Shown: piece after piece, positions 1 to 64,000 of the stretch
Layout: each line of letters begins with the position of its first letter
Position numbering within the stretch: position 1 is the stretch's first letter
From: Candidatus Parcubacteria bacterium
GTDB lineage: Bacteria; Patescibacteriota; Minisyncoccia; UBA6257; HR35
Length of the DNA: 64,000 nucleotides
Direction of reading: 5' to 3'
NCBI GenBank assembly: GCA_026004535.1
Contig: BPJI01000001.1
Coordinates: forward strand, 79,915-143,914
Position numbers and translations under genes: made by a program
The notes under the pieces: generated by a model
The model's database searches: none
What the model was told of the DNA's origin: nothing
Seen by the model: only the letters and a program-made list of their open reading frames with translations

Positions 1-665
1 AAGATTGTCGCTAATTTTTTTCTGGCCTTATTTAAACGATATAAAGTTTCAACAACGTGAACAGGCAATCTGATTGTTCTTGCTTGATCAGATAAAGCTC
101 GAGAAATGGCTTGCCTTATCCACCAGGTAGCAAAAGTTGAAAATTTAAAGCCGCGCCGCCAATCAAAACGATCAACAGCCTTAATCAAGCCAGCATTACC
201 TTCTTGAATCAAATCCAAAAATGTTAAGCCTTTACTTCGGCCGATGTATTTTTTGGCAATACTGACAACCAATCTTAAATTAGATTTAATTAATCTTTCT
301 CTAGCCTCTAAATCTCCCTTAGCTGCTTTTTTAGCTAATTTTTTTTCTTCTTCAGGAGTAAGCAAAGGGTATTTACTGATTTCGCTTAAATATCTTTGAG
401 TTGCGTCAGACAAGCTTTCTTCATCAATTGATTCTCTTTTACCTTCTTCCCAAAGCTCGCCTGTGCTTTTAAGTTCAATACCGCTTGTTTCCAATCTTTC
501 ATAGATTTTATCCAAAATATCAATATTTTCTTCAACATTAGGGAACAAATATAAAATCTCATCTTCAGTCACAAAACCTCTTTCTTTACCTTTGGCAATC
601 AAGGATTTAATTTTCTCTTCAATAATCTCCTCTTTAGTTTTAATTTTTTTTTCTTTTTTATGCAT
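1..665 (-). CDS. rpoD: RNA polymerase sigma-70 factor RpoD; N-terminal ~220 aa inside the window, C-terminus lies beyond position 1
   Basis: Minus-strand translation gives a sigma-70 region 2 block ([55 protein letters not shown]). ATG at 665..663 sits immediately after the dnaG stop, the classic dnaG-rpoD arrangement. Confidence 0.85.
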
Positions 666-2499
666 TTTTACTTATCTTTCTTAATTCCTGAGCTATATTT
701 TTAATCTCATTTAATATTTTAACTGATTCATCCTCATTGGCAAATTTCAATTTTTCATTCAATTGCTTAATATTTTTCTTCAAAAACAATATTTTTAAAT
801 TTTTAACTGTTCTCTCCAGTTCTTTTTTCAAATTTAGATTGGTTGTTAAGTAAAAATTTTTTGTCATTTCTAGATAATTAAATTCTTCTTCGTCGAGTTT
901 ATTTTCTAAAACCTTTAAAAATAATTGTTTAAATTTTTCTGATAGATATAAGGTAAAATCTTTAATATCATGCTGAACAAACAGAACTGACGCTGAACTA
1001 TCTGAATTATTTTTAGACGCAGAACTACACTGAACTGACTCAGAACTGTCGGGACTTTTCTGTGAGTTCTGTGTTAGTTCAGTAAGTTCTGCGGTAGTAC
1101 TTTTTTGTAAGTTCTGTGTGAGTTCTGTATAATTCTGCTTATTTAACAAAGTATAAATTAAAGAAATTGCTCTTAAAGAAAATTTTTCTTCTAATGTCTT
1201 CTCTTCGCTTAAATTACTAATTTTTTCTCGAGGCAAATTGATTTCTCTACGTAAACTATCAGGTAAATTTTTTAGTTCTTTTTCTAAAAATGATTTGTCA
1301 ATGTTTAATTTAACTGAAAGTTGATTTAAATAATTATCAATTTCAATGGCTGAAAGATTTTTTATTTGAGGCAAAAATATGGCTAAAATTTTTCCTTTGT
1401 CTTGATAATTATTTAAAAGATAATTTAATAAATAATCTTCAAACTTTTCTTCACTAATGTCTGCGTTAGTCCGCGTGTAGTCTGTATTAGTCTGGATTTT
1501 GCCAAAATATTCTCCCAAATCCTTTCCTGGATATATCAATCTAAATGTTTTAAAACCTAATTGCTGAGCCATTAAATTAGCTCTTAAACTCGCCTTAAAA
1601 CCAGCTTCATCATTATCAAAAGCTAAAATTAAATTGGATGCATATTTTTTTAGTTTTCTTAAATGATCTTCAGTTAAAGCCGAACCAGAAACAGCAACTA
1701 TATTTTTTAAATTGTTCTGCCAAGCTAAAAGAAAATCAAATTGGCCTTCGACTAAGATTATTTTTTTATCAACTAAGATATATTCCTTAGCAAAATAAAG
1801 ACCATAAAGAAATTGAGATTTCTTAAAAATTAATGTTTCAGGTGTATTTAGGTATTTTGGTCCAGGGAAATTGTCAGGAAAAATTCTACCAGTAAAACCA
1901 ACTAATTTGCCCTTTTCATCTCTTAAAGGGAAAATTATTCTTGATTGAAAACGATCAAAATTTTGGTTATCAATTAGGCCTGCTTTTTTAATTAATTCAT
2001 AACTGTAGCCTTGGGAATATAAATAATCTCTTAATAAAGTATGACCTGGCGAAAAACCAATTTCAAAAAAATTAATTATTTCTTTTTTCAATCCTCGTTT
2101 TAATAAATAATCTAGAACCTCTTCATTTTTCTTTAATTCTTGGCGAAAGAACTTTAAAGCTGAATAATTAATTTCCAAAACTTCTTTTTCCTCCTTTAAA
2201 CTTTTAAACTTTTCTCCTTTTAAACTTCCAGTATCGATACCATATTCTTCTTTGATTTTTTCTAAAACTTGTGCGTAATTTAAATTTTCGATTTGCATTA
2301 AAAATTTAATTACATCACCGCCTACAGAACAACCAAAACATTTAAAAATTTGCATCTCGGGCGAAACATAAAAAGATGGTTTTGTTTCTTTATGAAAAGG
2401 ACAAAGACCACTATAGTACTTACCAGCTCTTTTTAATTTGACATAACGACTGACAACCTCAACGATATCTAATCTGTTTTTAATTTCTTCAATGTTCAT
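658..2499 (-). CDS. dnaG: DNA primase DnaG, carrying an in-frame low-complexity insertion
   Basis: CHC2 zinc finger ([34 protein letters not shown]), Toprim region and synteny with rpoD. Residues ~450-510 are encoded by a repeat element (see the repeat at 963..1140). Confidence 0.85.
963..1140. repeat. ~160-bp palindromic MITE-like element (CAGAACTGA / TCAGTTCTG arms) lying in-frame inside dnaG
   Basis: Sequence gaattatttttagacgcagaactacactgaactgactcagaact...ttttctgtgagttctgtgttagttc closely matches 63881..64000 (gaattatttttaaatgcagaactatgctgagctgacgcagaact...ttttctgtaagttctgtgttggttc). The left and right halves are mutual reverse complements. Confidence 0.75.
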
Positions 2500-3979
2500 T
2501 GCTTAATTTTTTTAAAATGTCGTCTAAATTTTTATTTTTTTGATTTATTTCCTTCTTTTTTTCAATAACTATTTCTGCCTCAATCGCTTTCTTTAAAGAA
2601 ATACCCGTCTTTGTTCTTTCACTACATTCATCACAGATATTTTCACCCGAAGAAAGAAAAGGCTGACGACATTCTAAACAATAAACAACTTCTTTACCTT
2701 CTTTTTTTACTTGAGTAAAAACTTTAGCAATTCTACCTTCAACCAAACTTCTTCTTTTGGTATATTTTAGATGATTGAGATTAATTATTTCATCTTTAAA
2801 AGAAATTTCTGGCTTCATGATTGGAGGTAATGTTTTGGCTAAAAATGGATTAGTTGGTTTACCATCAACCAATAATTTAACATAAACATAATAAGAAGGC
2901 AAATTAACCAAATCGTCAATTTTGACTAAATTAGCAAACTCTTTACTAAAAATTTCAGCATCATTTGCTCCTAGACGAAAAACGATAAAAGTACCAACAT
3001 TACCAAAAACAGCCTTGATAATTTCTTCAGGCACTTGATCTAAATATTGATGAGCTAAAATTAAACTTAGATGATATTTTCTAGCTTCAGATAAAATATT
3101 AATGAACGATTCAGTAGCAAAATTTTGAAATTCATCAATATAAAGGTAAAAGTTTTTTCTTTGTTCTTCAGGGAGATCAACTCGACTCATAGCTGCTAAT
3201 TGAAATTTGGTAATCAAAAGACCACCTAAAAGCCTTGATGTTTCCTCACCAATGGCACCAACAGAAAGATTAGCTAAAAATATTTTGCCTTCATCCATAA
3301 TGTTTCTTAAATCAAAAGCTGACTCTGACTGGCCAATTATATTTCTGATTAAAGGATTGGTAATAAATTGACCAATTTTATTTTGAATTGGAGCAATAGC
3401 TTCAGTTCTAAATTGTAGATGATATTTACTAAATTCTTGTGTCCAAAAAGCTTTAACAACTTCATCTTTCAAATTACCAACAACCTGCTTTCTAAATTTA
3501 TCATCAGCAAGCATTCGGCTAACATCGAGCAAGGTCGAATTTGGCCATTCTAAAAGAGCCAACAAAGTATTGGTCAAAATATATTCCATTCTGGCTGACC
3601 AAGCATCAACCCAAATTTTTTTAAAGATTGAAAGCAAACTAATGGCAGTTACATGTCTATGTTCCCACGCAACTTTTTCTAAAGGATTAAAAGCTATTGG
3701 GTGATTAACATCTGTTGGATTAAAATAGATCACATCATCGATTCTTTCTTTGGGAATATAATCTAAAATTCTTTGAACACTATCACCATGAGGATCTAAA
3801 AAAGCTAAACCATTATTGTTTTGAATATCAAAATTCATCATATTTTCTAATAAAGTAGTCTTTCCTTGACCCGTCTTACCAATAATATAAATATGTCTTA
3901 ATCTATCTTTGTCCTTAATGCCAAATCTTGATTCTTTACCTCTAAAAGTCAAAATACCGAGAGGCAAAATTCTTTCCAT
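2489..3979 (-). CDS. VirD4/TraG/TraD-family P-loop NTPase (type IV coupling-protein-like ATPase domain) with a C-terminal Cys4 zinc ribbon; no N-terminal TM segment
   Basis: Walker A IGKTGQGKTTLL, a DPHGD motif (FLDPHGD), Walker B LYIDEFQNF and a C-terminal CLECRQ...CDECS ribbon. Overlaps dnaG by 11 nt in an operon-like arrangement. Confidence 0.5.
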   Translation of the reverse strand: MERILPLGILTFRGKESRFGIKDKDRLRHIYIIGKTGQGKTTLLENMMNFDIQNNNGLAFLDPHGDSVQRILDYIPKERIDDVIYFNPTDVNHPIAFNPLEKVAWEHRHVTAISLLSIFKKIWVDAWSARMEYILTNTLLALLEWPNSTLLDVSRMLADDKFRKQVVGNLKDEVVKAFWTQEFSKYHLQFRTEAIAPIQNKIGQFITNPLIRNIIGQSESAFDLRNIMDEGKIFLANLSVGAIGEETSRLLGGLLITKFQLAAMSRVDLPEEQRKNFYLYIDEFQNFATESFINILSEARKYHLSLILAHQYLDQVPEEIIKAVFGNVGTFIVFRLGANDAEIFSKEFANLVKIDDLVNLPSYYVYVKLLVDGKPTNPFLAKTLPPIMKPEISFKDEIINLNHLKYTKRRSLVEGRIAKVFTQVKKEGKEVVYCLECRQPFLSSGENICDECSERTKTGISLKKAIEAEIVIEKKKEINQKNKNLDDILKKLSNEH

Positions 3980-3986
3980 AAATTAA

Positions 3987-5309
3987 TTATAATTCTGGTA
4001 AAGGAATCTCGGGCGAGGGCGGTATTTCTCTAACAGGGGTTCTTTCAATACCTGAAGGAGGAACAAATTCCATAGGTGGGTGAAAGAGCGTAGCTAATTC
4101 TTCGCTGTTTAAAATAAAGGCTGAATCCAAATTTTTGGGTTTTAATTTATTTTTAATCCTTTGGGGTAATGCTGGTAGTCGATAACCTTTAAAATAAGCA
4201 TATTCTCTTCTTTTAATAAGAAAAATTCTTTTAGGCGACATTTTGGCCGCAGACATTGTTAAGGGGTAAAGACTGAAACCATTCAAATCTTCGGTTGAGA
4301 AATTTTTCAACGTACTTGAAATTAAAGCAATAATAGATTGTTTTTCTTTGTTAAAAATATCCTTAGTAGCTAAATAGCTTATTCTGAAATTACACCAAAA
4401 ACCCAATTTTCCTAATTTTTGCTGGATTAATTCCAAGACCCTTCTTTCGCCTGGGGTCAATTTTTGAATATTAAATTCTTCTTTGGATTTTTCTTCTTTT
4501 GTTTTCCAAGTAGGTTGACGAAACGGTGCTAACAAAAGATTAAAGATAAATTCTCTAACCTCTTCCCAGATACTTTGTTCTTTTTCTTCTTTTTTACCTA
4601 TCATCTTATTTACTATCTTTTGACCTCTCTCAATCCATTTTTTACCATGTTCTGAATTATCAGGAGTCGTAGGCAAAACAAATATTTGAAAAATTAACCA
4701 TTCTTTATTGGAAATTTGCCAAGCAGCTTCGGAGAAAGTTGTTAAAGGATCAATTTGTTGTTCTTTAGGTAAATATTCTAAAACAGAAAATGTTTTTATG
4801 GGGTAAGCATCTTCTTTATTTAAACGAGCATCGAAAATTTCGCCATCGAAAAGTGAATTAGGAATAGCTGGAGGGAAAAAGCCAAGAGGGTCTTCTGAGT
4901 CAATAAACTGAATCTGTGGATATTGGGAATAAAACCTTGTTTTAATAAATTCCTTTAATTCGCTGGGAAAGCGAATAAAAAATCTTAATTTACCGTCATG
5001 AGCAATAATTAAAAATGTATAACTTACAGGAACGAATCCCTTAATTTTTAGATTATACCAGGTAAGATCAGTTTCTGGATCAGGATGAATTGAATGTAAA
5101 GAATTAAAAACCTCTTCCATAGCTCTGGGATTACGAGTTATGCCTGAAGGGAATTTAATTTCTAAAAAGCTCCATTTCAACTGTTTAAGATATAAAGATC
5201 TTTTATAGCCCGTATATTTATCCCATAAAATTTGGAAAAATAGGATTGGTAAAAAAAACCACCAGAAATCAAAGAGAAATCTTAAAATGAAAGTAATTGG
5301 ATCAATCAT
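3987..5309 (-). CDS. Membrane-anchored protein (one N-terminal TM helix plus ~400-aa soluble domain), function unknown; translationally coupled to the ATPase
   Basis: Hydrophobic N-terminus [29 protein letters not shown]. There is an 8-nt overlap with the upstream gene and a 7-nt gap to the downstream ATPase gene. Confidence 0.4.
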
Positions 5310-6177
5310 TTTTTAAAACATAAACTCCTGGTTTAATTAAAACAAATTCATTATGTTTAATCAGTTCATTTCTGATTGAATTTGGATTATAGGTTTTGTG
5401 CCAGTAGTAATGAATTGATTCATCTTCCACTTTAGCTAATTGATGTAATTTCTGGTAAATTTCTTTAAAATGCATCGGTCTTCTCTCTAATTTAAAAATT
5501 AAATAAATTTTATCTTTTAAACAACGAGGGGTAATAAAATTATGATTCTTAACGCCCCAAAAATTAAACGGGTTTTTGCCAATATTTTTTAAAATTTTTA
5601 AAAAATCAATTAGATCATCATAACCTGGATTTATGTTAAAATGTTTTTTAATTTCCTTTAGAATTAAAGCTAAAATTTTCTCTTCAGGATAAACCTCTCT
5701 GCTGTCTAAAAAGGTAAGATAAATTTTTTTAAGTAAATGGAGACTGAATTGATAAATTTTTTCATTTTCAGCATAAAAATCGTCAAGATAATCATCGTTT
5801 TGATAATAAATTATTTCCTCTGAAAAAAGACTAAAAAATTTAAAGATTTTAATTTCTTGAAAAGAAAAATCAAGTTTTTGATCAAGAAAGTAAAAGAATG
5901 TTTTCCCTCGACGAACTCCAATTGGTTTTAAAAACTTTTTAGATTGTTTAATGATTTTACTTACTTCTTTATTTTTTTTAATTAAAGGGATAATTTTATT
6001 TAAAGCATTTTCTTGAATTTGTCTTATCCTCTCACGGGTTACATTATAATCATTTCCTAACTCTTCTAATGTTTCTTCCTCGCCTTCTAGACCAAATCTT
6101 CTGATAAGAATATCTTTTTCCCTCTGATTTAGACATGAAAAGACATCGCTTAATATTTTTGTCAAGTTCATAATCAT
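5302..6177 (-). CDS. Protein with an N-terminal sigma-70 region-4 HTH and a C-terminal HARE-HTH-like winged helix; not a full sigma factor
   Basis: N-terminus [47 protein letters not shown] matches sigma-70 region 4. C-terminus [15 protein letters not shown]...[24 protein letters not shown] resembles HARE-HTH (RNAP delta-like). First gene of a four- to five-gene minus-strand block. Confidence 0.5.
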
Positions 6178-6206
6178 ATTATATCAAAAATTTTCTTAAA
6201 TTAAAA

Positions 6207-6232
6207 CCCCCGCTGTAAGCGGGGGTTTTAAT
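6207..6232. terminator. Bidirectional rho-independent terminator hairpin
   Basis: aaaacccccgctgtaagcgggggtttt is a perfect 9-bp GC-rich stem flanked by A-run and T-run. It lies between the small PT-rich gene and the sigma-r4 gene. Confidence 0.6.
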
Positions 6233-6251
6233 AATTATTTTTTTGACTAAA

Positions 6252-6467
6252 TTATAGTGTTGGTGTTGCTGATGGTGGTACTTCGGACTCTGGTGTTGGT
6301 GGTAAATCTGGTGTTGGTGGTAATTCAGGTGCTGGTGGTACCATAGGTGTTGGTTCAGGAGTTGGTGTTGTTGAACCTGGCGCTCCACCTCTTTTTACAA
6401 ACCAATAAGTAACTAGACCCAAGACCAAAAGAATAACGACAACAATTATTATATTTTTTTGATTCAT
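6252..6467 (-). CDS. Small membrane-anchored Pro/Thr-rich protein
   Basis: N-terminal TM IIIVVVILLVLGLVTYWF followed by TPEPTPMVPPAPELPPTPDLPPTPE. The overlapping His/Gln-rich ORF 6179..6388 is an alternative-frame artefact. Confidence 0.3.
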   Translation of the reverse strand: MNQKNIIIVVVILLVLGLVTYWFVKRGGAPGSTTPTPEPTPMVPPAPELPPTPDLPPTPESEVPPSATPTL

Positions 6468-6688
6468 TTTAAAGATCCTAATTTTAAATTACGACCATTA
6501 ATTATGTATTATGTTATAATTTTATCATAAATATTTAAAAAGTCAAAATTGAATCTGTGGAAAACTAGTTAATGAAAAATCTGTTTTTATTTATTATTTT
6601 CGTAATTATTATAATTCTATACGTCTGGATCTTTTCCAACCCTACTCTCTATTTTGAATTTTTAAAAATTATTGAAAAAATAAAATAA

Positions 6689-6726
6689 TTATCACTCTTG
6701 ACATTAAGGTGATAATTTGATATAAT
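6689..6726 (+). promoter_or_regulatory. Sigma-70 consensus promoter (TTGACA-17-TATAAT) overlapped by a CIRCE-like inverted repeat, upstream of the hsp20-hrcA-grpE-dnaK operon
   Basis: -35 ttgaca at 6698..6703, 17-nt spacer, -10 tataat at 6721..6726. The inverted repeat TTATCACTC-N9-AGGTGATAA at 6689..6715 resembles CIRCE (TTAGCACTC-N9-GAGTGCTAA), and hrcA is encoded two genes downstream. Confidence 0.55.
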
Positions 6727-6783
6727 ATTAATAAATTTTAAAGCTGACTAAGCTTAAGGTCGCATTAGGATTTAATTTAAAAC

Positions 6784-7191
6784 ATGGCCTTTCTTAGAAA
6801 GTGGGAACCATTCAGAGAATTAATCGAAAGATTCTTCGAGGAAGATTTTGATTTTCCTTTTTCCCCAAGATTAGCTACTGATGTTTATGAAACTGATAAG
6901 GATATTGTTGTTGAAATGAACGTACCTGGGTATAAAAAGGAAGATATTAAAATTTCTTTTCAAGATGGTTATTTAAAGATCGAAGGTAAAGCAAATGAAG
7001 AGAAAGAAGAAAAAGAAAAAAATTATTGGCGCAAAGAAATTAGAAGGGGATCATTTGTTAGGGTCATTCCTTTACCTAAAGAGGTTGATTCTAAAAAAGC
7101 CAAAGCAACATTTAAAGATGGAATTTTAACAATTTCTTTACCGAAGGTTGAAGAGGAAAAAGAGACTGGTGAAGAGATTAAGATCGAATAA
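6784..7191 (+). CDS. Small heat shock protein, Hsp20/alpha-crystallin family
   Basis: Alpha-crystallin domain (DIVVEMNVPGYKKEDIKISFQDGYLKIEGK...GSFVRVIPLP...KATFKDGILTISLPK). First gene after the promoter/CIRCE-like site. Confidence 0.85.
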   Translation: MAFLRKWEPFRELIERFFEEDFDFPFSPRLATDVYETDKDIVVEMNVPGYKKEDIKISFQDGYLKIEGKANEEKEEKEKNYWRKEIRRGSFVRVIPLPKEVDSKKAKATFKDGILTISLPKVEEEKETGEEIKIE

Positions 7192-7808
7192 TGTCATTAA
7201 CAGATATTCAAAAATATCTGTTTTATAAGTTAGTAAGAAGTTGCATTAAGAGAAAAAAACCTATTGGCTCTAAATTGTTGGCTAAAAAATTAAAAAATAA
7301 ACTTTCGCCTCCAAGTTTAAGAATCTATCTTCGGAAAATTGCCCAAAACGGCTATTTGGAAAATGTTGGCAGTGGTAGATTACCAACAGATAAAGGCTGG
7401 TACTATTATTTAGAAAATTTTAAGCTGAAACCTGAAATAAATTTGCCTCAAAATTTTGATCTTACACTTTGGGCTGAATTAACTAAAAATATTGTTTTTC
7501 TTTTCGAAGACAATCTCGTTATTAAAGGCTTGAAAAATGTTATTAATTTTAGGGAAAAGGAAATTGTTGAAGATTTATTAAATTTATGCGAGAATTTAGA
7601 GACAATTATCAAGAATTTAAGGAATGAGTTTAATATTTTAATCGGTCGTGATTTGCCTCAATCGAAAACAAAAAAGTTGTCTTTAATTGCTTATAAAGAT
7701 AAAAAAAGAGTTATTGGTTTTTTAGGTCATAAAATTAATTATTATCATACTAGTTTGGCTTTATTAAAAAAATTAACTGACAATGAACGAGGAAAAATTA
7801 CCAACTGA
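7191..7808 (+). CDS. hrcA: Heat-inducible transcription repressor HrcA (short form)
   Basis: N-terminal winged HTH aligns with HrcA (KKPIGSKLLAKKL...LSPPSLRIYLRKIAQNGYLENVGSGRLPTDKGWYYYL versus PVGSRTLSKK...SSATIRNEM..LEELGFIEK.HSSSGRVPSEKGYRYYV). Position upstream of grpE-dnaK. Confidence 0.6.
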   Translation: MSLTDIQKYLFYKLVRSCIKRKKPIGSKLLAKKLKNKLSPPSLRIYLRKIAQNGYLENVGSGRLPTDKGWYYYLENFKLKPEINLPQNFDLTLWAELTKNIVFLFEDNLVIKGLKNVINFREKEIVEDLLNLCENLETIIKNLRNEFNILIGRDLPQSKTKKLSLIAYKDKKRVIGFLGHKINYYHTSLALLKKLTDNERGKITN

Positions 7809-8280
7809 ACCAGAAACAATCCAAGAATTAATGAAAAAAATCGAGAATTTAGAGAAAGAAAAGAATGAATATTTTGAGAGTTTAAAAAGAGCTAAAGGTG
7901 ATGTTTTGAAAATTCAGAGAGAATTTGAAGAAAAATTTGAAGCAATGAAAGAGATTGCTAATTTTGACTTAATTTATCACTTGCTGTCTGTTCTAGATAG
8001 TTTTGAACTAGCTTTTCAAAAACAAAAAGAAATTGATCAAGGATTTTATTTAATCTATTCTCAATTAAAAGACATCTTAGAAAAATACGGTTTAGAAGAA
8101 ATTGAAACTGAAAATAAAAAATTTGATCCAAATTTTCATGAAGCAATTATAAGTAAAAAATGCGAGAAAGAAAATTGCCAAGGAGATGATGAAGGTTTAA
8201 TTGTTGAAACCCTAAGCAAAGGTTATCTTTATAAAGGTCGAGTTTTAAGACCAGCGAGAGTTAAAATTATTAATCACTAA
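7783..8280 (+). CDS. grpE: Nucleotide exchange factor GrpE
   Basis: Coiled-coil N-terminus and GrpE C-terminal domain (FDPNFHEAI...GYLYKGRVLRPARVKI), directly upstream of dnaK. The start may be the internal Met (MKKIENLEK) to avoid overlap with hrcA. Confidence 0.8.
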   Translation: MNEEKLPTEPETIQELMKKIENLEKEKNEYFESLKRAKGDVLKIQREFEEKFEAMKEIANFDLIYHLLSVLDSFELAFQKQKEIDQGFYLIYSQLKDILEKYGLEEIETENKKFDPNFHEAIISKKCEKENCQGDDEGLIVETLSKGYLYKGRVLRPARVKIINH

Positions 8281-10085
8281 TGGCAAGAGTTTTAGGTATT
8301 GATTTAGGAACAACTAATTCAGTTGCAGCAATTGTTGCTGCTGGTGTTCCAAAAGTCATCGAGAACAGAGAAGGTTCAAGAATAACTCCTTCAGTTGTGG
8401 CTATGTCTAGATCTGGAGAAAGACTTGTTGGTATTTTAGCTAAAAGACAAGCAGTAGCTAATCCTAAAAACACAATTTTTTCCGTCAAAAGATTAATTGG
8501 AAGGAGATTTAATGACCCTGAGGTTCAAAAAGCTAAAACTATTTTGCCCTATGAGATTAGAGAAAGCGAAAATGGAGGCGTTGAGGTAAAAATGGCTGAT
8601 CGATGGTATAAACCCGAAGAAATCTCAGCGATGGTGCTTCAAAAAATCAAATTAGATGTTGAAGAAAAATTAGGCGAAGAAATAAAAGAAGCAGTTATTA
8701 CTTGCCCAGCTTATTTTGACGACTCTCAAAGAGCAGCAACTAAAGCAGCTGGAGAAATTGCTGGGTTTGAAGTTAAAAGATTGTTACCTGAACCAACGGC
8801 AGCTGCTTTAGCCTATGGCCTTGATAAAAATATCAACGCTAAAATTTTAGTTTATGATTTTGGTGGTGGAACTTTTGATATTTCAATCTTAGAAGTTGGC
8901 GAAGGTGTAATTGAAACCAAAGCTATTGGTGGTGATACATTTTTAGGTGGTGATGATTTTGATCAAAGAATTATTCAATTTTTAATTGACTGGTATAAAA
9001 AAGAAGAAGGCGTTGATTTGAGTAATGACATTTTAGCTTTACAAAGATTAAAAGAGGCAGCTGAAAGAGCTAAACAAGAACTTTCAACTTTATACGAAAC
9101 AGAAATTAATTTACCATTTATTACTTCAACTCCTGAAGGGCCAAAACATCTTTATTACAAATTAACTAGAAGCCAATTAGAAGATTTAACTCGAGATTTG
9201 GTTGAAAGATCAATTGAACTTACTAAACAAACATTAAATGAAGCCGGTCTTAAACCAAGTGATATTGATGATATTGTTTTGGTTGGTGGTCAAACAAGAA
9301 TGCCTTTGATTCAACAAAAAGTCAAAGAATTATTCGGCAAAGAACCAAGGAAAGATATTAATCCAGATGAAGTTGTTGCTATTGGTGCCGCTATTCAAGC
9401 TGGCATTATTCAAGGAGAAATAAGAGAAATTTTACTTTTAGATGTTGTGCCTTTAACTTTGAGCATTGAAACCTTGGGTGGTATTGCTCATCCAATGATT
9501 CCCAAAAACACTCCCATCCCCTATTCAAAAAAAGAAATCTTTACTACAGCCGAAGATAATCAAACCGTAGTTGAAATTCACGTTGTTCAAGGAGAAAGAC
9601 CCTTGGCCCAAGATAATAAAACCTTGGCCAGATTTTTACTTGAAGGCATTCCTCCAGCACCAAGAGGCGTGCCTCAAATTGAAGTAACTTTTGATGTTGA
9701 CCAAAATGGAATTTTAACCGTAACTGCCTTAGATAAAGCAACCCAAAAAAGTCAAACTGTTAAAATCACAAATTCAGTCAATATCTCTAAAGAAGAAATT
9801 GAAAAATTAAAAAAGGAAGCTGAAGAGTATGCTGCTCAAGATTTTCAAAAAAGAAAATTAGCTGAAACCAAAAACCAAGCAGACAATTTAATTTATCAAG
9901 CCAAAAAATTACTTCAAGAATATCAAGATAAAATTAATCAAGAAACGAAAAATCAAATTGAAGAAAAAATAAAAGAGCTCGAAAATTTAAAAAATACAAG
10001 CCAAAATTATGAAGAAATTGATGCTAAAATTAAAGAATTAAATCAATTGCTAGCCGAAATTGGCAAAACATTCTATCAACAATAA
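8280..10085 (+). CDS. dnaK: Chaperone DnaK (Hsp70)
   Basis: [17 protein letters not shown] and [11 protein letters not shown] motifs, and the full 601-aa Hsp70 architecture. Confidence 0.95.
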
Positions 10086-10588
10086 TGGATGATTATTATC
10101 AAATTTTAGGCGTGCCAGAAAATGCTGACGAAGAAACAATTAAAAAGGCTTTTCGAGAACTAGCCAAAAAATATCATCCTGACAGAGGTGGTGATGCTGA
10201 AAAATTTAAGAAAATTATTGAAGCTTACAGGGTTTTATCAGACAAAAAATTAAGAGCTGAATATGATCAAAGAAGAAAATGGCAAACAACATTTACTTTT
10301 GATTTTGAGGATATTGGTGATTATTTAAGAAGACAATTTTTTGGTGAAGACTTGTTTGAAGACTTATTTAGAAGCATTTTTACTCATTTCCAAGAACCAA
10401 GAACATATAGTCAGCAAGAAATAGTTTTGGAAATTAATCCCTTAGAAGGCTTAAAAGAAAAAACAATTGAGATTCCTTTTTATGATGGTAAAAGGAAAAT
10501 TTCGCTTAAAATTAATTTTAAATTGCCCAAAAATTTACCTGATAAAATTAAAAAATTAGTCGATGAATTAAAGAAAGAAATTAAATAA
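10085..10588 (+). CDS. J-domain co-chaperone (DnaJ-like, J domain only)
   Basis: DYYQILGV...[17 protein letters not shown]...EAYRVLSD J domain with HPD motif. No zinc-finger or C-terminal domains. Confidence 0.7.
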
Positions 10589-10848
10589 TGCCGAAAACAA
10601 GATCAGCAAAAAAAGCTTTAAGAAAAAGTCAAAAAAGATGGTTAATAAATGAACGCCGAAGAAGAAAAATTAAATTAGCAGTTAAAAATTTTCTTCAAGC
10701 AATCAAAGAAAAAAATAAAGAATTAGCACAAAAAAATCTAAGTTTAGTTTATAAAGAATTGGATAAAGCTGGCAAAACTTTTATGCATCAAAACAAAGTT
10801 GCCCGATTAAAATCAAAATATGCTTCAATGCTAAGCAAATTTAATTAG
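10588..10848 (+). CDS. rpsT: 30S ribosomal protein S20
   Basis: [29 protein letters not shown]...; basic 86-aa protein with the S20 N-terminal signature. Confidence 0.8.
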   Translation: MPKTRSAKKALRKSQKRWLINERRRRKIKLAVKNFLQAIKEKNKELAQKNLSLVYKELDKAGKTFMHQNKVARLKSKYASMLSKFN

Positions 10849-11337
10849 CCTCTCAGGTTTTCAGCTTCTTAGCTTCATAGCTTAAAAGATTATCATTTTC
10901 TAAGGGAAATTTTAATGAGATATGAATTCTTGAGATCTCCCCAAGCCTCTTAAATAATCAATTAAAACATCACTATCTATTAAAATTCTTCTGCCTCCAA
11001 TTTCTTCTAATTTTTCTAACATATGCTCAAGGAACTTTTATTACCAAAATCAGTCTTTAAAACACCAAATGCCTTTCTAATAAAGTAAGATTTATCTAAA
11101 ATTTTTCCTTTTTTAAGTAATTTAGTAACCATAAATTAATTATAACATAAATTAGCTTTCAGGTCTCATGATGATCAGCTTCTTAGCTTCTAAGCTTCTT
11201 AGTTTCTTAATTTGATTAATTTAAATAAAATATAAGATTTTACATACAAACAATATTCTAAATTTGCAGAATGTGAGAATGTTTGGTATTGCTGGAATTT
11301 TATTTTTAAATTTGGTGATTATTTTTATTTAATTTCC
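10849..11337. repeat. Noncoding region carrying 8-bp microsatellites (TAGCTTCT)n and a decayed vapBC-like (PIN toxin/antitoxin) remnant. This is the 3' flank of duplicated module copy 1.
   Basis: cagcttcttagcttcatagc at ~10861 and cagcttcttagcttctaagcttcttagtttc at ~11171. Minus-strand fragments read MLEKLEEIGGRRILIDSDVLIDYLRGLGRSQEFISH* (PIN N-terminus) and MVTKLLKKGKILDKSYFIRKAFGVLK... Related sequence recurs at 52010..52100. Confidence 0.6.
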
Positions 11338-11876
11338 GCGTAGGTCAGCGTGATAATATTAAATATTTGTGCTCTTAAGGCTTTATTTCTTGGTCTGATA
11401 AGGCACGATTATAGATTCGAACTTCATCGATGAAACCTTCATCCAAGTATCCAGGCGACCAGCATATCCTCCAATATAAAATTCCAATATATTTGAATGG
11501 AGTTTGCCTGCTTCCTGATTTTTAACTCTGCATTAAATAAATTTTCATTCCGCCGTATTTTTATCATATGTCCCACTAGTCAAATACCATTGATAACAGA
11601 TATACTACCAGATACACAATTTCGCTAGCTACATTAGTGGCATCATAGAATTAAATCTAAACGATTATCATCTCCAAGCAAACCGCAGTATGCCAACCTA
11701 TTTTGCAAATAAAATTGATGTCATACTTGAATCTGATTATACCAGACATAGTAAATGAGGAGTATTACGTTGAGCTACATCATTAAAGATGGGTTGATTG
11801 GATACTTACATAATCATCACTCCATCAAAACTTAAAGCTTTACCTACTTTACCATCAACACAAGTTGGTCCATTAA
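11338..11876 (-). pseudogene. Frameshifted remnant of a LamG (concanavalin-like) domain, formerly fused to the upstream pilin gene (copy 1)
   Basis: Minus-strand fragments include ...GFIDEVRIYNRALSDQEIKAL..., the canonical LamG C-terminal motif. No ORF of 60 aa or more remains. Homologous to 52741..52935. Confidence 0.55.
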
Positions 11877-12533
11877 CTAAGTTCCATTATTTCCATTTCC
11901 TGATAAATCTTTAGCTGTACAATCATCAAAACTCCAATAACCTACAAGTCCTTGAGCTTGGTCAATTAATCTTTTGTTTGTTCCTGCTGAAAATAGATGA
12001 GGGTAATTATCATTATCATTTTTTGAAGCTTGATTTCTAGAATCTTCTAATTGAGCATAGACAGCATAACTTCCTCCAGCAACAAACGCATAGTAATATG
12101 GAGGTCTATTGATTGGATCAATGAAAAGTCTAGAAAGATTAATGCTTGAAAATTGATTAAAAGGAATAGGAATCCAGCCAGTACCATCAATATTTGTTGG
12201 AGTTGCTGAGCATCTATATGACCAGCCTGAAGGAAGCTGTGGTAATTGACTTATCCATTGACCACAAGTTGATGAAGTATCAGGAAGAGAGATATAGACA
12301 ACATTTGAGGAAGCATATTGAAGTTCAGAAAAGGTGCCTTGAGTTTCAAAAAGAATAAGGTCAAATATTTTTTCAAGATTTTTAAGGTCTGAAGTTCTTT
12401 GACTATCTCTACCTCTTTTAAAGATATCTGCTGGCTTAATGACAACAATTAAGACAGTAGCTAAGATAGCTATTAGAGCTAAGACAACTAAGAGTTCAAC
12501 TAAAGTGAAGGATTTATTCATTTTTTTATTCAT
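11877..12533 (-). CDS. Type IV pilin-like protein (prepilin N-terminal cleavage/methylation domain) truncated at the start of its LamG domain; possibly still expressed as a pilin
   Basis: MNKKMNKSFTLVELLVVLALIAILATVLIV is a class III signal / prepilin motif (FTLVELLVV). The C-terminus ...LVGYWSFDDCTAKDLSGNGNNGT is the typical start of a LamG domain but is followed by a stop. A near-identical copy lies at 53412..53930. Confidence 0.55.
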   Translation of the reverse strand: MNKKMNKSFTLVELLVVLALIAILATVLIVVIKPADIFKRGRDSQRTSDLKNLEKIFDLILFETQGTFSELQYASSNVVYISLPDTSSTCGQWISQLPQLPSGWSYRCSATPTNIDGTGWIPIPFNQFSSINLSRLFIDPINRPPYYYAFVAGGSYAVYAQLEDSRNQASKNDNDNYPHLFSAGTNKRLIDQAQGLVGYWSFDDCTAKDLSGNGNNGT

Positions 12534-12579
12534 AATTCTAACTTCTGACTTCTAATTTTTATATTTTAATTATAACTCG

Positions 12580-13476
12580 TTAACTCTTTGATAATAAATA
12601 ATTTAATGAAATATCTTCGGGTATTTCTTTGATGTTAAGATAAAATTTTTTGAATTTCTTGTCTGTTTTAGCTAAGACTGAGATTAATAATTTTATTTCT
12701 TCTAAGGTTAGATTTTTTGATTTCTCTTTTAATTTTTGTAAATAGTAATCATTAGTTTTAATTTTGCCAATTTTTCCTTTTTTAATTAAATAAATTTTGA
12801 CCAAAGAATGAAAAAGAAGACTTAAAGCTCTTAAAGAATCAGCATTGTCTTTACTTTTATCTTCTAAAATAAATTTTTTAAAGTGGTGAATAAATAATGG
12901 CCAATTCCTTTCTAAGAAATAATCTTGAATCTTAAAAACATTAGTCTTAAAATGTAAAATTTGCTTTAAACTTTTTTGATCTCCTCCTAAAAGAGCTATT
13001 TTTTCTAAATCAGCTAATAATAAATCAATATTGTCTTGATAATTTTCTTTAAGCACTTTAATTATTTCTGGAGATAATTTTAAATTGTGTTCTTGAGCAT
13101 ATTGGGCAATGAAATTTTCTAAGCTTCTTTTGTCAGGCAATCTTAATTGAAAAACTTTAAATTTTAATTTATTTTTTCTTAATAAATCTAAAAATTCTGT
13201 TGGCTCATCAGGAAAAACAAAAATGAAATTTAAGTCAGAATTAGATTTAAGAAATTCAACTAAAATTTGGAGGTCATTTTTTTTAATCTTAGCTAAATTT
13301 TTGAGAACAATGTCATTTTTTTTGCCAAATAAAAATTGATTAGTAATTTTTTGTAATTCTAAAAAAAAATCATGAAAATTATTATTGTAAATTAATTGAC
13401 GAAAATTGGTACTTAATTCTTGAATTTTTCTTTCAATTAAGGATTGATTCTGACCAATAATGACATTGAGGCTCAT
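12580..13476 (-). CDS. DNA polymerase III delta subunit-like (HolA), tentative
   Basis: The ~300-aa size, its helical nature and its position near rpsT (the comEC-holA-rpsT synteny known from Firmicutes) support this. No sharp motif, so the call is low-moderate. Confidence 0.4.
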   Translation of the reverse strand: MSLNVIIGQNQSLIERKIQELSTNFRQLIYNNNFHDFFLELQKITNQFLFGKKNDIVLKNLAKIKKNDLQILVEFLKSNSDLNFIFVFPDEPTEFLDLLRKNKLKFKVFQLRLPDKRSLENFIAQYAQEHNLKLSPEIIKVLKENYQDNIDLLLADLEKIALLGGDQKSLKQILHFKTNVFKIQDYFLERNWPLFIHHFKKFILEDKSKDNADSLRALSLLFHSLVKIYLIKKGKIGKIKTNDYYLQKLKEKSKNLTLEEIKLLISVLAKTDKKFKKFYLNIKEIPEDISLNYLLSKS

Positions 13477-13479
13477 TAA

Positions 13480-13770
13480 TTATTTTATTGCTTCCTTTAG
13501 ATCCTTGGCTGGAGTAAAACGAGGAACTCTTTTACCCGGAACTTCAATTTTTTCTCCTGTTTTAGGATTAATAGCCGTTCTTGCTTTTCTTTCTCTAACT
13601 TTAAAAGTGCCCAAGCCAACGATTTTTACTTGGACTCCCTGTTTTAAATTATTAGTAATTTCTTGAACCAACCAGACTAAAACCTCATTTGCTTCTTTTT
13701 TTGTCATATTAAATTTATCGACCATTTTTTGAGCTAGATCTTTGACTTTAACAATGTTACCCTTTGCCAT
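13480..13770 (-). CDS. hup: Nucleoid protein HU/IHF family
   Basis: MTKKEANEVLVWLVQEITNNLKQGVQVKIVGLGTFKVRERKARTAINPKTGEKIEVPGKRVPRFTPAKDL is the HU fold with an arm motif. Confidence 0.85.
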   Translation of the reverse strand: MAKGNIVKVKDLAQKMVDKFNMTKKEANEVLVWLVQEITNNLKQGVQVKIVGLGTFKVRERKARTAINPKTGEKIEVPGKRVPRFTPAKDLKEAIK

Positions 13771-13841
13771 TTTAAAATAAAGTTTTAAAGACGACCTAAT
13801 TTTAATATCATTTTACAACAAAGATCCTAAAAATCCAAATA

Positions 13842-15350
13842 TCAACGAGCATATTCAACGGCTCTATTTTCCCTAATGACTACTACCTTGATTTCGCCCG
13901 GAAATTTGACCTCTTTTTCTATTTTTTTAGCTATTTCTTTAGCTAAATTATATATTTCCAAGTCACTTACGAGCTCGGCCTTGACAAAAACCCTTAATTC
14001 TCTACCTCCGGCAGTTGCAAAACATTTTTCCACACCCTCAAAAGAACTAGCTATTTTTTCTAATTGTTGTAATCTCTGAAGATAAATTTCAACAGTTTCC
14101 CTCCGAGCACCGGGACGAGCGCCGGATAGAATATCTGCAGCTAGAACTATGTAAGCATAAGGATTGGCAAAAGGATAAGTTTCATGATGAGATCTCATTC
14201 CTAAAATCACTTCCTCCTCAATGCCATATTTTTCCAAAATTCTAATACCTATTTCCAAATGACTTCCTTCAATATCGTGAGTAACCGCTTTACCAATATC
14301 ATGTAAGAAAGCTGCTTTTTTAGCAATATAAGGATCAAGTCCGAGTTCCTCGGCAATCATCTTGGCAATATAAGCCATCTCAATTGAATGCTGTAAAACA
14401 TTCTGCCCATAACTATATCTAAACTTCAATCTACCCATTAACAGAATAATCTCCTCAGGCAAATCAAAAAGACCAACTTCATAAGCAGCATTCCTGCCAG
14501 CTTCCTCAATCATTTTTTCGATTTCTTCTTTACTCTCGGCAACTTTTTCTTCAATTGTTACTGGGTTAATTCTCCCATCTTTCATTAGTTTTTCTAAAGC
14601 TAAACGAGCAATTTCTCTTTTGACTGGGTCAAAAGAAGATAAGACAACAACATCGGGCGTTTCATCAATAATAATTTCAACCCCCGTTAAGTTCTCAAAA
14701 TGCTTAATATTTCTCCCCTCCTTACCAATAATTCTTCCTTTCATCTCCTCGTTCGGTAAATTAACAACAGTTGTTGTGATCTCGTTTACAACTGAACGAG
14801 CATAACGAGGTAATGCCTCTAAAATTATTTTTTTAGCTTCTGCCTCAATTTTCTCCTTTTCCTGCTGTTTTAGCTTCATTAATCTCTCTATAATTTCTAC
14901 CTCATTCTCTTTTTCAATTTTCTGAAACAAAATTTTCAAAGCCTCTTCTTTAGTAAAACCACTGATTTTTTCTAGGCTTTTTTCTAAAAATTTTTCTTTT
15001 TCATTTAAAGCCTGAGTTCTTGCTTCTAGTTCTTTATTTTTTTCAATTAGATCTTTCTCTTTCTCAATCAAAGTCATTTCCTTTTCGTCTAAAATATTTT
15101 CTTTTTGACTAATTCTTTTTTCTTTTTCTAAAATATCTTCTAAAATTCTTTCTTTTTCTTTTTTAGCTTCTTCAATAATGATTAGAGATTTTTCTCTAGC
15201 TTCAGCCAAAATAGACTCGGCCTCTTTCCTTTTTAACTCAAGCTCTTCCTCAATTTCTTTTAGTTTGGCTCCCTCTTTTTTAATAATTAATATTTGTCTT
15301 AAAAAATAACCAATTAAAATACCAATTATAAAAACCAAAAAATTAATCAT
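13842..15350 (-). CDS. rny: Ribonuclease Y
   Basis: N-terminal TM, coiled coil, KH domain (GRIIGKEGRNIKHFENLTGVEIIID) and HD domain (HDIGK). Confidence 0.85.
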   Translation of the reverse strand: MINFLVFIIGILIGYFLRQILIIKKEGAKLKEIEEELELKRKEAESILAEAREKSLIIIEEAKKEKERILEDILEKEKRISQKENILDEKEMTLIEKEKDLIEKNKELEARTQALNEKEKFLEKSLEKISGFTKEEALKILFQKIEKENEVEIIERLMKLKQQEKEKIEAEAKKIILEALPRYARSVVNEITTTVVNLPNEEMKGRIIGKEGRNIKHFENLTGVEIIIDETPDVVVLSSFDPVKREIARLALEKLMKDGRINPVTIEEKVAESKEEIEKMIEEAGRNAAYEVGLFDLPEEIILLMGRLKFRYSYGQNVLQHSIEMAYIAKMIAEELGLDPYIAKKAAFLHDIGKAVTHDIEGSHLEIGIRILEKYGIEEEVILGMRSHHETYPFANPYAYIVLAADILSGARPGARRETVEIYLQRLQQLEKIASSFEGVEKCFATAGGRELRVFVKAELVSDLEIYNLAKEIAKKIEKEVKFPGEIKVVVIRENRAVEYAR

Positions 15351-15408
15351 TGGTTTAAAAATTTTACTGACGACTAAATCTTTTAATATAATAATTTTAA
15401 CCGAGGAA

Positions 15409-16971
15409 ATGCCAAAGAAAAAGATTGTTTTATTAATTTTAGACGGATGGGGAAAGGGTGAAGAAAATATTTCTAATCCTTTTCGTTTTGTTCAAACAAA
15501 AAATTTAGATTATTATCGAAAATTTTTTCCCTTTTGCCTTTTAAACGCTTCTGGTTATGCAGTTGGCTTAGCTTCTGACCAACCAGGTAATTGCGAAAAC
15601 GGACATCTAGTAATTGGCACAGGTATAATTTTTTATCAATTAAATGTCAAAATAAATTTAGCGATTGAATCAGGAGAATTTTTACAAAATCAAAAACTCC
15701 TTGATATTTTTCGTCATTGTCGAGCCTTCAATTCGCGTCTTCATTTAGCTGGACTTTTAAGCCAAAATAATAATTTAGCTGACTTCAATCATTTACTTGC
15801 GTTACTTAAATTAGCTAAACAAGAAAAATTTAACGATGTTTATTTGCATTTTTTTACTGACGGCATTGATTCCCCGCCAAAATCTGCTTTAGATTTAATT
15901 GAAAAATTAGAAAATATAATCCAAAGGGAAAATTTGCCTGGTAAGATTGCTACTTTATGCGGTCGATTTTATGCTCTGGATAGAACAAATGAATATTTTT
16001 TAAGAACTCAAAGGGCTTTTTTACTTATAATTGAGGGTAAAGGTAGTTTTGCTTCTGACCCCAAAGAAATATTAAAAGAAAAATATAAACAGCCAGACTT
16101 TAATGATAGCCTTTTAGAGCCAACTATTTTTGACCGAAACGGTTATCTTCAAGACAATGATGCTCTTTTGTTTTTTCAGCATGAAGGTAAAAGCATTTTC
16201 CAGTTGGCCAATTCATTCTTAAATCCCAATTTTCAGGAATTCAAAAGACCAACAAGAAAAAATTTGTATATTGCCTCTTTAACTCGCTATTTAGAAAATA
16301 TTGATTATCCTGTAATTTTTGAAGAACAAAAAATAATAACCAACTTAAGCCGCATCCTGGCTGAAAATAAATTAAAACAGATAAAAATTATTGATGAATC
16401 AAGAAAAGAATTGTTAAATTTTTATTTTAATGGTTTCATTGCCGAAGAGCATCCAGGAGAAGTTTTTAAAATTCTGCCTCCTTTTGATAGCGATTGGGAA
16501 AATCTTCAAAAACAAACAAGAGAGTTTTTTGATTATTTAAAAATAACAATCAAAGAAGGTGCCTTTGATTTTATTGTTGCCAGCTTGCCAACTTTTGATC
16601 TTATAGGTCATAAAGGTGATTTTAATTTAGCTCTTAAAGGTATCGAAGAAATGGATAAAATCTTGGGAGATTTTACTAATTTTTGTTTAGAGAATAATTA
16701 TACTTTAATTTTAACTTCTGATCATGGCAATATTGAAAAAATGATTGAGCCTAAATCCGGTCAAAAAGAAACATTACATAATTTAAGTCCGGTTTATTTC
16801 TTTTTAATTGACAAAGAATATCAAAAAGAAAAAACAAAGGAAGAAATATCTTTTTTTAATAAAAAAATTTTAGGCTCTTTGGTAGATATTGCACCGACAA
16901 TTCTAGACTTGATGAACATTAAGATTCCTAAAGAATTTAGTGGCAAAAGTCTTTTAAGATATTTATTATGA
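15409..16971 (+). CDS. gpmI: 2,3-bisphosphoglycerate-independent phosphoglycerate mutase
   Basis: N-terminus VLLILDGWG...NTPNLD-like and C-terminal TSDHGN metalloenzyme motif. Length 520 aa. Confidence 0.7.
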   Translation: MPKKKIVLLILDGWGKGEENISNPFRFVQTKNLDYYRKFFPFCLLNASGYAVGLASDQPGNCENGHLVIGTGIIFYQLNVKINLAIESGEFLQNQKLLDIFRHCRAFNSRLHLAGLLSQNNNLADFNHLLALLKLAKQEKFNDVYLHFFTDGIDSPPKSALDLIEKLENIIQRENLPGKIATLCGRFYALDRTNEYFLRTQRAFLLIIEGKGSFASDPKEILKEKYKQPDFNDSLLEPTIFDRNGYLQDNDALLFFQHEGKSIFQLANSFLNPNFQEFKRPTRKNLYIASLTRYLENIDYPVIFEEQKIITNLSRILAENKLKQIKIIDESRKELLNFYFNGFIAEEHPGEVFKILPPFDSDWENLQKQTREFFDYLKITIKEGAFDFIVASLPTFDLIGHKGDFNLALKGIEEMDKILGDFTNFCLENNYTLILTSDHGNIEKMIEPKSGQKETLHNLSPVYFFLIDKEYQKEKTKEEISFFNKKILGSLVDIAPTILDLMNIKIPKEFSGKSLLRYLL

Positions 16972-18221
16972 AAAACATAGAACTTAAAAATATCCCTGAA
17001 AGTCCTGGTGTTTATATTTTTAAAGATAAAAATAATAATGTTTTATATGTTGGTAAAGCAAAAAATCTGCGGAAAAGAATTAAGCAATATTTTAATTTTT
17101 CATCTTTAAAAATTAAAAAACTTTTAGAAGCAGCTCAAGATATTGAAACAATTGAAACAAAAAATGAAGTCGAAGCTATTTTTAAAGAAAGTGATCTAAT
17201 TAAAAAACTTAAACCACCATTTAATCAACTTTTAAGAGACGATAGTCGTTATTTTTATTTAATTTTTACTGACGAAACTCTACCAAGAATTTTCCTTACC
17301 CATCAAATAGAAAAATTTAAAGCTCAGGAGATTATTGGTCCTTTTTCTGAAGGCAGTAGTTTGAAAGAGATTTTAAAAATTATTAGAAAAGAAATTCCTT
17401 TTTGCACTTGTCAAGAAAAACATCTTCGTTTCTGCCTAAATGCTGAATTGGGACTTTGTTTTGGTTGGTGTTGTTTAAAAAATGCCGAATTTGACAAAAA
17501 AAAATTAAGAAATTATCAGCAAAATATTAATTTAATTAAAAAAATATTTGGAGGCAATTTAACTTCACTAAAAAAATCAGTCTTAAAACAAATTAAAATT
17601 CTTTTAAAAAGAAATGAATTAGAAAAAGCTAATAAATTAAAGCAGGCATTTTTAGCAATTGAAAAATTAGAAACCAATCAAGATTTAATTAAGGATGAGA
17701 GTTTATTTTTAGAGCATCAGCAAAGAAAAATTTTGTGGCAACTTAAGGAAATTTTAAATCTTAAAACTTTGCCCCATTTAATTGAAGCTATTGATATCTC
17801 CCATTTGGCTGGTAAAGAAAAAGTTGGTGTCATTGTTTCTTTTTTAGATGGTCTTTATCAACCACATTTACTTAAAAAATTTAAAATTAAAACAATTCTT
17901 AAGCCAGATGATCCGCGAATGATTTACGAAGTCCTTTTAAGAAGATTAAAACATAAAGAATGGGGTTTGCCTGATTTATTTTTGATTGATGGTGGTAAAA
18001 TTCAATTTAAAATGGCAAAGAAAGCTATTACTGAAAACAATTTAGAAATTAATATTATTGCTTTAGCTAAACCAAAAGAAGAACTTTATTTGGCTGAAAA
18101 TAAAAAAATTAACTTAAAAGATTATCCTTTAATTAGAAATTTTATTTTAGCACTTGATAAAAAAACTCATCAAATTGTGTTAAAATATCATCGAAGGGAA
18201 AGAGAGTCGTTGATTATCTAG
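16968..18221 (+). CDS. UvrC-like excinuclease (GIY-YIG nuclease domain), short form
   Basis: GIY-YIG motif GVYIFKDKNNNVLYVGKAKNLRKRIKQYF and a Cys-rich region (CTCQEKHLRFC...CFGWCC). At 417 aa it is much shorter than canonical UvrC (no HhH tail seen). Confidence 0.55.
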   Translation: MKNIELKNIPESPGVYIFKDKNNNVLYVGKAKNLRKRIKQYFNFSSLKIKKLLEAAQDIETIETKNEVEAIFKESDLIKKLKPPFNQLLRDDSRYFYLIFTDETLPRIFLTHQIEKFKAQEIIGPFSEGSSLKEILKIIRKEIPFCTCQEKHLRFCLNAELGLCFGWCCLKNAEFDKKKLRNYQQNINLIKKIFGGNLTSLKKSVLKQIKILLKRNELEKANKLKQAFLAIEKLETNQDLIKDESLFLEHQQRKILWQLKEILNLKTLPHLIEAIDISHLAGKEKVGVIVSFLDGLYQPHLLKKFKIKTILKPDDPRMIYEVLLRRLKHKEWGLPDLFLIDGGKIQFKMAKKAITENNLEINIIALAKPKEELYLAENKKINLKDYPLIRNFILALDKKTHQIVLKYHRRERESLII

Positions 18222-18638
18222 ATAAAACGCTGACAGCTACAGAAAATCACTTCGTGACGCTGACAGCTGCGGGAATGTTTTAACTACACGGACGGTCTAC
18301 CGGATATAGTTACCCGGATAGCTTGCCAGATAATGTTTACCCAGATGATTACTGGGATAGATTACCCGGATAGCCACCTGGATTATTTTACCCGGATGAG
18401 TACAGGATAAAAAATATTTTATAAATCATCCGGTTTATATCTGGTTAAGTATATGCGGTAAAAATCCGGGTAGAAGTTGTTATCCGGTTTATATCCGGGC
18501 AAATTCATCCAGTATGCATCCGGATAATTAATAATACGATTCACATCCGGGTAGTATTATCCGGTGATAATCCAGGTAGAAAATATTTTCTGCGGCTGTC
18601 CGCGGTAATAATACTGTCTGCTGTCCGCGGGAACAAGA
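18222..18638. repeat. GC-rich palindromic array: ~9 direct copies of (T)TACCCGGATAG at ~13-bp phase, an AT-rich centre, then ~11 copies of the reverse-complement box ATCCGG(G)TA. Flanked by GC-rich boxes (GCTGACAGC x2 on the left, GCTGTCCGCGG x2 on the right).
   Basis: Read directly. Left boxes at ~18297, 18311, 18325, 18338, 18352, 18363, 18376, 18389 and 18402. Right boxes at ~18428, 18439, 18464, 18482, 18493, 18507, 18518, 18544, 18559 and 18570. GC content is far above the surrounding sequence. Confidence 0.85.
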
Positions 18639-18845
18639 ATGTTAAGTATAATTCAAATTATTTTATCAATCTTAATAATCATTTTAGTCTTATTACAACA
18701 AAGAGGAATTGAAGGGGGAGCTTTGTTTGGTAGTCAAACACAGGTTTTCCTTAAAAGAAGAGGCTTGGAAAAAAATATTTATTATTTAACTTGGATTTTA
18801 ATCATTGCTTTTATTTTTGTTTCCTTATTAAAAATAATTAAATGA
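18639..18845 (+). CDS. secG: Preprotein translocase subunit SecG
   Basis: 68-aa two-TM protein with LLQQRG...GALFGS (the SecG LLQ.GKG...FG signature). Confidence 0.6.
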   Translation: MLSIIQIILSILIIILVLLQQRGIEGGALFGSQTQVFLKRRGLEKNIYYLTWILIIAFIFVSLLKIIK

Positions 18846-20347
18846 ATTTCTTTTTCTTAAAAATAAGAAAAATTATCTTAGAAAGAAAGATTATTGATTT
18901 TTTAATTTTATTTTTATTTATCTTAGGAGTTGGTTTTTTATTTTATTATTTAAGTTTAACTAAAACAATTAAGCCAAAAATAGGTGGTATTTATCGTGAA
19001 GGTTTGTTTGAAACATTAAACTCATTGAATCCTCTTTTACCAAAAAATGAAAGTGAAAAATCAATTTTAAATATCATTTATCCACCATTAGTTGAGTACG
19101 ATAATGGCGTTTTAATCTCTAAATTTTTAAAATCCTATTATTTTTCCCCCGATTATCTAACTTTAGCTTTTGAGCTTAAAGATTTAAAGTGGAGCGATGG
19201 TAGTGAATTAACAACTGATGATTTGGCTTTTTCTTTTGACTTATTTAAAAAATCTGGGCCATCTGATTTTATCAATAATTTTAGGAATGTTGAAATCAAA
19301 ATTATTGATAAAAAAAGAGCCGAGTTTCATCTTAAGTTCAATGATAATTATTTTTTATCTAGCTTAAAAAATTTTAAAATCTTACCTGCTAAAACCTATG
19401 CTAAAGCTGATTTTGATAATTTTAATCTTGATTTACTTAAAATTGGTAGTGGTCCGTTTGTTTTTGATTCTTTAAAAACTAGAAACGATTTAACCATTAT
19501 TAAACTTAAAAGAAACACTTTCTATCAACCTCAACCCTATTTAGATGAAATCCATTTTTATGTTTTCCCTTCGGCCAAGGCAGCTTTTGATGCTTTAATT
19601 TTAAAGGAAATCGATGGCCTAGCTGGAATTAATTATTTTGATTTGCCTCAAAATGTCTATTTTAATTATCAAATTTATTCCATAACCTTACCTCGGGTTA
19701 TTGGTTTATTTTTTAACAGTCAAAAAGTAAAACCTGAAATTGTTAATGTTTTAAATCAAGCAATTGATCGCCAAAAAATAGTTAAAGACATTTTTAAGGA
19801 CAAAGCCGAAATAAGCTTTGGCGTTTTTTCACCAAAAGTAAGAAAGGTTTTAAATTTAGATAATTTAAATTTTAATTCAACTTCGGCTTCACAAAAATTA
19901 TCTCTTAAAATAATTATTCCTTCTTCTTATTTTTATCCTGACATTGGTCGTTGGCTTAAAGAACATTATGGCTTAGAAACTGAATTTATCAAACCAGAAG
20001 ATTTAAATGAAATTTTAACAGGTAAAGATTACGAAGGAGTTTTGTCTGGCCTAAACTTTAACTATTATCCATCTATTGTTTCTTTCTTTTCTAAATTAGG
20101 TTATAATATTAATAATTTAGATGATGTCGATTTAGAAAGGGGTTTTCAAGATTTAATTACTAATCCCCAAACAAAAATAAATGAAAAATTGATGGCAATT
20201 GAAAAAAAGCTGTTGCGTTTTAACGTTTTTTTGACAAATCCTCATTATCTTTACTTTTTAAATAAAAATATTGCTGGTTTTGATCAATTTTTTTTACCAG
20301 CCCCTGAGTTTCGTTTTATTAAATTAGAATTTTGGTACCAAAAATGA
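18842..20347 (+). CDS. Solute-binding protein family 5 (Opp/Dpp-type peptide/nickel SBP-like) with N-terminal anchor
   Basis: The N-terminal TM, a GGIYREGLFETLNSLNPLL-type start and IGSGPF motifs, with ~500 aa overall, resemble SBP_bac_5. No ABC permease or ATPase is adjacent. Confidence 0.45.
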   Translation: MNFFFLKIRKIILERKIIDFLILFLFILGVGFLFYYLSLTKTIKPKIGGIYREGLFETLNSLNPLLPKNESEKSILNIIYPPLVEYDNGVLISKFLKSYYFSPDYLTLAFELKDLKWSDGSELTTDDLAFSFDLFKKSGPSDFINNFRNVEIKIIDKKRAEFHLKFNDNYFLSSLKNFKILPAKTYAKADFDNFNLDLLKIGSGPFVFDSLKTRNDLTIIKLKRNTFYQPQPYLDEIHFYVFPSAKAAFDALILKEIDGLAGINYFDLPQNVYFNYQIYSITLPRVIGLFFNSQKVKPEIVNVLNQAIDRQKIVKDIFKDKAEISFGVFSPKVRKVLNLDNLNFNSTSASQKLSLKIIIPSSYFYPDIGRWLKEHYGLETEFIKPEDLNEILTGKDYEGVLSGLNFNYYPSIVSFFSKLGYNINNLDDVDLERGFQDLITNPQTKINEKLMAIEKKLLRFNVFLTNPHYLYFLNKNIAGFDQFFLPAPEFRFIKLEFWYQK

Positions 20348-21642
20348 AAATTGATTTATTTAAAGATAAATATCTTGATCTTTTATTTATTAATAATCGA
20401 AGCCTTGCTTATTTTAAAATAACTCAAGAAAAAGCAAAAATAAAAGTTTTAAAAAGTGAAAAAATTGAAGCTGAGATCTATAGCCAGGGCGCTTTTCGTT
20501 TAAGCAATTTAGAATCAGCAGTTCAGACATTGCTTAAAAAACATAAACTAACTGAATTAGGTATAGTTTTAAACATCCCTAATGTTATTTTTCAAAGAAT
20601 TAATTTACCTCGTGGGACTTCGGCTAAAGAGGCTATTATTAATTATTTAAAAACAAACTTTCCCTTAGCTATTGAAAAATATGCTCTTTTCTACAAAGAA
20701 GACAAGTATCGATCTTTACCAACCTTAGCTACTTTCAATATTTTTTTGATATCCAAAGAGATTATTGATCTTATATTATCCATTACTGAAAGATATGGCT
20801 TAACGCCACTTTTCATTACACCAACAGCCGAAATTTTTTATCAATATCTTGTCAACAAAACAATTCTTGATTTTAATGAAGATTATTTGGTTTTTGTCTT
20901 AACCGAAAATAATTTGGTTTCTTTTCTAATTAAAAATTTAAGATTAGAAAAGATTATTTTAGAAGAATATCTACCTGAAAGAATTGATTTAGAATTAGCT
21001 CTTAATAGAATTTATGATTTCTTAAGACCTGAACTTAAACCAACAACAAGAATTCTTCTTTTCTTGGAGCAACAGATAGAACTAACAAACATCGAACAGC
21101 AAAAATTCTTCTTCCCGATAACAATTAATGCTTTACTCGAGGGGGCTTACTTTGCCTTTACCAATATCTTAGCTGATAGGCAAATAGTTGATTTTGTGCC
21201 TTTAAAAAACTACACTATTTATTTTCTTAATCGTTTACCAGCAGCTTTAACTTTTCTTAGTCTTTATGTTCTGCCTTTAATTTTTTTAGCTTCAATTTCC
21301 TTTTTTATTTTACAAAATAAATTTAATAAAGAAATTACTACTCTCTCCGCCCAGATTAAAACAGTTCCTTCAATTCAGAATCAAACCGATTTAGAAAACT
21401 TAATTAAAATTACCTCACTGATTAAACCAGATATCATAGATAGATTTTTGGTTGTAAATAAAATTAAAAAATTTCCGCTTGATAAAATTGAATTTAATCA
21501 CCAAGAAGTCATCTTCTCTTTAAAATTTGACCAAAAAGAGCAAGAAAAAATAAAATTTGAAATTAGCCAAGAATTACCTAAGGCTAAATTAATTGAAGAG
21601 ACTAGTGAGGCAGATATGGTAAAATTAAAATATAGTTTTTAA
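20332..21642 (+). CDS. Hypothetical membrane protein (cytoplasmic ~290 aa + TM + ~110 aa); a PilM/PilN-like fusion is possible but unproven
   Basis: Single internal TM (LPAALTFLSLYVLPLIFLASISFFILQ). The N-terminal hydrophobic pattern faintly resembles the PilM actin-like start. No firm motif. Confidence 0.3.
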   Translation: MVPKMKIDLFKDKYLDLLFINNRSLAYFKITQEKAKIKVLKSEKIEAEIYSQGAFRLSNLESAVQTLLKKHKLTELGIVLNIPNVIFQRINLPRGTSAKEAIINYLKTNFPLAIEKYALFYKEDKYRSLPTLATFNIFLISKEIIDLILSITERYGLTPLFITPTAEIFYQYLVNKTILDFNEDYLVFVLTENNLVSFLIKNLRLEKIILEEYLPERIDLELALNRIYDFLRPELKPTTRILLFLEQQIELTNIEQQKFFFPITINALLEGAYFAFTNILADRQIVDFVPLKNYTIYFLNRLPAALTFLSLYVLPLIFLASISFFILQNKFNKEITTLSAQIKTVPSIQNQTDLENLIKITSLIKPDIIDRFLVVNKIKKFPLDKIEFNHQEVIFSLKFDQKEQEKIKFEISQELPKAKLIEETSEADMVKLKYSF

Positions 21643-21644
21643 AA

Positions 21645-21833
21645 ATGAAAAAGTGTCAAATTTGTGGCAAAGGTAAAAAATCAGCTATTAAAAGAAAGAA
21701 ATTGAGGGGTAAATTTAATCCAGTTAAGAAATACTTCCAAAAGCCCAATCTCCAGTGGTTTAATTTAAACAATAAAAAAGTTTTAGTTTGTAGTGATTGT
21801 CGTCGACTTATTTTACAAGGAAAGGCAAAGTAA
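21645..21833 (+). CDS. rpmB: 50S ribosomal protein L28
   Basis: MKKCQICGKGKKSAIKRKK...FQKPNLQWF...VCSDCRR is an L28-like zinc ribbon with the PNLQ motif. 62 aa. Confidence 0.6.
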   Translation: MKKCQICGKGKKSAIKRKKLRGKFNPVKKYFQKPNLQWFNLNNKKVLVCSDCRRLILQGKAK

Positions 21834-22128
21834 TTGATCTTAATAATTCTTCAGAAATTAAAATAAGCTTTTCCCCCTCTAAAGCTTCACCTAATTTGTC
21901 TTTCTTCTCCTTTTCTAAACTTAAAGGATCTTTTTGGGCTATAATTTGTTTTTGAAAGATCAAACTCTCTTCCTTATTTCTTTTAACTAAAATCTCTAAA
22001 TCTCTTAATTCTTTTTTATAAGGTAAATTTTTTTTATATTCTTTAAAATATTGATAACCAACAAAGATAATTAGGATAAACAAAATAAAACTCGTTAATT
22101 TCCAAATATTAAATCTTGATGTTTTCAT
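21808..22128 (-). CDS. Small TM plus coiled-coil protein (FtsB/DivIC-like septum protein possible)
   Basis: N-terminal TM (LTSFILFILIIFVGYQYF) followed by a charged coiled-coil region. Confidence 0.3.
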   Translation of the reverse strand: MKTSRFNIWKLTSFILFILIIFVGYQYFKEYKKNLPYKKELRDLEILVKRNKEESLIFQKQIIAQKDPLSLEKEKKDKLGEALEGEKLILISEELLRSITLPFLVK

Positions 22129-22453
22129 AATAATTAATTTTTGAATTTTCTAAAACAACGGTGATTAAAGAAATAATCCAATTAGAATAATTAAACTTAT
22201 TAGCATAAAAACTGGCTATTTTCTCAATTTTTTTATATTTTTTTGATGAAAAATGGAATTCGGGAATAAATTCTGATTCTTCGGTTAAAGATTTAACCTC
22301 AACAAAATTGATTAAATTTTTCTTTAAAGCAATAATATCTATTTCACCAAAATTTTTAAACCGAAAATTTCTCTCAATTATTTTATAACCCTGATTTTCT
22401 AAAAATTTAACGGCTAAATCCTCAGCTAAATCACCAACTTCTTTTTTATTCAT
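22109..22453 (-). CDS. UPF0102 / YraN-family endonuclease
   Basis: LAEDLAVKFLENQGYKIIERNFRFKNFGEIDIIALKKNLINFVEVKS is the YraN signature (GEIDII...FVEVK). Confidence 0.7.
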   Translation of the reverse strand: MNKKEVGDLAEDLAVKFLENQGYKIIERNFRFKNFGEIDIIALKKNLINFVEVKSLTEESEFIPEFHFSSKKYKKIEKIASFYANKFNYSNWIISLITVVLENSKINYYENIKI

Positions 22454-24897
22454 TTAACAACAAAATTAATTATTTTGCCCTTAACAAAAATAATTTTACT
22501 TATTTTTTTATTTTTTAAATATTTTTCATATAAAGGCAAGGCTTTGACTTTTTCTTTAATTTCTTTTTCAGTTAATGTTTCTTTATCACTAATCAAAATT
22601 CCTCTTTTCTTGCCATTTATTTGAACAACGATTGAGAATTGTTTTTTCTCTAAAAGTTTAGGATCATACTTTGGCCAGGGTTCAAAATCGAGCAAATTTT
22701 TTTTACCAAACAAACTCCAAATTTCTTGACTCAAATGGGGCGCAAATGGGAAAAGTAACTTAATAAAAGTTAAAAAGGCTTCTCTATCATAGATATTTTC
22801 TTTTTCTATCTTTGCTCTTAACAAATCTTCGAAAACCATCATTTTACTAATAACAACATTAAATCTCATTTTCTTTATTCCTTCAGTTGTTTCATAAATT
22901 AAGCTGTTTAAAGCATATTTAATTTCTTCATCACTTTTTTTACTCTTATCTGGTTTTTCCTTTTTTAACTTTTGTGCTAATGACCAAACTCGATTTAAAA
23001 ATCTAAAAACCCCTTTAATGCCTTCTACTGACCATGGCTTTTCTGCTTCTAAGGGGCCCAAAAACATTTCATACATTCTTAAGGTATCAGCACCATATTC
23101 TTTAACAACCTCATCAGGATTAATAACATTACCTTTTGATTTTGACATTTTTTGACCATCAGGACCTAAAATTAAACCTTGATTAAACAATTTTTGAAAT
23201 GGTTCTTTATTATGAACCCAACCAATATCATAGAGAAATTTGTGCCAGAAACGAGCGTAAAGTAAATGCAAAACAGCATGCTCAGCTCCACCAACATAAA
23301 AATCAACTGGAAGCCAATATTTTAATTTATTTTTATCCCAGACAATTTCGTATTTTCCCTTTGATTTTTGATTTTTTAAAATATAAGCTAAATAATACCA
23401 ACAAGAACCAGCCCATTGAGGCATTGTTTGTGTTTCTCTTTCAGCTGGCCCTTTACATTGAGGACATCTTGTTTTTATCCAAATTTTAATATTTTTTAAT
23501 GGTGACTCGCCAGTACCAGTAGGTTCATAACTTTTAACTTTAGGCAATGTTACAGGCAAATCTTTTTCTTTCAAAGGGACAACGCCACATTGAGGACATC
23601 TAATTAAGGGAATTGGTTCGCCCCAATATCTTTGCCTTGAAAAAATCCAATCTCTTAATTTGTAATAAACAGTTTTCTTGGCTAAGCCTCGGTCAATTAG
23701 ATCTTGGCCAATTTTTTCTCGAGCTTCATCGCTTTTAAAACCAGAATATTCTCCTGAGCTTATCAAGATTCCCTCTTCAACATAAGGTAGTTCAATTTTT
23801 ATTCTCTTTTCGGGTTTAACTACTTGAATAATTTCTAAATCAAACTTTTTAGCAAAATTGAAATCCCTCTCATCATGAGCCGGAACTCCCATAATCGCAC
23901 CAGTACCATAACCAGCTAAAACATAACTACTAATCCAAATAGGAATCTTTTTATTATTTAAAGGATTTATAACGTATGAACCGGTAAAAACGCCTGTTAT
24001 TTCTTTTTCATAAATACCAAATCTTTCCTTCTTAATTTCTTCATAAATATAATTTTCAACATTCAAAAGATAATCTGGTTGAGTAATTTTTAAAGCTAAA
24101 GGATGATGAGGTGAAAGAACAACAAATGTTGCTCCATAAATAGTGTCTAATCTTGTAGTAAAAACTGCTATTTTTTCATTCGAGTTTTCCAAGGAAAACA
24201 AAACTTCATAACCTTCGCTTTTACCAATCCAATTTCTTTGCATTTCTTTAATATTTTCAGGCCAATCAAGGGTTTCTAAGTCATTAAGTAATCTTTCAGC
24301 ATAAAGAGTAATTTTGATATGCCATTGTTTTAAGTATTTTATCTCTGTTTGACTACCGCAACGTTCGCATCTACCACCGATTGCTTCTTCATCAGCTAAA
24401 CCAGTTTTACAAGATGGGCAAAAATTAATTGGCGCTTCCTTTTCATAAACCAATCCTTTTTCATACATTTTTAAAAACATCAACTGTGTCCATTTATAAT
24501 ATTCAGGATCAATTGTGGCTATTTCTCTTGACCAATCATAACTAAAACCAATTGATCTTAATTGCTTACGAAAACGGTCAATATGTTTAGGCACAAAGCT
24601 TAAAGGGTTCTTCTTAATCTTGATGGCAAAATTTTCGGTTGGTAAACCGAAAGCATCGTAGCCCATTGGATGTAAGACGTTATAACCATTCATTCGATAA
24701 AATCTACTTAAAATATCAGTGGCGGTATAACCTTCGACATGGCCAACATGAAGACCTTCGCCAGAAATATAAGGGAACATATCTAAAATATAAATTTTAG
24801 GTTTCTTAACAAAATCGATTGTTCGCCACATTAGAAATTTCTTTTTTTGCCAGACATTTTGCCATTTCTTTTCAATTTTACGAAAATTATACTTCAT
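22450..24897 (-). CDS. leuS: Leucyl-tRNA synthetase
   Basis: Class I HIGH-type motif (LHVGHVEGYTATDILSRFYRMNGYNVLHPMGYDAFGLP), KMSKSKGN, editing and anticodon-binding regions. 815 aa. Confidence 0.95.
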   Translation of the reverse strand: MKYNFRKIEKKWQNVWQKKKFLMWRTIDFVKKPKIYILDMFPYISGEGLHVGHVEGYTATDILSRFYRMNGYNVLHPMGYDAFGLPTENFAIKIKKNPLSFVPKHIDRFRKQLRSIGFSYDWSREIATIDPEYYKWTQLMFLKMYEKGLVYEKEAPINFCPSCKTGLADEEAIGGRCERCGSQTEIKYLKQWHIKITLYAERLLNDLETLDWPENIKEMQRNWIGKSEGYEVLFSLENSNEKIAVFTTRLDTIYGATFVVLSPHHPLALKITQPDYLLNVENYIYEEIKKERFGIYEKEITGVFTGSYVINPLNNKKIPIWISSYVLAGYGTGAIMGVPAHDERDFNFAKKFDLEIIQVVKPEKRIKIELPYVEEGILISSGEYSGFKSDEAREKIGQDLIDRGLAKKTVYYKLRDWIFSRQRYWGEPIPLIRCPQCGVVPLKEKDLPVTLPKVKSYEPTGTGESPLKNIKIWIKTRCPQCKGPAERETQTMPQWAGSCWYYLAYILKNQKSKGKYEIVWDKNKLKYWLPVDFYVGGAEHAVLHLLYARFWHKFLYDIGWVHNKEPFQKLFNQGLILGPDGQKMSKSKGNVINPDEVVKEYGADTLRMYEMFLGPLEAEKPWSVEGIKGVFRFLNRVWSLAQKLKKEKPDKSKKSDEEIKYALNSLIYETTEGIKKMRFNVVISKMMVFEDLLRAKIEKENIYDREAFLTFIKLLFPFAPHLSQEIWSLFGKKNLLDFEPWPKYDPKLLEKKQFSIVVQINGKKRGILISDKETLTEKEIKEKVKALPLYEKYLKNKKISKIIFVKGKIINFVVK

Positions 24898-24918
24898 AAT
24901 ATATAATTATATTACAAG

Positions 24919-25377
24919 ATGGAGATTCATTGGAAAACATATTCTCATATCCAACATCCTTATGGTGATTTATTATGGCATTTATTTTGGGGCATTATTA
25001 TTGGCATTACTTTAATTTGGGCAGTTTTAAATCATGATTTTTGGCTTTTGATTATCTCTTTTATAGCTTTGGTTTTCTTTTTTCATCCAAAATTTTATGA
25101 GCCTAAACTGATGGATATTAAAATTAATGAGCAAGGAATTTATATTGACAAAAAATTTTATCCTTGGAAAAATTTTTATGGCTTTGAAATTTTCGATAAT
25201 GGTTATAGAAAATTTATTTTTCTTTTACCTAATAAATTCTCTTTTGGCTTACATTTTCCTTTAGAAGAATTTTTTATTTCTGAAAAAGAAGTCAAAAATT
25301 TTTTAAAAAAATTTCTCGAAGAATATCAAGGGAAGGTTCCGTTTACTGATAAATTATATAGAAGTTTTTATTTATAA
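24919..25377 (+). CDS. Hypothetical membrane protein
   Basis: Two TM helices (LWHLFWGIIIGITLIWAVL..., LLIISFIALVFFF). No recognisable domain. Confidence 0.35.
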   Translation: MEIHWKTYSHIQHPYGDLLWHLFWGIIIGITLIWAVLNHDFWLLIISFIALVFFFHPKFYEPKLMDIKINEQGIYIDKKFYPWKNFYGFEIFDNGYRKFIFLLPNKFSFGLHFPLEEFFISEKEVKNFLKKFLEEYQGKVPFTDKLYRSFYL

Positions 25378-25388
25378 AAAAATAAATC

Positions 25389-25461
25389 TGCGCTGGGCTG
25401 GATTCGAACCAGCGACCCCCGTCTTATAAGGACGGTGCTCTAACCGCTGAGCTACCAGCGC
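25389..25461 (-). tRNA. tRNA with anticodon UAU (Ile, AUA-decoding), 73 nt
   Basis: Minus strand reads GCGCTGG TA GCTC AGCGGTTA GAGC A CCGTC CTTATAA GACGG GGGTC GCTGG TTCGAAT CCAGC CCAGCGC A. Acceptor, D, anticodon and T arms all pair. Anticodon-loop positions 34-36 are TAT. Confidence 0.8.
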
Positions 25462-25812
25462 TTAAATATCTGTTCTTACCTCAACTCTTTTTACCTGTTT
25501 TGATTCTTTTTTAGGAATTTTAATCATCAAAATGCCATTATGATAATAAGCTCGAATATTTTCTAAATCTAAATCTTTAGGTAAAACAATTGTCCTTGAA
25601 AATGGCCCCCAAAAACATTCTTGATGCTCATATAAAGATGGATCAATATTTTCTGGTGGCATTCTCGTTCCTTTAATTATTAAAACATCTCCCTCAACCA
25701 AAATTTCAATGTTCTCTAAATTTGCACCGGCAATCGGTGAAACAATAACTAATTCATCATCTTTAAAATACACATCAATTGTTAATGTGCCTTCTTTTTT
25801 TTCTTCAGCCAT
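25462..25812 (-). CDS. Small heat shock protein, Hsp20 family (second copy)
   Basis: Alpha-crystallin-like core (LTIDVYFKDDELVIVSPIAG...ENIRAYYHNGILMIKIPKK). Confidence 0.8.
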   Translation of the reverse strand: MAEEKKEGTLTIDVYFKDDELVIVSPIAGANLENIEILVEGDVLIIKGTRMPPENIDPSLYEHQECFWGPFSRTIVLPKDLDLENIRAYYHNGILMIKIPKKESKQVKRVEVRTDI

Positions 25813-26458
25813 TTTCAGCTAAATAATTTAATTTACTAAGAACGACCAAAAAGGCTGTCCATAAAATTGGCAAAACCAAAATGAAGCCGGGTGGTAAACT
25901 AATTATAAGATAATTATAAAAAAAATGCAAAAAAGAACCAGTAGCAAATGAAAAAACAAACGGAAAAATTCTTCTTGTTTTAATTAAAAAAGCATAACCA
26001 TAACCAATCAAGGCTGAGGCTAAAATATGAAGCAAATTAGCTCCTAAAAATCTTAAAAACAAAATTGAAACAGGACTATAAATTGCTAAAGATGAAGGTT
26101 TAGTAATTAAAACAAAATTTTCTAAAAAAGCAAAACCCCAAGCGGCAAACATCATATAGATCATTGCATCAATTGGTTCATCAAAAATTTTTTGCGGGAA
26201 AATAAAAAACCAAATTAAAATAAATTTAAAAAACTCTTCGATAAAAGAAAAAAGTAAAAATTTTAAGAACTTATTTTCGGAAACAAATGGATTCAACAAA
26301 CCCTCAACATAATATGCCAAAAAAGCTGAAATTATACCTAATAAAAAAGCCAGAAAGAGCCAGATCTTTGGTTCGGGATGCCTGTCTTTTTTATAAAAAT
26401 AAAAAATCCAAATAAATGGTAAAAAAAGCGATAAAAAAGAATGATAAACTATTGCCAC
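25805..26458 (-). CDS. Polytopic membrane protein, possibly a PrsW/CPBP-type intramembrane protease
   Basis: Six or more TM helices with EExxK (SFIEEFFKF) and downstream His-containing helices (LHILASALIGYG, FLHFFYNYL), which resemble PrsW/CAAX protease motifs. Overlaps the hsp20 start. Confidence 0.35.
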   Translation of the reverse strand: MAIVYHSFLSLFLPFIWIFYFYKKDRHPEPKIWLFLAFLLGIISAFLAYYVEGLLNPFVSENKFLKFLLFSFIEEFFKFILIWFFIFPQKIFDEPIDAMIYMMFAAWGFAFLENFVLITKPSSLAIYSPVSILFLRFLGANLLHILASALIGYGYAFLIKTRRIFPFVFSFATGSFLHFFYNYLIISLPPGFILVLPILWTAFLVVLSKLNYLAENG

Positions 26459-28536
26459 TTTTCAAAAAACAAAGGTTTTTTCTGACCAAAAGAAAAATAA
26501 ATCAATTGAGTTAAATGAGGGATAAATGGATGTAAAAGTTTTAAGCTTTCTAACATTACTTGACGAAATATCTGGGGGTTGTTTTTTGTTTCTCCTTTCC
26601 AGGTTTCTAAATAAATATCACAAAGTTCGTGCCAAAAAAATTTATAGATCCTTTTTAGGGCTAAACCAAGTTCAAAATCCTCAATTTTTCGATTAACAAA
26701 ATTTTTTGTTATTTTCAAAGAAGCTAAAATTTTTTTATCAGCCGATGATAATGAATTTTCTTTTAAAACCTTGTGTTTAGATATTGTCAAAAAGTAAAAC
26801 CTATAGGCATTCCAGATTTTATTTAAAAATTTTTTACCCTGATCAATTGGTCTTTCGTCAAATCTTAAATCTTGATGAGCTGACATTTGGAACAAAATTC
26901 CAAATCTTAAAGCATCAGTACCATATTTTTCGATCAATTCTAAAGGATCAACACCGATACCTAAACTCTTAGACATTCTTTTTCCTTCTTTAGTTAAAAC
27001 TGTTGGATGAATAAAAACTGTTTTAAATGGTGTTTTTTTCATAAAAAACTTACCTGAAAAAATCATTCTTGCGATCCAAAGTTGAAGTATTTCTCGAGCT
27101 GAAGCAACTAAATCTGCTGGATACCATTTTTTTTCTTTTTGATAATACAAAATGGCAAAAGGCCATAAAGCAGAGGAAAACCAAGTGTCAAAAACCTCTT
27201 CTGTTCTTTGCCAATTAGATTTTTTACACTGAGAACATTTTATTTTGGGTTTTTTAAAACTAACAACATATTTTTCATCGCCACAATTTTGACAATACCA
27301 AACAGGCAATTGTTGTCCCCACCAAATTTTTCTTGAAATACACCAGTCTCTAATATTTCTTAACCAATCAAAATATGGCTTTTTAAATTTGGCTGGATAA
27401 ATTTCAACTTCTTTATTTTTAACAGCCCTAATTGCTAGTTGAGCCAAATCTTTCATTTTTAAAAACCATTCTTTCGAAGGAATAACTTGAAGTTCAGTTT
27501 TGCAACGCTCGCAAACTGGTAAATTGTGTTTTATCTTTTCTATTTTTTCAATTAAATTTAATTCTTTTAATCTATCAACAATTTTTTGTCTTGCGGTTAA
27601 ATAATCTAAACCACTAAATTCACTAACATCAGTCATTTTTGCTTGTGTATCAATAACTGAAATTAATGGTAATTGATGCCTTAAACCAATTTCATAATCA
27701 ACCAAAGAATGTGCTGGCGTAACCTTTAAAATACCTGTTCCAAATTTAGGATCAACTCTTTGATCAACAATAATCGGTAGTTCTCGATTAATTATTGGTA
27801 AAAGAGCAATTTTGCCAACTAAATGAAAATTTTTTTCATCTTTAGGATTAATAGCCAAAGCAACATCAGCTAACATTGTTTCTGGTCGGGTCGTGGCAAT
27901 TATAACAAAACCTCCTAATTTTAGAGGATATTTAATATAATAAAGCTCGCCTTCCGTTTCTTTGTATTCAATTTCTAAATCAGAAAGAGAAGTTTGACAA
28001 CGAGGGCAAAAATTAACTGGTCTCAAATCTCGATAAATATATCCTTTTTTATAATAATCAAGAAAAGCCTTCTCAACCCAAGCAACATACTCTTTATCTA
28101 AAGTAAATTTTACTCTTGACCAATCTAAGGCTAAACCTAACTTTTTAAATTGCTCTAAAATTATGCCGCCGTATTTTTCTTTCCATTGCCAGACTCTGTC
28201 AATAAATTTTTCTCTGCCTAAATCAAATCTTGTCAAGCCTTCTTTTCTTAATTCTTTTTCAACAACATTTTGGGTTGCAATACCTGCATGATCAATCCCA
28301 GGAAACCAAATAGAATCATAACCCTGCATTTTCTTATAACGCCAAATTGTATCTAAAATAACATTTTGTAAAGTATGTCCAAGATGTAAAGAGCCAGTAA
28401 TGTTTGGTGGAGCAATTAAAATAATAAACGGTTTTCCTTTGCCTCTTGGTTTAAAATAAGGAATCCAAAAATTATAAATTTTTTCTTCAAATTCAAAAGG
28501 ATCATATGCTTTTTTTTCAAAGATTTCTTTTTTCAT
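26449..28536 (-). CDS. valS: Valyl-tRNA synthetase (short form)
   Basis: PPNITGSLHLGHTL (ValRS-type HIGH region) and KMSKSLG. At 695 aa it is short compared with canonical ValRS. Confidence 0.8.
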   Translation of the reverse strand: MKKEIFEKKAYDPFEFEEKIYNFWIPYFKPRGKGKPFIILIAPPNITGSLHLGHTLQNVILDTIWRYKKMQGYDSIWFPGIDHAGIATQNVVEKELRKEGLTRFDLGREKFIDRVWQWKEKYGGIILEQFKKLGLALDWSRVKFTLDKEYVAWVEKAFLDYYKKGYIYRDLRPVNFCPRCQTSLSDLEIEYKETEGELYYIKYPLKLGGFVIIATTRPETMLADVALAINPKDEKNFHLVGKIALLPIINRELPIIVDQRVDPKFGTGILKVTPAHSLVDYEIGLRHQLPLISVIDTQAKMTDVSEFSGLDYLTARQKIVDRLKELNLIEKIEKIKHNLPVCERCKTELQVIPSKEWFLKMKDLAQLAIRAVKNKEVEIYPAKFKKPYFDWLRNIRDWCISRKIWWGQQLPVWYCQNCGDEKYVVSFKKPKIKCSQCKKSNWQRTEEVFDTWFSSALWPFAILYYQKEKKWYPADLVASAREILQLWIARMIFSGKFFMKKTPFKTVFIHPTVLTKEGKRMSKSLGIGVDPLELIEKYGTDALRFGILFQMSAHQDLRFDERPIDQGKKFLNKIWNAYRFYFLTISKHKVLKENSLSSADKKILASLKITKNFVNRKIEDFELGLALKRIYKFFWHELCDIYLETWKGETKNNPQIFRQVMLESLKLLHPFIPHLTQLIYFSFGQKKPLFFEKWQ

Positions 28537-28557
28537 TATAATATATTATAACATAAT

Positions 28558-28638
28558 GGTGGGGTGGCAGAATGGGATTGCACACGGCTCGAAACCGTGG
28601 GCCTTACGGCCATGTGGGTTCGAATCCCACCCCCACCG
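28558..28638 (+). tRNA. tRNA-Ser(CGA), type II with long variable arm, 81 nt
   Basis: GGTGGGG T GGCAGAATGGGATTGC A CACGG CTCGAAA CCGTG GGCCTTACGGCC ATG GTGGG TTCGAAT CCCAC CCCCACC G. Anticodon CGA. Variable stem GGCC/GGCC. Confidence 0.85.
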
Positions 28639-28776
28639 CACGCAAACAGTTAAAAATAAGTTTGATAAGTACAAAGCAAAGCAAACAGGTGGTAGGGTGA
28701 GAACCCACAGCAACCCAACAAGCTATAAGCACAAACCAGAAACAAGAGAGTAAAGATGTTTTTGAAATTACTAAAT

Positions 28777-28836
28777 ATGTGGTTTACCGTTTTCGAATCT
28801 CATCCCCACTGCACGCAAACAGGTAAAAACAAGCTT
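28777..28836 (+). pseudogene. Decayed duplicate of the tRNA-Ser 3' end plus ~25 nt of its downstream flank
   Basis: atgtggtttaccgttttcgaatctcatccccactgcacgcaaacaggtaaaaacaagctt aligns with 28612..28664 (catgtgggttcgaatcccacccccaccgcacgcaaacagttaaaaataagttt). Confidence 0.5.
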
Positions 28837-28837
28837 T

Positions 28838-29665
28838 TTAATTCTCATATAGCAAAGGAGTGGCCAAACAGATTGAAGAATAAGTACCAATAAGAATACC
28901 TATTTGAATTGATAAAAGAAATGCTCTTAAATCAGGAATTAAAATTGACAAAGGCAAAATTGCTAAAACAGCCGTTAAAGAGGTAAAAATTGATCTCCTT
29001 AAGGTTTGCTGAATGCTCAAATTAAAAACCTCAATTGTTTTTTTGCCTGTTTTTAAAATATTTTCTCTCAAACGATCAAAAACAACGATTGTATCATGAA
29101 CTGAAAAACCAGCAACAATAAGTAAAGCGGTAATAAATTTAATGTCTAAATCAAAATTAAAGAATTTTGACAGCAAAACATAAAAGCCGGTTGTCGCCAT
29201 AACGTCGTGAAATAAAGTTATGACCACAATAAAACCTAAAAGAAATGGTGAAAATTGATTTTTCAATTGATAAAAAGCAAAGGCAACATAAAGACCAATT
29301 GCTAATAAAACTAGAATAATCATCAACATTGCTTTTTGTCTTAATTCTGAACTCAAACTACTACTAATTGATTCAAATCTTATTCTTTGACTTTGATTAT
29401 CTTGTTTTTGAATTTCTTGCCAGAGAAGATTTAAATTTTCTTGACTTTTAATCAAATAACCATCTTGAGTTTGATAATATACTGCTTTAAGCTTTAAATT
29501 ATTAATAATTGAGGGTACATTAGCTTTGGTTTTAACTTCTAAAATTTGACCACCAATCAAATCAATGCCTAAATTAGGGTTAAAAAAATAAAAACTCAGA
29601 CCACCAAACAGAACCAAAATCAAGCTTAAAAAATAAAAATAATATCTATATTTAATGAAATCCAT
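28838..29665 (-). CDS. secF: Protein translocase subunit SecF
   Basis: N-terminal TM, periplasmic domain and six-TM C-terminal bundle. Follows secD immediately. Confidence 0.85.
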   Translation of the reverse strand: MDFIKYRYYFYFLSLILVLFGGLSFYFFNPNLGIDLIGGQILEVKTKANVPSIINNLKLKAVYYQTQDGYLIKSQENLNLLWQEIQKQDNQSQRIRFESISSSLSSELRQKAMLMIILVLLAIGLYVAFAFYQLKNQFSPFLLGFIVVITLFHDVMATTGFYVLLSKFFNFDLDIKFITALLIVAGFSVHDTIVVFDRLRENILKTGKKTIEVFNLSIQQTLRRSIFTSLTAVLAILPLSILIPDLRAFLLSIQIGILIGTYSSICLATPLLYEN

Positions 29666-29671
29666 TAATTT

Positions 29672-30856
29672 TTATGACGTCGTACGTCGTAAATATATTG
29701 TCTCTAATAAATAATGGGTGAAAAAAACTGCTGTTAAAAAACTAATAACAACCCCTAAAAATAATGTCAGAGCAAATCCTTTAACAAAAGAAACTGCTAA
29801 AAAATAAATCAACAAAGAAGAAATAATTGTTGTTAAATTAGAATCACGAATTGAAGGAAAAGCTCGAGTAAAACCTTCTTTAACTATGTCAATATCTCTG
29901 AGTCCTCTTTTCTTTTCTTCTTTCATTCTTTCAAAAATCAAAATATTAGCATCAACAGCCATCCCAATTGCTAAAACCAGACCACTTAATGAAGCTAAAG
30001 AAATTGTTGCACCTAAAATTTTATAAAGAGCTAGATTAAAAACAAGAAAGAAAATTAAAGCTAAATCAGCAATTAAACCCTGAAAACCATAAAAAATAAT
30101 CATAAACAAAACAACCAAAATTATTCCAGCAATTGAACCTTTTAAGGCTAAATTAAGGGTTTTTTGACTTAAAATTGGATTAACAACTGATTCAGCAATT
30201 AAAATTAATGGCGCAGGTAAAGCTCCTTGATTTAAACGATTAGCTAAAAGTTTTGCTTCGTCTAAAGTAAATTTACCGGTTATTTGAGCTTGGCCATTTT
30301 CAATTACATCTCTAACAATTGGGGCACTAATTAATTTACCGTCTAAATAAATCGCAATTGGTTGATTAAGATACTTTTGGGTTAGATCTTTAAAAATTTT
30401 TGCTCCTTGTGAGTTAAATTGTAAGCTAACAATTGGTTCTAAAGTATTAGGATTTATAACAACATCAGCCCTAACTAAATATTCACCCGTAAGCCCTGAG
30501 GAAACAAAATCTCCATTTTTCGGTATTCTAAATTCTAAAAATGGCGTTTCGCCAATTACTTTTTTAGCTTGGTCTGGATCTTTAATATTAGGGATCTCAA
30601 TTAAAATTCTACCTGACTCAGAAAAACCAATAGAATATTCGCTGACACCTAAAAAATTAATTCTTCTTTCAATTAAATCTTTCGTTTGCTCTAAGATATT
30701 TTTGATATTCTCTTTTTTAACATTCTGAAAATCAATTTGATAAGTTAAAATTGTTCCACCAGCAATATCCATACCCAAAGAAAATGGTTTGCGAAAAATG
30801 AGATACAAGCTTAAGATAAAAAATAATAAGAATAAAACCAAGAACCAATTTTTCAT
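29672..30856 (-). CDS. secD: Protein translocase subunit SecD
   Basis: GMDIAGGT start, large periplasmic domain and C-terminal TM bundle with the SecD/SecF family pattern. Adjacent to secF. Confidence 0.85.
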   Translation of the reverse strand: MKNWFLVLFLLFFILSLYLIFRKPFSLGMDIAGGTILTYQIDFQNVKKENIKNILEQTKDLIERRINFLGVSEYSIGFSESGRILIEIPNIKDPDQAKKVIGETPFLEFRIPKNGDFVSSGLTGEYLVRADVVINPNTLEPIVSLQFNSQGAKIFKDLTQKYLNQPIAIYLDGKLISAPIVRDVIENGQAQITGKFTLDEAKLLANRLNQGALPAPLILIAESVVNPILSQKTLNLALKGSIAGIILVVLFMIIFYGFQGLIADLALIFFLVFNLALYKILGATISLASLSGLVLAIGMAVDANILIFERMKEEKKRGLRDIDIVKEGFTRAFPSIRDSNLTTIISSLLIYFLAVSFVKGFALTLFLGVVISFLTAVFFTHYLLETIYLRRTTS

Positions 30857-31155
30857 CTAAAAATCTTAGCTAATTTTTCAAATAAATTAGCTAAAAAGTT
30901 TTTAATTGTTGTCCAAAACAAAACAATATCAATGCCAAATTTTTCTTTTAATTTTATTGGAATCTGGCTAAAATCAATACCTGTTACTTGTTGAAGAAAA
31001 CTAACTAAGTTTTGCCAACCAGTTTTTAAAGTATTAAAAAAAATATCCCAATTAACAAATTGTTTTATTTTAGCTAAAATATTTTTTGGCAAAATAGCAA
31101 AAACAATCAAAATAACAATCAAATAAAATATCCATTTTAAAATTTTTCCAATCAT
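30853..31155 (-). CDS. Small membrane protein sitting in the yajC position of the secDF operon
   Basis: N-terminal TM (IFYLIVILIVFAILP), 100 aa, start/stop overlap with secD. No YajC C-terminal motif, so only synteny supports an analogous role. Confidence 0.3.
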   Translation of the reverse strand: MIGKILKWIFYLIVILIVFAILPKNILAKIKQFVNWDIFFNTLKTGWQNLVSFLQQVTGIDFSQIPIKLKEKFGIDIVLFWTTIKNFLANLFEKLAKIFR

Positions 31156-32549
31156 AATTTTTCTATTGCTTTATTAATTAAATCAATAGTCTTTTCTTTA
31201 CCAAAAACTTCGGCCAAATCAAATGGCGGTGGCGATGCTTCTTTACCTGAAAGAGCAACCCTTAGAGGCCAAAAATATTCTCCCTTGTTATTACCTGAAA
31301 GTCTATCTAAAATCTCTTTAATCTTTTCAGCTCTGAAATCTTCTTCTTTAATTTTAGCAAATTCTTTTTTAATTTCTTCCAAATTATTTTTAATTTTTTC
31401 TCGAGATGTATTTTTCCATATAAGCATTTCAGCCGAATAGTCAAAATCTTTGAAGAAAAATTCAACTGAGGGTAAAATATCATTTAGAGTTGTCGCTCTT
31501 TCTTTACCAAGTTCAATTATTTTCAAAATTTTTTCATAAGAATAATTATTAATATAAGTAGAGAAATCAAGTAAATCAATTAGTTCTTCTGGTTTTTTGG
31601 TTTTTAAGTAATGACGGTTAAAATAATTTAATTTAGAAATATTAAAAATTGTTGGTGATTTATTTAATTTTTCTAATTTAAATTCTTTAATCATTTCTTC
31701 TAAAGAAATTATTTCTCGATCACCAGCTGGATGCCAGCCCAATAAAGCTACAAAATTCAAAATTGCTTCTGGTAAATAACCTTCCTGACGATACTCATTA
31801 ATACTTTTAGCTCCGTGTCTTTTTGAAAGTTTGCTTCGATCTTGACCTAAAACTAATGGTAAATGAACAAAAATTGGCGGCTGCCAATCTAAATATTGGT
31901 AGATTAATAATTGTTTGGGGGTTGTCAAAATAAATTCTTCGCCTCGGATAACATGAGTAATTCCTTGATAATGATCATCAACTGTATTGGCTAAAACATA
32001 AAGTGGTTCCTTTTCCTTTTTAGCGATAACAAAATCTCCACTTTGACGAAAATCAAATTTTATTTCGCCTCTTAAAAAATCTTTAAAAGTAATAATTTTT
32101 TCTGGAACTTTTAAACGGATAACATAATTCTCTTTTTCTTTTCTCTTTAAGACTGTTTGTTTATCAAGATTCCTACAGGTTCCAGAATATCGTGGTACCT
32201 CTCCTCTTGTTAATTGTTCTTGTTTTCTTAATTCTAATTCTTCTTTTGAACAGAAACAATAATAAGCTAAATCTTTATCAATCAGCTCTTTGATTATTTT
32301 TTCATATAAATCTATTCTTTCACTTTGACGAATTGGGCCTTCGTCCCAAAAGAGACCTAGCCAATTTAAGCTATCAATAATATCCTCTTCAAATTCCCTT
32401 CTCGATCTTTCTTTGTCAGTATCTTCAATTCTTAAAATAAAAACGCCATTTTCAGCTTTAGCAAAAAGATAGTTAAATAAAGCAGTTCGAGCACCACCTA
32501 AATGAAGGTACCCAGTTGGTGATGGCGCAAATCTAACTCTAACTACCAT
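31152..32549 (-). CDS. gltX: Glutamyl-tRNA synthetase
   Basis: VRVRFAPSPTGYLHLGGARTALFNYLFA...ILRIEDTD and KLSKRHG (KMSKS-type). Confidence 0.9.
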   Translation of the reverse strand: MVVRVRFAPSPTGYLHLGGARTALFNYLFAKAENGVFILRIEDTDKERSRREFEEDIIDSLNWLGLFWDEGPIRQSERIDLYEKIIKELIDKDLAYYCFCSKEELELRKQEQLTRGEVPRYSGTCRNLDKQTVLKRKEKENYVIRLKVPEKIITFKDFLRGEIKFDFRQSGDFVIAKKEKEPLYVLANTVDDHYQGITHVIRGEEFILTTPKQLLIYQYLDWQPPIFVHLPLVLGQDRSKLSKRHGAKSINEYRQEGYLPEAILNFVALLGWHPAGDREIISLEEMIKEFKLEKLNKSPTIFNISKLNYFNRHYLKTKKPEELIDLLDFSTYINNYSYEKILKIIELGKERATTLNDILPSVEFFFKDFDYSAEMLIWKNTSREKIKNNLEEIKKEFAKIKEEDFRAEKIKEILDRLSGNNKGEYFWPLRVALSGKEASPPPFDLAEVFGKEKTIDLINKAIEKL

Positions 32550-32568
32550 TTAAATATATTATAAAGCA

Positions 32569-33858
32569 TTATTTAACTAAATAACCAGGAATCAAATTAG
32601 GGTCAAGGGGCAAAATTAAAGTTACTTTTGTTCCTTTATTTTCTTCTGATTCAACCTTAATATCACCGCCATGAAAATTAATCAAATTTTTAGCATTATA
32701 AAGACCGATACCGAAACCTTTGACGTCCAATTCTTTTGCTTTTTCACCTCGATAGTATTTTTTAAACAAATTAGCTAAATCTTTTTTAGTCATCCCAACA
32801 CCAGTATCTTGAATAATTATTTCTAAATATGGTCTTTGAGGCATTTTTTGAATCCTAATATCAACTAAACCTCCTGGTTTATTATATAAAATCGAATTTT
32901 CAATCAAAGCAAATAGAGATAAAGAAATAATACTCTGATCAACATTAACTTTGGTCACCTTTTCTTCGATCTCAACATTTACTTTTAATTTTTTCTCCTC
33001 AATTTTTTCTTTTAAAACATCCAAAATAGTAACAATAATTCTTTCTAAATCAACCTCCTCAATCTTAACTTTTAATTGACCGAATTCAGTCCGGACAAAA
33101 TTCAAAGTTGATTCAGCTAAAAAGATTGTTGATTTAACTATTCTTAAAGCAATTTCAATAAAATCTTTATTCTCTGTTGGAATTTCTTTTAAATTAATTG
33201 CTTCCAAATTCCATCGGATTTCACTTAAGGGCGTTAAAAGATTATGGCTTATCATTTGGATAAACTCTAATCTTTTTTCTGATTCTAAAACATCCTTGGT
33301 TTTATCCGAAATAATTCTCAATTTATATTTTTTATCTAAGTAAACATCGGTATAAGTAATTAGAAAATATTTTTCTTCAGGTAGACTAAATTTAACTTCA
33401 ATTATTTCTGGTTTTTGATTAACGATTTTTAAATTTTCACCTTGCAAAAAAGGGAATAAAATATTAGCCAATGTTTGATAAATTTCACTTTTAATCATCT
33501 CACTTTTAACCTTTAAATTAATCAAATCTTCTTTTTTAATTTTGACTAATTCGGCAAAATATTCATTAACAAAAACAATTTTAAACTCGTCATCATAGAT
33601 GACAATTCCATCCTGAAGATAGTCTAAAAGATTTTGAAATAGATAAAAGAAAGATACTTTTTCTTCTTTTGGCTTTTTTTGAATTTGAAGAAAAAAGTAC
33701 AAAGCAGCTATAACTAAAGTTAGATTAACAAAAATTAAAATCTTTAGAAAATTAAAATTATTAACAAACAATGAAAAAATTGATAATATTAAAGATAAAC
33801 CAAAAAAAACTAAAATTAATCTTTCCTTGACTTGAAAAAATTTTATAATTTTTTTCAT
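32569..33858 (-). CDS. Sensor histidine kinase (membrane anchor, PAS-like, HisKA, HATPase_c); no cognate response regulator in the window
   Basis: H-box ISHNLLTPLSEI, and N/G-boxes (DTGVGMTKKDLANLFKKYYRG, GFGIGLYNAKNLINFHGGDI). Confidence 0.75.
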   Translation of the reverse strand: MKKIIKFFQVKERLILVFFGLSLILSIFSLFVNNFNFLKILIFVNLTLVIAALYFFLQIQKKPKEEKVSFFYLFQNLLDYLQDGIVIYDDEFKIVFVNEYFAELVKIKKEDLINLKVKSEMIKSEIYQTLANILFPFLQGENLKIVNQKPEIIEVKFSLPEEKYFLITYTDVYLDKKYKLRIISDKTKDVLESEKRLEFIQMISHNLLTPLSEIRWNLEAINLKEIPTENKDFIEIALRIVKSTIFLAESTLNFVRTEFGQLKVKIEEVDLERIIVTILDVLKEKIEEKKLKVNVEIEEKVTKVNVDQSIISLSLFALIENSILYNKPGGLVDIRIQKMPQRPYLEIIIQDTGVGMTKKDLANLFKKYYRGEKAKELDVKGFGIGLYNAKNLINFHGGDIKVESEENKGTKVTLILPLDPNLIPGYLVK

Positions 33859-36353
33859 TATGACAAACTCGATCCTTCTTTAAGATTAACCCTTAGGGGG
33901 ACAGTTAGTTTATACATATTTTCCATCTTTTCTTTAATTATAACCTTAATTTCCTCCTTCATCTCTTCCTTAACTTCAAAAACCAATTCATCGTGAATGG
34001 TTAAAATAAAATAGGCGGGTAAATTTTTTTGATAAATTTCCTCATCAATAGTAATCATTGCTTTTTTAAGTAAATCAGCAGCTAAACCCTGAATTGGCAT
34101 ATTAATAGCTATTCTTTCAGCCAAAGCTCTTTCCCGATAGGATTGATAATTAATTTCGGGAATAAACTTTTTGCGACCAAAAAGAGTCTGAGCATAAGAG
34201 TAAGTTTTAGCAAATTCAATTAATTCCTCTTTTAATTTTTTTACTCCTGGATAAAAATAATAAAATTTCTCAATTAATTTACTTGCCAAAGATACAGGCA
34301 GCTGCAGTCTTTCAGCCAATCCTTTAGCAGTTACGCCATAACAAATGCCAAAATTAATTATTTTTGCCTTCCTCCTTGATTCAGACGAATCATCGCCAAA
34401 AACCATTTTGGCTGTTTGGCTGTGAATATCTAAATCATTTTTAAAAGCTGAAATTAAATTTTCATCCTGGCTTAAATGAGCTAGAAGCCTAAGTTCAATT
34501 TGAGAATAATCAACATCAAGGAAAACATAACCTTCTTCAGCAATAAAGACTTTTCTTAAATATTGTGCTAATTCTCCTTCTAAGGGTAAATTTTGTAAAT
34601 TAGGATTTTCCGAAGTAATTCTTCCAGTACTTGTTCCAGTTTGGTTAAAAATGGTATAAATTCTTTTTGTCTGAGGATTATAAGTTTTTAATAATGAATC
34701 AGTATAAGTCGTTAAAAGTTTATTTGTTTTACGATAGTCTAAAATTTTACTGATGATTGGGTGGAGATGAATAATTTTAATTAAATCAGTTTCTTGAGTT
34801 GAAATTTCGCCTTTGCTTGTTTTAGTCAAACCCTTGGTTGGAATTTTTAATTTGGTGAATAAAATTTTTCTTAATTGAAGTGGTGAATTAGGATTAAATT
34901 TTTCTCCGGCTAAATCATAAATTTCTTCTAAAAGTCGATCGCATTTTTCTTTAATTTTTCTCTTAAATTCCTCAAGGGCTTCAATATCGATCTTAATACC
35001 TCTAAGTTCCATTCGCGCTAAAATACCAACCAATGGTAGTTCAATTTCGAAATAAACTTTTTCAAGCTCAAGCTCTTTAAGCTTGTTTAGCAAATTTTTA
35101 GTTGTTTCTAAAGCAGAAATCAGTGGTTGTTTAATATTTGGATTTTGGTAGGCAATAATTTCTTCTAAATTGAGATTACCTTTAGATGGATTTAAAAGCC
35201 AAAAAATTATTTTTAAATCATAAATTTTATTAAGATTTAATTTCTTGTCAAAATAAAAATCATCTTTAAAAATTTCTTTGAAAATGTTCTTTAAATCAAA
35301 AACATATTTTTCTCCATCGGTTAAAAAAATCTCTCTTAAAAAATTTTTAGTTAAAATTTTTATTTCTCCTGAACCATCATCAATTTTTATTTGGTCTTTA
35401 TCTAAAAAAAAGAAAAAAGGTTTTTTTAACTCACATAAAGAAGTAATAGTTTTTGATTCCATTTTTAAAACAGCAAAAAGTCCTTTGTTCTCTTTTTCAG
35501 CTTGAATTCTTTGAATTAAACTCTTAAAACCAAATTCTCGAAAAACAGAAATTAATTCTTCGTTTTTAAAGCCAGAATAAGGTTTTAAAAGACTTTGATC
35601 AATTTCTATATCTTTTCTCAGGGTCACTAATTCACGATTAAATAAAAGTTTTTCTTTATAAGCTAAAATTTTTTCTCTAAATTTTGGCTCAAGTTTTTTT
35701 TCTTCGGCTGCTTTAATTATGCCCTCTAAATTTTGGTATTGCTGCAAAAGTTGACTGGCTGTTTTTGGGCCAATCCCAGAAATACCAATGATATTATCAG
35801 AAGGATCGCCAATTAAGGCTTTATAATCAGGAAGTTGCTGGGGTAAAAGTCCGTATTTTTCTTTAATTTGCTTTTCATCATAAATTATTGTTTGGGTAAT
35901 TCCTTTTTTCATCGTCAAAATCTTTGTTTTCTGATCAACAAGTTGCAAAGTATCTAAATCGCCAGTTAAAATAACGATCTCGTCAGCTGAAGATAAAAAT
36001 TTTTCTTTTAAACTGGCAATCAGATCATCAGCTTCATAACCGATTTTTTCAATTACTGGAATATTAAAAGCAGAGAAAATTTTTTTGGCTAAAGAGATTT
36101 GAATTTTTAAATCATCAGTTATTGGTTGTCGAGTTGCTTTATATTCTTTAAAAACTTGGTGCCTAATGGTTGGCTCAGGCCTATCATATAAAGCAAAAAT
36201 ATAATCTGGTTTTTGCTCCTTTAAAATTTTTAGAAGAATATTGCTCAAACCATAAAGAGCTTGAACTGGTCTTCCTTGAGAATCAACAAGATTAGGCATG
36301 GCATGATAAATCCTATAAATTAAAGCATTAGCATCAATAAGAAAAACCTTCAT
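33858..36353 (-). CDS. polA: DNA polymerase I (5'-3' exonuclease plus polymerase domains)
   Basis: N-terminal FEN-like domain (MKVFLIDANALIYRIYHAMP...), and polymerase motifs (DYSQIELRLLAHLS, QTGTSTGRITSENPNLQNLP). Confidence 0.9.
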   Translation of the reverse strand: MKVFLIDANALIYRIYHAMPNLVDSQGRPVQALYGLSNILLKILKEQKPDYIFALYDRPEPTIRHQVFKEYKATRQPITDDLKIQISLAKKIFSAFNIPVIEKIGYEADDLIASLKEKFLSSADEIVILTGDLDTLQLVDQKTKILTMKKGITQTIIYDEKQIKEKYGLLPQQLPDYKALIGDPSDNIIGISGIGPKTASQLLQQYQNLEGIIKAAEEKKLEPKFREKILAYKEKLLFNRELVTLRKDIEIDQSLLKPYSGFKNEELISVFREFGFKSLIQRIQAEKENKGLFAVLKMESKTITSLCELKKPFFFFLDKDQIKIDDGSGEIKILTKNFLREIFLTDGEKYVFDLKNIFKEIFKDDFYFDKKLNLNKIYDLKIIFWLLNPSKGNLNLEEIIAYQNPNIKQPLISALETTKNLLNKLKELELEKVYFEIELPLVGILARMELRGIKIDIEALEEFKRKIKEKCDRLLEEIYDLAGEKFNPNSPLQLRKILFTKLKIPTKGLTKTSKGEISTQETDLIKIIHLHPIISKILDYRKTNKLLTTYTDSLLKTYNPQTKRIYTIFNQTGTSTGRITSENPNLQNLPLEGELAQYLRKVFIAEEGYVFLDVDYSQIELRLLAHLSQDENLISAFKNDLDIHSQTAKMVFGDDSSESRRKAKIINFGICYGVTAKGLAERLQLPVSLASKLIEKFYYFYPGVKKLKEELIEFAKTYSYAQTLFGRKKFIPEINYQSYRERALAERIAINMPIQGLAADLLKKAMITIDEEIYQKNLPAYFILTIHDELVFEVKEEMKEEIKVIIKEKMENMYKLTVPLRVNLKEGSSLS

Positions 36354-36754
36354 TTTATTAAGTAAATTCTCTTATTTTTTACTATTTTAATCTTAATTTC
36401 TCTAAATTTTATCTTTTTTCTTTTTAAATATGATCTTAATTTCTCCCCCCATTCAATAAAAAAAATATTATTTTTCTTTTTTAACTCATTTTTTAAACCT
36501 ATTTTTAAAATATCCTGCGATCTGATTCGATAAAGATCAATATGATTTAAGAAATATTTTTTCTTTTTTAATTGAAACTGATATTTTTGCCATAAAACAA
36601 AAGTTGGACTAGTTAAGGTTTCTTTAATTTTTAATTTTTTAGCAATCAATTTTGTTAAAGTTGTTTTACCTGCGCCCAAAGGTCCTGAGAGTAAAAATAT
36701 TTTTTGCCGAGGAATTAAATTTAAAATTTTACTTAAAACTTGATTTTGGGTCAT
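36350..36754 (-). CDS. tsaE: tRNA t6A biosynthesis protein TsaE (YjeE)
   Basis: P-loop LSGPLGAGKTTLTKLIAKKL, SPTFVL and HIDLYR motifs. Confidence 0.75.
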   Translation of the reverse strand: MTQNQVLSKILNLIPRQKIFLLSGPLGAGKTTLTKLIAKKLKIKETLTSPTFVLWQKYQFQLKKKKYFLNHIDLYRIRSQDILKIGLKNELKKKNNIFFIEWGEKLRSYLKRKKIKFREIKIKIVKNKRIYLIK

Positions 36755-36774
36755 AAAAATATTATACCAATTTA

Positions 36775-36800
36775 AAACTCCCGCCCTAAGGCGGGAGTTT
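36775..36800. terminator. Rho-independent terminator hairpin immediately after the small acidic ORF
   Basis: aaaactcccgccttagggcgggagtttt is an 8-bp GC stem flanked by A/T runs, placed right after the minus-strand stop at 36802. Confidence 0.6.
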
Positions 36801-36801
36801 T

Positions 36802-36972
36802 TTATGCTTCCTCTTCTTCTAAGGATTCTTCCTCCTCAAACTCTTCCTCTAATGGTTCTTCCCATTCTTCCTCAGGAATGTCTTCTAATTCTTCAAATTC
36901 TTCTTCGGCTGGTTCTTCCATTAAGCCCTCTTCTTCTTCATTCAATTGCTGAACTAATTTTAAATCTTTCAT
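36802..36972 (-). CDS. Small (56-aa) extremely acidic protein, absent from the supplied ORF track because it is under 60 aa
   Basis: Minus-strand ATG at 36972 runs to TAA at 36804..36802 and encodes MKDLKLVQQLNEEEEGLMEEPAEEEFEELEDIPEEEWEEPLEEEFEEEESLEEEEA. It is followed directly by a terminator hairpin and is co-oriented downstream of yebC. The + strand ORF 36804..37046 is its antisense shadow. Confidence 0.45.
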   Translation of the reverse strand: MKDLKLVQQLNEEEEGLMEEPAEEEFEELEDIPEEEWEEPLEEEFEEEESLEEEEA

Positions 36973-37057
36973 TGATTAAAAAAAATTTAATTAACGACAC
37001 TTCTATCTTTAAATTTATTATATTATTTTTCATTATTTTCTTTTAAAAGTCAAGAGT

Positions 37058-37756
37058 TCAGTCTTTAAGATTAGTAAAAACTTCTTCAATGTCATCTAGA
37101 TTTAATAATTCTTCTATTAATTGGTTGGCTTTTGTCTTTAAATTTTCACTAATATTTTCCATAATATTCAAAGGTCTAAACTCAAGATAAGAATCTTTAA
37201 CTACAATTTCATTTTTTTCTAATTTATCTTTTAATTCATTAAGCTGACTTAAGTTTGTTATTAACAAAATATCCCCATCTTTCTCTTGAATATCTTCAAA
37301 TAAATCTGCCAGATCTAAGACTTTTGTTTCGTCTTCTTTTGAAATTACAACAACTCCTTTTTCTTGAAAGTTCCAAATTACAGATCTAGGTTCAGCTAAG
37401 CGACCTCCGTATTTATTTAAAAGATGCCTAATCTCTCCTAGGGTTCTGTTTTTATTGTCAGTAATAGCTTTAATTAAAATTTGCACATCTTCTAAATAAG
37501 CTTCAAAAATTATTTCTTCTAAATTATCCTCTTTTGTTTCTCCTTTTTTAATTGCTCGTTCAATATTTTCTAATGGCACCTGAAATTCTCTAGCTCTTTC
37601 AATGGCTGCTCTCAATTTATAATTAGTTTCTGGGTTATTACCTTCGCGAGCAGCAATTGTAATAGCTCTAATCAATTTCGAAATCAATTGCCCTTTTTTA
37701 GCATCAACAATTGCTTTCTTATGTTTAATCTGTGCCCAATGAGAATGACCAGCCAT
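37058..37756 (-). CDS. yebC: YebC/PmpR-family transcriptional regulator
   Basis: True start MAGHSHWAQIKHKK is the family signature. The 48-aa N-terminal extension in the ORF track reads into rnpB and is spurious. Confidence 0.85.
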   Translation of the reverse strand: MAGHSHWAQIKHKKAIVDAKKGQLISKLIRAITIAAREGNNPETNYKLRAAIERAREFQVPLENIERAIKKGETKEDNLEEIIFEAYLEDVQILIKAITDNKNRTLGEIRHLLNKYGGRLAEPRSVIWNFQEKGVVVISKEDETKVLDLADLFEDIQEKDGDILLITNLSQLNELKDKLEKNEIVVKDSYLEFRPLNIMENISENLKTKANQLIEELLNLDDIEEVFTNLKD

Positions 37757-37799
37757 TTTTGCTAGTTTTACAGCTTCACAGCTTCCAAGCTTCAAAAAG

Positions 37800-38231
37800 A
37801 ATATGGGGAAAGCATAAGCCGGGTTTTGTTTTAGCCAATTATCTGTCTTGCGGAGGAAATCGCTTTCCTCCCCTAGCGGCACTCTCGCAAAAGCGAGCAC
37901 GGCCTTGCACCCAAGAAAAGAGAAAGAAGCATTAGTAAATTGCTTTACTATGCCAAAAGGTAGCCAGAAAAAGGATTTTCTGACACCCTTTTGCTTTTCA
38001 CCTTTCCCTGAATTAGCTTCAGGTAGTATTGTCTCTGTTCTTTCTCTTTAGACTTTTCAGCCTAGCGGATTTTTCCGCTTCCCTTACTGGGTGCCCGGAC
38101 TTTCCTCTCCAACCACAGATAAGCACTGATTTAAATATTTTACTGATCAACACAGATTTAATAATCCGTGTTTATCAGTGAGGTTTTTATATCCGTGTTT
38201 ATCCGTAGTCAGAGCAATTGGCTGCTTTCCC
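37800..38231 (-). ncRNA. rnpB: RNase P RNA (bacterial type A-like), ~430 nt with an extended 5' region
   Basis: Minus strand contains GAGGAAAGUCCGGGCAC (CR-I/P4 5' strand, + coordinates ~38093..38109) and AAACCCGGCUUAU (P4 3' strand, ~37814..37826) about 290 nt apart. P1 pairs 5' GGGAAAGCA (38223..38231) with 3' UGCUUUCCC (37806..37814). GC-rich in an AT-rich genome. A promoter lies just upstream. Confidence 0.8.
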
Positions 38232-38238
38232 TTTGAAT

Positions 38239-38267
38239 ATTATAACATCTTATTCATTAATAATCAA
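38239..38267 (-). promoter_or_regulatory. Candidate sigma-70 promoter for rnpB (TTGATT-17-TATAAT on the minus strand)
   Basis: -35 is the reverse complement of 38262..38267, -10 the reverse complement of 38239..38244. The predicted TSS (~38231) coincides with the P1 5' strand of rnpB. Confidence 0.45.
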
Positions 38268-39041
38268 GGTTTTTTGAATATCTGTTCGCCAGATTACTGA
38301 AGAAAAGTTTTTTAAAACATTTAAAGTCTCTTGATGAGGATGGCCATATAAATTTTGACCAACTTGAATTACTGCTACCAATGGCTTGACTAAAGAATAA
38401 AACCTTTCATCAATTGAATATTTTGAACCATGGTGAGGAACTAAAAAATAATCAGCTTTTAAAAATTTTGCACAACAATTAATTAAATTTTCGATTGCTT
38501 CCCTTTCAATATCACCAGTTAAAAGATAAGAATGTTTGCCAAATATTTTTAAAACCAATGACTCATTATTTTCTTTTTTGTAATCTTTATCGGGATGTAA
38601 AACTAAAAAACTAAAATGATTGTCATAGATCTGACTTCCTTGCCTAAAAACTAAAATCGGGATATTTAACTTTTCCACTAAAGCTAAAAGTTTTTCATAA
38701 TTCTTATCTTGGCTTTGTTTTGTACTTACTCCAATTATTCTTACTTTATATCTCTTTAAAATTTCAAAAGCAGCAAAATAATGATCTTTATCAGGATGAG
38801 ACAAAAATAAAATATCTATTTTTTTACTATAAAAAGGTAAAAATTTATCAATTTCTCTTAGGATTAACGAAGGGTATTTTCCGGTATCATAAAGATAAAT
38901 ATTATTTTTATTTTTTATTAAAACCGCCTTACCTTGGCCAACATCTAAAAAAGAAACAAGTCTTTTTTCGTTTAAAGCCGAAAAAATTATCGCGTAAACA
39001 ACAAAATTAACTAAGATCAAGCCTAAAATCAACCGCCTCAT
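38250..39041 (-). CDS. comEC: ComEC C-terminal part: TM helix plus metallo-beta-lactamase domain
   Basis: VSFLDVGQGKAVLI (ComEC MBL start) and LSHPDKDHYF metal-binding motif. Overlaps the upstream ComEC ORF by 35 nt in another frame. Confidence 0.75.
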   Translation of the reverse strand: MRRLILGLILVNFVVYAIIFSALNEKRLVSFLDVGQGKAVLIKNKNNIYLYDTGKYPSLILREIDKFLPFYSKKIDILFLSHPDKDHYFAAFEILKRYKVRIIGVSTKQSQDKNYEKLLALVEKLNIPILVFRQGSQIYDNHFSFLVLHPDKDYKKENNESLVLKIFGKHSYLLTGDIEREAIENLINCCAKFLKADYFLVPHHGSKYSIDERFYSLVKPLVAVIQVGQNLYGHPHQETLNVLKNFSSVIWRTDIQKTLIINE

Positions 39042-40134
39042 CTTTTATTTGGTAATAAATTTCAATAAAAATTAAAAAATAAATTGCAAAAACTAAAATT
39101 AAAGGAATTTTAAAATAAATGACAAAACTACTAAAAATTTTAGCAACAAAAAGAACATAAATTAAAAATGGAAGCGATAACCAGGCAAGATACTTAATTG
39201 GAAAAAACAAAAATAAACTGACTAAAGTCATGACATAAGGGATAATGGGCAAAACAAAAAGATTACTAATTAAAGAAAAGAAATTAAAATTGCCAAAATA
39301 ATAAAGAATTAAAGGATAAGTAAAAATTTGGGCTGCTAGTGTTTCAGAAAATGTTTTTTGAAAAAATTTAGGTAAAAATTTTAATTTCTTTTCAATTAAT
39401 GGCGCTAAATAAAAAATACCAGTAATTGCTAAAAAAGAAAGCTGAGTACCAATATCTTGAAAAATAAACTTTGGATTAATCAAAGAAAAAAGAATTAAGG
39501 CAAAAAGTAAAATATTTCTTCTAAGCGGTAAGCGACCAAATTTATTTTTAACTAAGATTAATAAAAATCCCATTATTCCCGCTCTTAAGACATTGCCCTC
39601 AAAACCCATAAGTAAAATAAAGAAAACAATCAAGAATGAAGAGAAATAAAAAATCAAATTAGGAGTTAAAATTGGAATATATTTTAAAGCTTCATAAAAG
39701 ATAGAAAACATAATTGTTAAATTTTGACCAGAAACAGCAGTAATATGAATTAGGCCGCTATTTATAAAATTTTCTTTAACTTCTTTATCATCAAATTTTG
39801 AACCTAAAAATATTCCTCGAAAAAGATTTTCATGAGGAAACGGTAAAGATTGTTTAATTTTTTCTTCTAAAAAATTTCGATAATTTTGAATAAATATTGG
39901 AGGTTGAATTTTTGGTAAAATTATTTCTTGTCTTAAAAGATAATAAAAAGAACCCAAAAAAATAAATAATAAAAAGAGAATTGAATATTTTAAATTTTTA
40001 AACTTTAAATAAAAAAGTAAAGCAAAAAGAAAATTGAATAAAAACCAAAATTGAGAAAAATGAACAAAAGCTGTGCCTAGAATAAAAGCCGCACCAAAAA
40101 CAAAAAATAAATTAGCAACCAAAAGCTCGGGCAT
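39007..40134 (-). CDS. comEC: ComEC N-terminal part: polytopic competence (DNA-channel) domain
   Basis: More than eight TM helices and the Competence-domain motif GLIHITAVSGQNLTIM. Ends 35 nt inside the MBL ORF, so comEC is split or frameshifted. Confidence 0.75.
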   Translation of the reverse strand: MPELLVANLFFVFGAAFILGTAFVHFSQFWFLFNFLFALLFYLKFKNLKYSILFLLFIFLGSFYYLLRQEIILPKIQPPIFIQNYRNFLEEKIKQSLPFPHENLFRGIFLGSKFDDKEVKENFINSGLIHITAVSGQNLTIMFSIFYEALKYIPILTPNLIFYFSSFLIVFFILLMGFEGNVLRAGIMGFLLILVKNKFGRLPLRRNILLFALILFSLINPKFIFQDIGTQLSFLAITGIFYLAPLIEKKLKFLPKFFQKTFSETLAAQIFTYPLILYYFGNFNFFSLISNLFVLPIIPYVMTLVSLFLFFPIKYLAWLSLPFLIYVLFVAKIFSSFVIYFKIPLILVFAIYFLIFIEIYYQIKDEAVDFRLDLS

Positions 40135-40136
40135 TA

Positions 40137-40207
40137 TGCCCTCAGGAGGAATCGAACCTCCATCTTCTCCTTAGGACGGAGACGCTCTTCCCTTGAGCTA
40201 TGAGGGC
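40137..40207 (-). tRNA. tRNA-Arg(CCU), 71 nt
   Basis: Minus strand reads GCCCTCA TA GCTC AAGGGAA GAGC G TCTCC GTCCTAA GGAGA AGAT GGAGG TTCGATT CCTCC TGAGGGC A. Anticodon CCT. Confidence 0.85.
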
Positions 40208-40378
40208 ATCTTACTAGAAATATTTTAAAATATATCGTTTTTATGCGGAAACTTTAACATTTTCTTATTACTTAACAACTGCTAAATGATATTTCTTTAA
40301 TTTTTCAAATTTATCTCTTAAAGGAAACCGCTTCAAAAATATATATTTCTTTATATTTTTACATAATATATCTTTACT

Positions 40379-40419
40379 CTGCCAACTGACGGAGACGTAT
40401 TCCTTTGAGCTATGAGTGC
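40379..40419 (-). pseudogene. Partial copy (5' half) of tRNA-Arg abutting the stop of the LTD-protein gene
   Basis: The minus strand GCACTCATAGCTCAAAGGAATACGTCTCCGTCAGTTGGCAG matches the tRNA-Arg acceptor 5' strand, D arm and anticodon stem 5' strand, then diverges. Confidence 0.45.
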
Positions 40420-40424
40420 GAAAA

Positions 40425-42764
40425 TTAGAAAATTACAAATCCTTTAAATCTGGGGTTAGAAATATCTCTATTAATTATACGAGACTCTAAAATAATTTGA
40501 ATTTCTTCTTGTTTAGAAATATATAATGAAGGACTTATGTTTGTTTCTACAACTACATACACCCTATATTGTGTCTCTGGAGTAGAAATTAGAGTAGTTG
40601 TTATTTCTTTATTTATAAATCCCTGAAATAAAGTGGTGGTAGTTGTTGCATTATTTAACGATCTAATTTGTAAGGTTAATCCTGAAGAATCAAAACAAGT
40701 CGCCTTCCCACAATATTGAGCTAAAACTATTATAATCTTTTCAAGATTAATATTGTCGTCTATTTTATAATGCCATGTTGCTTTAACTTCAGGAAAATAG
40801 TCGGGGTTAAGATAGGCATTTTCAAACATTACATCGTCTATTTGCTGAAAACTACTTGTTATATCATTACAATCAATCATTTTTGTCGAGGTGGAGATTG
40901 TTTTTATTGTTTGATTGTCATTTTTTAAGTTAAGTTGAAAATAAATATCTGTGTTAGGAAGAAAATCTAATTGAAGTTGACAAATGTTTAGATTGAATTG
41001 TTGATTTGAAAGAATTGAAAAGGTTGTGGTTGCTATTAATAGATAGTCAGTTGAGGTTGATGAAGTTGAGACTTTAATTTCATAAATTAGATCTTGATCA
41101 TAATAAGCTGGTGAAAACCAAGATAAAAGATAATTTTTGTCTTCTGTTTTAATTTGAAAATCTAAAATATTCTTAATTGTTGATTTAGTGATTAATGAAT
41201 TTTCTGGATTTAAAGGAGCATAAACAAAATCATTTGAAGGATTATTAGTTGAATAAGCATTGCCTAAATTTTGATTAATTATTGTCTCAGATGATGAGGT
41301 TGATGTTTTCTTTCTTTGCAAAGATAAAGATGTTGAAGTTGGGCTGGCGACACAATTAGTAAAATTAGTAATATTTCCCCAACAAACATAGTCTATTTGA
41401 TTATTATCTTTGTCATATAATATTAAACCATTATTTTTAGCTAAATTATGGGATTTGGCATAAATAAAATCTGACTGAGTTGTCATTTCTAAAGAAGTAT
41501 TGTTGTTGACTAATAGAAAATAAGAAAAAGCAGGAATAATACCTTTAAATTTTGATGAAGGAATAATTGTTGTTGATGAACCTGTGCTTTTTATTCTTTC
41601 AATTCTCCAATCTGTTAAATCAATATTAAAGTCATTAGGATTATAAAGTTCAATATATTCACCAGTTGATGTGCCTTCTTTGATATAAATTTCAGAAAAT
41701 AAAATTTTTCCTGTTGAAGGTGTGGCTGTTGAAATGTTTTGAATTAGAATTGGTTCTTGGGGGTTGCATAGATCTTGGGGCAAATCTGTTGAAGAAGTTG
41801 AAAAAGTATAGTTTTCTTCATCTAATTTGTCTTTTAAAAATAAGGCAAAATAATAGATTGTTGAAGTTGTAGGACATTTATTTATTTCAAAAAATAAGGT
41901 TGTAGTTGAATTATTAAATTGTGGTTGAGGAAATGTTGATGAAGTACCAAAGTCTTCTAATTTAAAAGTTGAAAAATTAGTTGAAGTTGAGATTAAAAGA
42001 TCGTAGAAATAATTTGTTGAAGATAGATTTAATAATGGCTCTTGGAAAGTAATATTTAAATATATAGATTCTTCAGTTGATGTAATTTCAACAATAAAAT
42101 TATCTATTTTTACTTGCGAAAGATCAATAAAGTCTTCTCTTAGTTTTCTTGATATTGATTTTGAATTTTCAGGGTTAGGATTTCTTAACCAAAAGTCTTG
42201 TGAGTTATTGTCTGTGTCTTGTAAATTTTTTCTTTGAATTGATTTATTTTCAAAATTTAAAGAAATAAATGGTTCTATTTCAGATTGATAGATTTTTTCT
42301 TTGTTGTCTCCATAACCAACTAAATCTGATATTTCTCCATTTGGTTTTCTTAAAATAATTGTATTATTTTTAGATATTGAATAGCTTTGAGCATAAGTTA
42401 GGTCTGCTTGATAGTTATCTTTAAATTCTTCAGCTGAAATTAAAAAGAATGAATAGGGTTTGATTTTGCCTTGAAATTTTGATTGAGGAATTAAAGTATA
42501 GAGATTAGGAGTTGAGGTTGAATCAGGATTTTTTGAAGAATATTTTTCTAATTTCCAGCAGGTTAAGTCTATTTCTTCGTTGTTTGGATTGTAAAGTTCA
42601 ATATATTCGTCATCAGTACTTGAAGCTGATTCAGATTGAATTTCAGATATTAAGATATTAGGATATTGTTTGTTTTTGTAATTTTCACAAGGATCTTTTA
42701 GTTGAGAAAAAGAATTTGAAGTTCTTATATCTGCTCCACCTCCTATATAAGTTAAATTATTCAT
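40425..42764 (-). CDS. Large Thr/Ser/Asn-rich secreted or surface protein with two lamin-tail domains (LTD); its N-terminal part appears decayed upstream
   Basis: Two LTD signatures: ILISEIQSESASSTDDEYIELYNPNNEEIDLTCWKLEK and ILFSEIYIKEGTSTGEYIELYNPNDFNIDLTDWRIER. No signal peptide at the called Met. Coding-like frameshifted sequence continues upstream (42765..43740). Confidence 0.6.
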   Translation of the reverse strand: MNNLTYIGGGADIRTSNSFSQLKDPCENYKNKQYPNILISEIQSESASSTDDEYIELYNPNNEEIDLTCWKLEKYSSKNPDSTSTPNLYTLIPQSKFQGKIKPYSFFLISAEEFKDNYQADLTYAQSYSISKNNTIILRKPNGEISDLVGYGDNKEKIYQSEIEPFISLNFENKSIQRKNLQDTDNNSQDFWLRNPNPENSKSISRKLREDFIDLSQVKIDNFIVEITSTEESIYLNITFQEPLLNLSSTNYFYDLLISTSTNFSTFKLEDFGTSSTFPQPQFNNSTTTLFFEINKCPTTSTIYYFALFLKDKLDEENYTFSTSSTDLPQDLCNPQEPILIQNISTATPSTGKILFSEIYIKEGTSTGEYIELYNPNDFNIDLTDWRIERIKSTGSSTTIIPSSKFKGIIPAFSYFLLVNNNTSLEMTTQSDFIYAKSHNLAKNNGLILYDKDNNQIDYVCWGNITNFTNCVASPTSTSLSLQRKKTSTSSSETIINQNLGNAYSTNNPSNDFVYAPLNPENSLITKSTIKNILDFQIKTEDKNYLLSWFSPAYYDQDLIYEIKVSTSSTSTDYLLIATTTFSILSNQQFNLNICQLQLDFLPNTDIYFQLNLKNDNQTIKTISTSTKMIDCNDITSSFQQIDDVMFENAYLNPDYFPEVKATWHYKIDDNINLEKIIIVLAQYCGKATCFDSSGLTLQIRSLNNATTTTTLFQGFINKEITTTLISTPETQYRVYVVVETNISPSLYISKQEEIQIILESRIINRDISNPRFKGFVIF

Positions 42765-43740
42765 TGTTGTTGGTACTATTTGTTGTCTTAAAGATGTTGT
42801 TGTTTGAGTTGAGGTTTGAATTTTAATTTGATTTGTTCTATCTGTAGTTGTTGGTAATCTTACGATTTCGTACGTCGTAAATTTGTTTATTTCTCTTTTT
42901 TCTTCTGTGTAAGTGATAATATTTTCTTTCTTTTCTTCTTTATAGGTTATTGTTTGAGTTTGAGTTTGTGGTTGAATATTTAATTGAAGTTTTGAGATTG
43001 AAGTTGAAGTTGGTTGAGAAAAAATTTGACCTAAATATGGGGGTGTTGATTCTTTGTAACCTAAGGCTATAAGTCTTATTTCTAAAGTTTGTTTTTGTTT
43101 TTCAAGATTAGCTAATTTTGTTTGTTTTTGTTTAGCTACTTCTGTTTTAAGACATTCTTTCTTTTGTTTAATTGACCAATTATTTTCTGTACATTGAAGA
43201 AATCTATCTTTAATTACTGAAAGAGCACAAGAATAATTATTAGTTGAACAATCATAAACAAAGATAGTATCTTGAAGTATTTGCTCCCAGTCTTGTTTTT
43301 TAGACTTATAATCATCATAATATTCGCCGGTTTTATCACCATTGTATTTTATTATAGCCAGCGCTCTTCATTCTCATTAATTCCATCTTTAAATAATTTC
43401 AAAGCTGCAGCATATAATGAATCTTCTAGATTCCAAGGATTTTTATTTTTAAGTTCTGGATATAGATATCCAAGTTGTAGGTTGAAATTGAGTGTAACCA
43501 ATACCAAAATCTGGAGAAAAAGGAACTTTGTTGATATCTAAACCTAAATTTTTAGTTATTTTTTCTAAAGCTGAGTATTGCTCTGTACACCAACTTGTTC
43601 GAGCTGTTGTAGAATAGCATTTTGTACCCTCAATAGGCCTGGGTCTACTTCTAAGTACATCACAATACTCTACACATCTCTGAATATTCTTATCTTTATC
43701 GCCCAAATTGTTTCCCATAATTTCTAGTAAATCCACTCTC
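42765..43740 (-). pseudogene. Frameshifted coding remnant, including a lytic transglycosylase (SLT) domain, upstream of and probably once continuous with the LTD protein
   Basis: ORF 43449..43736 encodes ...FGIGYTQFQPTTW (compare the SLT motif GLMQFMPSTW). The next frame continues ...SLYAAALKLFKDG. 42765..43270 is protein-like (Thr/Gln-rich, Cys pairs) but interrupted by stops. Confidence 0.45.
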
Positions 43741-44287
43741 TTTTTCTAAAATGGTTAATAAATAGGAAGGCGTTTTAAGCCCTATTATTTTAGTTACCTC
43801 TATCCACAGCTTCAATAATTTCTTTCCAGGCCAAGAGCAATTACGCCTACAATTATGACAAGAAGGTAAATTAAAAGTAATTAACCGCGCACTCTGCTTC
43901 TTAGTTATTCTAACAATTTAAATGTCTCAATATATTTTTCTAAAGCTTCGTTAGCTATAATTTTGATAATTTTCTTATTTTTAAAGGCTACGTATAAAGT
44001 AGTTTCAAGATACCAATCGCCTCTGTCATCATATTTTTTATAGATAATTGATTTTATAAAAATCATAATTGATTAATTGAAATTTTCGAAGGAACGCTAA
44101 TCGTTTTAAAAGTCGTTATATTATCTCTTTCAATTCCTTCCTCGATGGTAGTAGTGGCTATAGAATCTTTTGGTACTCTTCTAGTTTCTTTCATTATAAA
44201 TTTCGCCATCGTCCGAAGTCCATATATAATAGAAATCACTGTCCAATCTCTTACGGGTGCTCCAAATCTTATTAAGCTCCAAGATCA

Positions 44288-44668
44288 TCAAAATGTAATA
44301 GCATCAGTGTCCTTACTTTGATTCAATATCAATTCCTTGGGTATCTCTATTTGATAACCTTCAGCATGATTAATAACCAATTTTCTGTCTCCTTTATCTA
44401 TTATTTCTACTCCTTCAAGTCGGATGTCAGTTGTGGTGGAAATGTAAGATTCAAAATCTAAAGCTCTTGATACTTTTTCAGCATATTCTTCTTCATTGAA
44501 TTTCTTTGTTTTTTCTATTTCTTGTTCTATTTGTTGAAGCTGTTGTTTAGTTTGCTCTATTTTTTTATTGATTGTTAGTTTTTGATAAAGAAAATAGCCT
44601 CCAACTGATAATAAAAGAAGAAAAACTATAAATAAGGATAAAATATCTTTCTTTGTTAAACTTTGCAT
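44288..44668 (-). CDS. Small TM plus coiled-coil protein, unknown function
   Basis: N-terminal TM (ILSLFIVFLLLLSVGGYFLY), coiled-coil (KQQLQQIEQEIEKTKK), and a small C-terminal domain. Confidence 0.4.
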   Translation of the reverse strand: MQSLTKKDILSLFIVFLLLLSVGGYFLYQKLTINKKIEQTKQQLQQIEQEIEKTKKFNEEEYAEKVSRALDFESYISTTTDIRLEGVEIIDKGDRKLVINHAEGYQIEIPKELILNQSKDTDAITF

Positions 44669-44728
44669 TTTGAGATTATTTTAAAAAATATAAATTAAAA
44701 AATCAATATACCAATTGTGGAAAAGTAA

Positions 44729-44788
44729 TTTGACTTTTAAAAAATTTTGTGGTATAATAAAAGAAATCCCCAGAAATGGGGATTTTTA
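44729..44788 (+). promoter_or_regulatory. Strong promoter (TTGACT-18-TGgTATAAT) followed immediately by a terminator-like hairpin in the 5' leader of the 3D-domain gene
   Basis: -35 at 44729..44734. Extended -10 ggtataat at 44751..44758. Hairpin atcccca-gaaa-tggggat plus ttttt at 44766..44787, ~30 nt before the ATG at 44819. Confidence 0.4.
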
Positions 44789-44818
44789 AATTGGCCGAAA
44801 ATTACCAGTAAAAATTAG

Positions 44819-45247
44819 ATGGGTATTGAGTCGCTACGTAAATTAATACCTGTTATTTTCTTTTTTATTATTTTCAGTTATGCTCTGTCGCCTTCTGGTG
44901 CTGAAATTGAACCCGTTGTCGAGCAAAACTCTTTTGTTAATCCGTTGCCAATAAAGAAGTTTATGATTATGACTATTACCGGTTATTCTTCAAGTCCTGA
45001 CGAAACTGATGACGACCCTTGGATTACTGCCTATAATACATTTGCAAGAGATGGGGTTGTTGCTTCAAATATTTTACCCTTTGGAACTAAAATAAAGATC
45101 CCTGAACTTTTTGGTGATAAAATTTTTGTTGTTGAAGACAAAATGAACCCAAAATATGGCGAAAATTTAGACATTTGGTTTCCAACGAAATGGCAGGCTC
45201 TAAATTTTGGCATCCATTATAATGTTTTAGTTGAAATTTTAGAATAA
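44819..45247 (+). CDS. Secreted 3D-domain protein (MltA-like/RlpA-like peptidoglycan-binding/lytic fold)
   Basis: Signal peptide, then TITGYSSSPDETDDDPWITAYNTFARDGVVASNILPFGTKIKIP...LDIWF is the 3D domain signature. Confidence 0.65.
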   Translation: MGIESLRKLIPVIFFFIIFSYALSPSGAEIEPVVEQNSFVNPLPIKKFMIMTITGYSSSPDETDDDPWITAYNTFARDGVVASNILPFGTKIKIPELFGDKIFVVEDKMNPKYGENLDIWFPTKWQALNFGIHYNVLVEILE

Positions 45248-46566
45248 TTCTTGAGAGCTTCAATAACCACTTCCTTTTCATTCCAAGATATTGTTTTATC
45301 TTTATAAACAATTGACGGTTCATTGCCTTTACCAATTGTTATGACAATGTCTCCTTTCTGGGCTAATTCAATTAATCTGAAAATTGCTCGTTTTCTATCA
45401 GGAATAATTTCTATTGGTTTTTCAATTTCAAATTCAGCTAAATATCTTTTGGCACCCATTTCAATTGCCTTAATAATTTCATTAGGATCTTCATTAAATG
45501 GATCCTCGTCACTAATAACGATATGATTACAATATTTAGCGGCTATTTCACCTATAACAGGTCTTTTCCATTTGTCTCTTAACCCTCCAGCAGAACCAAT
45601 TAAACAAATCATTCTTTTTGGCTTAAATAGTTCAATTACTGTTTTATAAACTTCTTCAATTGAATCAGGGGTATGAGCATAATCAACGATAACTTTAAAA
45701 CCTTTAGCATTAATAATATCAAATCTTCCCGGTAGCCCTTTAAATTCTTTAATTATTTGCTCTAGGCTATTGATTGGCAAACTTAAAGCCTTGATAACAC
45801 TTAAGCCTGCTAAAAGATTATAAAGATTAATTTTGCCCAAAAGTGGAGAAGAAAATTTTTTACCTTCTAAAACGAACTCAATTCCTTTATTATAAATTTT
45901 ATAAGTTGTTGGTTTTAAGAGAGAATACTCGGCTAAACTTGATTCAAGGCTAAAATTAATTTTTTGTTCAGCTCGAAAACTTAAAAAATAATCAGCTTCG
46001 AAATCATCGATATTAACAATAATTGTTTTTTTAACTTTTGTCCCTCTTAAAAATTTTCTCACCTTGCTTTTTTCTAAAGCTTTAAATAATTTACCTTTAG
46101 CATTACGATAGGCTTCATAAGAACCATGATGTTCGATATGCTCAGGATGAAGATTAAGAAAAACAGCAATATCAAAATCAATAAAAGCATGTCTTGATTG
46201 CGCTAAACCTTCGGAGGTAACCTCTAAAACAGCAACCTCGCATTTGTTTTCAACTGCTTGTTTTAAGAATTTTTGCAAAAAGCCACGGCCAGGCATCGTT
46301 AATCTTGATTTATTTTCAATTTTTTTATCATCAATAAAGAAAAATTCAGAAGAAGAAAGAGCAGCTTTAATTCCTAAATTTTTCAAAAGATAATAAACTA
46401 GATATGTAACTGTAGATTTGCCCTTGGTTCCGGTAATACCAATAACAACAATTTTTTTTGAAGGAAAACCATTTAAAACCGCAAAAACGAAAGCCAGAAA
46501 ATAATGGTAAAGATATAAAATTGGCTTGGGGGTTATTTTTCTTAAAAAATCAAAAATTTTTTTCAT
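45217..46566 (-). CDS. Mur ligase family protein (MurE/MurF-like)
   Basis: P-loop VIGITGTKGKSTVTYL, central and C-terminal Mur ligase domains (GG..DKWKRPVIGEIAAKYCNHIVISDEDPFNEDPNEII). Confidence 0.6.
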   Translation of the reverse strand: MKKIFDFLRKITPKPILYLYHYFLAFVFAVLNGFPSKKIVVIGITGTKGKSTVTYLVYYLLKNLGIKAALSSSEFFFIDDKKIENKSRLTMPGRGFLQKFLKQAVENKCEVAVLEVTSEGLAQSRHAFIDFDIAVFLNLHPEHIEHHGSYEAYRNAKGKLFKALEKSKVRKFLRGTKVKKTIIVNIDDFEADYFLSFRAEQKINFSLESSLAEYSLLKPTTYKIYNKGIEFVLEGKKFSSPLLGKINLYNLLAGLSVIKALSLPINSLEQIIKEFKGLPGRFDIINAKGFKVIVDYAHTPDSIEEVYKTVIELFKPKRMICLIGSAGGLRDKWKRPVIGEIAAKYCNHIVISDEDPFNEDPNEIIKAIEMGAKRYLAEFEIEKPIEIIPDRKRAIFRLIELAQKGDIVITIGKGNEPSIVYKDKTISWNEKEVVIEALKNYSKISTKTL

Positions 46567-47468
46567 TGCTTAGTTTTTTCTTTTATTTGCGACTGAATAT
46601 AAAAACTAATTTTGTCATAATTATCAACTCCATCCTTAGGATAGATACCATAGACATTTTGACTATTGTAAATGTTGAAATTTCCAGAAGTTAGAAGACT
46701 ATCTTTGGTTGTCAGAATTATTGGTTCAATTTTTAAATCATTCGGATTGCTTATCTTTAAAATTAAATTTAATAATTCATTTTTACTTAAGTTTGTTTGC
46801 CAATAATATTTCTTTGTTTCTAAAAATTTCATCAAAGCTAATTTCTCTTCAGTATTTAAAGAAATAATTTTTTCCTTTAGGGCCGAAATAACTCTGATTT
46901 GATTTCTCATTCTAAAAAAATCTCCTTCAGGATGATATCTTGATCTTAGAACTAATTCAATTAAATAACCACTAAGTTTTTGTCGGCCAGCAGGAATTGT
47001 ATATAAAGTAACAGCATCCGTTACTGGCTCAGATAAATCAACCTCAATGCCACCAAAAAAATCAACCAAATTTGTAACTAAAGCTAAATCAACAGCTAAA
47101 TAATTTTTTATTTTTAAACCAGTAAAGTCAGAAACTTTTTTTAATAAAAGATTAATTTTGGCTTTTTCATATAAAGCGTTAATTTTTTCTAAATTGCCAT
47201 TGTCATCTTTAACAATCAAATCTCGAGGAATAGGAATCAAAAAAATCTTGTTTACTCTCTGATTATAATGAATAACAATAATTGAATCAGTATTTTCTGA
47301 ACCAATATAGCCTGGTCCTGGTTTACCTAAAAAAAGCAAAGTAAAATCACTAGGATTAATTAATGAAGAAAAATTAGAAATTAAAACAACGTTTCGGGAG
47401 GGAAAGCTAAAAAACAAAATTAACCCTAAAATAAATAATCCCAGTAATAAAAATTTTTTCATTTTCAA
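46563..47468 (-). CDS. LytR-CpsA-Psr (LCP) family cell-envelope phosphotransferase
   Basis: N-terminal TM, then FLGKPG...NTDSIIVIHYN...IPIPRDLIV...KINALY...NYLAVDLALVTNLVDFFGGIEVD is the LCP domain pattern. Confidence 0.65.
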   Translation of the reverse strand: MKMKKFLLLGLFILGLILFFSFPSRNVVLISNFSSLINPSDFTLLFLGKPGPGYIGSENTDSIIVIHYNQRVNKIFLIPIPRDLIVKDDNGNLEKINALYEKAKINLLLKKVSDFTGLKIKNYLAVDLALVTNLVDFFGGIEVDLSEPVTDAVTLYTIPAGRQKLSGYLIELVLRSRYHPEGDFFRMRNQIRVISALKEKIISLNTEEKLALMKFLETKKYYWQTNLSKNELLNLILKISNPNDLKIEPIILTTKDSLLTSGNFNIYNSQNVYGIYPKDGVDNYDKISFYIQSQIKEKTKQ

Positions 47469-49903
47469 ACAACCTGAAACTTAAAATCTTTATCAAAGTC
47501 AATCAAAATTTTATTACCTCGACTCAATTTATTAGCTAAAATTAAATTAGCAATCTCTGATCTAATAATTTCATTGATTTTCCGACCCAAAGGCCGCGCA
47601 CCAAAAATCGGATCAGTACCCAAACGAACAATTTCTTCTAAAGCTCTTTCAGTAATATCTAAATCAATACCTTGTTTTAACAAAAGCTCTGCTTTAAAAT
47701 CATCAATTAAAATTTTGCCAATTTTTAAAAGTTCCTCGTGGCCTAATGGCTTATAGACAATAATACCATCAAAACGGTTCAAAAGCTCAACCGAAAAAAT
47801 TGCTGAGAGCTTACTTTTAAGCTCGTCTTTAATTTTATCAAAATCTTCTCCTTTTTCAATACTTTCTTTAATATATTCTGAATAAGCATTAGAGGTACAA
47901 ATAATTAAACTATTTTGAAAATCTGTTTCTCTACCTAAAGCGTCTTTAATTATGCCTTCATCAAAAATTGGTAAAAATATTTTTAAAATTGTCGGATGGG
48001 TTTTTTCAAATTCATCTAGTAAAATTAAAGAAAATGGGTTTTGTCTTATGGGTTCAGTTAATCTACCCAAAATTGATCCATCTTTGGTACCAATTAATTT
48101 ATCAATATCTTCTGGATTTTGAAACTCAACCATATCTAAACGAATCATATTTTTTTCTGAACCATAATAAATTTTAGCCAAAGCTTTGGCTGTTTCTGTT
48201 TTACCAACGCCAGTTGGACCAACAAACAAAAAAACACCGATTGGTCCTTTTTTCTTTACTAAACCAGCTCGATAAATTTTTAAAACTCTAGCTATTTCTT
48301 TAATTGCTTTATCTTGATTAACAATTCTTTGATGCAGTAAATCCTCCAAATTAAGTAATTTCTCTTTTTCAACCTCAGTAACTTCGCCAACAGGAATTTT
48401 TGTTTTTTCAGCAACTATCTCCTGAATAATTTCTCGATTGATAAATTTATTTTTATTTTTCTTTGCTAAACCAATTGCTTCAACTAGAACTTCCTCAGCT
48501 GATTTTGGTAAAGGCAAAGTGCGAATAAATTTTTTTGCCAAAGTAACAGCTACGGATATAGCTTGAGGCGAAAAAATGATTTTTTCTTGTTTCTCCCAAA
48601 TTAAACTTTTTAAAGTTAATAAATAAACCGCTTCTTCTTCAGAAAGTTCTCTAATCTCAATTTTCTCAAAAAATTGATCTAAATTATAGCGAGCCAGAAC
48701 TTTTTCATAACCAACCGGGGTTATGGTAGCAATTATTGGTATTGATTTAGAAATCAAAATTTCATTTAAAGCCTGCATAATATCTATTTCTTTCTCTAGG
48801 AGAATGTTTTCCAAATAAGGCAAATATAAAATTATATAACCTGAAGTTAAAACATCTTCTAAAATTTTTGTAAGTAATGGTAAAAATTTTTCTTTGTTTT
48901 GAGCATAAACCAAGCCTAAATCCAATTTAACTAAACGAAAATCTAAAAGCTCTTTAGGAACTAAATCATTTTGAATCAACCAAGCTAAGTGCATAATAAT
49001 TGTTTCTTTGCCTGTCCCTTCTTCGCCGATAAGTAAAATATTATCTTTTTGTCTTAAATTACTAATTATTCTTTCTAATTCTTCTTTGTGACCAATTAAA
49101 AAACCTGCCTCTTCTTTATTAGCTAAATAAGTTAAATCAATTGAATAAGTATCTAAAATATTGGTTGCTTGACTTGTTAAAGCTCGATTAATTAATGCTT
49201 TTTTGGCAAATTTGGCTTGGAAAAGGGAAAGATGTTGAACCGAGGGGGATCTCCTTAGTCTTATTTTTTTTGAATAAACCTCCATCAAAATGCCGCTTAA
49301 AAAATATTCTTTCTTTAAATCAAATTTTTCGAAAAGTTCATTTAGCTCTGGCAAAGCACTAATTCTTAAACCATAAAGAAGGAACAAAAAATTAATAAAA
49401 GGATAATTTAAAGATTTAGCTAAATTAAAAGCTGAAATCAAAATTGGTAAAATTTCTTGATTCCTTTCTTTGATTGATTCAAGTTTTAAAATAAAATCTT
49501 TTAAGTTTAGATTAAAACGAAAAAACAAATTTTGATTTTTTTTATTTTTTAATAATTCTTTTAATAAAAAAACTTGGATATTTTCAATTTTTAAAATTTC
49601 GGCTTTGGTTAATGCTTCGATTAAAAAATTTTTTATTGACTTGCTTAAATAATCATCCAAATTAATTTTTGTTTTTTTTATTTCTCTGATATCTTCTTTA
49701 GCTGATTCCTTTCTTAAAAATTGAGTTAAAAATATTAAAAGCAAAAAAGTAGCTAAATATTTTAGATTTTTAATTGGAATAAAAAACAAAGCATAAAGAG
49801 AAAAAATAAAAATAACCAAAACTATACCTTCTCTAAAAATTCTAATTGTTTTCCTTAAATAAGGATTTAAAGCCAAATAACTATTTTGCCAATAAAATTC
49901 CAT
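47465..49903 (-). CDS. ClpB/ClpC-family double AAA+ ATPase in which the usual N-domain is replaced by two TM helices; D1 Walker A is degenerate
   Basis: N-terminus has VLVIFIFSLYALFFIPI and LATFLLLIFLTQFL. D1 reads GEEGTGKE (not GKT). D2 is intact: FLFVGPTGVGKTETAKALA, LILLDEFEKTHP, sensor and GARPL motifs. Confidence 0.65.
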   Translation of the reverse strand: MEFYWQNSYLALNPYLRKTIRIFREGIVLVIFIFSLYALFFIPIKNLKYLATFLLLIFLTQFLRKESAKEDIREIKKTKINLDDYLSKSIKNFLIEALTKAEILKIENIQVFLLKELLKNKKNQNLFFRFNLNLKDFILKLESIKERNQEILPILISAFNLAKSLNYPFINFLFLLYGLRISALPELNELFEKFDLKKEYFLSGILMEVYSKKIRLRRSPSVQHLSLFQAKFAKKALINRALTSQATNILDTYSIDLTYLANKEEAGFLIGHKEELERIISNLRQKDNILLIGEEGTGKETIIMHLAWLIQNDLVPKELLDFRLVKLDLGLVYAQNKEKFLPLLTKILEDVLTSGYIILYLPYLENILLEKEIDIMQALNEILISKSIPIIATITPVGYEKVLARYNLDQFFEKIEIRELSEEEAVYLLTLKSLIWEKQEKIIFSPQAISVAVTLAKKFIRTLPLPKSAEEVLVEAIGLAKKNKNKFINREIIQEIVAEKTKIPVGEVTEVEKEKLLNLEDLLHQRIVNQDKAIKEIARVLKIYRAGLVKKKGPIGVFLFVGPTGVGKTETAKALAKIYYGSEKNMIRLDMVEFQNPEDIDKLIGTKDGSILGRLTEPIRQNPFSLILLDEFEKTHPTILKIFLPIFDEGIIKDALGRETDFQNSLIICTSNAYSEYIKESIEKGEDFDKIKDELKSKLSAIFSVELLNRFDGIIVYKPLGHEELLKIGKILIDDFKAELLLKQGIDLDITERALEEIVRLGTDPIFGARPLGRKINEIIRSEIANLILANKLSRGNKILIDFDKDFKFQVV

Positions 49904-50219
49904 AACCTAAAAGAAATATCGGTAAAAAGACCCAAAAAATAACGAAAAATAAATAAAGAAGGAAAATAAAAAAATAAATCACTAAACCAAAAAATATTCT
50001 TAAAACTCGATAAGGGAAGGCTATTAAATACCCAATAATTGTATGATCACCATAAAGTGGTTTAGTTAAATTTCTTAAATTTGCTTTGACTTTTAAATTT
50101 TTATCAATAAGATAAACCTGGTCAAAGAAATGCCTGATGGTTCTTTGAGGAAAATGATGAAACCAAAAATCTAAAAACTCTATTAAATCATCTAAAATTA
50201 ATGCCCGGAGAATGTTCAT
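49881..50219 (-). CDS. Small membrane protein co-transcribed upstream of the ClpB-like gene
   Basis: Two TM helices (GLVIYFFIFLLYLFFVIFWVFLPIFLLGYGILL). Overlaps the ClpB-like start. Confidence 0.35.
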   Translation of the reverse strand: MNILRALILDDLIEFLDFWFHHFPQRTIRHFFDQVYLIDKNLKVKANLRNLTKPLYGDHTIIGYLIAFPYRVLRIFFGLVIYFFIFLLYLFFVIFWVFLPIFLLGYGILLAK

Positions 50220-51466
50220 TAAAACAATCTTTTTTCTTTTTCTTCGACACTTTCTAATTTAATTATAACTTTACCATATTCACCATCATAACCTGGTTCT
50301 AAAACAATATCTTCACGATCGATTTTTTCTAAAGCTTGAAAAACTAATGGCTCTTGAATTTTCATACTTTCTTTATCATAGTTACCTGTTAAAATTTCCA
50401 ATTCTGGTCCAAAATTTTTAATTAATTCTAAATATTTTATAAAAACTTTTTTTGCTGTTGGTTGAGTATTATAAATTTGAGCCAAAATTTCTAATAAAGG
50501 TGGCGTCCTTTTAAAATTTGGTCTTTGGGTATCATAAAAATCCACTGGTCTTTTAGCTAATTCTTCAACCCTTGACATTACCCCAATAGTTACTTTTTTA
50601 CCACAAACAGGACAAAGATAATTATTTCTCTTTGCTTCCTCTGGAGAAAACCTGATTTTACAAAATCGATGACCATCATAATGATATTTACCTTCCTCTG
50701 GAAAGAATTCGACTGTCAGTAAAATTTTATTTTTATCATCAGGACTCGCCATTGCTTGATAAATATTTTGATAAGATAAATTTTCAACCTCAAATAAGGT
50801 TGCTTCTCTACCTAAACGATGAGTTTGGGGTGAATGAGAATCAGAAAAAGAAACAATAGAAATATTATCAAGTTCAGGAATGCGCCAGTTCATGTTAGGA
50901 TCGCTCGAGAGTCCGGTTTCAACAGCAGTTACATACCTAACATAATCATCAAAAGCATCGTAAATTGAATCAAAACCAGACATTGAACCATATAAAGAAA
51001 ACCATGGAGTCCAAATATGAGCGGGAATGAAAATTGCTTTTTCGTAAATATCAAAGAGAATTTTCATAAAATCAATTACATCTAAACCTAAAATTGGCCT
51101 GCCATCAGAAGCTAAATTACTATAGAGAGAAAGTTTTTTATTTAATTTTTCAACCAAATCAAAACGGGGTAGAATCGCTAAATAATGAATTCTTTTGACT
51201 TTTCCTTGCCGAGAAAAAATTGAACTTATTTCTCCTCCTAAAAGAAAAAAAGTTTCATCATCATTTTTTAATTTATAAACACCATCGCCTGCTTCTTCAA
51301 GTTTTTGCGAAATCTCTTTAAACCACAGAGGGTGAGTAAAATCACCAGTAATTAAAAGTTTTAAGCCTTTAAGTTTGGCGTAGTAATTGAGATTTTCTAA
51401 ATTTAAATCTTTAGAGCAAGCACGAGAATATTTTGAATGTAAATGTAAATCAGCAAAAATTTTCAT
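50219..51466 (-). CDS. PHP-domain protein with internal Cys4 zinc ribbon (TIGR00375-like, EndoQ-like architecture)
   Basis: True start MKIFADLHLHSKYSR (PHP His motif). Later motifs GDFTHP and CPVCGKKVTIGVMSRVEEL. The ORF-track N-terminal extension translates through tRNA-Pro and is spurious. Confidence 0.55.
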   Translation of the reverse strand: MKIFADLHLHSKYSRACSKDLNLENLNYYAKLKGLKLLITGDFTHPLWFKEISQKLEEAGDGVYKLKNDDETFFLLGGEISSIFSRQGKVKRIHYLAILPRFDLVEKLNKKLSLYSNLASDGRPILGLDVIDFMKILFDIYEKAIFIPAHIWTPWFSLYGSMSGFDSIYDAFDDYVRYVTAVETGLSSDPNMNWRIPELDNISIVSFSDSHSPQTHRLGREATLFEVENLSYQNIYQAMASPDDKNKILLTVEFFPEEGKYHYDGHRFCKIRFSPEEAKRNNYLCPVCGKKVTIGVMSRVEELAKRPVDFYDTQRPNFKRTPPLLEILAQIYNTQPTAKKVFIKYLELIKNFGPELEILTGNYDKESMKIQEPLVFQALEKIDREDIVLEPGYDGEYGKVIIKLESVEEKEKRLF

Positions 51467-51470
51467 TTGG

Positions 51471-51544
51471 TCGGGATGGCGGGACTCGAACCCGCAGCCT
51501 CCAGCACCCCATGCTGGTGCGCTAACCAATTGCGCTACATCCCG
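51471..51544 (-). tRNA. tRNA-Pro(GGG), 74 nt
   Basis: Minus strand reads CGGGATG TA GCGC AATTGGTTA GCGC A CCAGC ATGGGGT GCTGG AGGCT GCGGG TTCGAGT CCCGC CATCCCG A. Anticodon GGG. Confidence 0.85.
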
Positions 51545-51756
51545 CATTGAAGTATCTATGGGGACTCGCCCCGAACCAGAGCCTTTGGCACGGTTTCCTG
51601 TACCAGAGTTATCTTCTAACACGATACAGGACCCCAAACCGTGCTCTGCACTGGTTTGGGGCGGGGCGCCCTGCACTGTGCTATGCTCTAGTGCATGGCG
51701 AACCCACAACCTCTGGCACCCCATGCCAGTGCGCTAACCAATTGCGCTATGCCCCG
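51545..51756 (-). other. tRNA-Pro-like 5' two-thirds (58 nt, intact acceptor 5' strand, D and anticodon arms, anticodon GGG) fused to a ~150-nt GC-rich structured element instead of a T arm and acceptor 3' strand
   Basis: Minus strand from 51756 reads CGGGGCA TA GCGC AATTGGTTA GCGC A CTGGC ATGGGGT GCCAG AGGTT GTGGG TTCG, then CCATGCACTAGAGCATAGCACAGTGCAGGGCGCCCCGCCCCAAACCAGTGCAGAGCACGGTTTGGGGTCC... with several mutually exclusive 9-10-bp stems. No matching T-arm or acceptor 3' strand was found. Confidence 0.5.
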
Positions 51757-51990
51757 TTAAAATTTGAATTGGGGTAAATTTTTTAAAATCTCAAGAGATT
51801 GCTTGAAAGAACTAAGATAGGGCTGAACTAATTGGTAACTATAATAAATAATCAAAACTATAACCAACCAATAAAGAATTCTAAAAAAGAAAGAAATTTT
51901 TCGAGCTCGGTTAATGCTTTTCAAAATTCTCAAAGATTCTTTGGAAACTTCCAAATTTTCTTTTAACAACTGCTTTATTTCCTCATCCAT
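51757..51990 (-). CDS. Small TM protein, unknown function
   Basis: 77 aa with a central TM helix (ISFFFRILYWLVIVLIIYYSYQL). Weak support. Confidence 0.3.
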   Translation of the reverse strand: MDEEIKQLLKENLEVSKESLRILKSINRARKISFFFRILYWLVIVLIIYYSYQLVQPYLSSFKQSLEILKNLPQFKF

Positions 51991-52740
51991 TTAAAAATTA
52001 TAACACAATTTAGCTTTCAGGTTTCAGGTTTTTAGCTTCTTAGCTTCAGAGCTTCAAATATTATTATCTTCTAAGGAAAATTTTAATGAGATACGATCTC
52101 GTTAAATTTCTCAATTTTTGAATTTCTTAAGAAATTGAGAAATTAAAATTGATGGGTTTTAAAATAGATTTTTGAGTCATCAAACGACAGTCTAAGATGC
52201 CATAGCGTTTTTTATATAGTCAAATCTTCTCATTTCTACTAACTTAGTGCGGTCGCATCAAGATAGTAGAAGTGGAAATATTCGGACGTACGACGTCCCG
52301 ATATTTATTTTAACACTTGGGTAAGATAATTGTGAAGTCGTTAATTTGTGAACTTGTGAATTTATTAATGAATGAATTTAGTTAATTTTGTATTTTAGCA
52401 AACCTAGGTAAGTTAAAATACGAAAATCTTTAATTTTATCTTTATTAAATGAATGAATTTAAGGTTATCTAATCTCCAAAGTCGTGTTTAGCACGCCATG
52501 GCGTTTTATAGAGGATTATCTAAAATTAGGTTTCGGGTTATTAGCTTCTTAGCTTCTTCATTTTTTAAATTCTACAATCCAAGGTGACGTTTAAAATGCT
52601 ATAGCGTTTTATAGGTAACCTTCTAAAATTAGCTTTTAGGTTTATAGTTTCGAATATTTTTAAAATTTTAAAGCTGAGAAGCTAAGAAGCTGAAAGCTAA
52701 GAAGCTGAAAGCTAAGAAGCTTTTGAATTATTTTGTAGCT
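51991..52740. repeat. Complex repeat region: 8-bp microsatellites (TTCTTAGC / TTTCAGC units), a vapC-like remnant, and three ~150-bp degenerate units sharing GCCATAGCGTTTTATAG. This is the 3' flank of duplicated module copy 2.
   Basis: gctttcaggtttcaggtttttagcttcttagcttcagagcttc at ~52020..52062; a remnant reading ...EIVSH* at ~52065..52100; gccatagcgtttt-type boxes at ~52190, 52492 and 52588; and gctaagaagctgaaa x3 at 52684..52735. Confidence 0.7.
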
Positions 52741-53930
52741 TCATATAAGAGCTTTAATTTCTTGGTCTGATAAGGCACGATTATAGATTCGGACTTCGTC
52801 GATAATACCCTTATAGAATATCCAACAGTTAGCAATTCTGGCTGCAATATACAAATCATTATCCGAAACTTCGTTATTGGTTTGTCCTGTTTGAGTATAG
52901 CTTAAGACCATCCTTATATAAAAACTTCGTACCAAGAGATTTTTTCCAATGTAAATGCCACTAGAATACCATTGGAATTTATATCAGGATATACGGAGGA
53001 TACGAAGAAATAAGGGTTGTACATTATTGGCGTTATTAAAGAATCTTCAAAGGCGTGATGATCCATATATGCCAACCTATATCCTAGACCTGTATTATAT
53101 GCTAGAATAGGATTCACTGTCTTACTTCTGTTGGGTATTCTATCCACACAAATGAAATCATTACTTCGCTACATTTATAGATGGGTTATATAGAATACTT
53201 TCACATAATCATCAACCCCATCAAAACTTAAAGCTTTGCCTACTTTACCATCAACACAGTTAGGCCATTATAAGTGTTCCATTATTTCCATATCCTGATA
53301 ATCTTTAGCTGTACAATCATCAAAACTCCAATAACCTACAAGTCCTTGAGCTTGATCAATTGAAGTCTTTTATTTGTTCCTGCTGCATAAAGATGAGGTA
53401 ATTATCATCCATCATTTTTGAGCTGTGAGACTGAGGATTGCTTCTAATTGAGCTAGTAAGTCATAACTTCCTCCAGCAACAAATGCATAGTAATATGGAG
53501 GTCTATTGATTGGATCAATGAAAAGTCTAGAAAGATTAATGCTTGAAAATTGATTAAAAGGAATAGGAATCCAGCCAGTACCATCAATATTTGTTGGAGT
53601 TGCTGAGCATCTATATGACCAGCCTGAAGGAAGCTGTGGTAATTGACTTATCCATTGACCACAAGTTGATGAAGTATCAGGAAGAGAGATATAGACAACA
53701 TTTGATGAAGCATATTGAAGTTCAGAAAAGGTGCCTTGAGTTTCAAAAAGAATAAGGTCAAATATTTTTTCAAGATTTTTAAGGTCTGAAGTTCTTTGAT
53801 TATCTCTACCTCTTTTAAAGATATCTGCTGGCTTAATGACAACAATTAAGACAGTAGCTAAGATAGCTATTAGAGCTAAGACAACTAAAAGTTCAACTAA
53901 AGTGAAGGATTTATTCATTTTTTTATTCAT
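52741..53930 (-). pseudogene. Type IV pilin-LamG fusion gene, copy 2, more heavily decayed
   Basis: 53412..53930 encodes the same prepilin N-terminus as 11877..12533 (identical over ~150 aa, then diverging). 52741..52935 encodes the LamG C-terminus (IIDEVRIYNRALSDQEIKALI). The middle is broken into 77-aa and 64-aa fragments with indels relative to copy 1. Confidence 0.6.
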
Positions 53931-53971
53931 AATTCTAACTTCTCATCTCTAATTTCCACCTCCAATTTTTG

Positions 53972-54297
53972 TGGAGGCGGTGGGACTCGAACCCACATCA
54001 GAAGAAAAAGGTGGAAAGAGGCTCTCCTGGCACAGTCAGTTTTCTAATTCCTCTTAAAGAAGATAAACTGACAAACTTCTCTAAGAGTAGGCTCAATAAT
54101 TTCACTTATAACCCTTGAGCCAAGAATTATAAGCTATCGAGGATACTTTAAGCCTCTAAGAATTCCCTCGAAAAATTCTTAGAAGCTGCCTTTACGAAAG
54201 AGCAAAGGCTGGAACTCTGTTGGCACTTATTGGCTGTAGGTTGCCAACCTGCCAGCTCCTCTTTCTCTTTTTCTTCTTCAACCTCCTTCTCGCCCCC
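53972..54297 (-). ncRNA. ssrA: tmRNA (SsrA), ~326 nt
   Basis: Minus-strand 5' GGGGGCG... pairs with 3' ...CGCCUCCA (one G.U) in a tRNA-like acceptor. T arm GUGGG UUCGAGU CCCAC. An internal reading frame GCC AAC AGA GUU CCA GCC UUU GCU CUU UCG UAA gives the tag ANRVPAFALS*. GC-rich. Confidence 0.8.
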
Positions 54298-54321
54298 GTT
54301 TAATAATATTATACCACAAAA

Positions 54322-55959
54322 TCAAATCAAACCAGTTACTCTTTCAACTTCTTCAATTGTTGTTATTTTTCTTAAAGCCTTAATTAAAGCATCTTGTTGA
54401 AGAGAGGCAAAATCATTTTTAATTATTTTATAAATTTCAGCTTCAGATGGCTTTTGATAAATTAATTCTTCTAATTCTTTAGTAATTCTTAAAAATTCAA
54501 AGACACCTATCATTCCTTTATAGCCAGTCTCAAAACATTGGGAGCAACCTTTGGCTTTGACTAAACTAAAATTTTCTAAATCAACATCATTTAAATTTAC
54601 TCTTGAAGGTAAGTTTTTTAATTTTTCTCTGATTTTACTTTTTAAATTCTCATCAGGTTGATATTCTTCAAAACAATAAGGACAAACTTTCCTGACTAAT
54701 CTTTGGGCAATAACTAATCTTAGGGCTGAAGGGATTAATTTGGGATCAACTTCTAAACTTATAAGTCTGGGTATTGCTCCTAAAGAATCATTGGTATGTA
54801 AGGTGGATAAAACCAAGTGCCCTGTTAGTGATGCTTGGATAGTTATTTGCGCTGTTTCTTTGTCTCTTATTTCGCCAACTAAAATAACATCTGGATCGTG
54901 TCTTAAAAATGCTCTTAAAGCAACAGCAAAAGTAAAACCTTTTTCTTCTTCAACTTGGCTTTGACTAATGCCTTCAATTTTATATTCAATTGGATCTTCA
55001 ATAGTTAAAATCTTTAATTCTGATTTTTTAATTCTCATTAAAATAGCATATAAAGTAGTTGTTTTACCAGAACCAGTTGGCCCTGTATTTAAAATTAAAC
55101 CATTGGGCAAATGAATTGTTTCTTCTAAGGTTTTTAAATCATCCTCCCTTAAGCCAAGTTCTTCTAATTTTTTAACAATTAGACTAAAAATTAAAAGTCT
55201 TAAAACAATGGCTTCATCTTCAACCGAAGGAATAACCGAGGTTCGGATATCAATATTTTGATCATCAAAAACGATTGAAAATCTACCATCTTGAGGCTTA
55301 TCAGTTATATTAATCATCAACCCAGATAAAATTTTAATCCTATTTTTAATTAAAGGATAAATATTTTTAGGGAAAGAGAAAATATCATACAAAATTCCAT
55401 CAAAACGATAACGAACAAAAATCTTATCCTCATAAGGCTCAAAATGAATATCAGAAGCATTAAATTTTATTGCTCCAGCTAATAAATAATCAAGAATTAA
55501 AAAAGGATCTTGGTTAACTATATTTTTAAGCATATTTTCAATGTCACTTCTCTTTTCAGCTTTTTCTTTAACTTCTAAAAAAACATTTTGATTAATTTCA
55601 AAAGTACCAACGTAAGTAACTTTTTTTTCCTTTAAAAATTTGTATTCTTCTAAGCCAATTTCTAAACTTTTAGGCGAAATTATGCCTATACTAATTTCTA
55701 TTCCTTGTTTCTTTAAAGACTCTTTAAGCTTTTCAAGCTCAGAATTATAAGGATCAATAACTCCCAAAGTTAAAATGTTTTTCTCTTTTTTAATTGGTAT
55801 AACTTTTATTTTTTCAGCCAAATTTTTAGGAACATATTTCAAGGCATCAACTTCAGGATGAACTAGTTGTAAATTAAAATAGGGAACATTTAAAGCTCTA
55901 GCTAATTCTTGAGCAATTCTTTCACTGTCTAACCTAAATTCCTCAAACTCTTTTTCCAT
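54322..55959 (-). CDS. pilB: Type IV pilus assembly ATPase PilB (GspE family)
   Basis: T2SSE N-domain, Walker A GPTGSGKTTTLYA, TIEDPIEY, His box and a CPYC...C..C tetracysteine motif. Confidence 0.8.
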   Translation of the reverse strand: MEKEFEEFRLDSERIAQELARALNVPYFNLQLVHPEVDALKYVPKNLAEKIKVIPIKKEKNILTLGVIDPYNSELEKLKESLKKQGIEISIGIISPKSLEIGLEEYKFLKEKKVTYVGTFEINQNVFLEVKEKAEKRSDIENMLKNIVNQDPFLILDYLLAGAIKFNASDIHFEPYEDKIFVRYRFDGILYDIFSFPKNIYPLIKNRIKILSGLMINITDKPQDGRFSIVFDDQNIDIRTSVIPSVEDEAIVLRLLIFSLIVKKLEELGLREDDLKTLEETIHLPNGLILNTGPTGSGKTTTLYAILMRIKKSELKILTIEDPIEYKIEGISQSQVEEEKGFTFAVALRAFLRHDPDVILVGEIRDKETAQITIQASLTGHLVLSTLHTNDSLGAIPRLISLEVDPKLIPSALRLVIAQRLVRKVCPYCFEEYQPDENLKSKIREKLKNLPSRVNLNDVDLENFSLVKAKGCSQCFETGYKGMIGVFEFLRITKELEELIYQKPSEAEIYKIIKNDFASLQQDALIKALRKITTIEEVERVTGLI

Positions 55960-55973
55960 TATAATTATTATAA

Positions 55974-57977
55974 ATGAGGATAATTAAACTTATTTTAATT
56001 TTACTTTTTATTTTTTTTAGTTTTGCGATTTTCTTATTCACAATTCAGTCTGTTTATCTACCTAGTTCAGATTTAATTGGTGAAAAAATTGTTGGTGGTG
56101 GAACTGAAATTTATGATCGAACAGGAAGGATTCTCTTATATAAAGTTGGTTTTAGACGCTCGTGGGCTAATTTTGAAGATATTCCTGAAAATGTAATTAA
56201 GGCAACTTTAATTGCTGAAGATAAAGATTTTTATTTTCATCGCGGAGTAAGTTTTAAAGGAATAATAAGATCAATTTATCTCAATCTAAAAACAAAAAGT
56301 TTTGGATATGGTGGTTCAACCATTACCCAACAATTGGTTCGTAATTTGTTTTTAACTAAAGAAAAATCTTTATTAAGAAAAATAAACGAAATAATTTTGG
56401 CTTTAAAACTTGAAAGAAAATATTCGAAAAATGAAATTTTAACCTATTATCTAAATTCAATCTATTATGGCGAAGGTAATATAGGTATTAGAGCCGCAGC
56501 TGATTATTATTTCAATAAAAAATTAAAAGATTTAACTTTGTCTGAAGCAATAATTTTAGCTTCAATTCCTAAAGCTCCAGCTTTATATTCACCAATTAAC
56601 GAAGAAAATATTAAAAGATTAAAAATAAGAAGAGATTATTTGCTTTTGAGACTAAAAGAAGAAGGTTGGATTAATGAAGAAGATTATCAAATAGCTATCA
56701 ATGAGGAGATTGAAATTGTCAAAAGCAAGTATGCTGGTATGATTGCTCCTCATTTTGTTATTGAAGTTATTAATCAATTAAAAGAAATGTTTCCCCAAGA
56801 AAGCTTAGAAGAAAAAAATTTAAAAATAATAACCACTCTAGATTATGATTTGCAAAAAATTGCCGAAGAGTCTGTAAGAGAAGGAGCTGAAAGAAATAAA
56901 AAAAACTACGGTGGTAGTAATGCTGCTTTAATGGCAATTAATTCTAAAACTGGCGAGGTTTTAGCTTTAGTTGGTTCAAAAAATTTTTTTGATGAAACAA
57001 TCGATGGTCAAGTTAATGTTCCTTTTAGATTTCGCCAACCTGGTTCTGCTTTTAAACCAATTTCTTATGCTGCCTTATTTGAATTAGGTTATCCTGATAA
57101 TACTATTTTATTTGATGTACCAACTGATTTTAATGGTTATAAACCACAAAATTTTGATAAAGTTTTTAAAGGACCAGTAACCTTAAGACAAGCTTTGACT
57201 GAATCAAGAAATATTCCTTCAGTCAAAGTTTTTTATTTAGCTATACCTGAAAGAGTTATTGATTTGGCTCGAAAAACTATGCCTTATTTAAAAGATTGGC
57301 AAAATTATGGACTTTCTTTAGGCTTAGGAACAGCTGAGGTTAGAATGACTGATTTAATTAGATTTTATGGTGCTTTGGCTAATGATGGTAAATTAGTTTC
57401 TCAAAGTTTAATTTTAAGAATTATTGAAGATAAAAAAGTTATTTATGAATATCAACCACAAGAAGAACAAATTGTTTCTCCAGAAACAGCAAGAATTTTA
57501 AATGATATTTTAAAAGATATTGAAGCTAGAAAAGGTCTTTTGCAAAGAAGCTTAGGGTTGACTATTTTTCCTAATTATGAAGTTGCTTTAAAAACTGGAA
57601 CAACTCAATTTTATCAAGATGCTTGGACTTTTGGTTATACACCGCAAATTGTTGTTGGTGTTTGGGCAGGCAATACTGATGGTCGCCGAATGAATTCTTT
57701 AGGAGCAAGTCTTGTTGCGGCTTTACCAATTTTCCACCAATTTTTATCTCAAACAATTACTTTAAATAAAATTCAACCAGAAAATTTTATCCCTCCGGAA
57801 AAAAGATTTGTTAATAAGCCAATGCTTAATGGCTCTTATATTTCTCAATATGGTATTCATAATATCTTATTTTACATTGACCGTCAAAATCCTTTAGGCG
57901 AAATTCCTGAGGACCCTTATCAAGATCCGCAATTTATTTTTTGGGAAAATGGAGTGAGAAAATGGTTTGGTTATTAA
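55974..57977 (+). CDS. Class A penicillin-binding protein (GT51 glycosyltransferase plus transpeptidase)
   Basis: GT51 motifs EDKDFYFHRGVSFKGIIRS and GGSTITQQL. Transpeptidase motifs SGSAFKP, SRN and KTGTT. Confidence 0.85.
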   Translation: MRIIKLILILLFIFFSFAIFLFTIQSVYLPSSDLIGEKIVGGGTEIYDRTGRILLYKVGFRRSWANFEDIPENVIKATLIAEDKDFYFHRGVSFKGIIRSIYLNLKTKSFGYGGSTITQQLVRNLFLTKEKSLLRKINEIILALKLERKYSKNEILTYYLNSIYYGEGNIGIRAAADYYFNKKLKDLTLSEAIILASIPKAPALYSPINEENIKRLKIRRDYLLLRLKEEGWINEEDYQIAINEEIEIVKSKYAGMIAPHFVIEVINQLKEMFPQESLEEKNLKIITTLDYDLQKIAEESVREGAERNKKNYGGSNAALMAINSKTGEVLALVGSKNFFDETIDGQVNVPFRFRQPGSAFKPISYAALFELGYPDNTILFDVPTDFNGYKPQNFDKVFKGPVTLRQALTESRNIPSVKVFYLAIPERVIDLARKTMPYLKDWQNYGLSLGLGTAEVRMTDLIRFYGALANDGKLVSQSLILRIIEDKKVIYEYQPQEEQIVSPETARILNDILKDIEARKGLLQRSLGLTIFPNYEVALKTGTTQFYQDAWTFGYTPQIVVGVWAGNTDGRRMNSLGASLVAALPIFHQFLSQTITLNKIQPENFIPPEKRFVNKPMLNGSYISQYGIHNILFYIDRQNPLGEIPEDPYQDPQFIFWENGVRKWFGY

Positions 57978-58186
57978 AAATAAAAAACTGAAAATTGATA
58001 ATTAGAATATTTAATTTTAAGCTTTGTTTTAAGTTCCTCAATTTTTAAACGATCAATATTTCGAGGTAAATCAAGAACAATATTTCTTTCGTGTCGATGA
58101 ATAAAAACTTTTATTCCCGGCAGGTGATCTTTAATAATTTTAGCAATTTCTAATAATTCGTTTTGACGCAGATAAATTTTTTTCAT
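57974..58186 (-). CDS. Small basic protein immediately downstream of dnaN (the position occupied by YaaA/RemB/DciA-type proteins in other genomes)
   Basis: 70 aa with start/stop overlap with dnaN. No diagnostic motif. Confidence 0.3.
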   Translation of the reverse strand: MKKIYLRQNELLEIAKIIKDHLPGIKVFIHRHERNIVLDLPRNIDRLKIEELKTKLKIKYSNYQFSVFYF

Positions 58187-59307
58187 CGATGAACTAAAAT
58201 ATAAACAAAGTCCTCTTCAATTGGTGATTTTAAATAAAGAGGTGTACTTGCATTTAAACCGGTAAAAAAACCACCAAATATTTTTTCCGATTCAATAACA
58301 GCCAAACCATCATAAAGAAAATCAAGATGGAATTTAATTTTAAACTCTGTTTCAGTTAAATTATTTTCTTTAACTTCAAATTCTAATTTATTTCTATTTT
58401 CTCCTAAGAGTTCATTATGAGTATAAATTTCAAGTTGATTGTCTTTAAAATTAAAAATTAATTCTGTTTCCTTAAATTGATCTAAAAAAACTCGGGCTAA
58501 TTTTAAAGCTTGTAAAATTTGATTTTTGTCAAGTAAAAAAGTAAATAAAAAACTAGCTGGAGCAATAAATTGTTGATAATTAGGATATTCTAAGGCTAAA
58601 AGCTTGGCAGTTAATAAGTGGTTTAAAATTTCAAAAGTTACTTGATTTTCTTCAAAATAAATTTTTAATTTTCCTGATTTTCTTTTAATTCTTTGGTATT
58701 CTTGAATCAATCTTTTAGGTAATAAAACAGAAATTTTTTCAATATTAGTATCAAAAAATTGAGATTTAACTTTTTGTATACCTAATCGGATGGTATCAGT
58801 AGCAACCAAATTCAAATTTTCTCCATTTAAATCAAAATAAATTCCAGAATATTCAGGTCTAATATCCGAAGTAGTTAAAATTGGTGACAATCTATTAAGA
58901 TATTCTTGAAAAATTTCATTATCAATTTCAAAGTATTTAGTAAAATTTATTTCAGTAAACGTCGGAAATTCTTCATAACTTAAACCAGGTAAAGTTGAAA
59001 CGGAATTTTTACCTCTAATTTCTAAAACAGTATCTCTAATTTCTAAACTAACCTCATCTTCATAAAAGTTATCAATAATTTTTTCAAATTGTCTGGCTGG
59101 AATCAAGACTTCACCTTCTTTTAAAACTTGAGTTAGAAATTTTGTCTGATAGTTTAATTCTAAATCAGTAGCTGAAACATAAATTTCTTGATTTTTAGCT
59201 GAAAGATAAAAATAATTTAAAATACTTAAATCTGTTTTTTGTGAACAAACATTAGTAACAATCTGTAAAATTTCTTTTAATTTTTCTTTTAAGATATTTA
59301 TTTTCAT
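58183..59307 (-). CDS. dnaN: DNA polymerase III beta sliding clamp
   Basis: Three-domain ~370-aa protein with typical N-terminus MKINILKEKLKEILQIVTNV. Immediately downstream of dnaA. Confidence 0.85.
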   Translation of the reverse strand: MKINILKEKLKEILQIVTNVCSQKTDLSILNYFYLSAKNQEIYVSATDLELNYQTKFLTQVLKEGEVLIPARQFEKIIDNFYEDEVSLEIRDTVLEIRGKNSVSTLPGLSYEEFPTFTEINFTKYFEIDNEIFQEYLNRLSPILTTSDIRPEYSGIYFDLNGENLNLVATDTIRLGIQKVKSQFFDTNIEKISVLLPKRLIQEYQRIKRKSGKLKIYFEENQVTFEILNHLLTAKLLALEYPNYQQFIAPASFLFTFLLDKNQILQALKLARVFLDQFKETELIFNFKDNQLEIYTHNELLGENRNKLEFEVKENNLTETEFKIKFHLDFLYDGLAVIESEKIFGGFFTGLNASTPLYLKSPIEEDFVYILVHR

Positions 59308-59405
59308 AGTAGTAATAGTAAGGTTAAAATTGGGGAAAATGTTTTAAACCTTAATATTTCTTAATTTTTTTAATTAACGACACTAAAATTTTGTTAATAA
59401 AATGT

Positions 59406-60776
59406 TTAAACTTCCATGATTTTTGATTTTAAAACTTCTAATTCTTGATTTAATAAAGGGTTTTTCTTCAGTTCTTTAACAATTTTTTCATAAGAGTAAA
59501 TAATCGTTGTATGATCCTTTTTTAAAAATTCACCAATTGAGGTATAAGAAAGTTGTGAAATTTCTCTTAAAAAATAAATTAAAAACTGTCTTGCTCGGAC
59601 TAGATGTTTTGTTCTTGTTTTTTTAAAAACATCTTCATCTTTTATTTCATAATGTTCAGCAATTACTTTAACTATTTTTTTCGGACTAATTTTACGATAA
59701 AAATCTTTGGAGAACTTTTTTAACAGCTCTTCCACTTTTTCTAAAGTTATTTTTTCGCCTTGGTTGTGATGAAAAATGATAAGACTTAAAGCACCTTCTA
59801 GTTCTCTGGTGTTCTTAGTAATTCTTTGGGCAATAAGATCGTAAATTTTATCGTCAAAAACAACACCTTTTTCTTGAGATTTTAGTTTTAAAATCGCCAT
59901 TCTTGTTTCGTAATCAGGGGGATTAATATCAATAACTAAACCGCCTTCAAATCTTGACCTTAAACGAGCTTCAATGTCAGGAATTAGTTTTGGAGGTCTA
60001 TCAGACGAAAAAATAATTTGTTTGGAAAGGTTGAAAAGATAGTTGAAAGTATGGAAAAGTTCCTCTTGAGAAGTTGTTTTACCCGAAAGAAAGTGAACAT
60101 CGTCTAAAATCAAAATATCAATATCTCTAAACTTGGCTCTAAATTCTTCAGTTGTATGATTTTTTAAACTTTGAATAAATTCATTAGTGAACTCCTCGGT
60201 TGTTAAATATTTTAATTTTATGTTTTTGTGAAGTTTTAAAGCTTCATTACCGGTTGCTTGTAAAAGATGAGTTTTGCCAACACCAACTGGTCCATAAACA
60301 AACAATGGATTATGTAATTTGCCATAATTCTTAGCTACTGCTTGACAAGCAGCAAAGGCTAATTCATTACCTTGGCCAACAACAAAATTATCAAAACGAT
60401 AACGAGGATTAAGATTAGTTTGGGGATTAATTTCAAAAATTGTTAATCTTTGCTGATTGATGCTTGAAAATCTTTTAATTATTGTTTTTTGATAATCAAT
60501 TTCTAGACCAGGCTTGTTCGAAACCACAAGTTCAATGCTTTTTATTTCAGGAATAAACTCTTTAATTGTTTTTAAAATTACTTGTTCAAATTTTTTTTCG
60601 AGCCAATCTTTAACAAATTTGCTTGGTACCTCTATTTTTAAAACTCCCTGAGAATAATTTTTTGGTTGAAAATGAGAAAACCAAACCTTAAAAACAGATT
60701 CACCAACGTTATTTTTAATATTAGTTAAAATCTTATCCCATGTTGTTTGGAAATGTTCTAAGGCCATTTTCCCCAA
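59406..60776 (-). CDS. dnaA: Chromosomal replication initiator DnaA
   Basis: AAA+ Walker A GPVGVGKTHLLQA, Walker B ILILDDVHFL, sensor motifs and a C-terminal DNA-binding domain (YSYEKI...). Confidence 0.9.
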   Translation of the reverse strand: MGKMALEHFQTTWDKILTNIKNNVGESVFKVWFSHFQPKNYSQGVLKIEVPSKFVKDWLEKKFEQVILKTIKEFIPEIKSIELVVSNKPGLEIDYQKTIIKRFSSINQQRLTIFEINPQTNLNPRYRFDNFVVGQGNELAFAACQAVAKNYGKLHNPLFVYGPVGVGKTHLLQATGNEALKLHKNIKLKYLTTEEFTNEFIQSLKNHTTEEFRAKFRDIDILILDDVHFLSGKTTSQEELFHTFNYLFNLSKQIIFSSDRPPKLIPDIEARLRSRFEGGLVIDINPPDYETRMAILKLKSQEKGVVFDDKIYDLIAQRITKNTRELEGALSLIIFHHNQGEKITLEKVEELLKKFSKDFYRKISPKKIVKVIAEHYEIKDEDVFKKTRTKHLVRARQFLIYFLREISQLSYTSIGEFLKKDHTTIIYSYEKIVKELKKNPLLNQELEVLKSKIMEV

Positions 60777-60816
60777 TTATATCTAAAAAGCATCAAGAAG
60801 TCAAAAACCTAAAATC

Positions 60817-61254
60817 TTAAATTAATGTGGAAAACTTGTGAAATAGAATTTTTTTAACCAATTTATCAGCTAAGTTTTGTTCCCGGGGAATTAAATTAAT
60901 TTTAATTTCTCCAAAGTCAAGTCTTAAGTTGTGAAATTTAATAAAATAAGGGAAAAGATTAGGTTCAGAAATTTTATACTGATTATCAATTTGTTTAGCC
61001 ACCACTTCGCTGTCTAGATTTAAAATTATTTTTAGATTTTTAATTTTTTCCTTGCCAAAAATTTGTTTTATTTTTTCTAAAGCGAAGATAACAGCCTGGT
61101 ATTCAGCCTGATTATTAGTTTTAATGCCGATATCTTTACTATATTCCTTTATTCGTTGATCAAATTTTAAAACAACCCCAATTGCAGCTTTACCAGGATT
61201 ATTAATTGCACCACCGTCAGTATAAACAATTATTTCTTTCATTTGATTGGCCAT
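60817..61254 (-). CDS. rnhA: Ribonuclease HI-like
   Basis: YTDGGAINNPGKAAIGVVL...TNNQAEYQAVIFALE is the RNase H fold with DEDD residues. Confidence 0.7.
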   Translation of the reverse strand: MANQMKEIIVYTDGGAINNPGKAAIGVVLKFDQRIKEYSKDIGIKTNNQAEYQAVIFALEKIKQIFGKEKIKNLKIILNLDSEVVAKQIDNQYKISEPNLFPYFIKFHNLRLDFGEIKINLIPREQNLADKLVKKILFHKFSTLI

Positions 61255-62342
61255 AATGTTTCATTGGCTAAATAATGAAGCATAGCTCCACCGCCAGTTG
61301 AAATTTTAAATCTCTTTAAGAATTTTTTCTTAGTTAAAAAAGCCAAAGTATCACCACCACCAAATAAAATAAACTTATTCTTAAATTGAGCTAAAAATTT
61401 TATTAACAACAATGTTCCTTTTTCAAATCTTTTGTCTTCAACAAATCCCAAAGTTCCATTGATCACAATATTTTTTGCTTTTTTAATTTCTTTGAAAAAA
61501 ATCTTTAAACTTTCTTCGCCAGCATCGAAAATTTTATCCTCTTTTTGAATTTCGCCTAAATAACGATGATAAATTTTATTTTTGTTTAAAACATAAAAAT
61601 CGAAAGGAGTTAGTATTTTTGCTGAATATAGCTTTTTTATTTTTCTTAAGAGCTCATTTTCAACTAAAGAATTGCCAATCTCAAAACCTTTAGCCTTTAA
61701 AAAAGTATTAGCCAAACCGCCAGCTAAAATAATTAAATCAGCTCGATTTAAAAATTTCTCAATTAATGGTAATTTAGTTGAAATTTTTGCTCCACCTAAA
61801 ATTAAAGTTAAATTTTTTATTTTTAAAACCTTATTTAATAAATTGATTTCCTTTTCAAAATTAAACCCATAAAAAGTTGGTAAAATTTTTGGCAAAAGAT
61901 AAACCGAAGAATGTTTACGATGAGAAACCGAAAAAGCTTCAAAAACAAAAATTTCTCCTAATAAAGATAATTTTTTAGCAAAACCTGGATTACATTCTTT
62001 TTCTTCTTTCCATTTTCTTAAATTTTCTAAAAGAGAGAATTTTTCTTTTGGTTTTGAATTTAAATTTTCTAAAAAACCAATTTTAATTTTTAGAATTTTG
62101 CTTATTTCAGGAATTAGTTTTTTAAAAGATAACTTTTTATCATCGCCTAAATGGCTAATTAAAATAACTTGCCTGGCAGATTTTAAAAAATTTAGAGTTT
62201 GTTTAATAGCCAAAATTCTGTATTGATCAAAAATTTTTCCATTTTTAAAATCCACATTAAAATCAACCCTAACCAAAATATTTTTATTTTTTATTTTATC
62301 TAAATTATTTCTTAATAAAAATTTTTCTTTAATTGCAATCAT
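61239..62342 (-). CDS. pgk: Phosphoglycerate kinase
   Basis: N-terminal ILVRVDFNVDFKNGKIFDQYRI and C-terminal STGGGAMLHYL motifs. Confidence 0.75.
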   Translation of the reverse strand: MIAIKEKFLLRNNLDKIKNKNILVRVDFNVDFKNGKIFDQYRILAIKQTLNFLKSARQVILISHLGDDKKLSFKKLIPEISKILKIKIGFLENLNSKPKEKFSLLENLRKWKEEKECNPGFAKKLSLLGEIFVFEAFSVSHRKHSSVYLLPKILPTFYGFNFEKEINLLNKVLKIKNLTLILGGAKISTKLPLIEKFLNRADLIILAGGLANTFLKAKGFEIGNSLVENELLRKIKKLYSAKILTPFDFYVLNKNKIYHRYLGEIQKEDKIFDAGEESLKIFFKEIKKAKNIVINGTLGFVEDKRFEKGTLLLIKFLAQFKNKFILFGGGDTLAFLTKKKFLKRFKISTGGGAMLHYLANETLWPIK

Positions 62343-62363
62343 AAGATAATTATAAGATAGAGA

Positions 62364-63866
62364 CTAGTTTTCCTTAACTCGATATTGCAAGGCTTCGCCT
62401 ACTTCATTAATATCAATAATATCTTTTTCATTATAATCAGCAATTGTTCGAGCTAATTTTAAAATTTTATGAATGCCTCTTAAAGACAAGCGATGTTTAT
62501 CAATTGCTTTTTTCAAAAAAACTTCAGCTTGATGAGTTAATTTAGCGTAGTCTTTAATTTTTTTAGCTGGGATCTCGCTATTATTTTTAAAGTTTTCGTT
62601 TTTGTACCTTTGATAAATTTTTTCTCTAACTTCAATAATTTTTCCTTTAATTTGTTCAAAATTTCTTTTTTCTAAATTAAAAATTTTTTCACTGTTAATT
62701 CTCGGCACATTTAAATTAATATCAATTCGGTCTAAAAGCGGTCCGGAAATTTTCTTTTGATATCTGTTGATTTCACTAATTGAACATTTGCATTCAATTT
62801 CTGGATCGCCATAAAAACCACAAGGGCAAGGATTGTAAGCACCAACAAATAAAAACCTCGCCGGGTATTTGACTGTTTTTTTGGCTCGAGCAATTGTTAT
62901 TTCGCCTGTTTCTAATGGTTCTCTTATTCCTTCTAAAACATCTCGGCGAAATTCAGGCAATTCATCAAAAAACAAAACACCACGATGAGCCAAAGTTACT
63001 TCTCCTGGTCTGGCATCTTTGCCGCCACCTAAAATACTAACAGCTGAAGCTGAATGATGGGGAGCTCTTAATTGAGGCCGAAAAATTATATTATCTTGTA
63101 AAAGACCTAAAGCACTATAAATAGCAGAAATTTCTAAGGCCGAATCGTAATCTAAATTAGGCAAAAGATGAACAATGTTTTGAGCCATTATTGTTTTACC
63201 TGTTCCTGGTGGTCCATAAAGTAAAAAATTATGATTACCAATAACTCCTAAAATTATTCCTCTTAAAAGATAATCATCAATAACAATAAAATTCAAATCT
63301 AAATCTTGATTTTCAAAAGAAAACTCTTTTGGCTCAACAGGTATCTTTAAAATTCTTTCTTCAATAAAATCAATAACTTCTTGTAAATGGGAAAAACCAT
63401 AAATTTTTATTTCCTTAACAAAACTAACTTCAGCTAAATTTTCTTCGGGCAAAATAATAGCTGAAAAATGTTTAGCTGCTTTTAAAGTGATTGGTAAAGC
63501 TCCTTTAATTTTTCTTAAGCTTCCATCTAAGCCAAGTTCGCCTAAAAACAAATAATCTTTAGGCAAAGTTTTTATTTGTCTCGAAGCAGCTAAATAAGCT
63601 AAAGCAATTGGTAAATCTAATAAAGGTCCTTCTTTTTTTAAATCAGCTGGAGCTAAATTAACAATTACTCGAGCATTGATTTTATTTGGTGGTTTAGCAG
63701 AAACATTTTTTAAAGCTAAACTTATTCTTTCTTTAGCTTCATTAATTGTTTCATCAGGTAAGCCAACAATTTGAAAATTAGGGAAACCGCCGCTTAAACC
63801 AACTTCAATCTCAATTATTTCAGGAAAAATTCCTGATAAAGTTGCACCCTTAATTTTGGCAAACAT
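62364..63866 (-). CDS. comM: Mg-chelatase-like AAA+ protein ComM/YifB
   Basis: N-terminal Lon-like subdomain, AAA+ core (GPPGTGKT, FFDELPEF) and a C-terminal Mg_chelatase domain with a Cys cluster. Confidence 0.85.
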   Translation of the reverse strand: MFAKIKGATLSGIFPEIIEIEVGLSGGFPNFQIVGLPDETINEAKERISLALKNVSAKPPNKINARVIVNLAPADLKKEGPLLDLPIALAYLAASRQIKTLPKDYLFLGELGLDGSLRKIKGALPITLKAAKHFSAIILPEENLAEVSFVKEIKIYGFSHLQEVIDFIEERILKIPVEPKEFSFENQDLDLNFIVIDDYLLRGIILGVIGNHNFLLYGPPGTGKTIMAQNIVHLLPNLDYDSALEISAIYSALGLLQDNIIFRPQLRAPHHSASAVSILGGGKDARPGEVTLAHRGVLFFDELPEFRRDVLEGIREPLETGEITIARAKKTVKYPARFLFVGAYNPCPCGFYGDPEIECKCSISEINRYQKKISGPLLDRIDINLNVPRINSEKIFNLEKRNFEQIKGKIIEVREKIYQRYKNENFKNNSEIPAKKIKDYAKLTHQAEVFLKKAIDKHRLSLRGIHKILKLARTIADYNEKDIIDINEVGEALQYRVKEN

Positions 63867-63880
63867 TATTTTTTAATTTT

Positions 63881-64000
63881 TAATGCAGAACTATTAGAAC
63901 TGACGCAGAACTGACAGAATTATTTTTAAATGCAGAACTATGCTGAGCTGACGCAGAACTTACTGAATTTTTCTGTAAGTTCTGTGTTGGTTCTGTCCTT
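63881..64000. repeat. Second copy of the CAGAACTGA palindromic MITE-like element, truncated by the window edge
   Basis: Aligns with 975..1135 inside dnaG (see the repeat at 963..1140). Confidence 0.7.

What the first reader, a model, noticed from the sequence alone, without database searches (positions are those of the whole stretch)
51545..51756. Second tRNA-Pro(GGG)-like sequence that loses its T arm and acceptor 3' strand into a GC-rich, multiply-stemmed ~150-nt element
Directly upstream of the intact tRNA-Pro(GGG) lies a 58-nt copy of a tRNA-Pro 5' portion (acceptor 5' strand, D arm, anticodon arm with GGG, variable loop, first half of the T stem ending GTGGGTTCG). It is followed by ~150 nt of unusually GC-rich sequence with alternative 9-10-bp pairings. 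One pairing is CCCCAAACC…GGTTTGGGG and another is GCACGGTTT…AAACCGTGC; these overlap and are mutually exclusive. There is also CCTGTA…TACAGG. A GGTTCG direct repeat flanks the extra segment. This could be a tRNA pseudogene disrupted by a small insertion, an unusual intron or insertion within the T loop, or an independent structured RNA. The supplied ORF track mistranslates the area as 116-aa and 76-aa proteins.
Basis: seen in the sequence. Interest (0 to 1): 0.55.

Follow-up and report, generated by a model that had tools for sequence, protein, structure and literature searches.

The report
GC-rich hairpin cluster splitting a spare tRNA-Pro
A spare copy of a proline tRNA gene in an AT-rich, small-genome (CPR) bacterium has been cut in its T loop by a 132-base cluster of GC-rich hairpins, one of two kinds of small insertion that recur at tRNA T loops in this lineage; it is most likely selfish or neutral DNA, not a new RNA gene or an intron.

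Summary
On the minus strand, the first 57-58 nt of a tRNA-Pro(GGG) (51756..51699) are followed by about 150 nt of 57-61% GC sequence in a 29% GC genome.

It is not a working tRNA, not an intron and not a known RNA family. ARAGORN does not call it, Rfam tRNA scores 24.6 bits (cutoff 29), and no other Rfam family matches. The acceptor 3' strand is absent.

The insert (X, 51699..51568) is two abutting hairpins, placed between C56 and G57 of the T loop (TTC^GAGTCCC). The second hairpin carries three more flush hairpins.

A relative (L032) has a 40-nt, two-hairpin version at the same T-loop position, and shares the strings AGGGCGCCCCG and CGGGGCGAGTCCC. Sister lineages lack it.

A second, unrelated 110-130-nt element (U) follows tRNA genes with a repeat of the tRNA 3' end. 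It is found at tRNA-Ser in this window and at tRNA-Pro in four relatives. tRNA T loops are therefore an insertion hot spot here.

Best reading: a palindromic DNA insertion in a redundant tRNA-Pro copy, with function supplied by the intact tRNA-Pro 23 nt downstream. A functional structured RNA is not excluded. Evidence for mobility is thin, resting on 2-3 copies at one locus.

The parts
51700..51756 (-). 5' part (through T-loop C56) of an 'A-type' tRNA-Pro(GGG). Now a gene fragment.
   Evidence: Sequence read. Rfam tRNA 24.6 bits, below the 29-bit cutoff. Not called by ARAGORN. 58/58 identical to the intact tRNA-Pro of L008 when the ambiguous G at 51699 is counted. Starts immediately after the stop codon of the 77-aa ORF, as the resident tRNA does in relatives.
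51668..51699 (-). Insert X, hairpin A (32 nt): GCC-A-TGCACT...AGTGCA-G-GGC.
   Evidence: Inverted repeat I5, 11 nt, 91% complementary. Present in the MFE structures. L032 has a hairpin of different sequence with the same GCC...GGC base in the same place.
51568..51667 (-). Insert X, hairpin B (100 nt), closed by GCCCCG/CGGGGC.
   Evidence: (I1, I3). The same closing stem flanks only an 8-nt interior in L032. The strings AGGGCGCCCCG and CGGGGCGAGTCCC occur only in the window and in L032 among 59 loci.
51632..51661 (-). Nested hairpin h1: CCCCAAACC-A-GTGC AGA GCAC-GGTTTGGGG.
   Evidence: I7, exact 9-nt arms. Pair probability 0.998 when X is folded alone.
51596..51631 (-). Nested hairpin h2: TCCTGTATCG..GTTA GAAGA TAAC..TGGTACAGGA.
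   Evidence: I10, exact 7-nt arms. Present in every predicted fold.
51574..51595 (-). Nested hairpin h3: AACCG-T-GCC AAA GGC-TC-TGGTT. Its 5' arm can alternatively pair with the 3' arm of h1, giving the long-hairpin form.
   Evidence: I6 alternative pairing GCACGGTTT/AAACCGTGC. The three-hairpin form is -69.4 kcal/mol and the long-hairpin form -65.2 kcal/mol.
51560..51567 (-). Remnant of the T loop and T-stem 3' strand (GAGTCCCC). Similarity to the tRNA ends here.
   Evidence: CGAGTCCC matches tRNA positions 57-64. In L032 the same junction continues as an intact tRNA 3' end, GAGTCCCACCATCCCGA.
51545..51559 (-). 15-nt spacer (ATAGATACTTCAATG) before the intact tRNA.
   Evidence: No significant similarity to the upstream flanks of tRNA-Pro in relatives (P=0.22).
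51468..51544 (-). Intact 'B-type' tRNA-Pro(GGG) with an encoded CCA. Supplies the function.
   Evidence: ARAGORN. Rfam tRNA 69.2 bits. The same type sits at this position in most relatives.
50219..51466 (-). Endonuclease Q-family gene. It starts right after the tRNA and was the synteny anchor used to find related loci.
   Evidence: Translation. Homologues named endonuclease Q family, Pfam PF27218.

Best explanation
The 212-nt element is a dead, redundant copy of tRNA-Pro(GGG). Its T loop was split between C56 and G57 by a 132-nt cluster of GC-rich palindromic units, which I call X.

X acts at the DNA level. It is a small non-coding insertion made of hairpin units whose bases are conserved (GCC...GGC, GCCCCG...CGGGGC) and whose interiors vary freely in sequence and length.

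I infer that the units enter at C^GAG of a T-loop-like sequence. Each unit ends in ...GGC, which recreates C^GAG, so further units can land beside or inside earlier ones. This would produce the flush, abutting and nested hairpins that are seen.

The broken copy is tolerated because an intact tRNA-Pro(GGG) lies 23 nt downstream.

Shown: the anatomy, the homologous insert at the identical T-loop position in L032, its absence from sister lineages, and the lack of any tRNA, intron or Rfam signal.

Inferred: that X is (or was) mobile, its insertion-site rule, and that it needs an enzyme supplied in trans that recognises hairpins. One possible history is that X first landed in the harmless tRNA 3'-end repeat behind a U element, as in L032. 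It was then fused to the tRNA 5' part when U was lost by recombination between the two T-loop cores.
For: 1. Not a functional tRNA. ARAGORN is negative, Rfam tRNA scores 24.6 against a cutoff of 29, and the acceptor 3' strand is absent.

2. L032 (EndoQ 84% identical) reads ...TTTTC|GCCCTATCATCCGATAGGGC|GCCCCGTCGAATGACGGGGC|GAGTCCCACCATCCCGA. These are two perfect, abutting 8-bp hairpins at TTC^GAGTCCC. Re-parsed the same way, the window reads GTGGGTTC|hpA|hpB|GAGTCCCC. The two elements share an 11-mer and a 13-mer that occur nowhere else in the window or in 59 loci. Both have exactly 32 nt between TTCG and CCCCG.

3. The left flank differs: a real tRNA 5' half in the window, and the right end of a U element in L032. 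The same site is therefore used in two different contexts.

4. Distribution is patchy on the EndoQ tree. X is in the window and L032 but not in their sisters L008 and L033. A looser double hairpin lies upstream of EndoQ in L010, in another clade.

5. Hairpins are flush and perfect, with no linkers. This is typical of palindromic insertion units and unusual for natural multi-helix RNAs.

6. No Rfam family matches.

7. The locus is demonstrably insertion-prone. The unrelated U element sits at the same tRNA-Pro in L008, L025/27/28 and L036, and at tRNA-Ser in the window.

8. Neutral-site identity to L032 is only 0.52. The 24 shared GC-rich positions are therefore not neutral leftovers; they fit recognition sites conserved at the bases of the hairpins.
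Against: - Only two clear copies and one doubtful copy are known, all at one locus upstream of EndoQ. No further copy exists in the 64-kb window or in the fetched CPR relatives' loci (on the order of 200 kb). Multi-copy status, the hallmark of mobile palindromes, is therefore not shown.
- No transposase, integrase or RAYT was found in the 24 window ORFs scanned.
- There is no target-site duplication beyond an ambiguous CG.
- Conserved stem bases with variable apices equally describe a functional RNA.
- The 58/58 identity of the tRNA 5' part with L008, despite 0.65 identity at 4-fold sites, means the fragment is either very young or still constrained. A long-dead pseudogene is excluded.
- The 3' side (CATAGATAC...) is not what a simple insertion into an intact gene would leave, so at least one further rearrangement must be assumed.
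Confidence: 0.5

Rival explanations
1. X is a functional structured RNA, co-transcribed with the 77-aa ORF, tRNA-Pro and EndoQ. Possible roles are a processing or stability element, or a small RNA with a tRNA-like 5' domain. The conserved bases of its helices and its GC content would be maintained by selection.
For: - Very strong folding: z = -5.7 for the whole element and -6.5 for X.
- GC of 57-61%, equal to the tRNAs, in a 29% GC genome where unselected sequence should decay.
- Stem-base strings conserved with L032 although 4-fold-site identity is 0.52.
- The tRNA 5' part is unchanged relative to L008 (58/58), although about 35% of neutral sites differ.
- Two nearly isoenergetic alternative folds, -69.4 and -65.2 kcal/mol.
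- No terminator lies between the upstream ORF and the tRNA.
Against: - No Rfam family matches.
- X is absent from the sister lineages L008 and L033 and from most relatives, which have the same flanking genes.
- The interiors of the hairpins share no sequence, and their length ranges from 8 to 88 nt.
- In L032 the element sits in a different flank.
- The helices abut with zero-length linkers.
- Covariation cannot be tested with two sequences.
Confidence: 0.2
2. The region is a recombination scar of tRNA-targeted site-specific integration. The partial tRNA and the GAGTCCC remnant would be att-site halves left by integration and excision of elements that use the T loop as core. X would be leftover element DNA or filler, not a unit of its own.
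For: - Break points lie in the T loop, the classical core of tRNA-targeting integrases (general knowledge).
- tRNA 3'-end direct repeats flank the U element at the same locus in L008 (19 nt, perfect), L036 (perfect) and L025 (decayed), and at tRNA-Ser in the window (37/42).
- L029 begins with a decayed tRNA 3' end.
- X shares more 5- and 6-mers with tRNA-Pro on both strands than shuffles do (P = 0.003-0.006). A chained alignment to the tRNA gives P of about 0.012.
Against: - No integrase or phage gene is nearby.
- The upstream tRNA is not restored, as it would be by integrase-type insertion.
- A simple crossover in the T loop cannot produce an A-type 5' half next to a complete B-type gene.
- X in L032 is a clean 40-nt insertion inside an otherwise continuous T-loop remnant. 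That looks like a discrete insertion, not leftover arm DNA.
- There are no matches in phage, plasmid or viral collections.
Confidence: 0.2
3. X is an intron or intervening sequence of a still-functional tRNA-Pro. It would be spliced out, or excised to leave a two-piece tRNA.
For: - The 5' part is perfectly conserved and starts where a tRNA should.
- The MFE fold closes a 5-bp acceptor-like stem, GGGGC/GUCCC, around the insert.
Against: - The sequence after the insert is GAGTCCCCATAGATAC. It has only 3 possible T-stem pairs and no acceptor 3' strand.
- No group I or II signal in Rfam at E<=10.
- Bacterial tRNA introns are group I introns in the anticodon loop (10.1101/2020.01.27.920355, abstract seen).
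- In L032 the insert is not in a gene.
- An intact isoacceptor with the same anticodon lies next door.
Confidence: 0.03
4. Assembly artefact: a chimeric join of two strains' tRNA-Pro genes in a metagenome assembly.
For: - A-type and B-type tRNA-Pro variants coexist in related populations and share 21-nt identical stretches.
- The window's proteins are not on record in the assembly collection, so the contig could not be cross-checked.
Against: - A chimera would give a hybrid tRNA, not 132 nt of novel GC-rich sequence.
- An independent contig from another sample (L032) carries the homologous insert at the same position.
Confidence: 0.03

Closest known systems
REP / BIME / REPIN palindromic elements of bacteria (mobilised by RAYT Y1 transposases)
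   Same: Short GC-rich imperfect palindromes of 20-40 nt. They occur as doublets and clusters, are non-coding, and are recognised as hairpins. Their conserved bases are combined with variable content.
   Different: REPs are present in tens to hundreds of copies, carry a conserved GTAG-type head, and accompany a RAYT gene. Here only 2-3 copies at one locus are known, there is no GTAG, and no RAYT was seen in the ORFs scanned. (The properties of REPs are from my own knowledge.)
Rickettsia palindromic elements (RPE)
   Same: Palindromic insertions of about 100-150 nt in an AT-rich reduced genome. They tolerate or target genes, including a structural RNA gene: one RPE is inserted in the tmRNA gene of R. 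bellii (PMC1458961).
   Different: RPEs number in the hundreds per genome (526 in R. bellii). X is single-copy in all sequence available. There is no sequence relationship.
Mitochondrial double-hairpin elements, GC clusters and PstI palindromes of fungi and algae
   Same: GC-rich hairpin or double-hairpin units in AT-rich genomes. Their presence is optional between close relatives and they are regarded as mobile and recombinogenic (PMC7218506; PMC2670323, listed). The 40-nt form in L032 is literally a double hairpin.
   Different: These belong to organelle genomes and are dispersed at many sites. They are not known to be specific to the T loop.
att sites of tRNA-targeting integrative elements
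   Same: The break is in the T loop, tRNA 3'-end repeats occur at the same locus, and several unrelated insertions use one tRNA gene.
   Different: No integrase or cargo is present. The tRNA is not restored. The insert is 40-132 nt of pure hairpins.
Integron attC sites
   Same: Function is defined by a folded hairpin with short conserved sequences at the base of the stem, while interior sequence and length vary (57-141 nt in attC). This is the same pattern seen between the window and L032. (From my own knowledge.)
   Different: The conserved AAC/GTT core triplets of attC are absent from the X hairpins. There is no cassette ORF and no intI gene.

Membership tests
Functional tRNA gene | Complete cloverleaf detected by tRNA finders, with a covariance score at or above Rfam RF00005 gathering (29 bits) | tested here: not met
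   ARAGORN has no call. Rfam gives 24.6 bits with mismatched acceptor and T arm.
Functional tRNA gene | Acceptor 3' strand complementary to the 5' strand (TGCCCCG), followed by a discriminator | tested here: not met
   Absent downstream. The sequence after the insert is GAGTCCCCATAGATAC.
Group I intron in a bacterial tRNA | Catalytic core detectable by the Rfam intron model; located in the anticodon loop; 3' exon completes the tRNA | tested here: not met
   No intron family at E<=10. The insert is in the T loop and there is no 3' exon.
Archaeal-type (bulge-helix-bulge) tRNA intron | Exons that rebuild a tRNA after excision | tested here: not met
   The 3' side offers 3 T-stem pairs and no acceptor strand.
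Archaeal-type (bulge-helix-bulge) tRNA intron | Splicing endonuclease (EndA) encoded in the genome | not testable with these tools
   Only 64 kb of the genome is available.
Integrase-mediated island or att scar at a tRNA gene | Direct repeats of the tRNA 3' part flanking the inserted DNA, with the upstream tRNA restored | tested here: not met
   Only TTC...GAGTCCC(C) is repeated and the upstream tRNA is not restored. This feature is met by the separate U element.
Integrase-mediated island or att scar at a tRNA gene | Integrase or recombinase gene in or next to the insert | tested here: not met
   Flanking genes are EndoQ, a 77-aa membrane ORF, a ClpB-like ATPase and a pilin-like protein. There is no recombinase domain in 24 ORFs. 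Not every window ORF was scanned.
MITE | Terminal inverted repeats plus target-site duplication | tested here: inconclusive
   Each unit is a palindrome, so its ends are inverted repeats by construction. The duplication is at most the ambiguous CG.
MITE / REP / RPE-like dispersed palindromes | Many copies at different loci in one genome | tested here: not met
   There is one copy in the 64-kb window and one homologue among 59 loci, at the same locus. The rest of the genome could not be searched.
REP / REPIN | Conserved GTAG-type tetranucleotide next to the palindrome, and a RAYT gene | tested here: not met
   No GTAG at the hairpin feet on either strand. No Y1 transposase in the ORFs scanned.
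Known RNA family (Rfam 15) | Covariance-model match | tested here: not met
   Nothing but the partial tRNA at E<=10 for 51400-51850. Nothing for L032 or L010.

The most novel reading that the evidence does not exclude
CPR bacteria of this lineage may harbour a previously undescribed insertion system specific to the tRNA T loop, one that recognises folded hairpins and not linear sequence. X (flush GC-rich hairpin units entering at TTC^GAG) and U would be two substrates or products of this system. U is 110-130 nt and carries an inverted copy of its own target's T arm and acceptor strand. It also creates a direct repeat of 20-42 nt that starts at T54 and runs to a variable point beyond the tRNA 3' end. 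Both would be mobilised in trans by an unidentified enzyme, for example one related to single-strand, structure-specific recombinases or to a target-primed copying mechanism. The variable-length, locally matched repeats and the target-specific inverted copy in U are not what classical integrases or transposases produce.
Probability: 0.2. Interest if true: 0.75.

Novelty: new variant of a known kind. Interest (0 to 1): 0.45.

Why it matters
If X and U are mobile, they would be among the first small non-autonomous elements described in the streamlined genomes of Candidate Phyla Radiation bacteria. They would have an unusual, precise target: the universally conserved T loop of tRNA genes. That would explain pseudo-tRNA fragments and spurious ORFs next to tRNAs in CPR metagenome bins. 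It would also provide natural markers of strain history, and point to an unknown structure-specific recombination activity.

If X is instead only a decaying scar, the practical value is in annotation. The 116-aa and 76-aa ORFs and the long form of the EndoQ ORF should be dropped, and the second tRNA-Pro should be labelled a fragment.

Tried and rejected
- Rfam at gathering and at E<=10 on the element, on the L032, L010 and L029 loci, and on the tRNA-Ser/U region. Only tRNA was found.
- blastn of the insert against phage and plasmid collections. The only hit was a 21-nt chance match.
- Viral-contig pattern scans for X motifs gave none. Scans for U motifs gave one hit inside a capsid gene and 23 hits with no U-like flanks, all chance.
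- Searching for other copies through spurious ORFs in protein space: the plus-strand frame by word index and the minus-strand frame by exhaustive HMMER against 1.8 billion representatives. No hits.
- Exact look-ups of the window's own EndoQ and 77-aa proteins. They are not on record, so strain-level presence/absence of the insert could not be checked.
- An nhmmer profile of the U family does not detect X, so X is not a divergent U.
- X as a scrambled tRNA-Pro. Single local alignments do not exceed shuffles. k-mer sharing and a chained alignment are modestly enriched. I kept this as a minor possibility for the nested part.
- Homology between the spacer upstream of the intact tRNA and the corresponding spacer of L033 was rejected (P = 0.22).
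- The GC-rich patch at 14093-14130 lies in the conserved HD-domain coding sequence of RNase Y and is not another hairpin element.
- SRP RNA, 6S RNA, group II domain V, retron and omega-RNA resemblances were considered from memory. I dropped them for lack of any model hit or of the expected neighbouring gene.
Full report
**What is there**

The window is a 29% GC chromosome segment of a Candidate Phyla Radiation (Patescibacteria/Paceibacteria-like) bacterium. It carries bacterial RNase P RNA, tmRNA and four tRNAs. Homologues of its proteins come from Parcubacteria and Patescibacteria bins.

The finding lies on the minus strand. Reading 5' to 3' in the sense direction, the order is:
- a 77-aa membrane ORF (51990..51757)
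- immediately after its stop codon, the first 57-58 nt of a tRNA-Pro(GGG) (51756..51699)
- about 132 nt of GC-rich sequence
- GAGTCCCC
- a 15-nt spacer
- an intact tRNA-Pro(GGG) (51544..51468)
- two bases later, the start codon of an endonuclease Q-family gene (51466..50219)

**Check of the observation**

- The partial copy is 84% identical to the intact gene over 58 nt, with compensatory differences in the anticodon stem.
- The pairings CCCCAAACC/GGTTTGGGG, GCACGGTTT/AAACCGTGC and TCCTGTA/TACAGGA are exact. The first two overlap.
- GC reaches 0.57-0.61 against 0.29 for the window. No other stretch of this length apart from the tRNA-Ser region exceeds 50%.
- The region folds far better than dinucleotide shuffles: z = -5.68 for 216 nt and z = -6.45 for the insert alone.
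- ARAGORN does not call the partial copy.
- Rfam's tRNA model gives it 24.6 bits, below the 29-bit cutoff. No other Rfam family matches 51400-51850 at E<=10.
- The 116-aa and 76-aa ORFs, and the N-terminal 86 residues of the 501-aa ORF, read across tRNA sequence. They have no homologues.

**Comparison with relatives**

I used the EndoQ gene as an anchor and collected the orthologous locus from about 25 relatives with 70-89% protein identity.

The common state is tmRNA, then the 77-aa ORF, then one tRNA-Pro(GGG), then EndoQ, or alternatively tRNA-Val, tRNA-Pro, EndoQ. In these there is no insert. Most carry a 'B-type' tRNA-Pro (CGGGATG...), like the intact gene of the window.

The closest relative, L008 (89%), carries an intact 'A-type' tRNA-Pro. 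Its first 58 nt are identical to the window's partial copy.

Identity at 4-fold degenerate sites between the two genomes is only 0.65. An unconstrained 58-nt fragment would be expected to have collected many changes. By my own calculation from that figure, the expectation is about 13.6 x f, where f is the unconstrained fraction of the window's branch, so zero changes implies f below about 0.2. The fragment is therefore young, recently acquired or still constrained.

**Anatomy of the insert**

The key relative is L032 (84%). Its contig starts only 87 nt upstream of EndoQ and reads TTGTATCGGCTTACGCCACCATTTTC|GCCCTATCATCCGATAGGGC|GCCCCGTCGAATGACGGGGC|GAGTCCCACCATCCCGA-CAAT-ATG.

The two middle blocks are perfect 8-bp hairpins that abut each other. 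With them removed, the flanks read ...TTTTCGAGTCCCACCATCCCGA. That is a T loop followed by the 3' end of a B-type tRNA-Pro.

The window can be parsed in the same way: GTGGGTTC|GCCATGCACT..AGTGCAGGGC|GCCCCG...CGGGGC|GAGTCCCC.

In both cases the insert (X) lies between C56 and G57 of TTCGAGT; the exact point is ambiguous within a CG dinucleotide. In both it consists of two abutting hairpins with the bases GCC..GGC and GCCCCG..CGGGGC. Both have 32 nt between TTCG and CCCCG.

The shared strings AGGGCGCCCCG and CGGGGCGAGTCCC occur only in these two sequences, among the window and 59 fetched loci. Neutral-site identity between the genomes is 0.52.

The interiors of the hairpins share no sequence.
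- In L032 the second hairpin encloses 8 nt.
- In the window it encloses 88 nt, which themselves form three flush hairpins: 51661..51632, 51631..51596 and 51595..51574.
- The first and third of these are related to each other.
- For X folded alone, the three-hairpin form is -69.4 kcal/mol and the long-hairpin form is -65.2 kcal/mol.

A looser pair of abutting hairpins (GCGCGCC..GGCACGC|CCCG..CGGG) lies upstream of EndoQ in L010, which has no tRNA-Pro there. Its fold is not better than shuffles. I count it only as a possible decayed copy.

**Distribution**

On a neighbour-joining tree of EndoQ, the window pairs with L008 and L032 pairs with L033. These two pairs, together with P0014/L035, form one clade. 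L010 lies in another clade.

X is in the window and L032 but not in their sisters. L008 has a different insert, L033 has a plain tRNA, and L035 has no tRNA at all. X is therefore optional among close relatives.

No other X-like GC hairpin exists in the window or in the related loci. Every other segment with at least 70% GC over 30 nt is a tRNA or coding sequence.

**A second element at the same hot spot**

A blastn of the L008 insert hit the window next to tRNA-Ser(CGA). This led to a family I call U, of 110-130 nt. It follows an intact tRNA and is itself followed by a direct repeat of the tRNA 3' end beginning at T54 of the T loop.

Members:
- Window tRNA-Ser: repeats at 28619-28660 and 28792-28833, 37/42 identical, extending 20 nt past the tRNA.
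- L008: 19-nt perfect A-type repeat.
- L025, L027 and L028: repeat decayed, mostly by C-to-T changes.
- L036: perfect B-type repeat.
- L032: the left flank aligns with the right end of U.

The members align along their whole length. A profile built from them finds only themselves. There is no Rfam match.

Each member begins with an inverted copy of its own tRNA's T arm and acceptor 3' strand:
- GGGCGCAGTGGG opposite CCCACTGCCCC
- GATGGTGGG opposite CCCACCATC
- GGTGGTAGGGTG opposite CCCACCCCCACC

RNAalifold pairs this inverted copy with the tRNA 3' region. It also pairs the conserved CGAAAGCGTAAA with the right junction TTTACCGTTTTCG.

I did not resolve how U arises. It does show that tRNA T loops in this lineage repeatedly receive small insertions. 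It also shows that in L032, X landed in the non-functional repeat behind a U element.

**Interpretation**

The partial tRNA is a gene fragment. The 3' side cannot rebuild a tRNA, and an isoacceptor with the same anticodon sits next to it. X is not an intron and not a known RNA.

I favour a DNA-level palindromic insertion element (confidence 0.5). The grounds are:
- a precise and shared insertion point
- conserved bases of the hairpins with free interiors
- flush abutting and nested units
- different left flanks in the two carriers
- optional presence among relatives
- a locus that demonstrably accumulates insertions

The insertion rule is inference: entry at C^GAG, recreated by each unit's ...GGC end.

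So is the proposed history. In an L032-like ancestor (tRNA, then U, then the repeat carrying X), loss of U by recombination between the two T-loop cores would fuse the tRNA 5' part to X, exactly as seen at 51700/51699. The history does not explain why the sequence after GAGTCCC is unrelated to a tRNA 3' end, nor how the A-type and B-type copies came to be adjacent.

The main weakness is copy number. Only two or three copies are known, all at one locus, and no candidate enzyme was found among 24 window ORFs.

**Rivals**

- A functional structured RNA (0.2) fits the GC content, the folding, the conserved stem bases and the unchanged tRNA 5' part. It does not fit the absence of X from sister lineages with identical flanking genes.
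- A recombination scar of T-loop-specific integration (0.2) fits the hot spot and the modest excess of tRNA-like k-mers in X. It does not fit the clean 40-nt insertion in L032.
- Intron (0.03) and assembly artefact (0.03) are unlikely.

**Comparison with known systems**

X works most like bacterial REP/BIME/REPIN palindromes, Rickettsia palindromic elements and the GC-rich hairpin or double-hairpin elements of AT-rich organelle genomes. One Rickettsia palindromic element sits in a tmRNA gene (PMC1458961). The organelle elements are regarded as mobile because they are optional between relatives (PMC7218506; PMC2670323).

Membership in any of these families cannot be claimed. Dispersed multi-copy status, a GTAG head and a RAYT gene were tested as far as the data allow, and were not met.

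The pattern of conserved stem bases with variable interiors also resembles integron attC sites, but the AAC/GTT cores are absent.

**Verdict**

The pseudogene-with-insertion reading is right. The intron reading is wrong. The structured-RNA reading remains open.

The element is a new variant of a known kind, namely small palindromic insertions. Its T-loop specificity and its CPR host are noteworthy. The neighbouring U family is at least as interesting and deserves its own follow-up.

Noticed in passing
window 28558-28833 (+); L008 1704-1836; L025 2373-2503 (identical in L027 and L028); L036 1-106; probably L032 1-26: The 'U' element family (110-130 nt) sits directly after an intact tRNA: tRNA-Ser(CGA) in the window and tRNA-Pro(GGG) in relatives. 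It is followed by a direct repeat of the tRNA 3' end starting at T54 of the T loop. The repeat is 20-42 nt, perfect to decayed, and always matches the local tRNA type. Each copy starts with an inverted copy of its own tRNA's T arm and acceptor 3' strand. The conserved core is ..GAACCCACAGCAACCCAAC..AGCACA..CGAAAGCGTAAA..TTTACCGTTT|TCGA. There is no Rfam match, no viral match and no adjacent recombinase. The mechanism is unknown.
   Followed up: partly
window 51993-52732: Two 66-nt arms made of 8-nt periodic repeats (TTAGCTTC/AGGTTTC type) are inverted relative to each other (73% complementary) and 608 nt apart. Further copies lie at 52526-52570 and 52629-52723. In most relatives the tmRNA gene lies directly upstream of the 77-aa ORF. 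About 2 kb here (51990-53970) is therefore extra; it includes a pilin-like gene and what look like decayed ORFs.
   Followed up: no
L010 1180-1245: A GC-rich pair of abutting hairpins (GCGCGCCAGTTTTACCGGCACGC|CCCGAAGTACAGCAAAGCTGACTACGGG) lies upstream of EndoQ in a relative that has no tRNA-Pro, 77-aa ORF or tmRNA at this locus. It is possibly a decayed X copy at a rearranged junction. Its fold is not better than shuffles (z = -1.0).
   Followed up: partly
L029 1-16: The contig begins with TTGAGTCTTACCATCT, a decayed copy of a tRNA-Pro 3' end, 62 nt upstream of EndoQ. This suggests another insertion, cut off by the contig end, at the same hot spot.
   Followed up: no
window 37800-38154 (-): The RNase P RNA match barely passes the Rfam gathering score (102.5 against 100 bits), consistent with a divergent CPR RNase P RNA.
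   Followed up: no
window 51466-51471 and the orthologous junctions in relatives: The tRNA-Pro 3' end and the EndoQ start codon are 0-4 nt apart in nearly all relatives, so EndoQ is probably expressed from the tRNA transcript. Only the window's copy encodes CCA (GACCAAATG).
   Followed up: no
window 50219-51724 (-), 51387-51737 (+), 51547-51777 (+): These ORF calls are inflated by the GC-rich, stop-poor tRNA and X sequence. The real EndoQ ORF starts at 51466 (415 aa). Database homologues of 435-440 aa (P0008, P0009, P0011) carry a similar N-terminal extension, probably because they read into the sequence immediately upstream of the gene (tRNA, or U and the tRNA-end repeat).
   Followed up: partly
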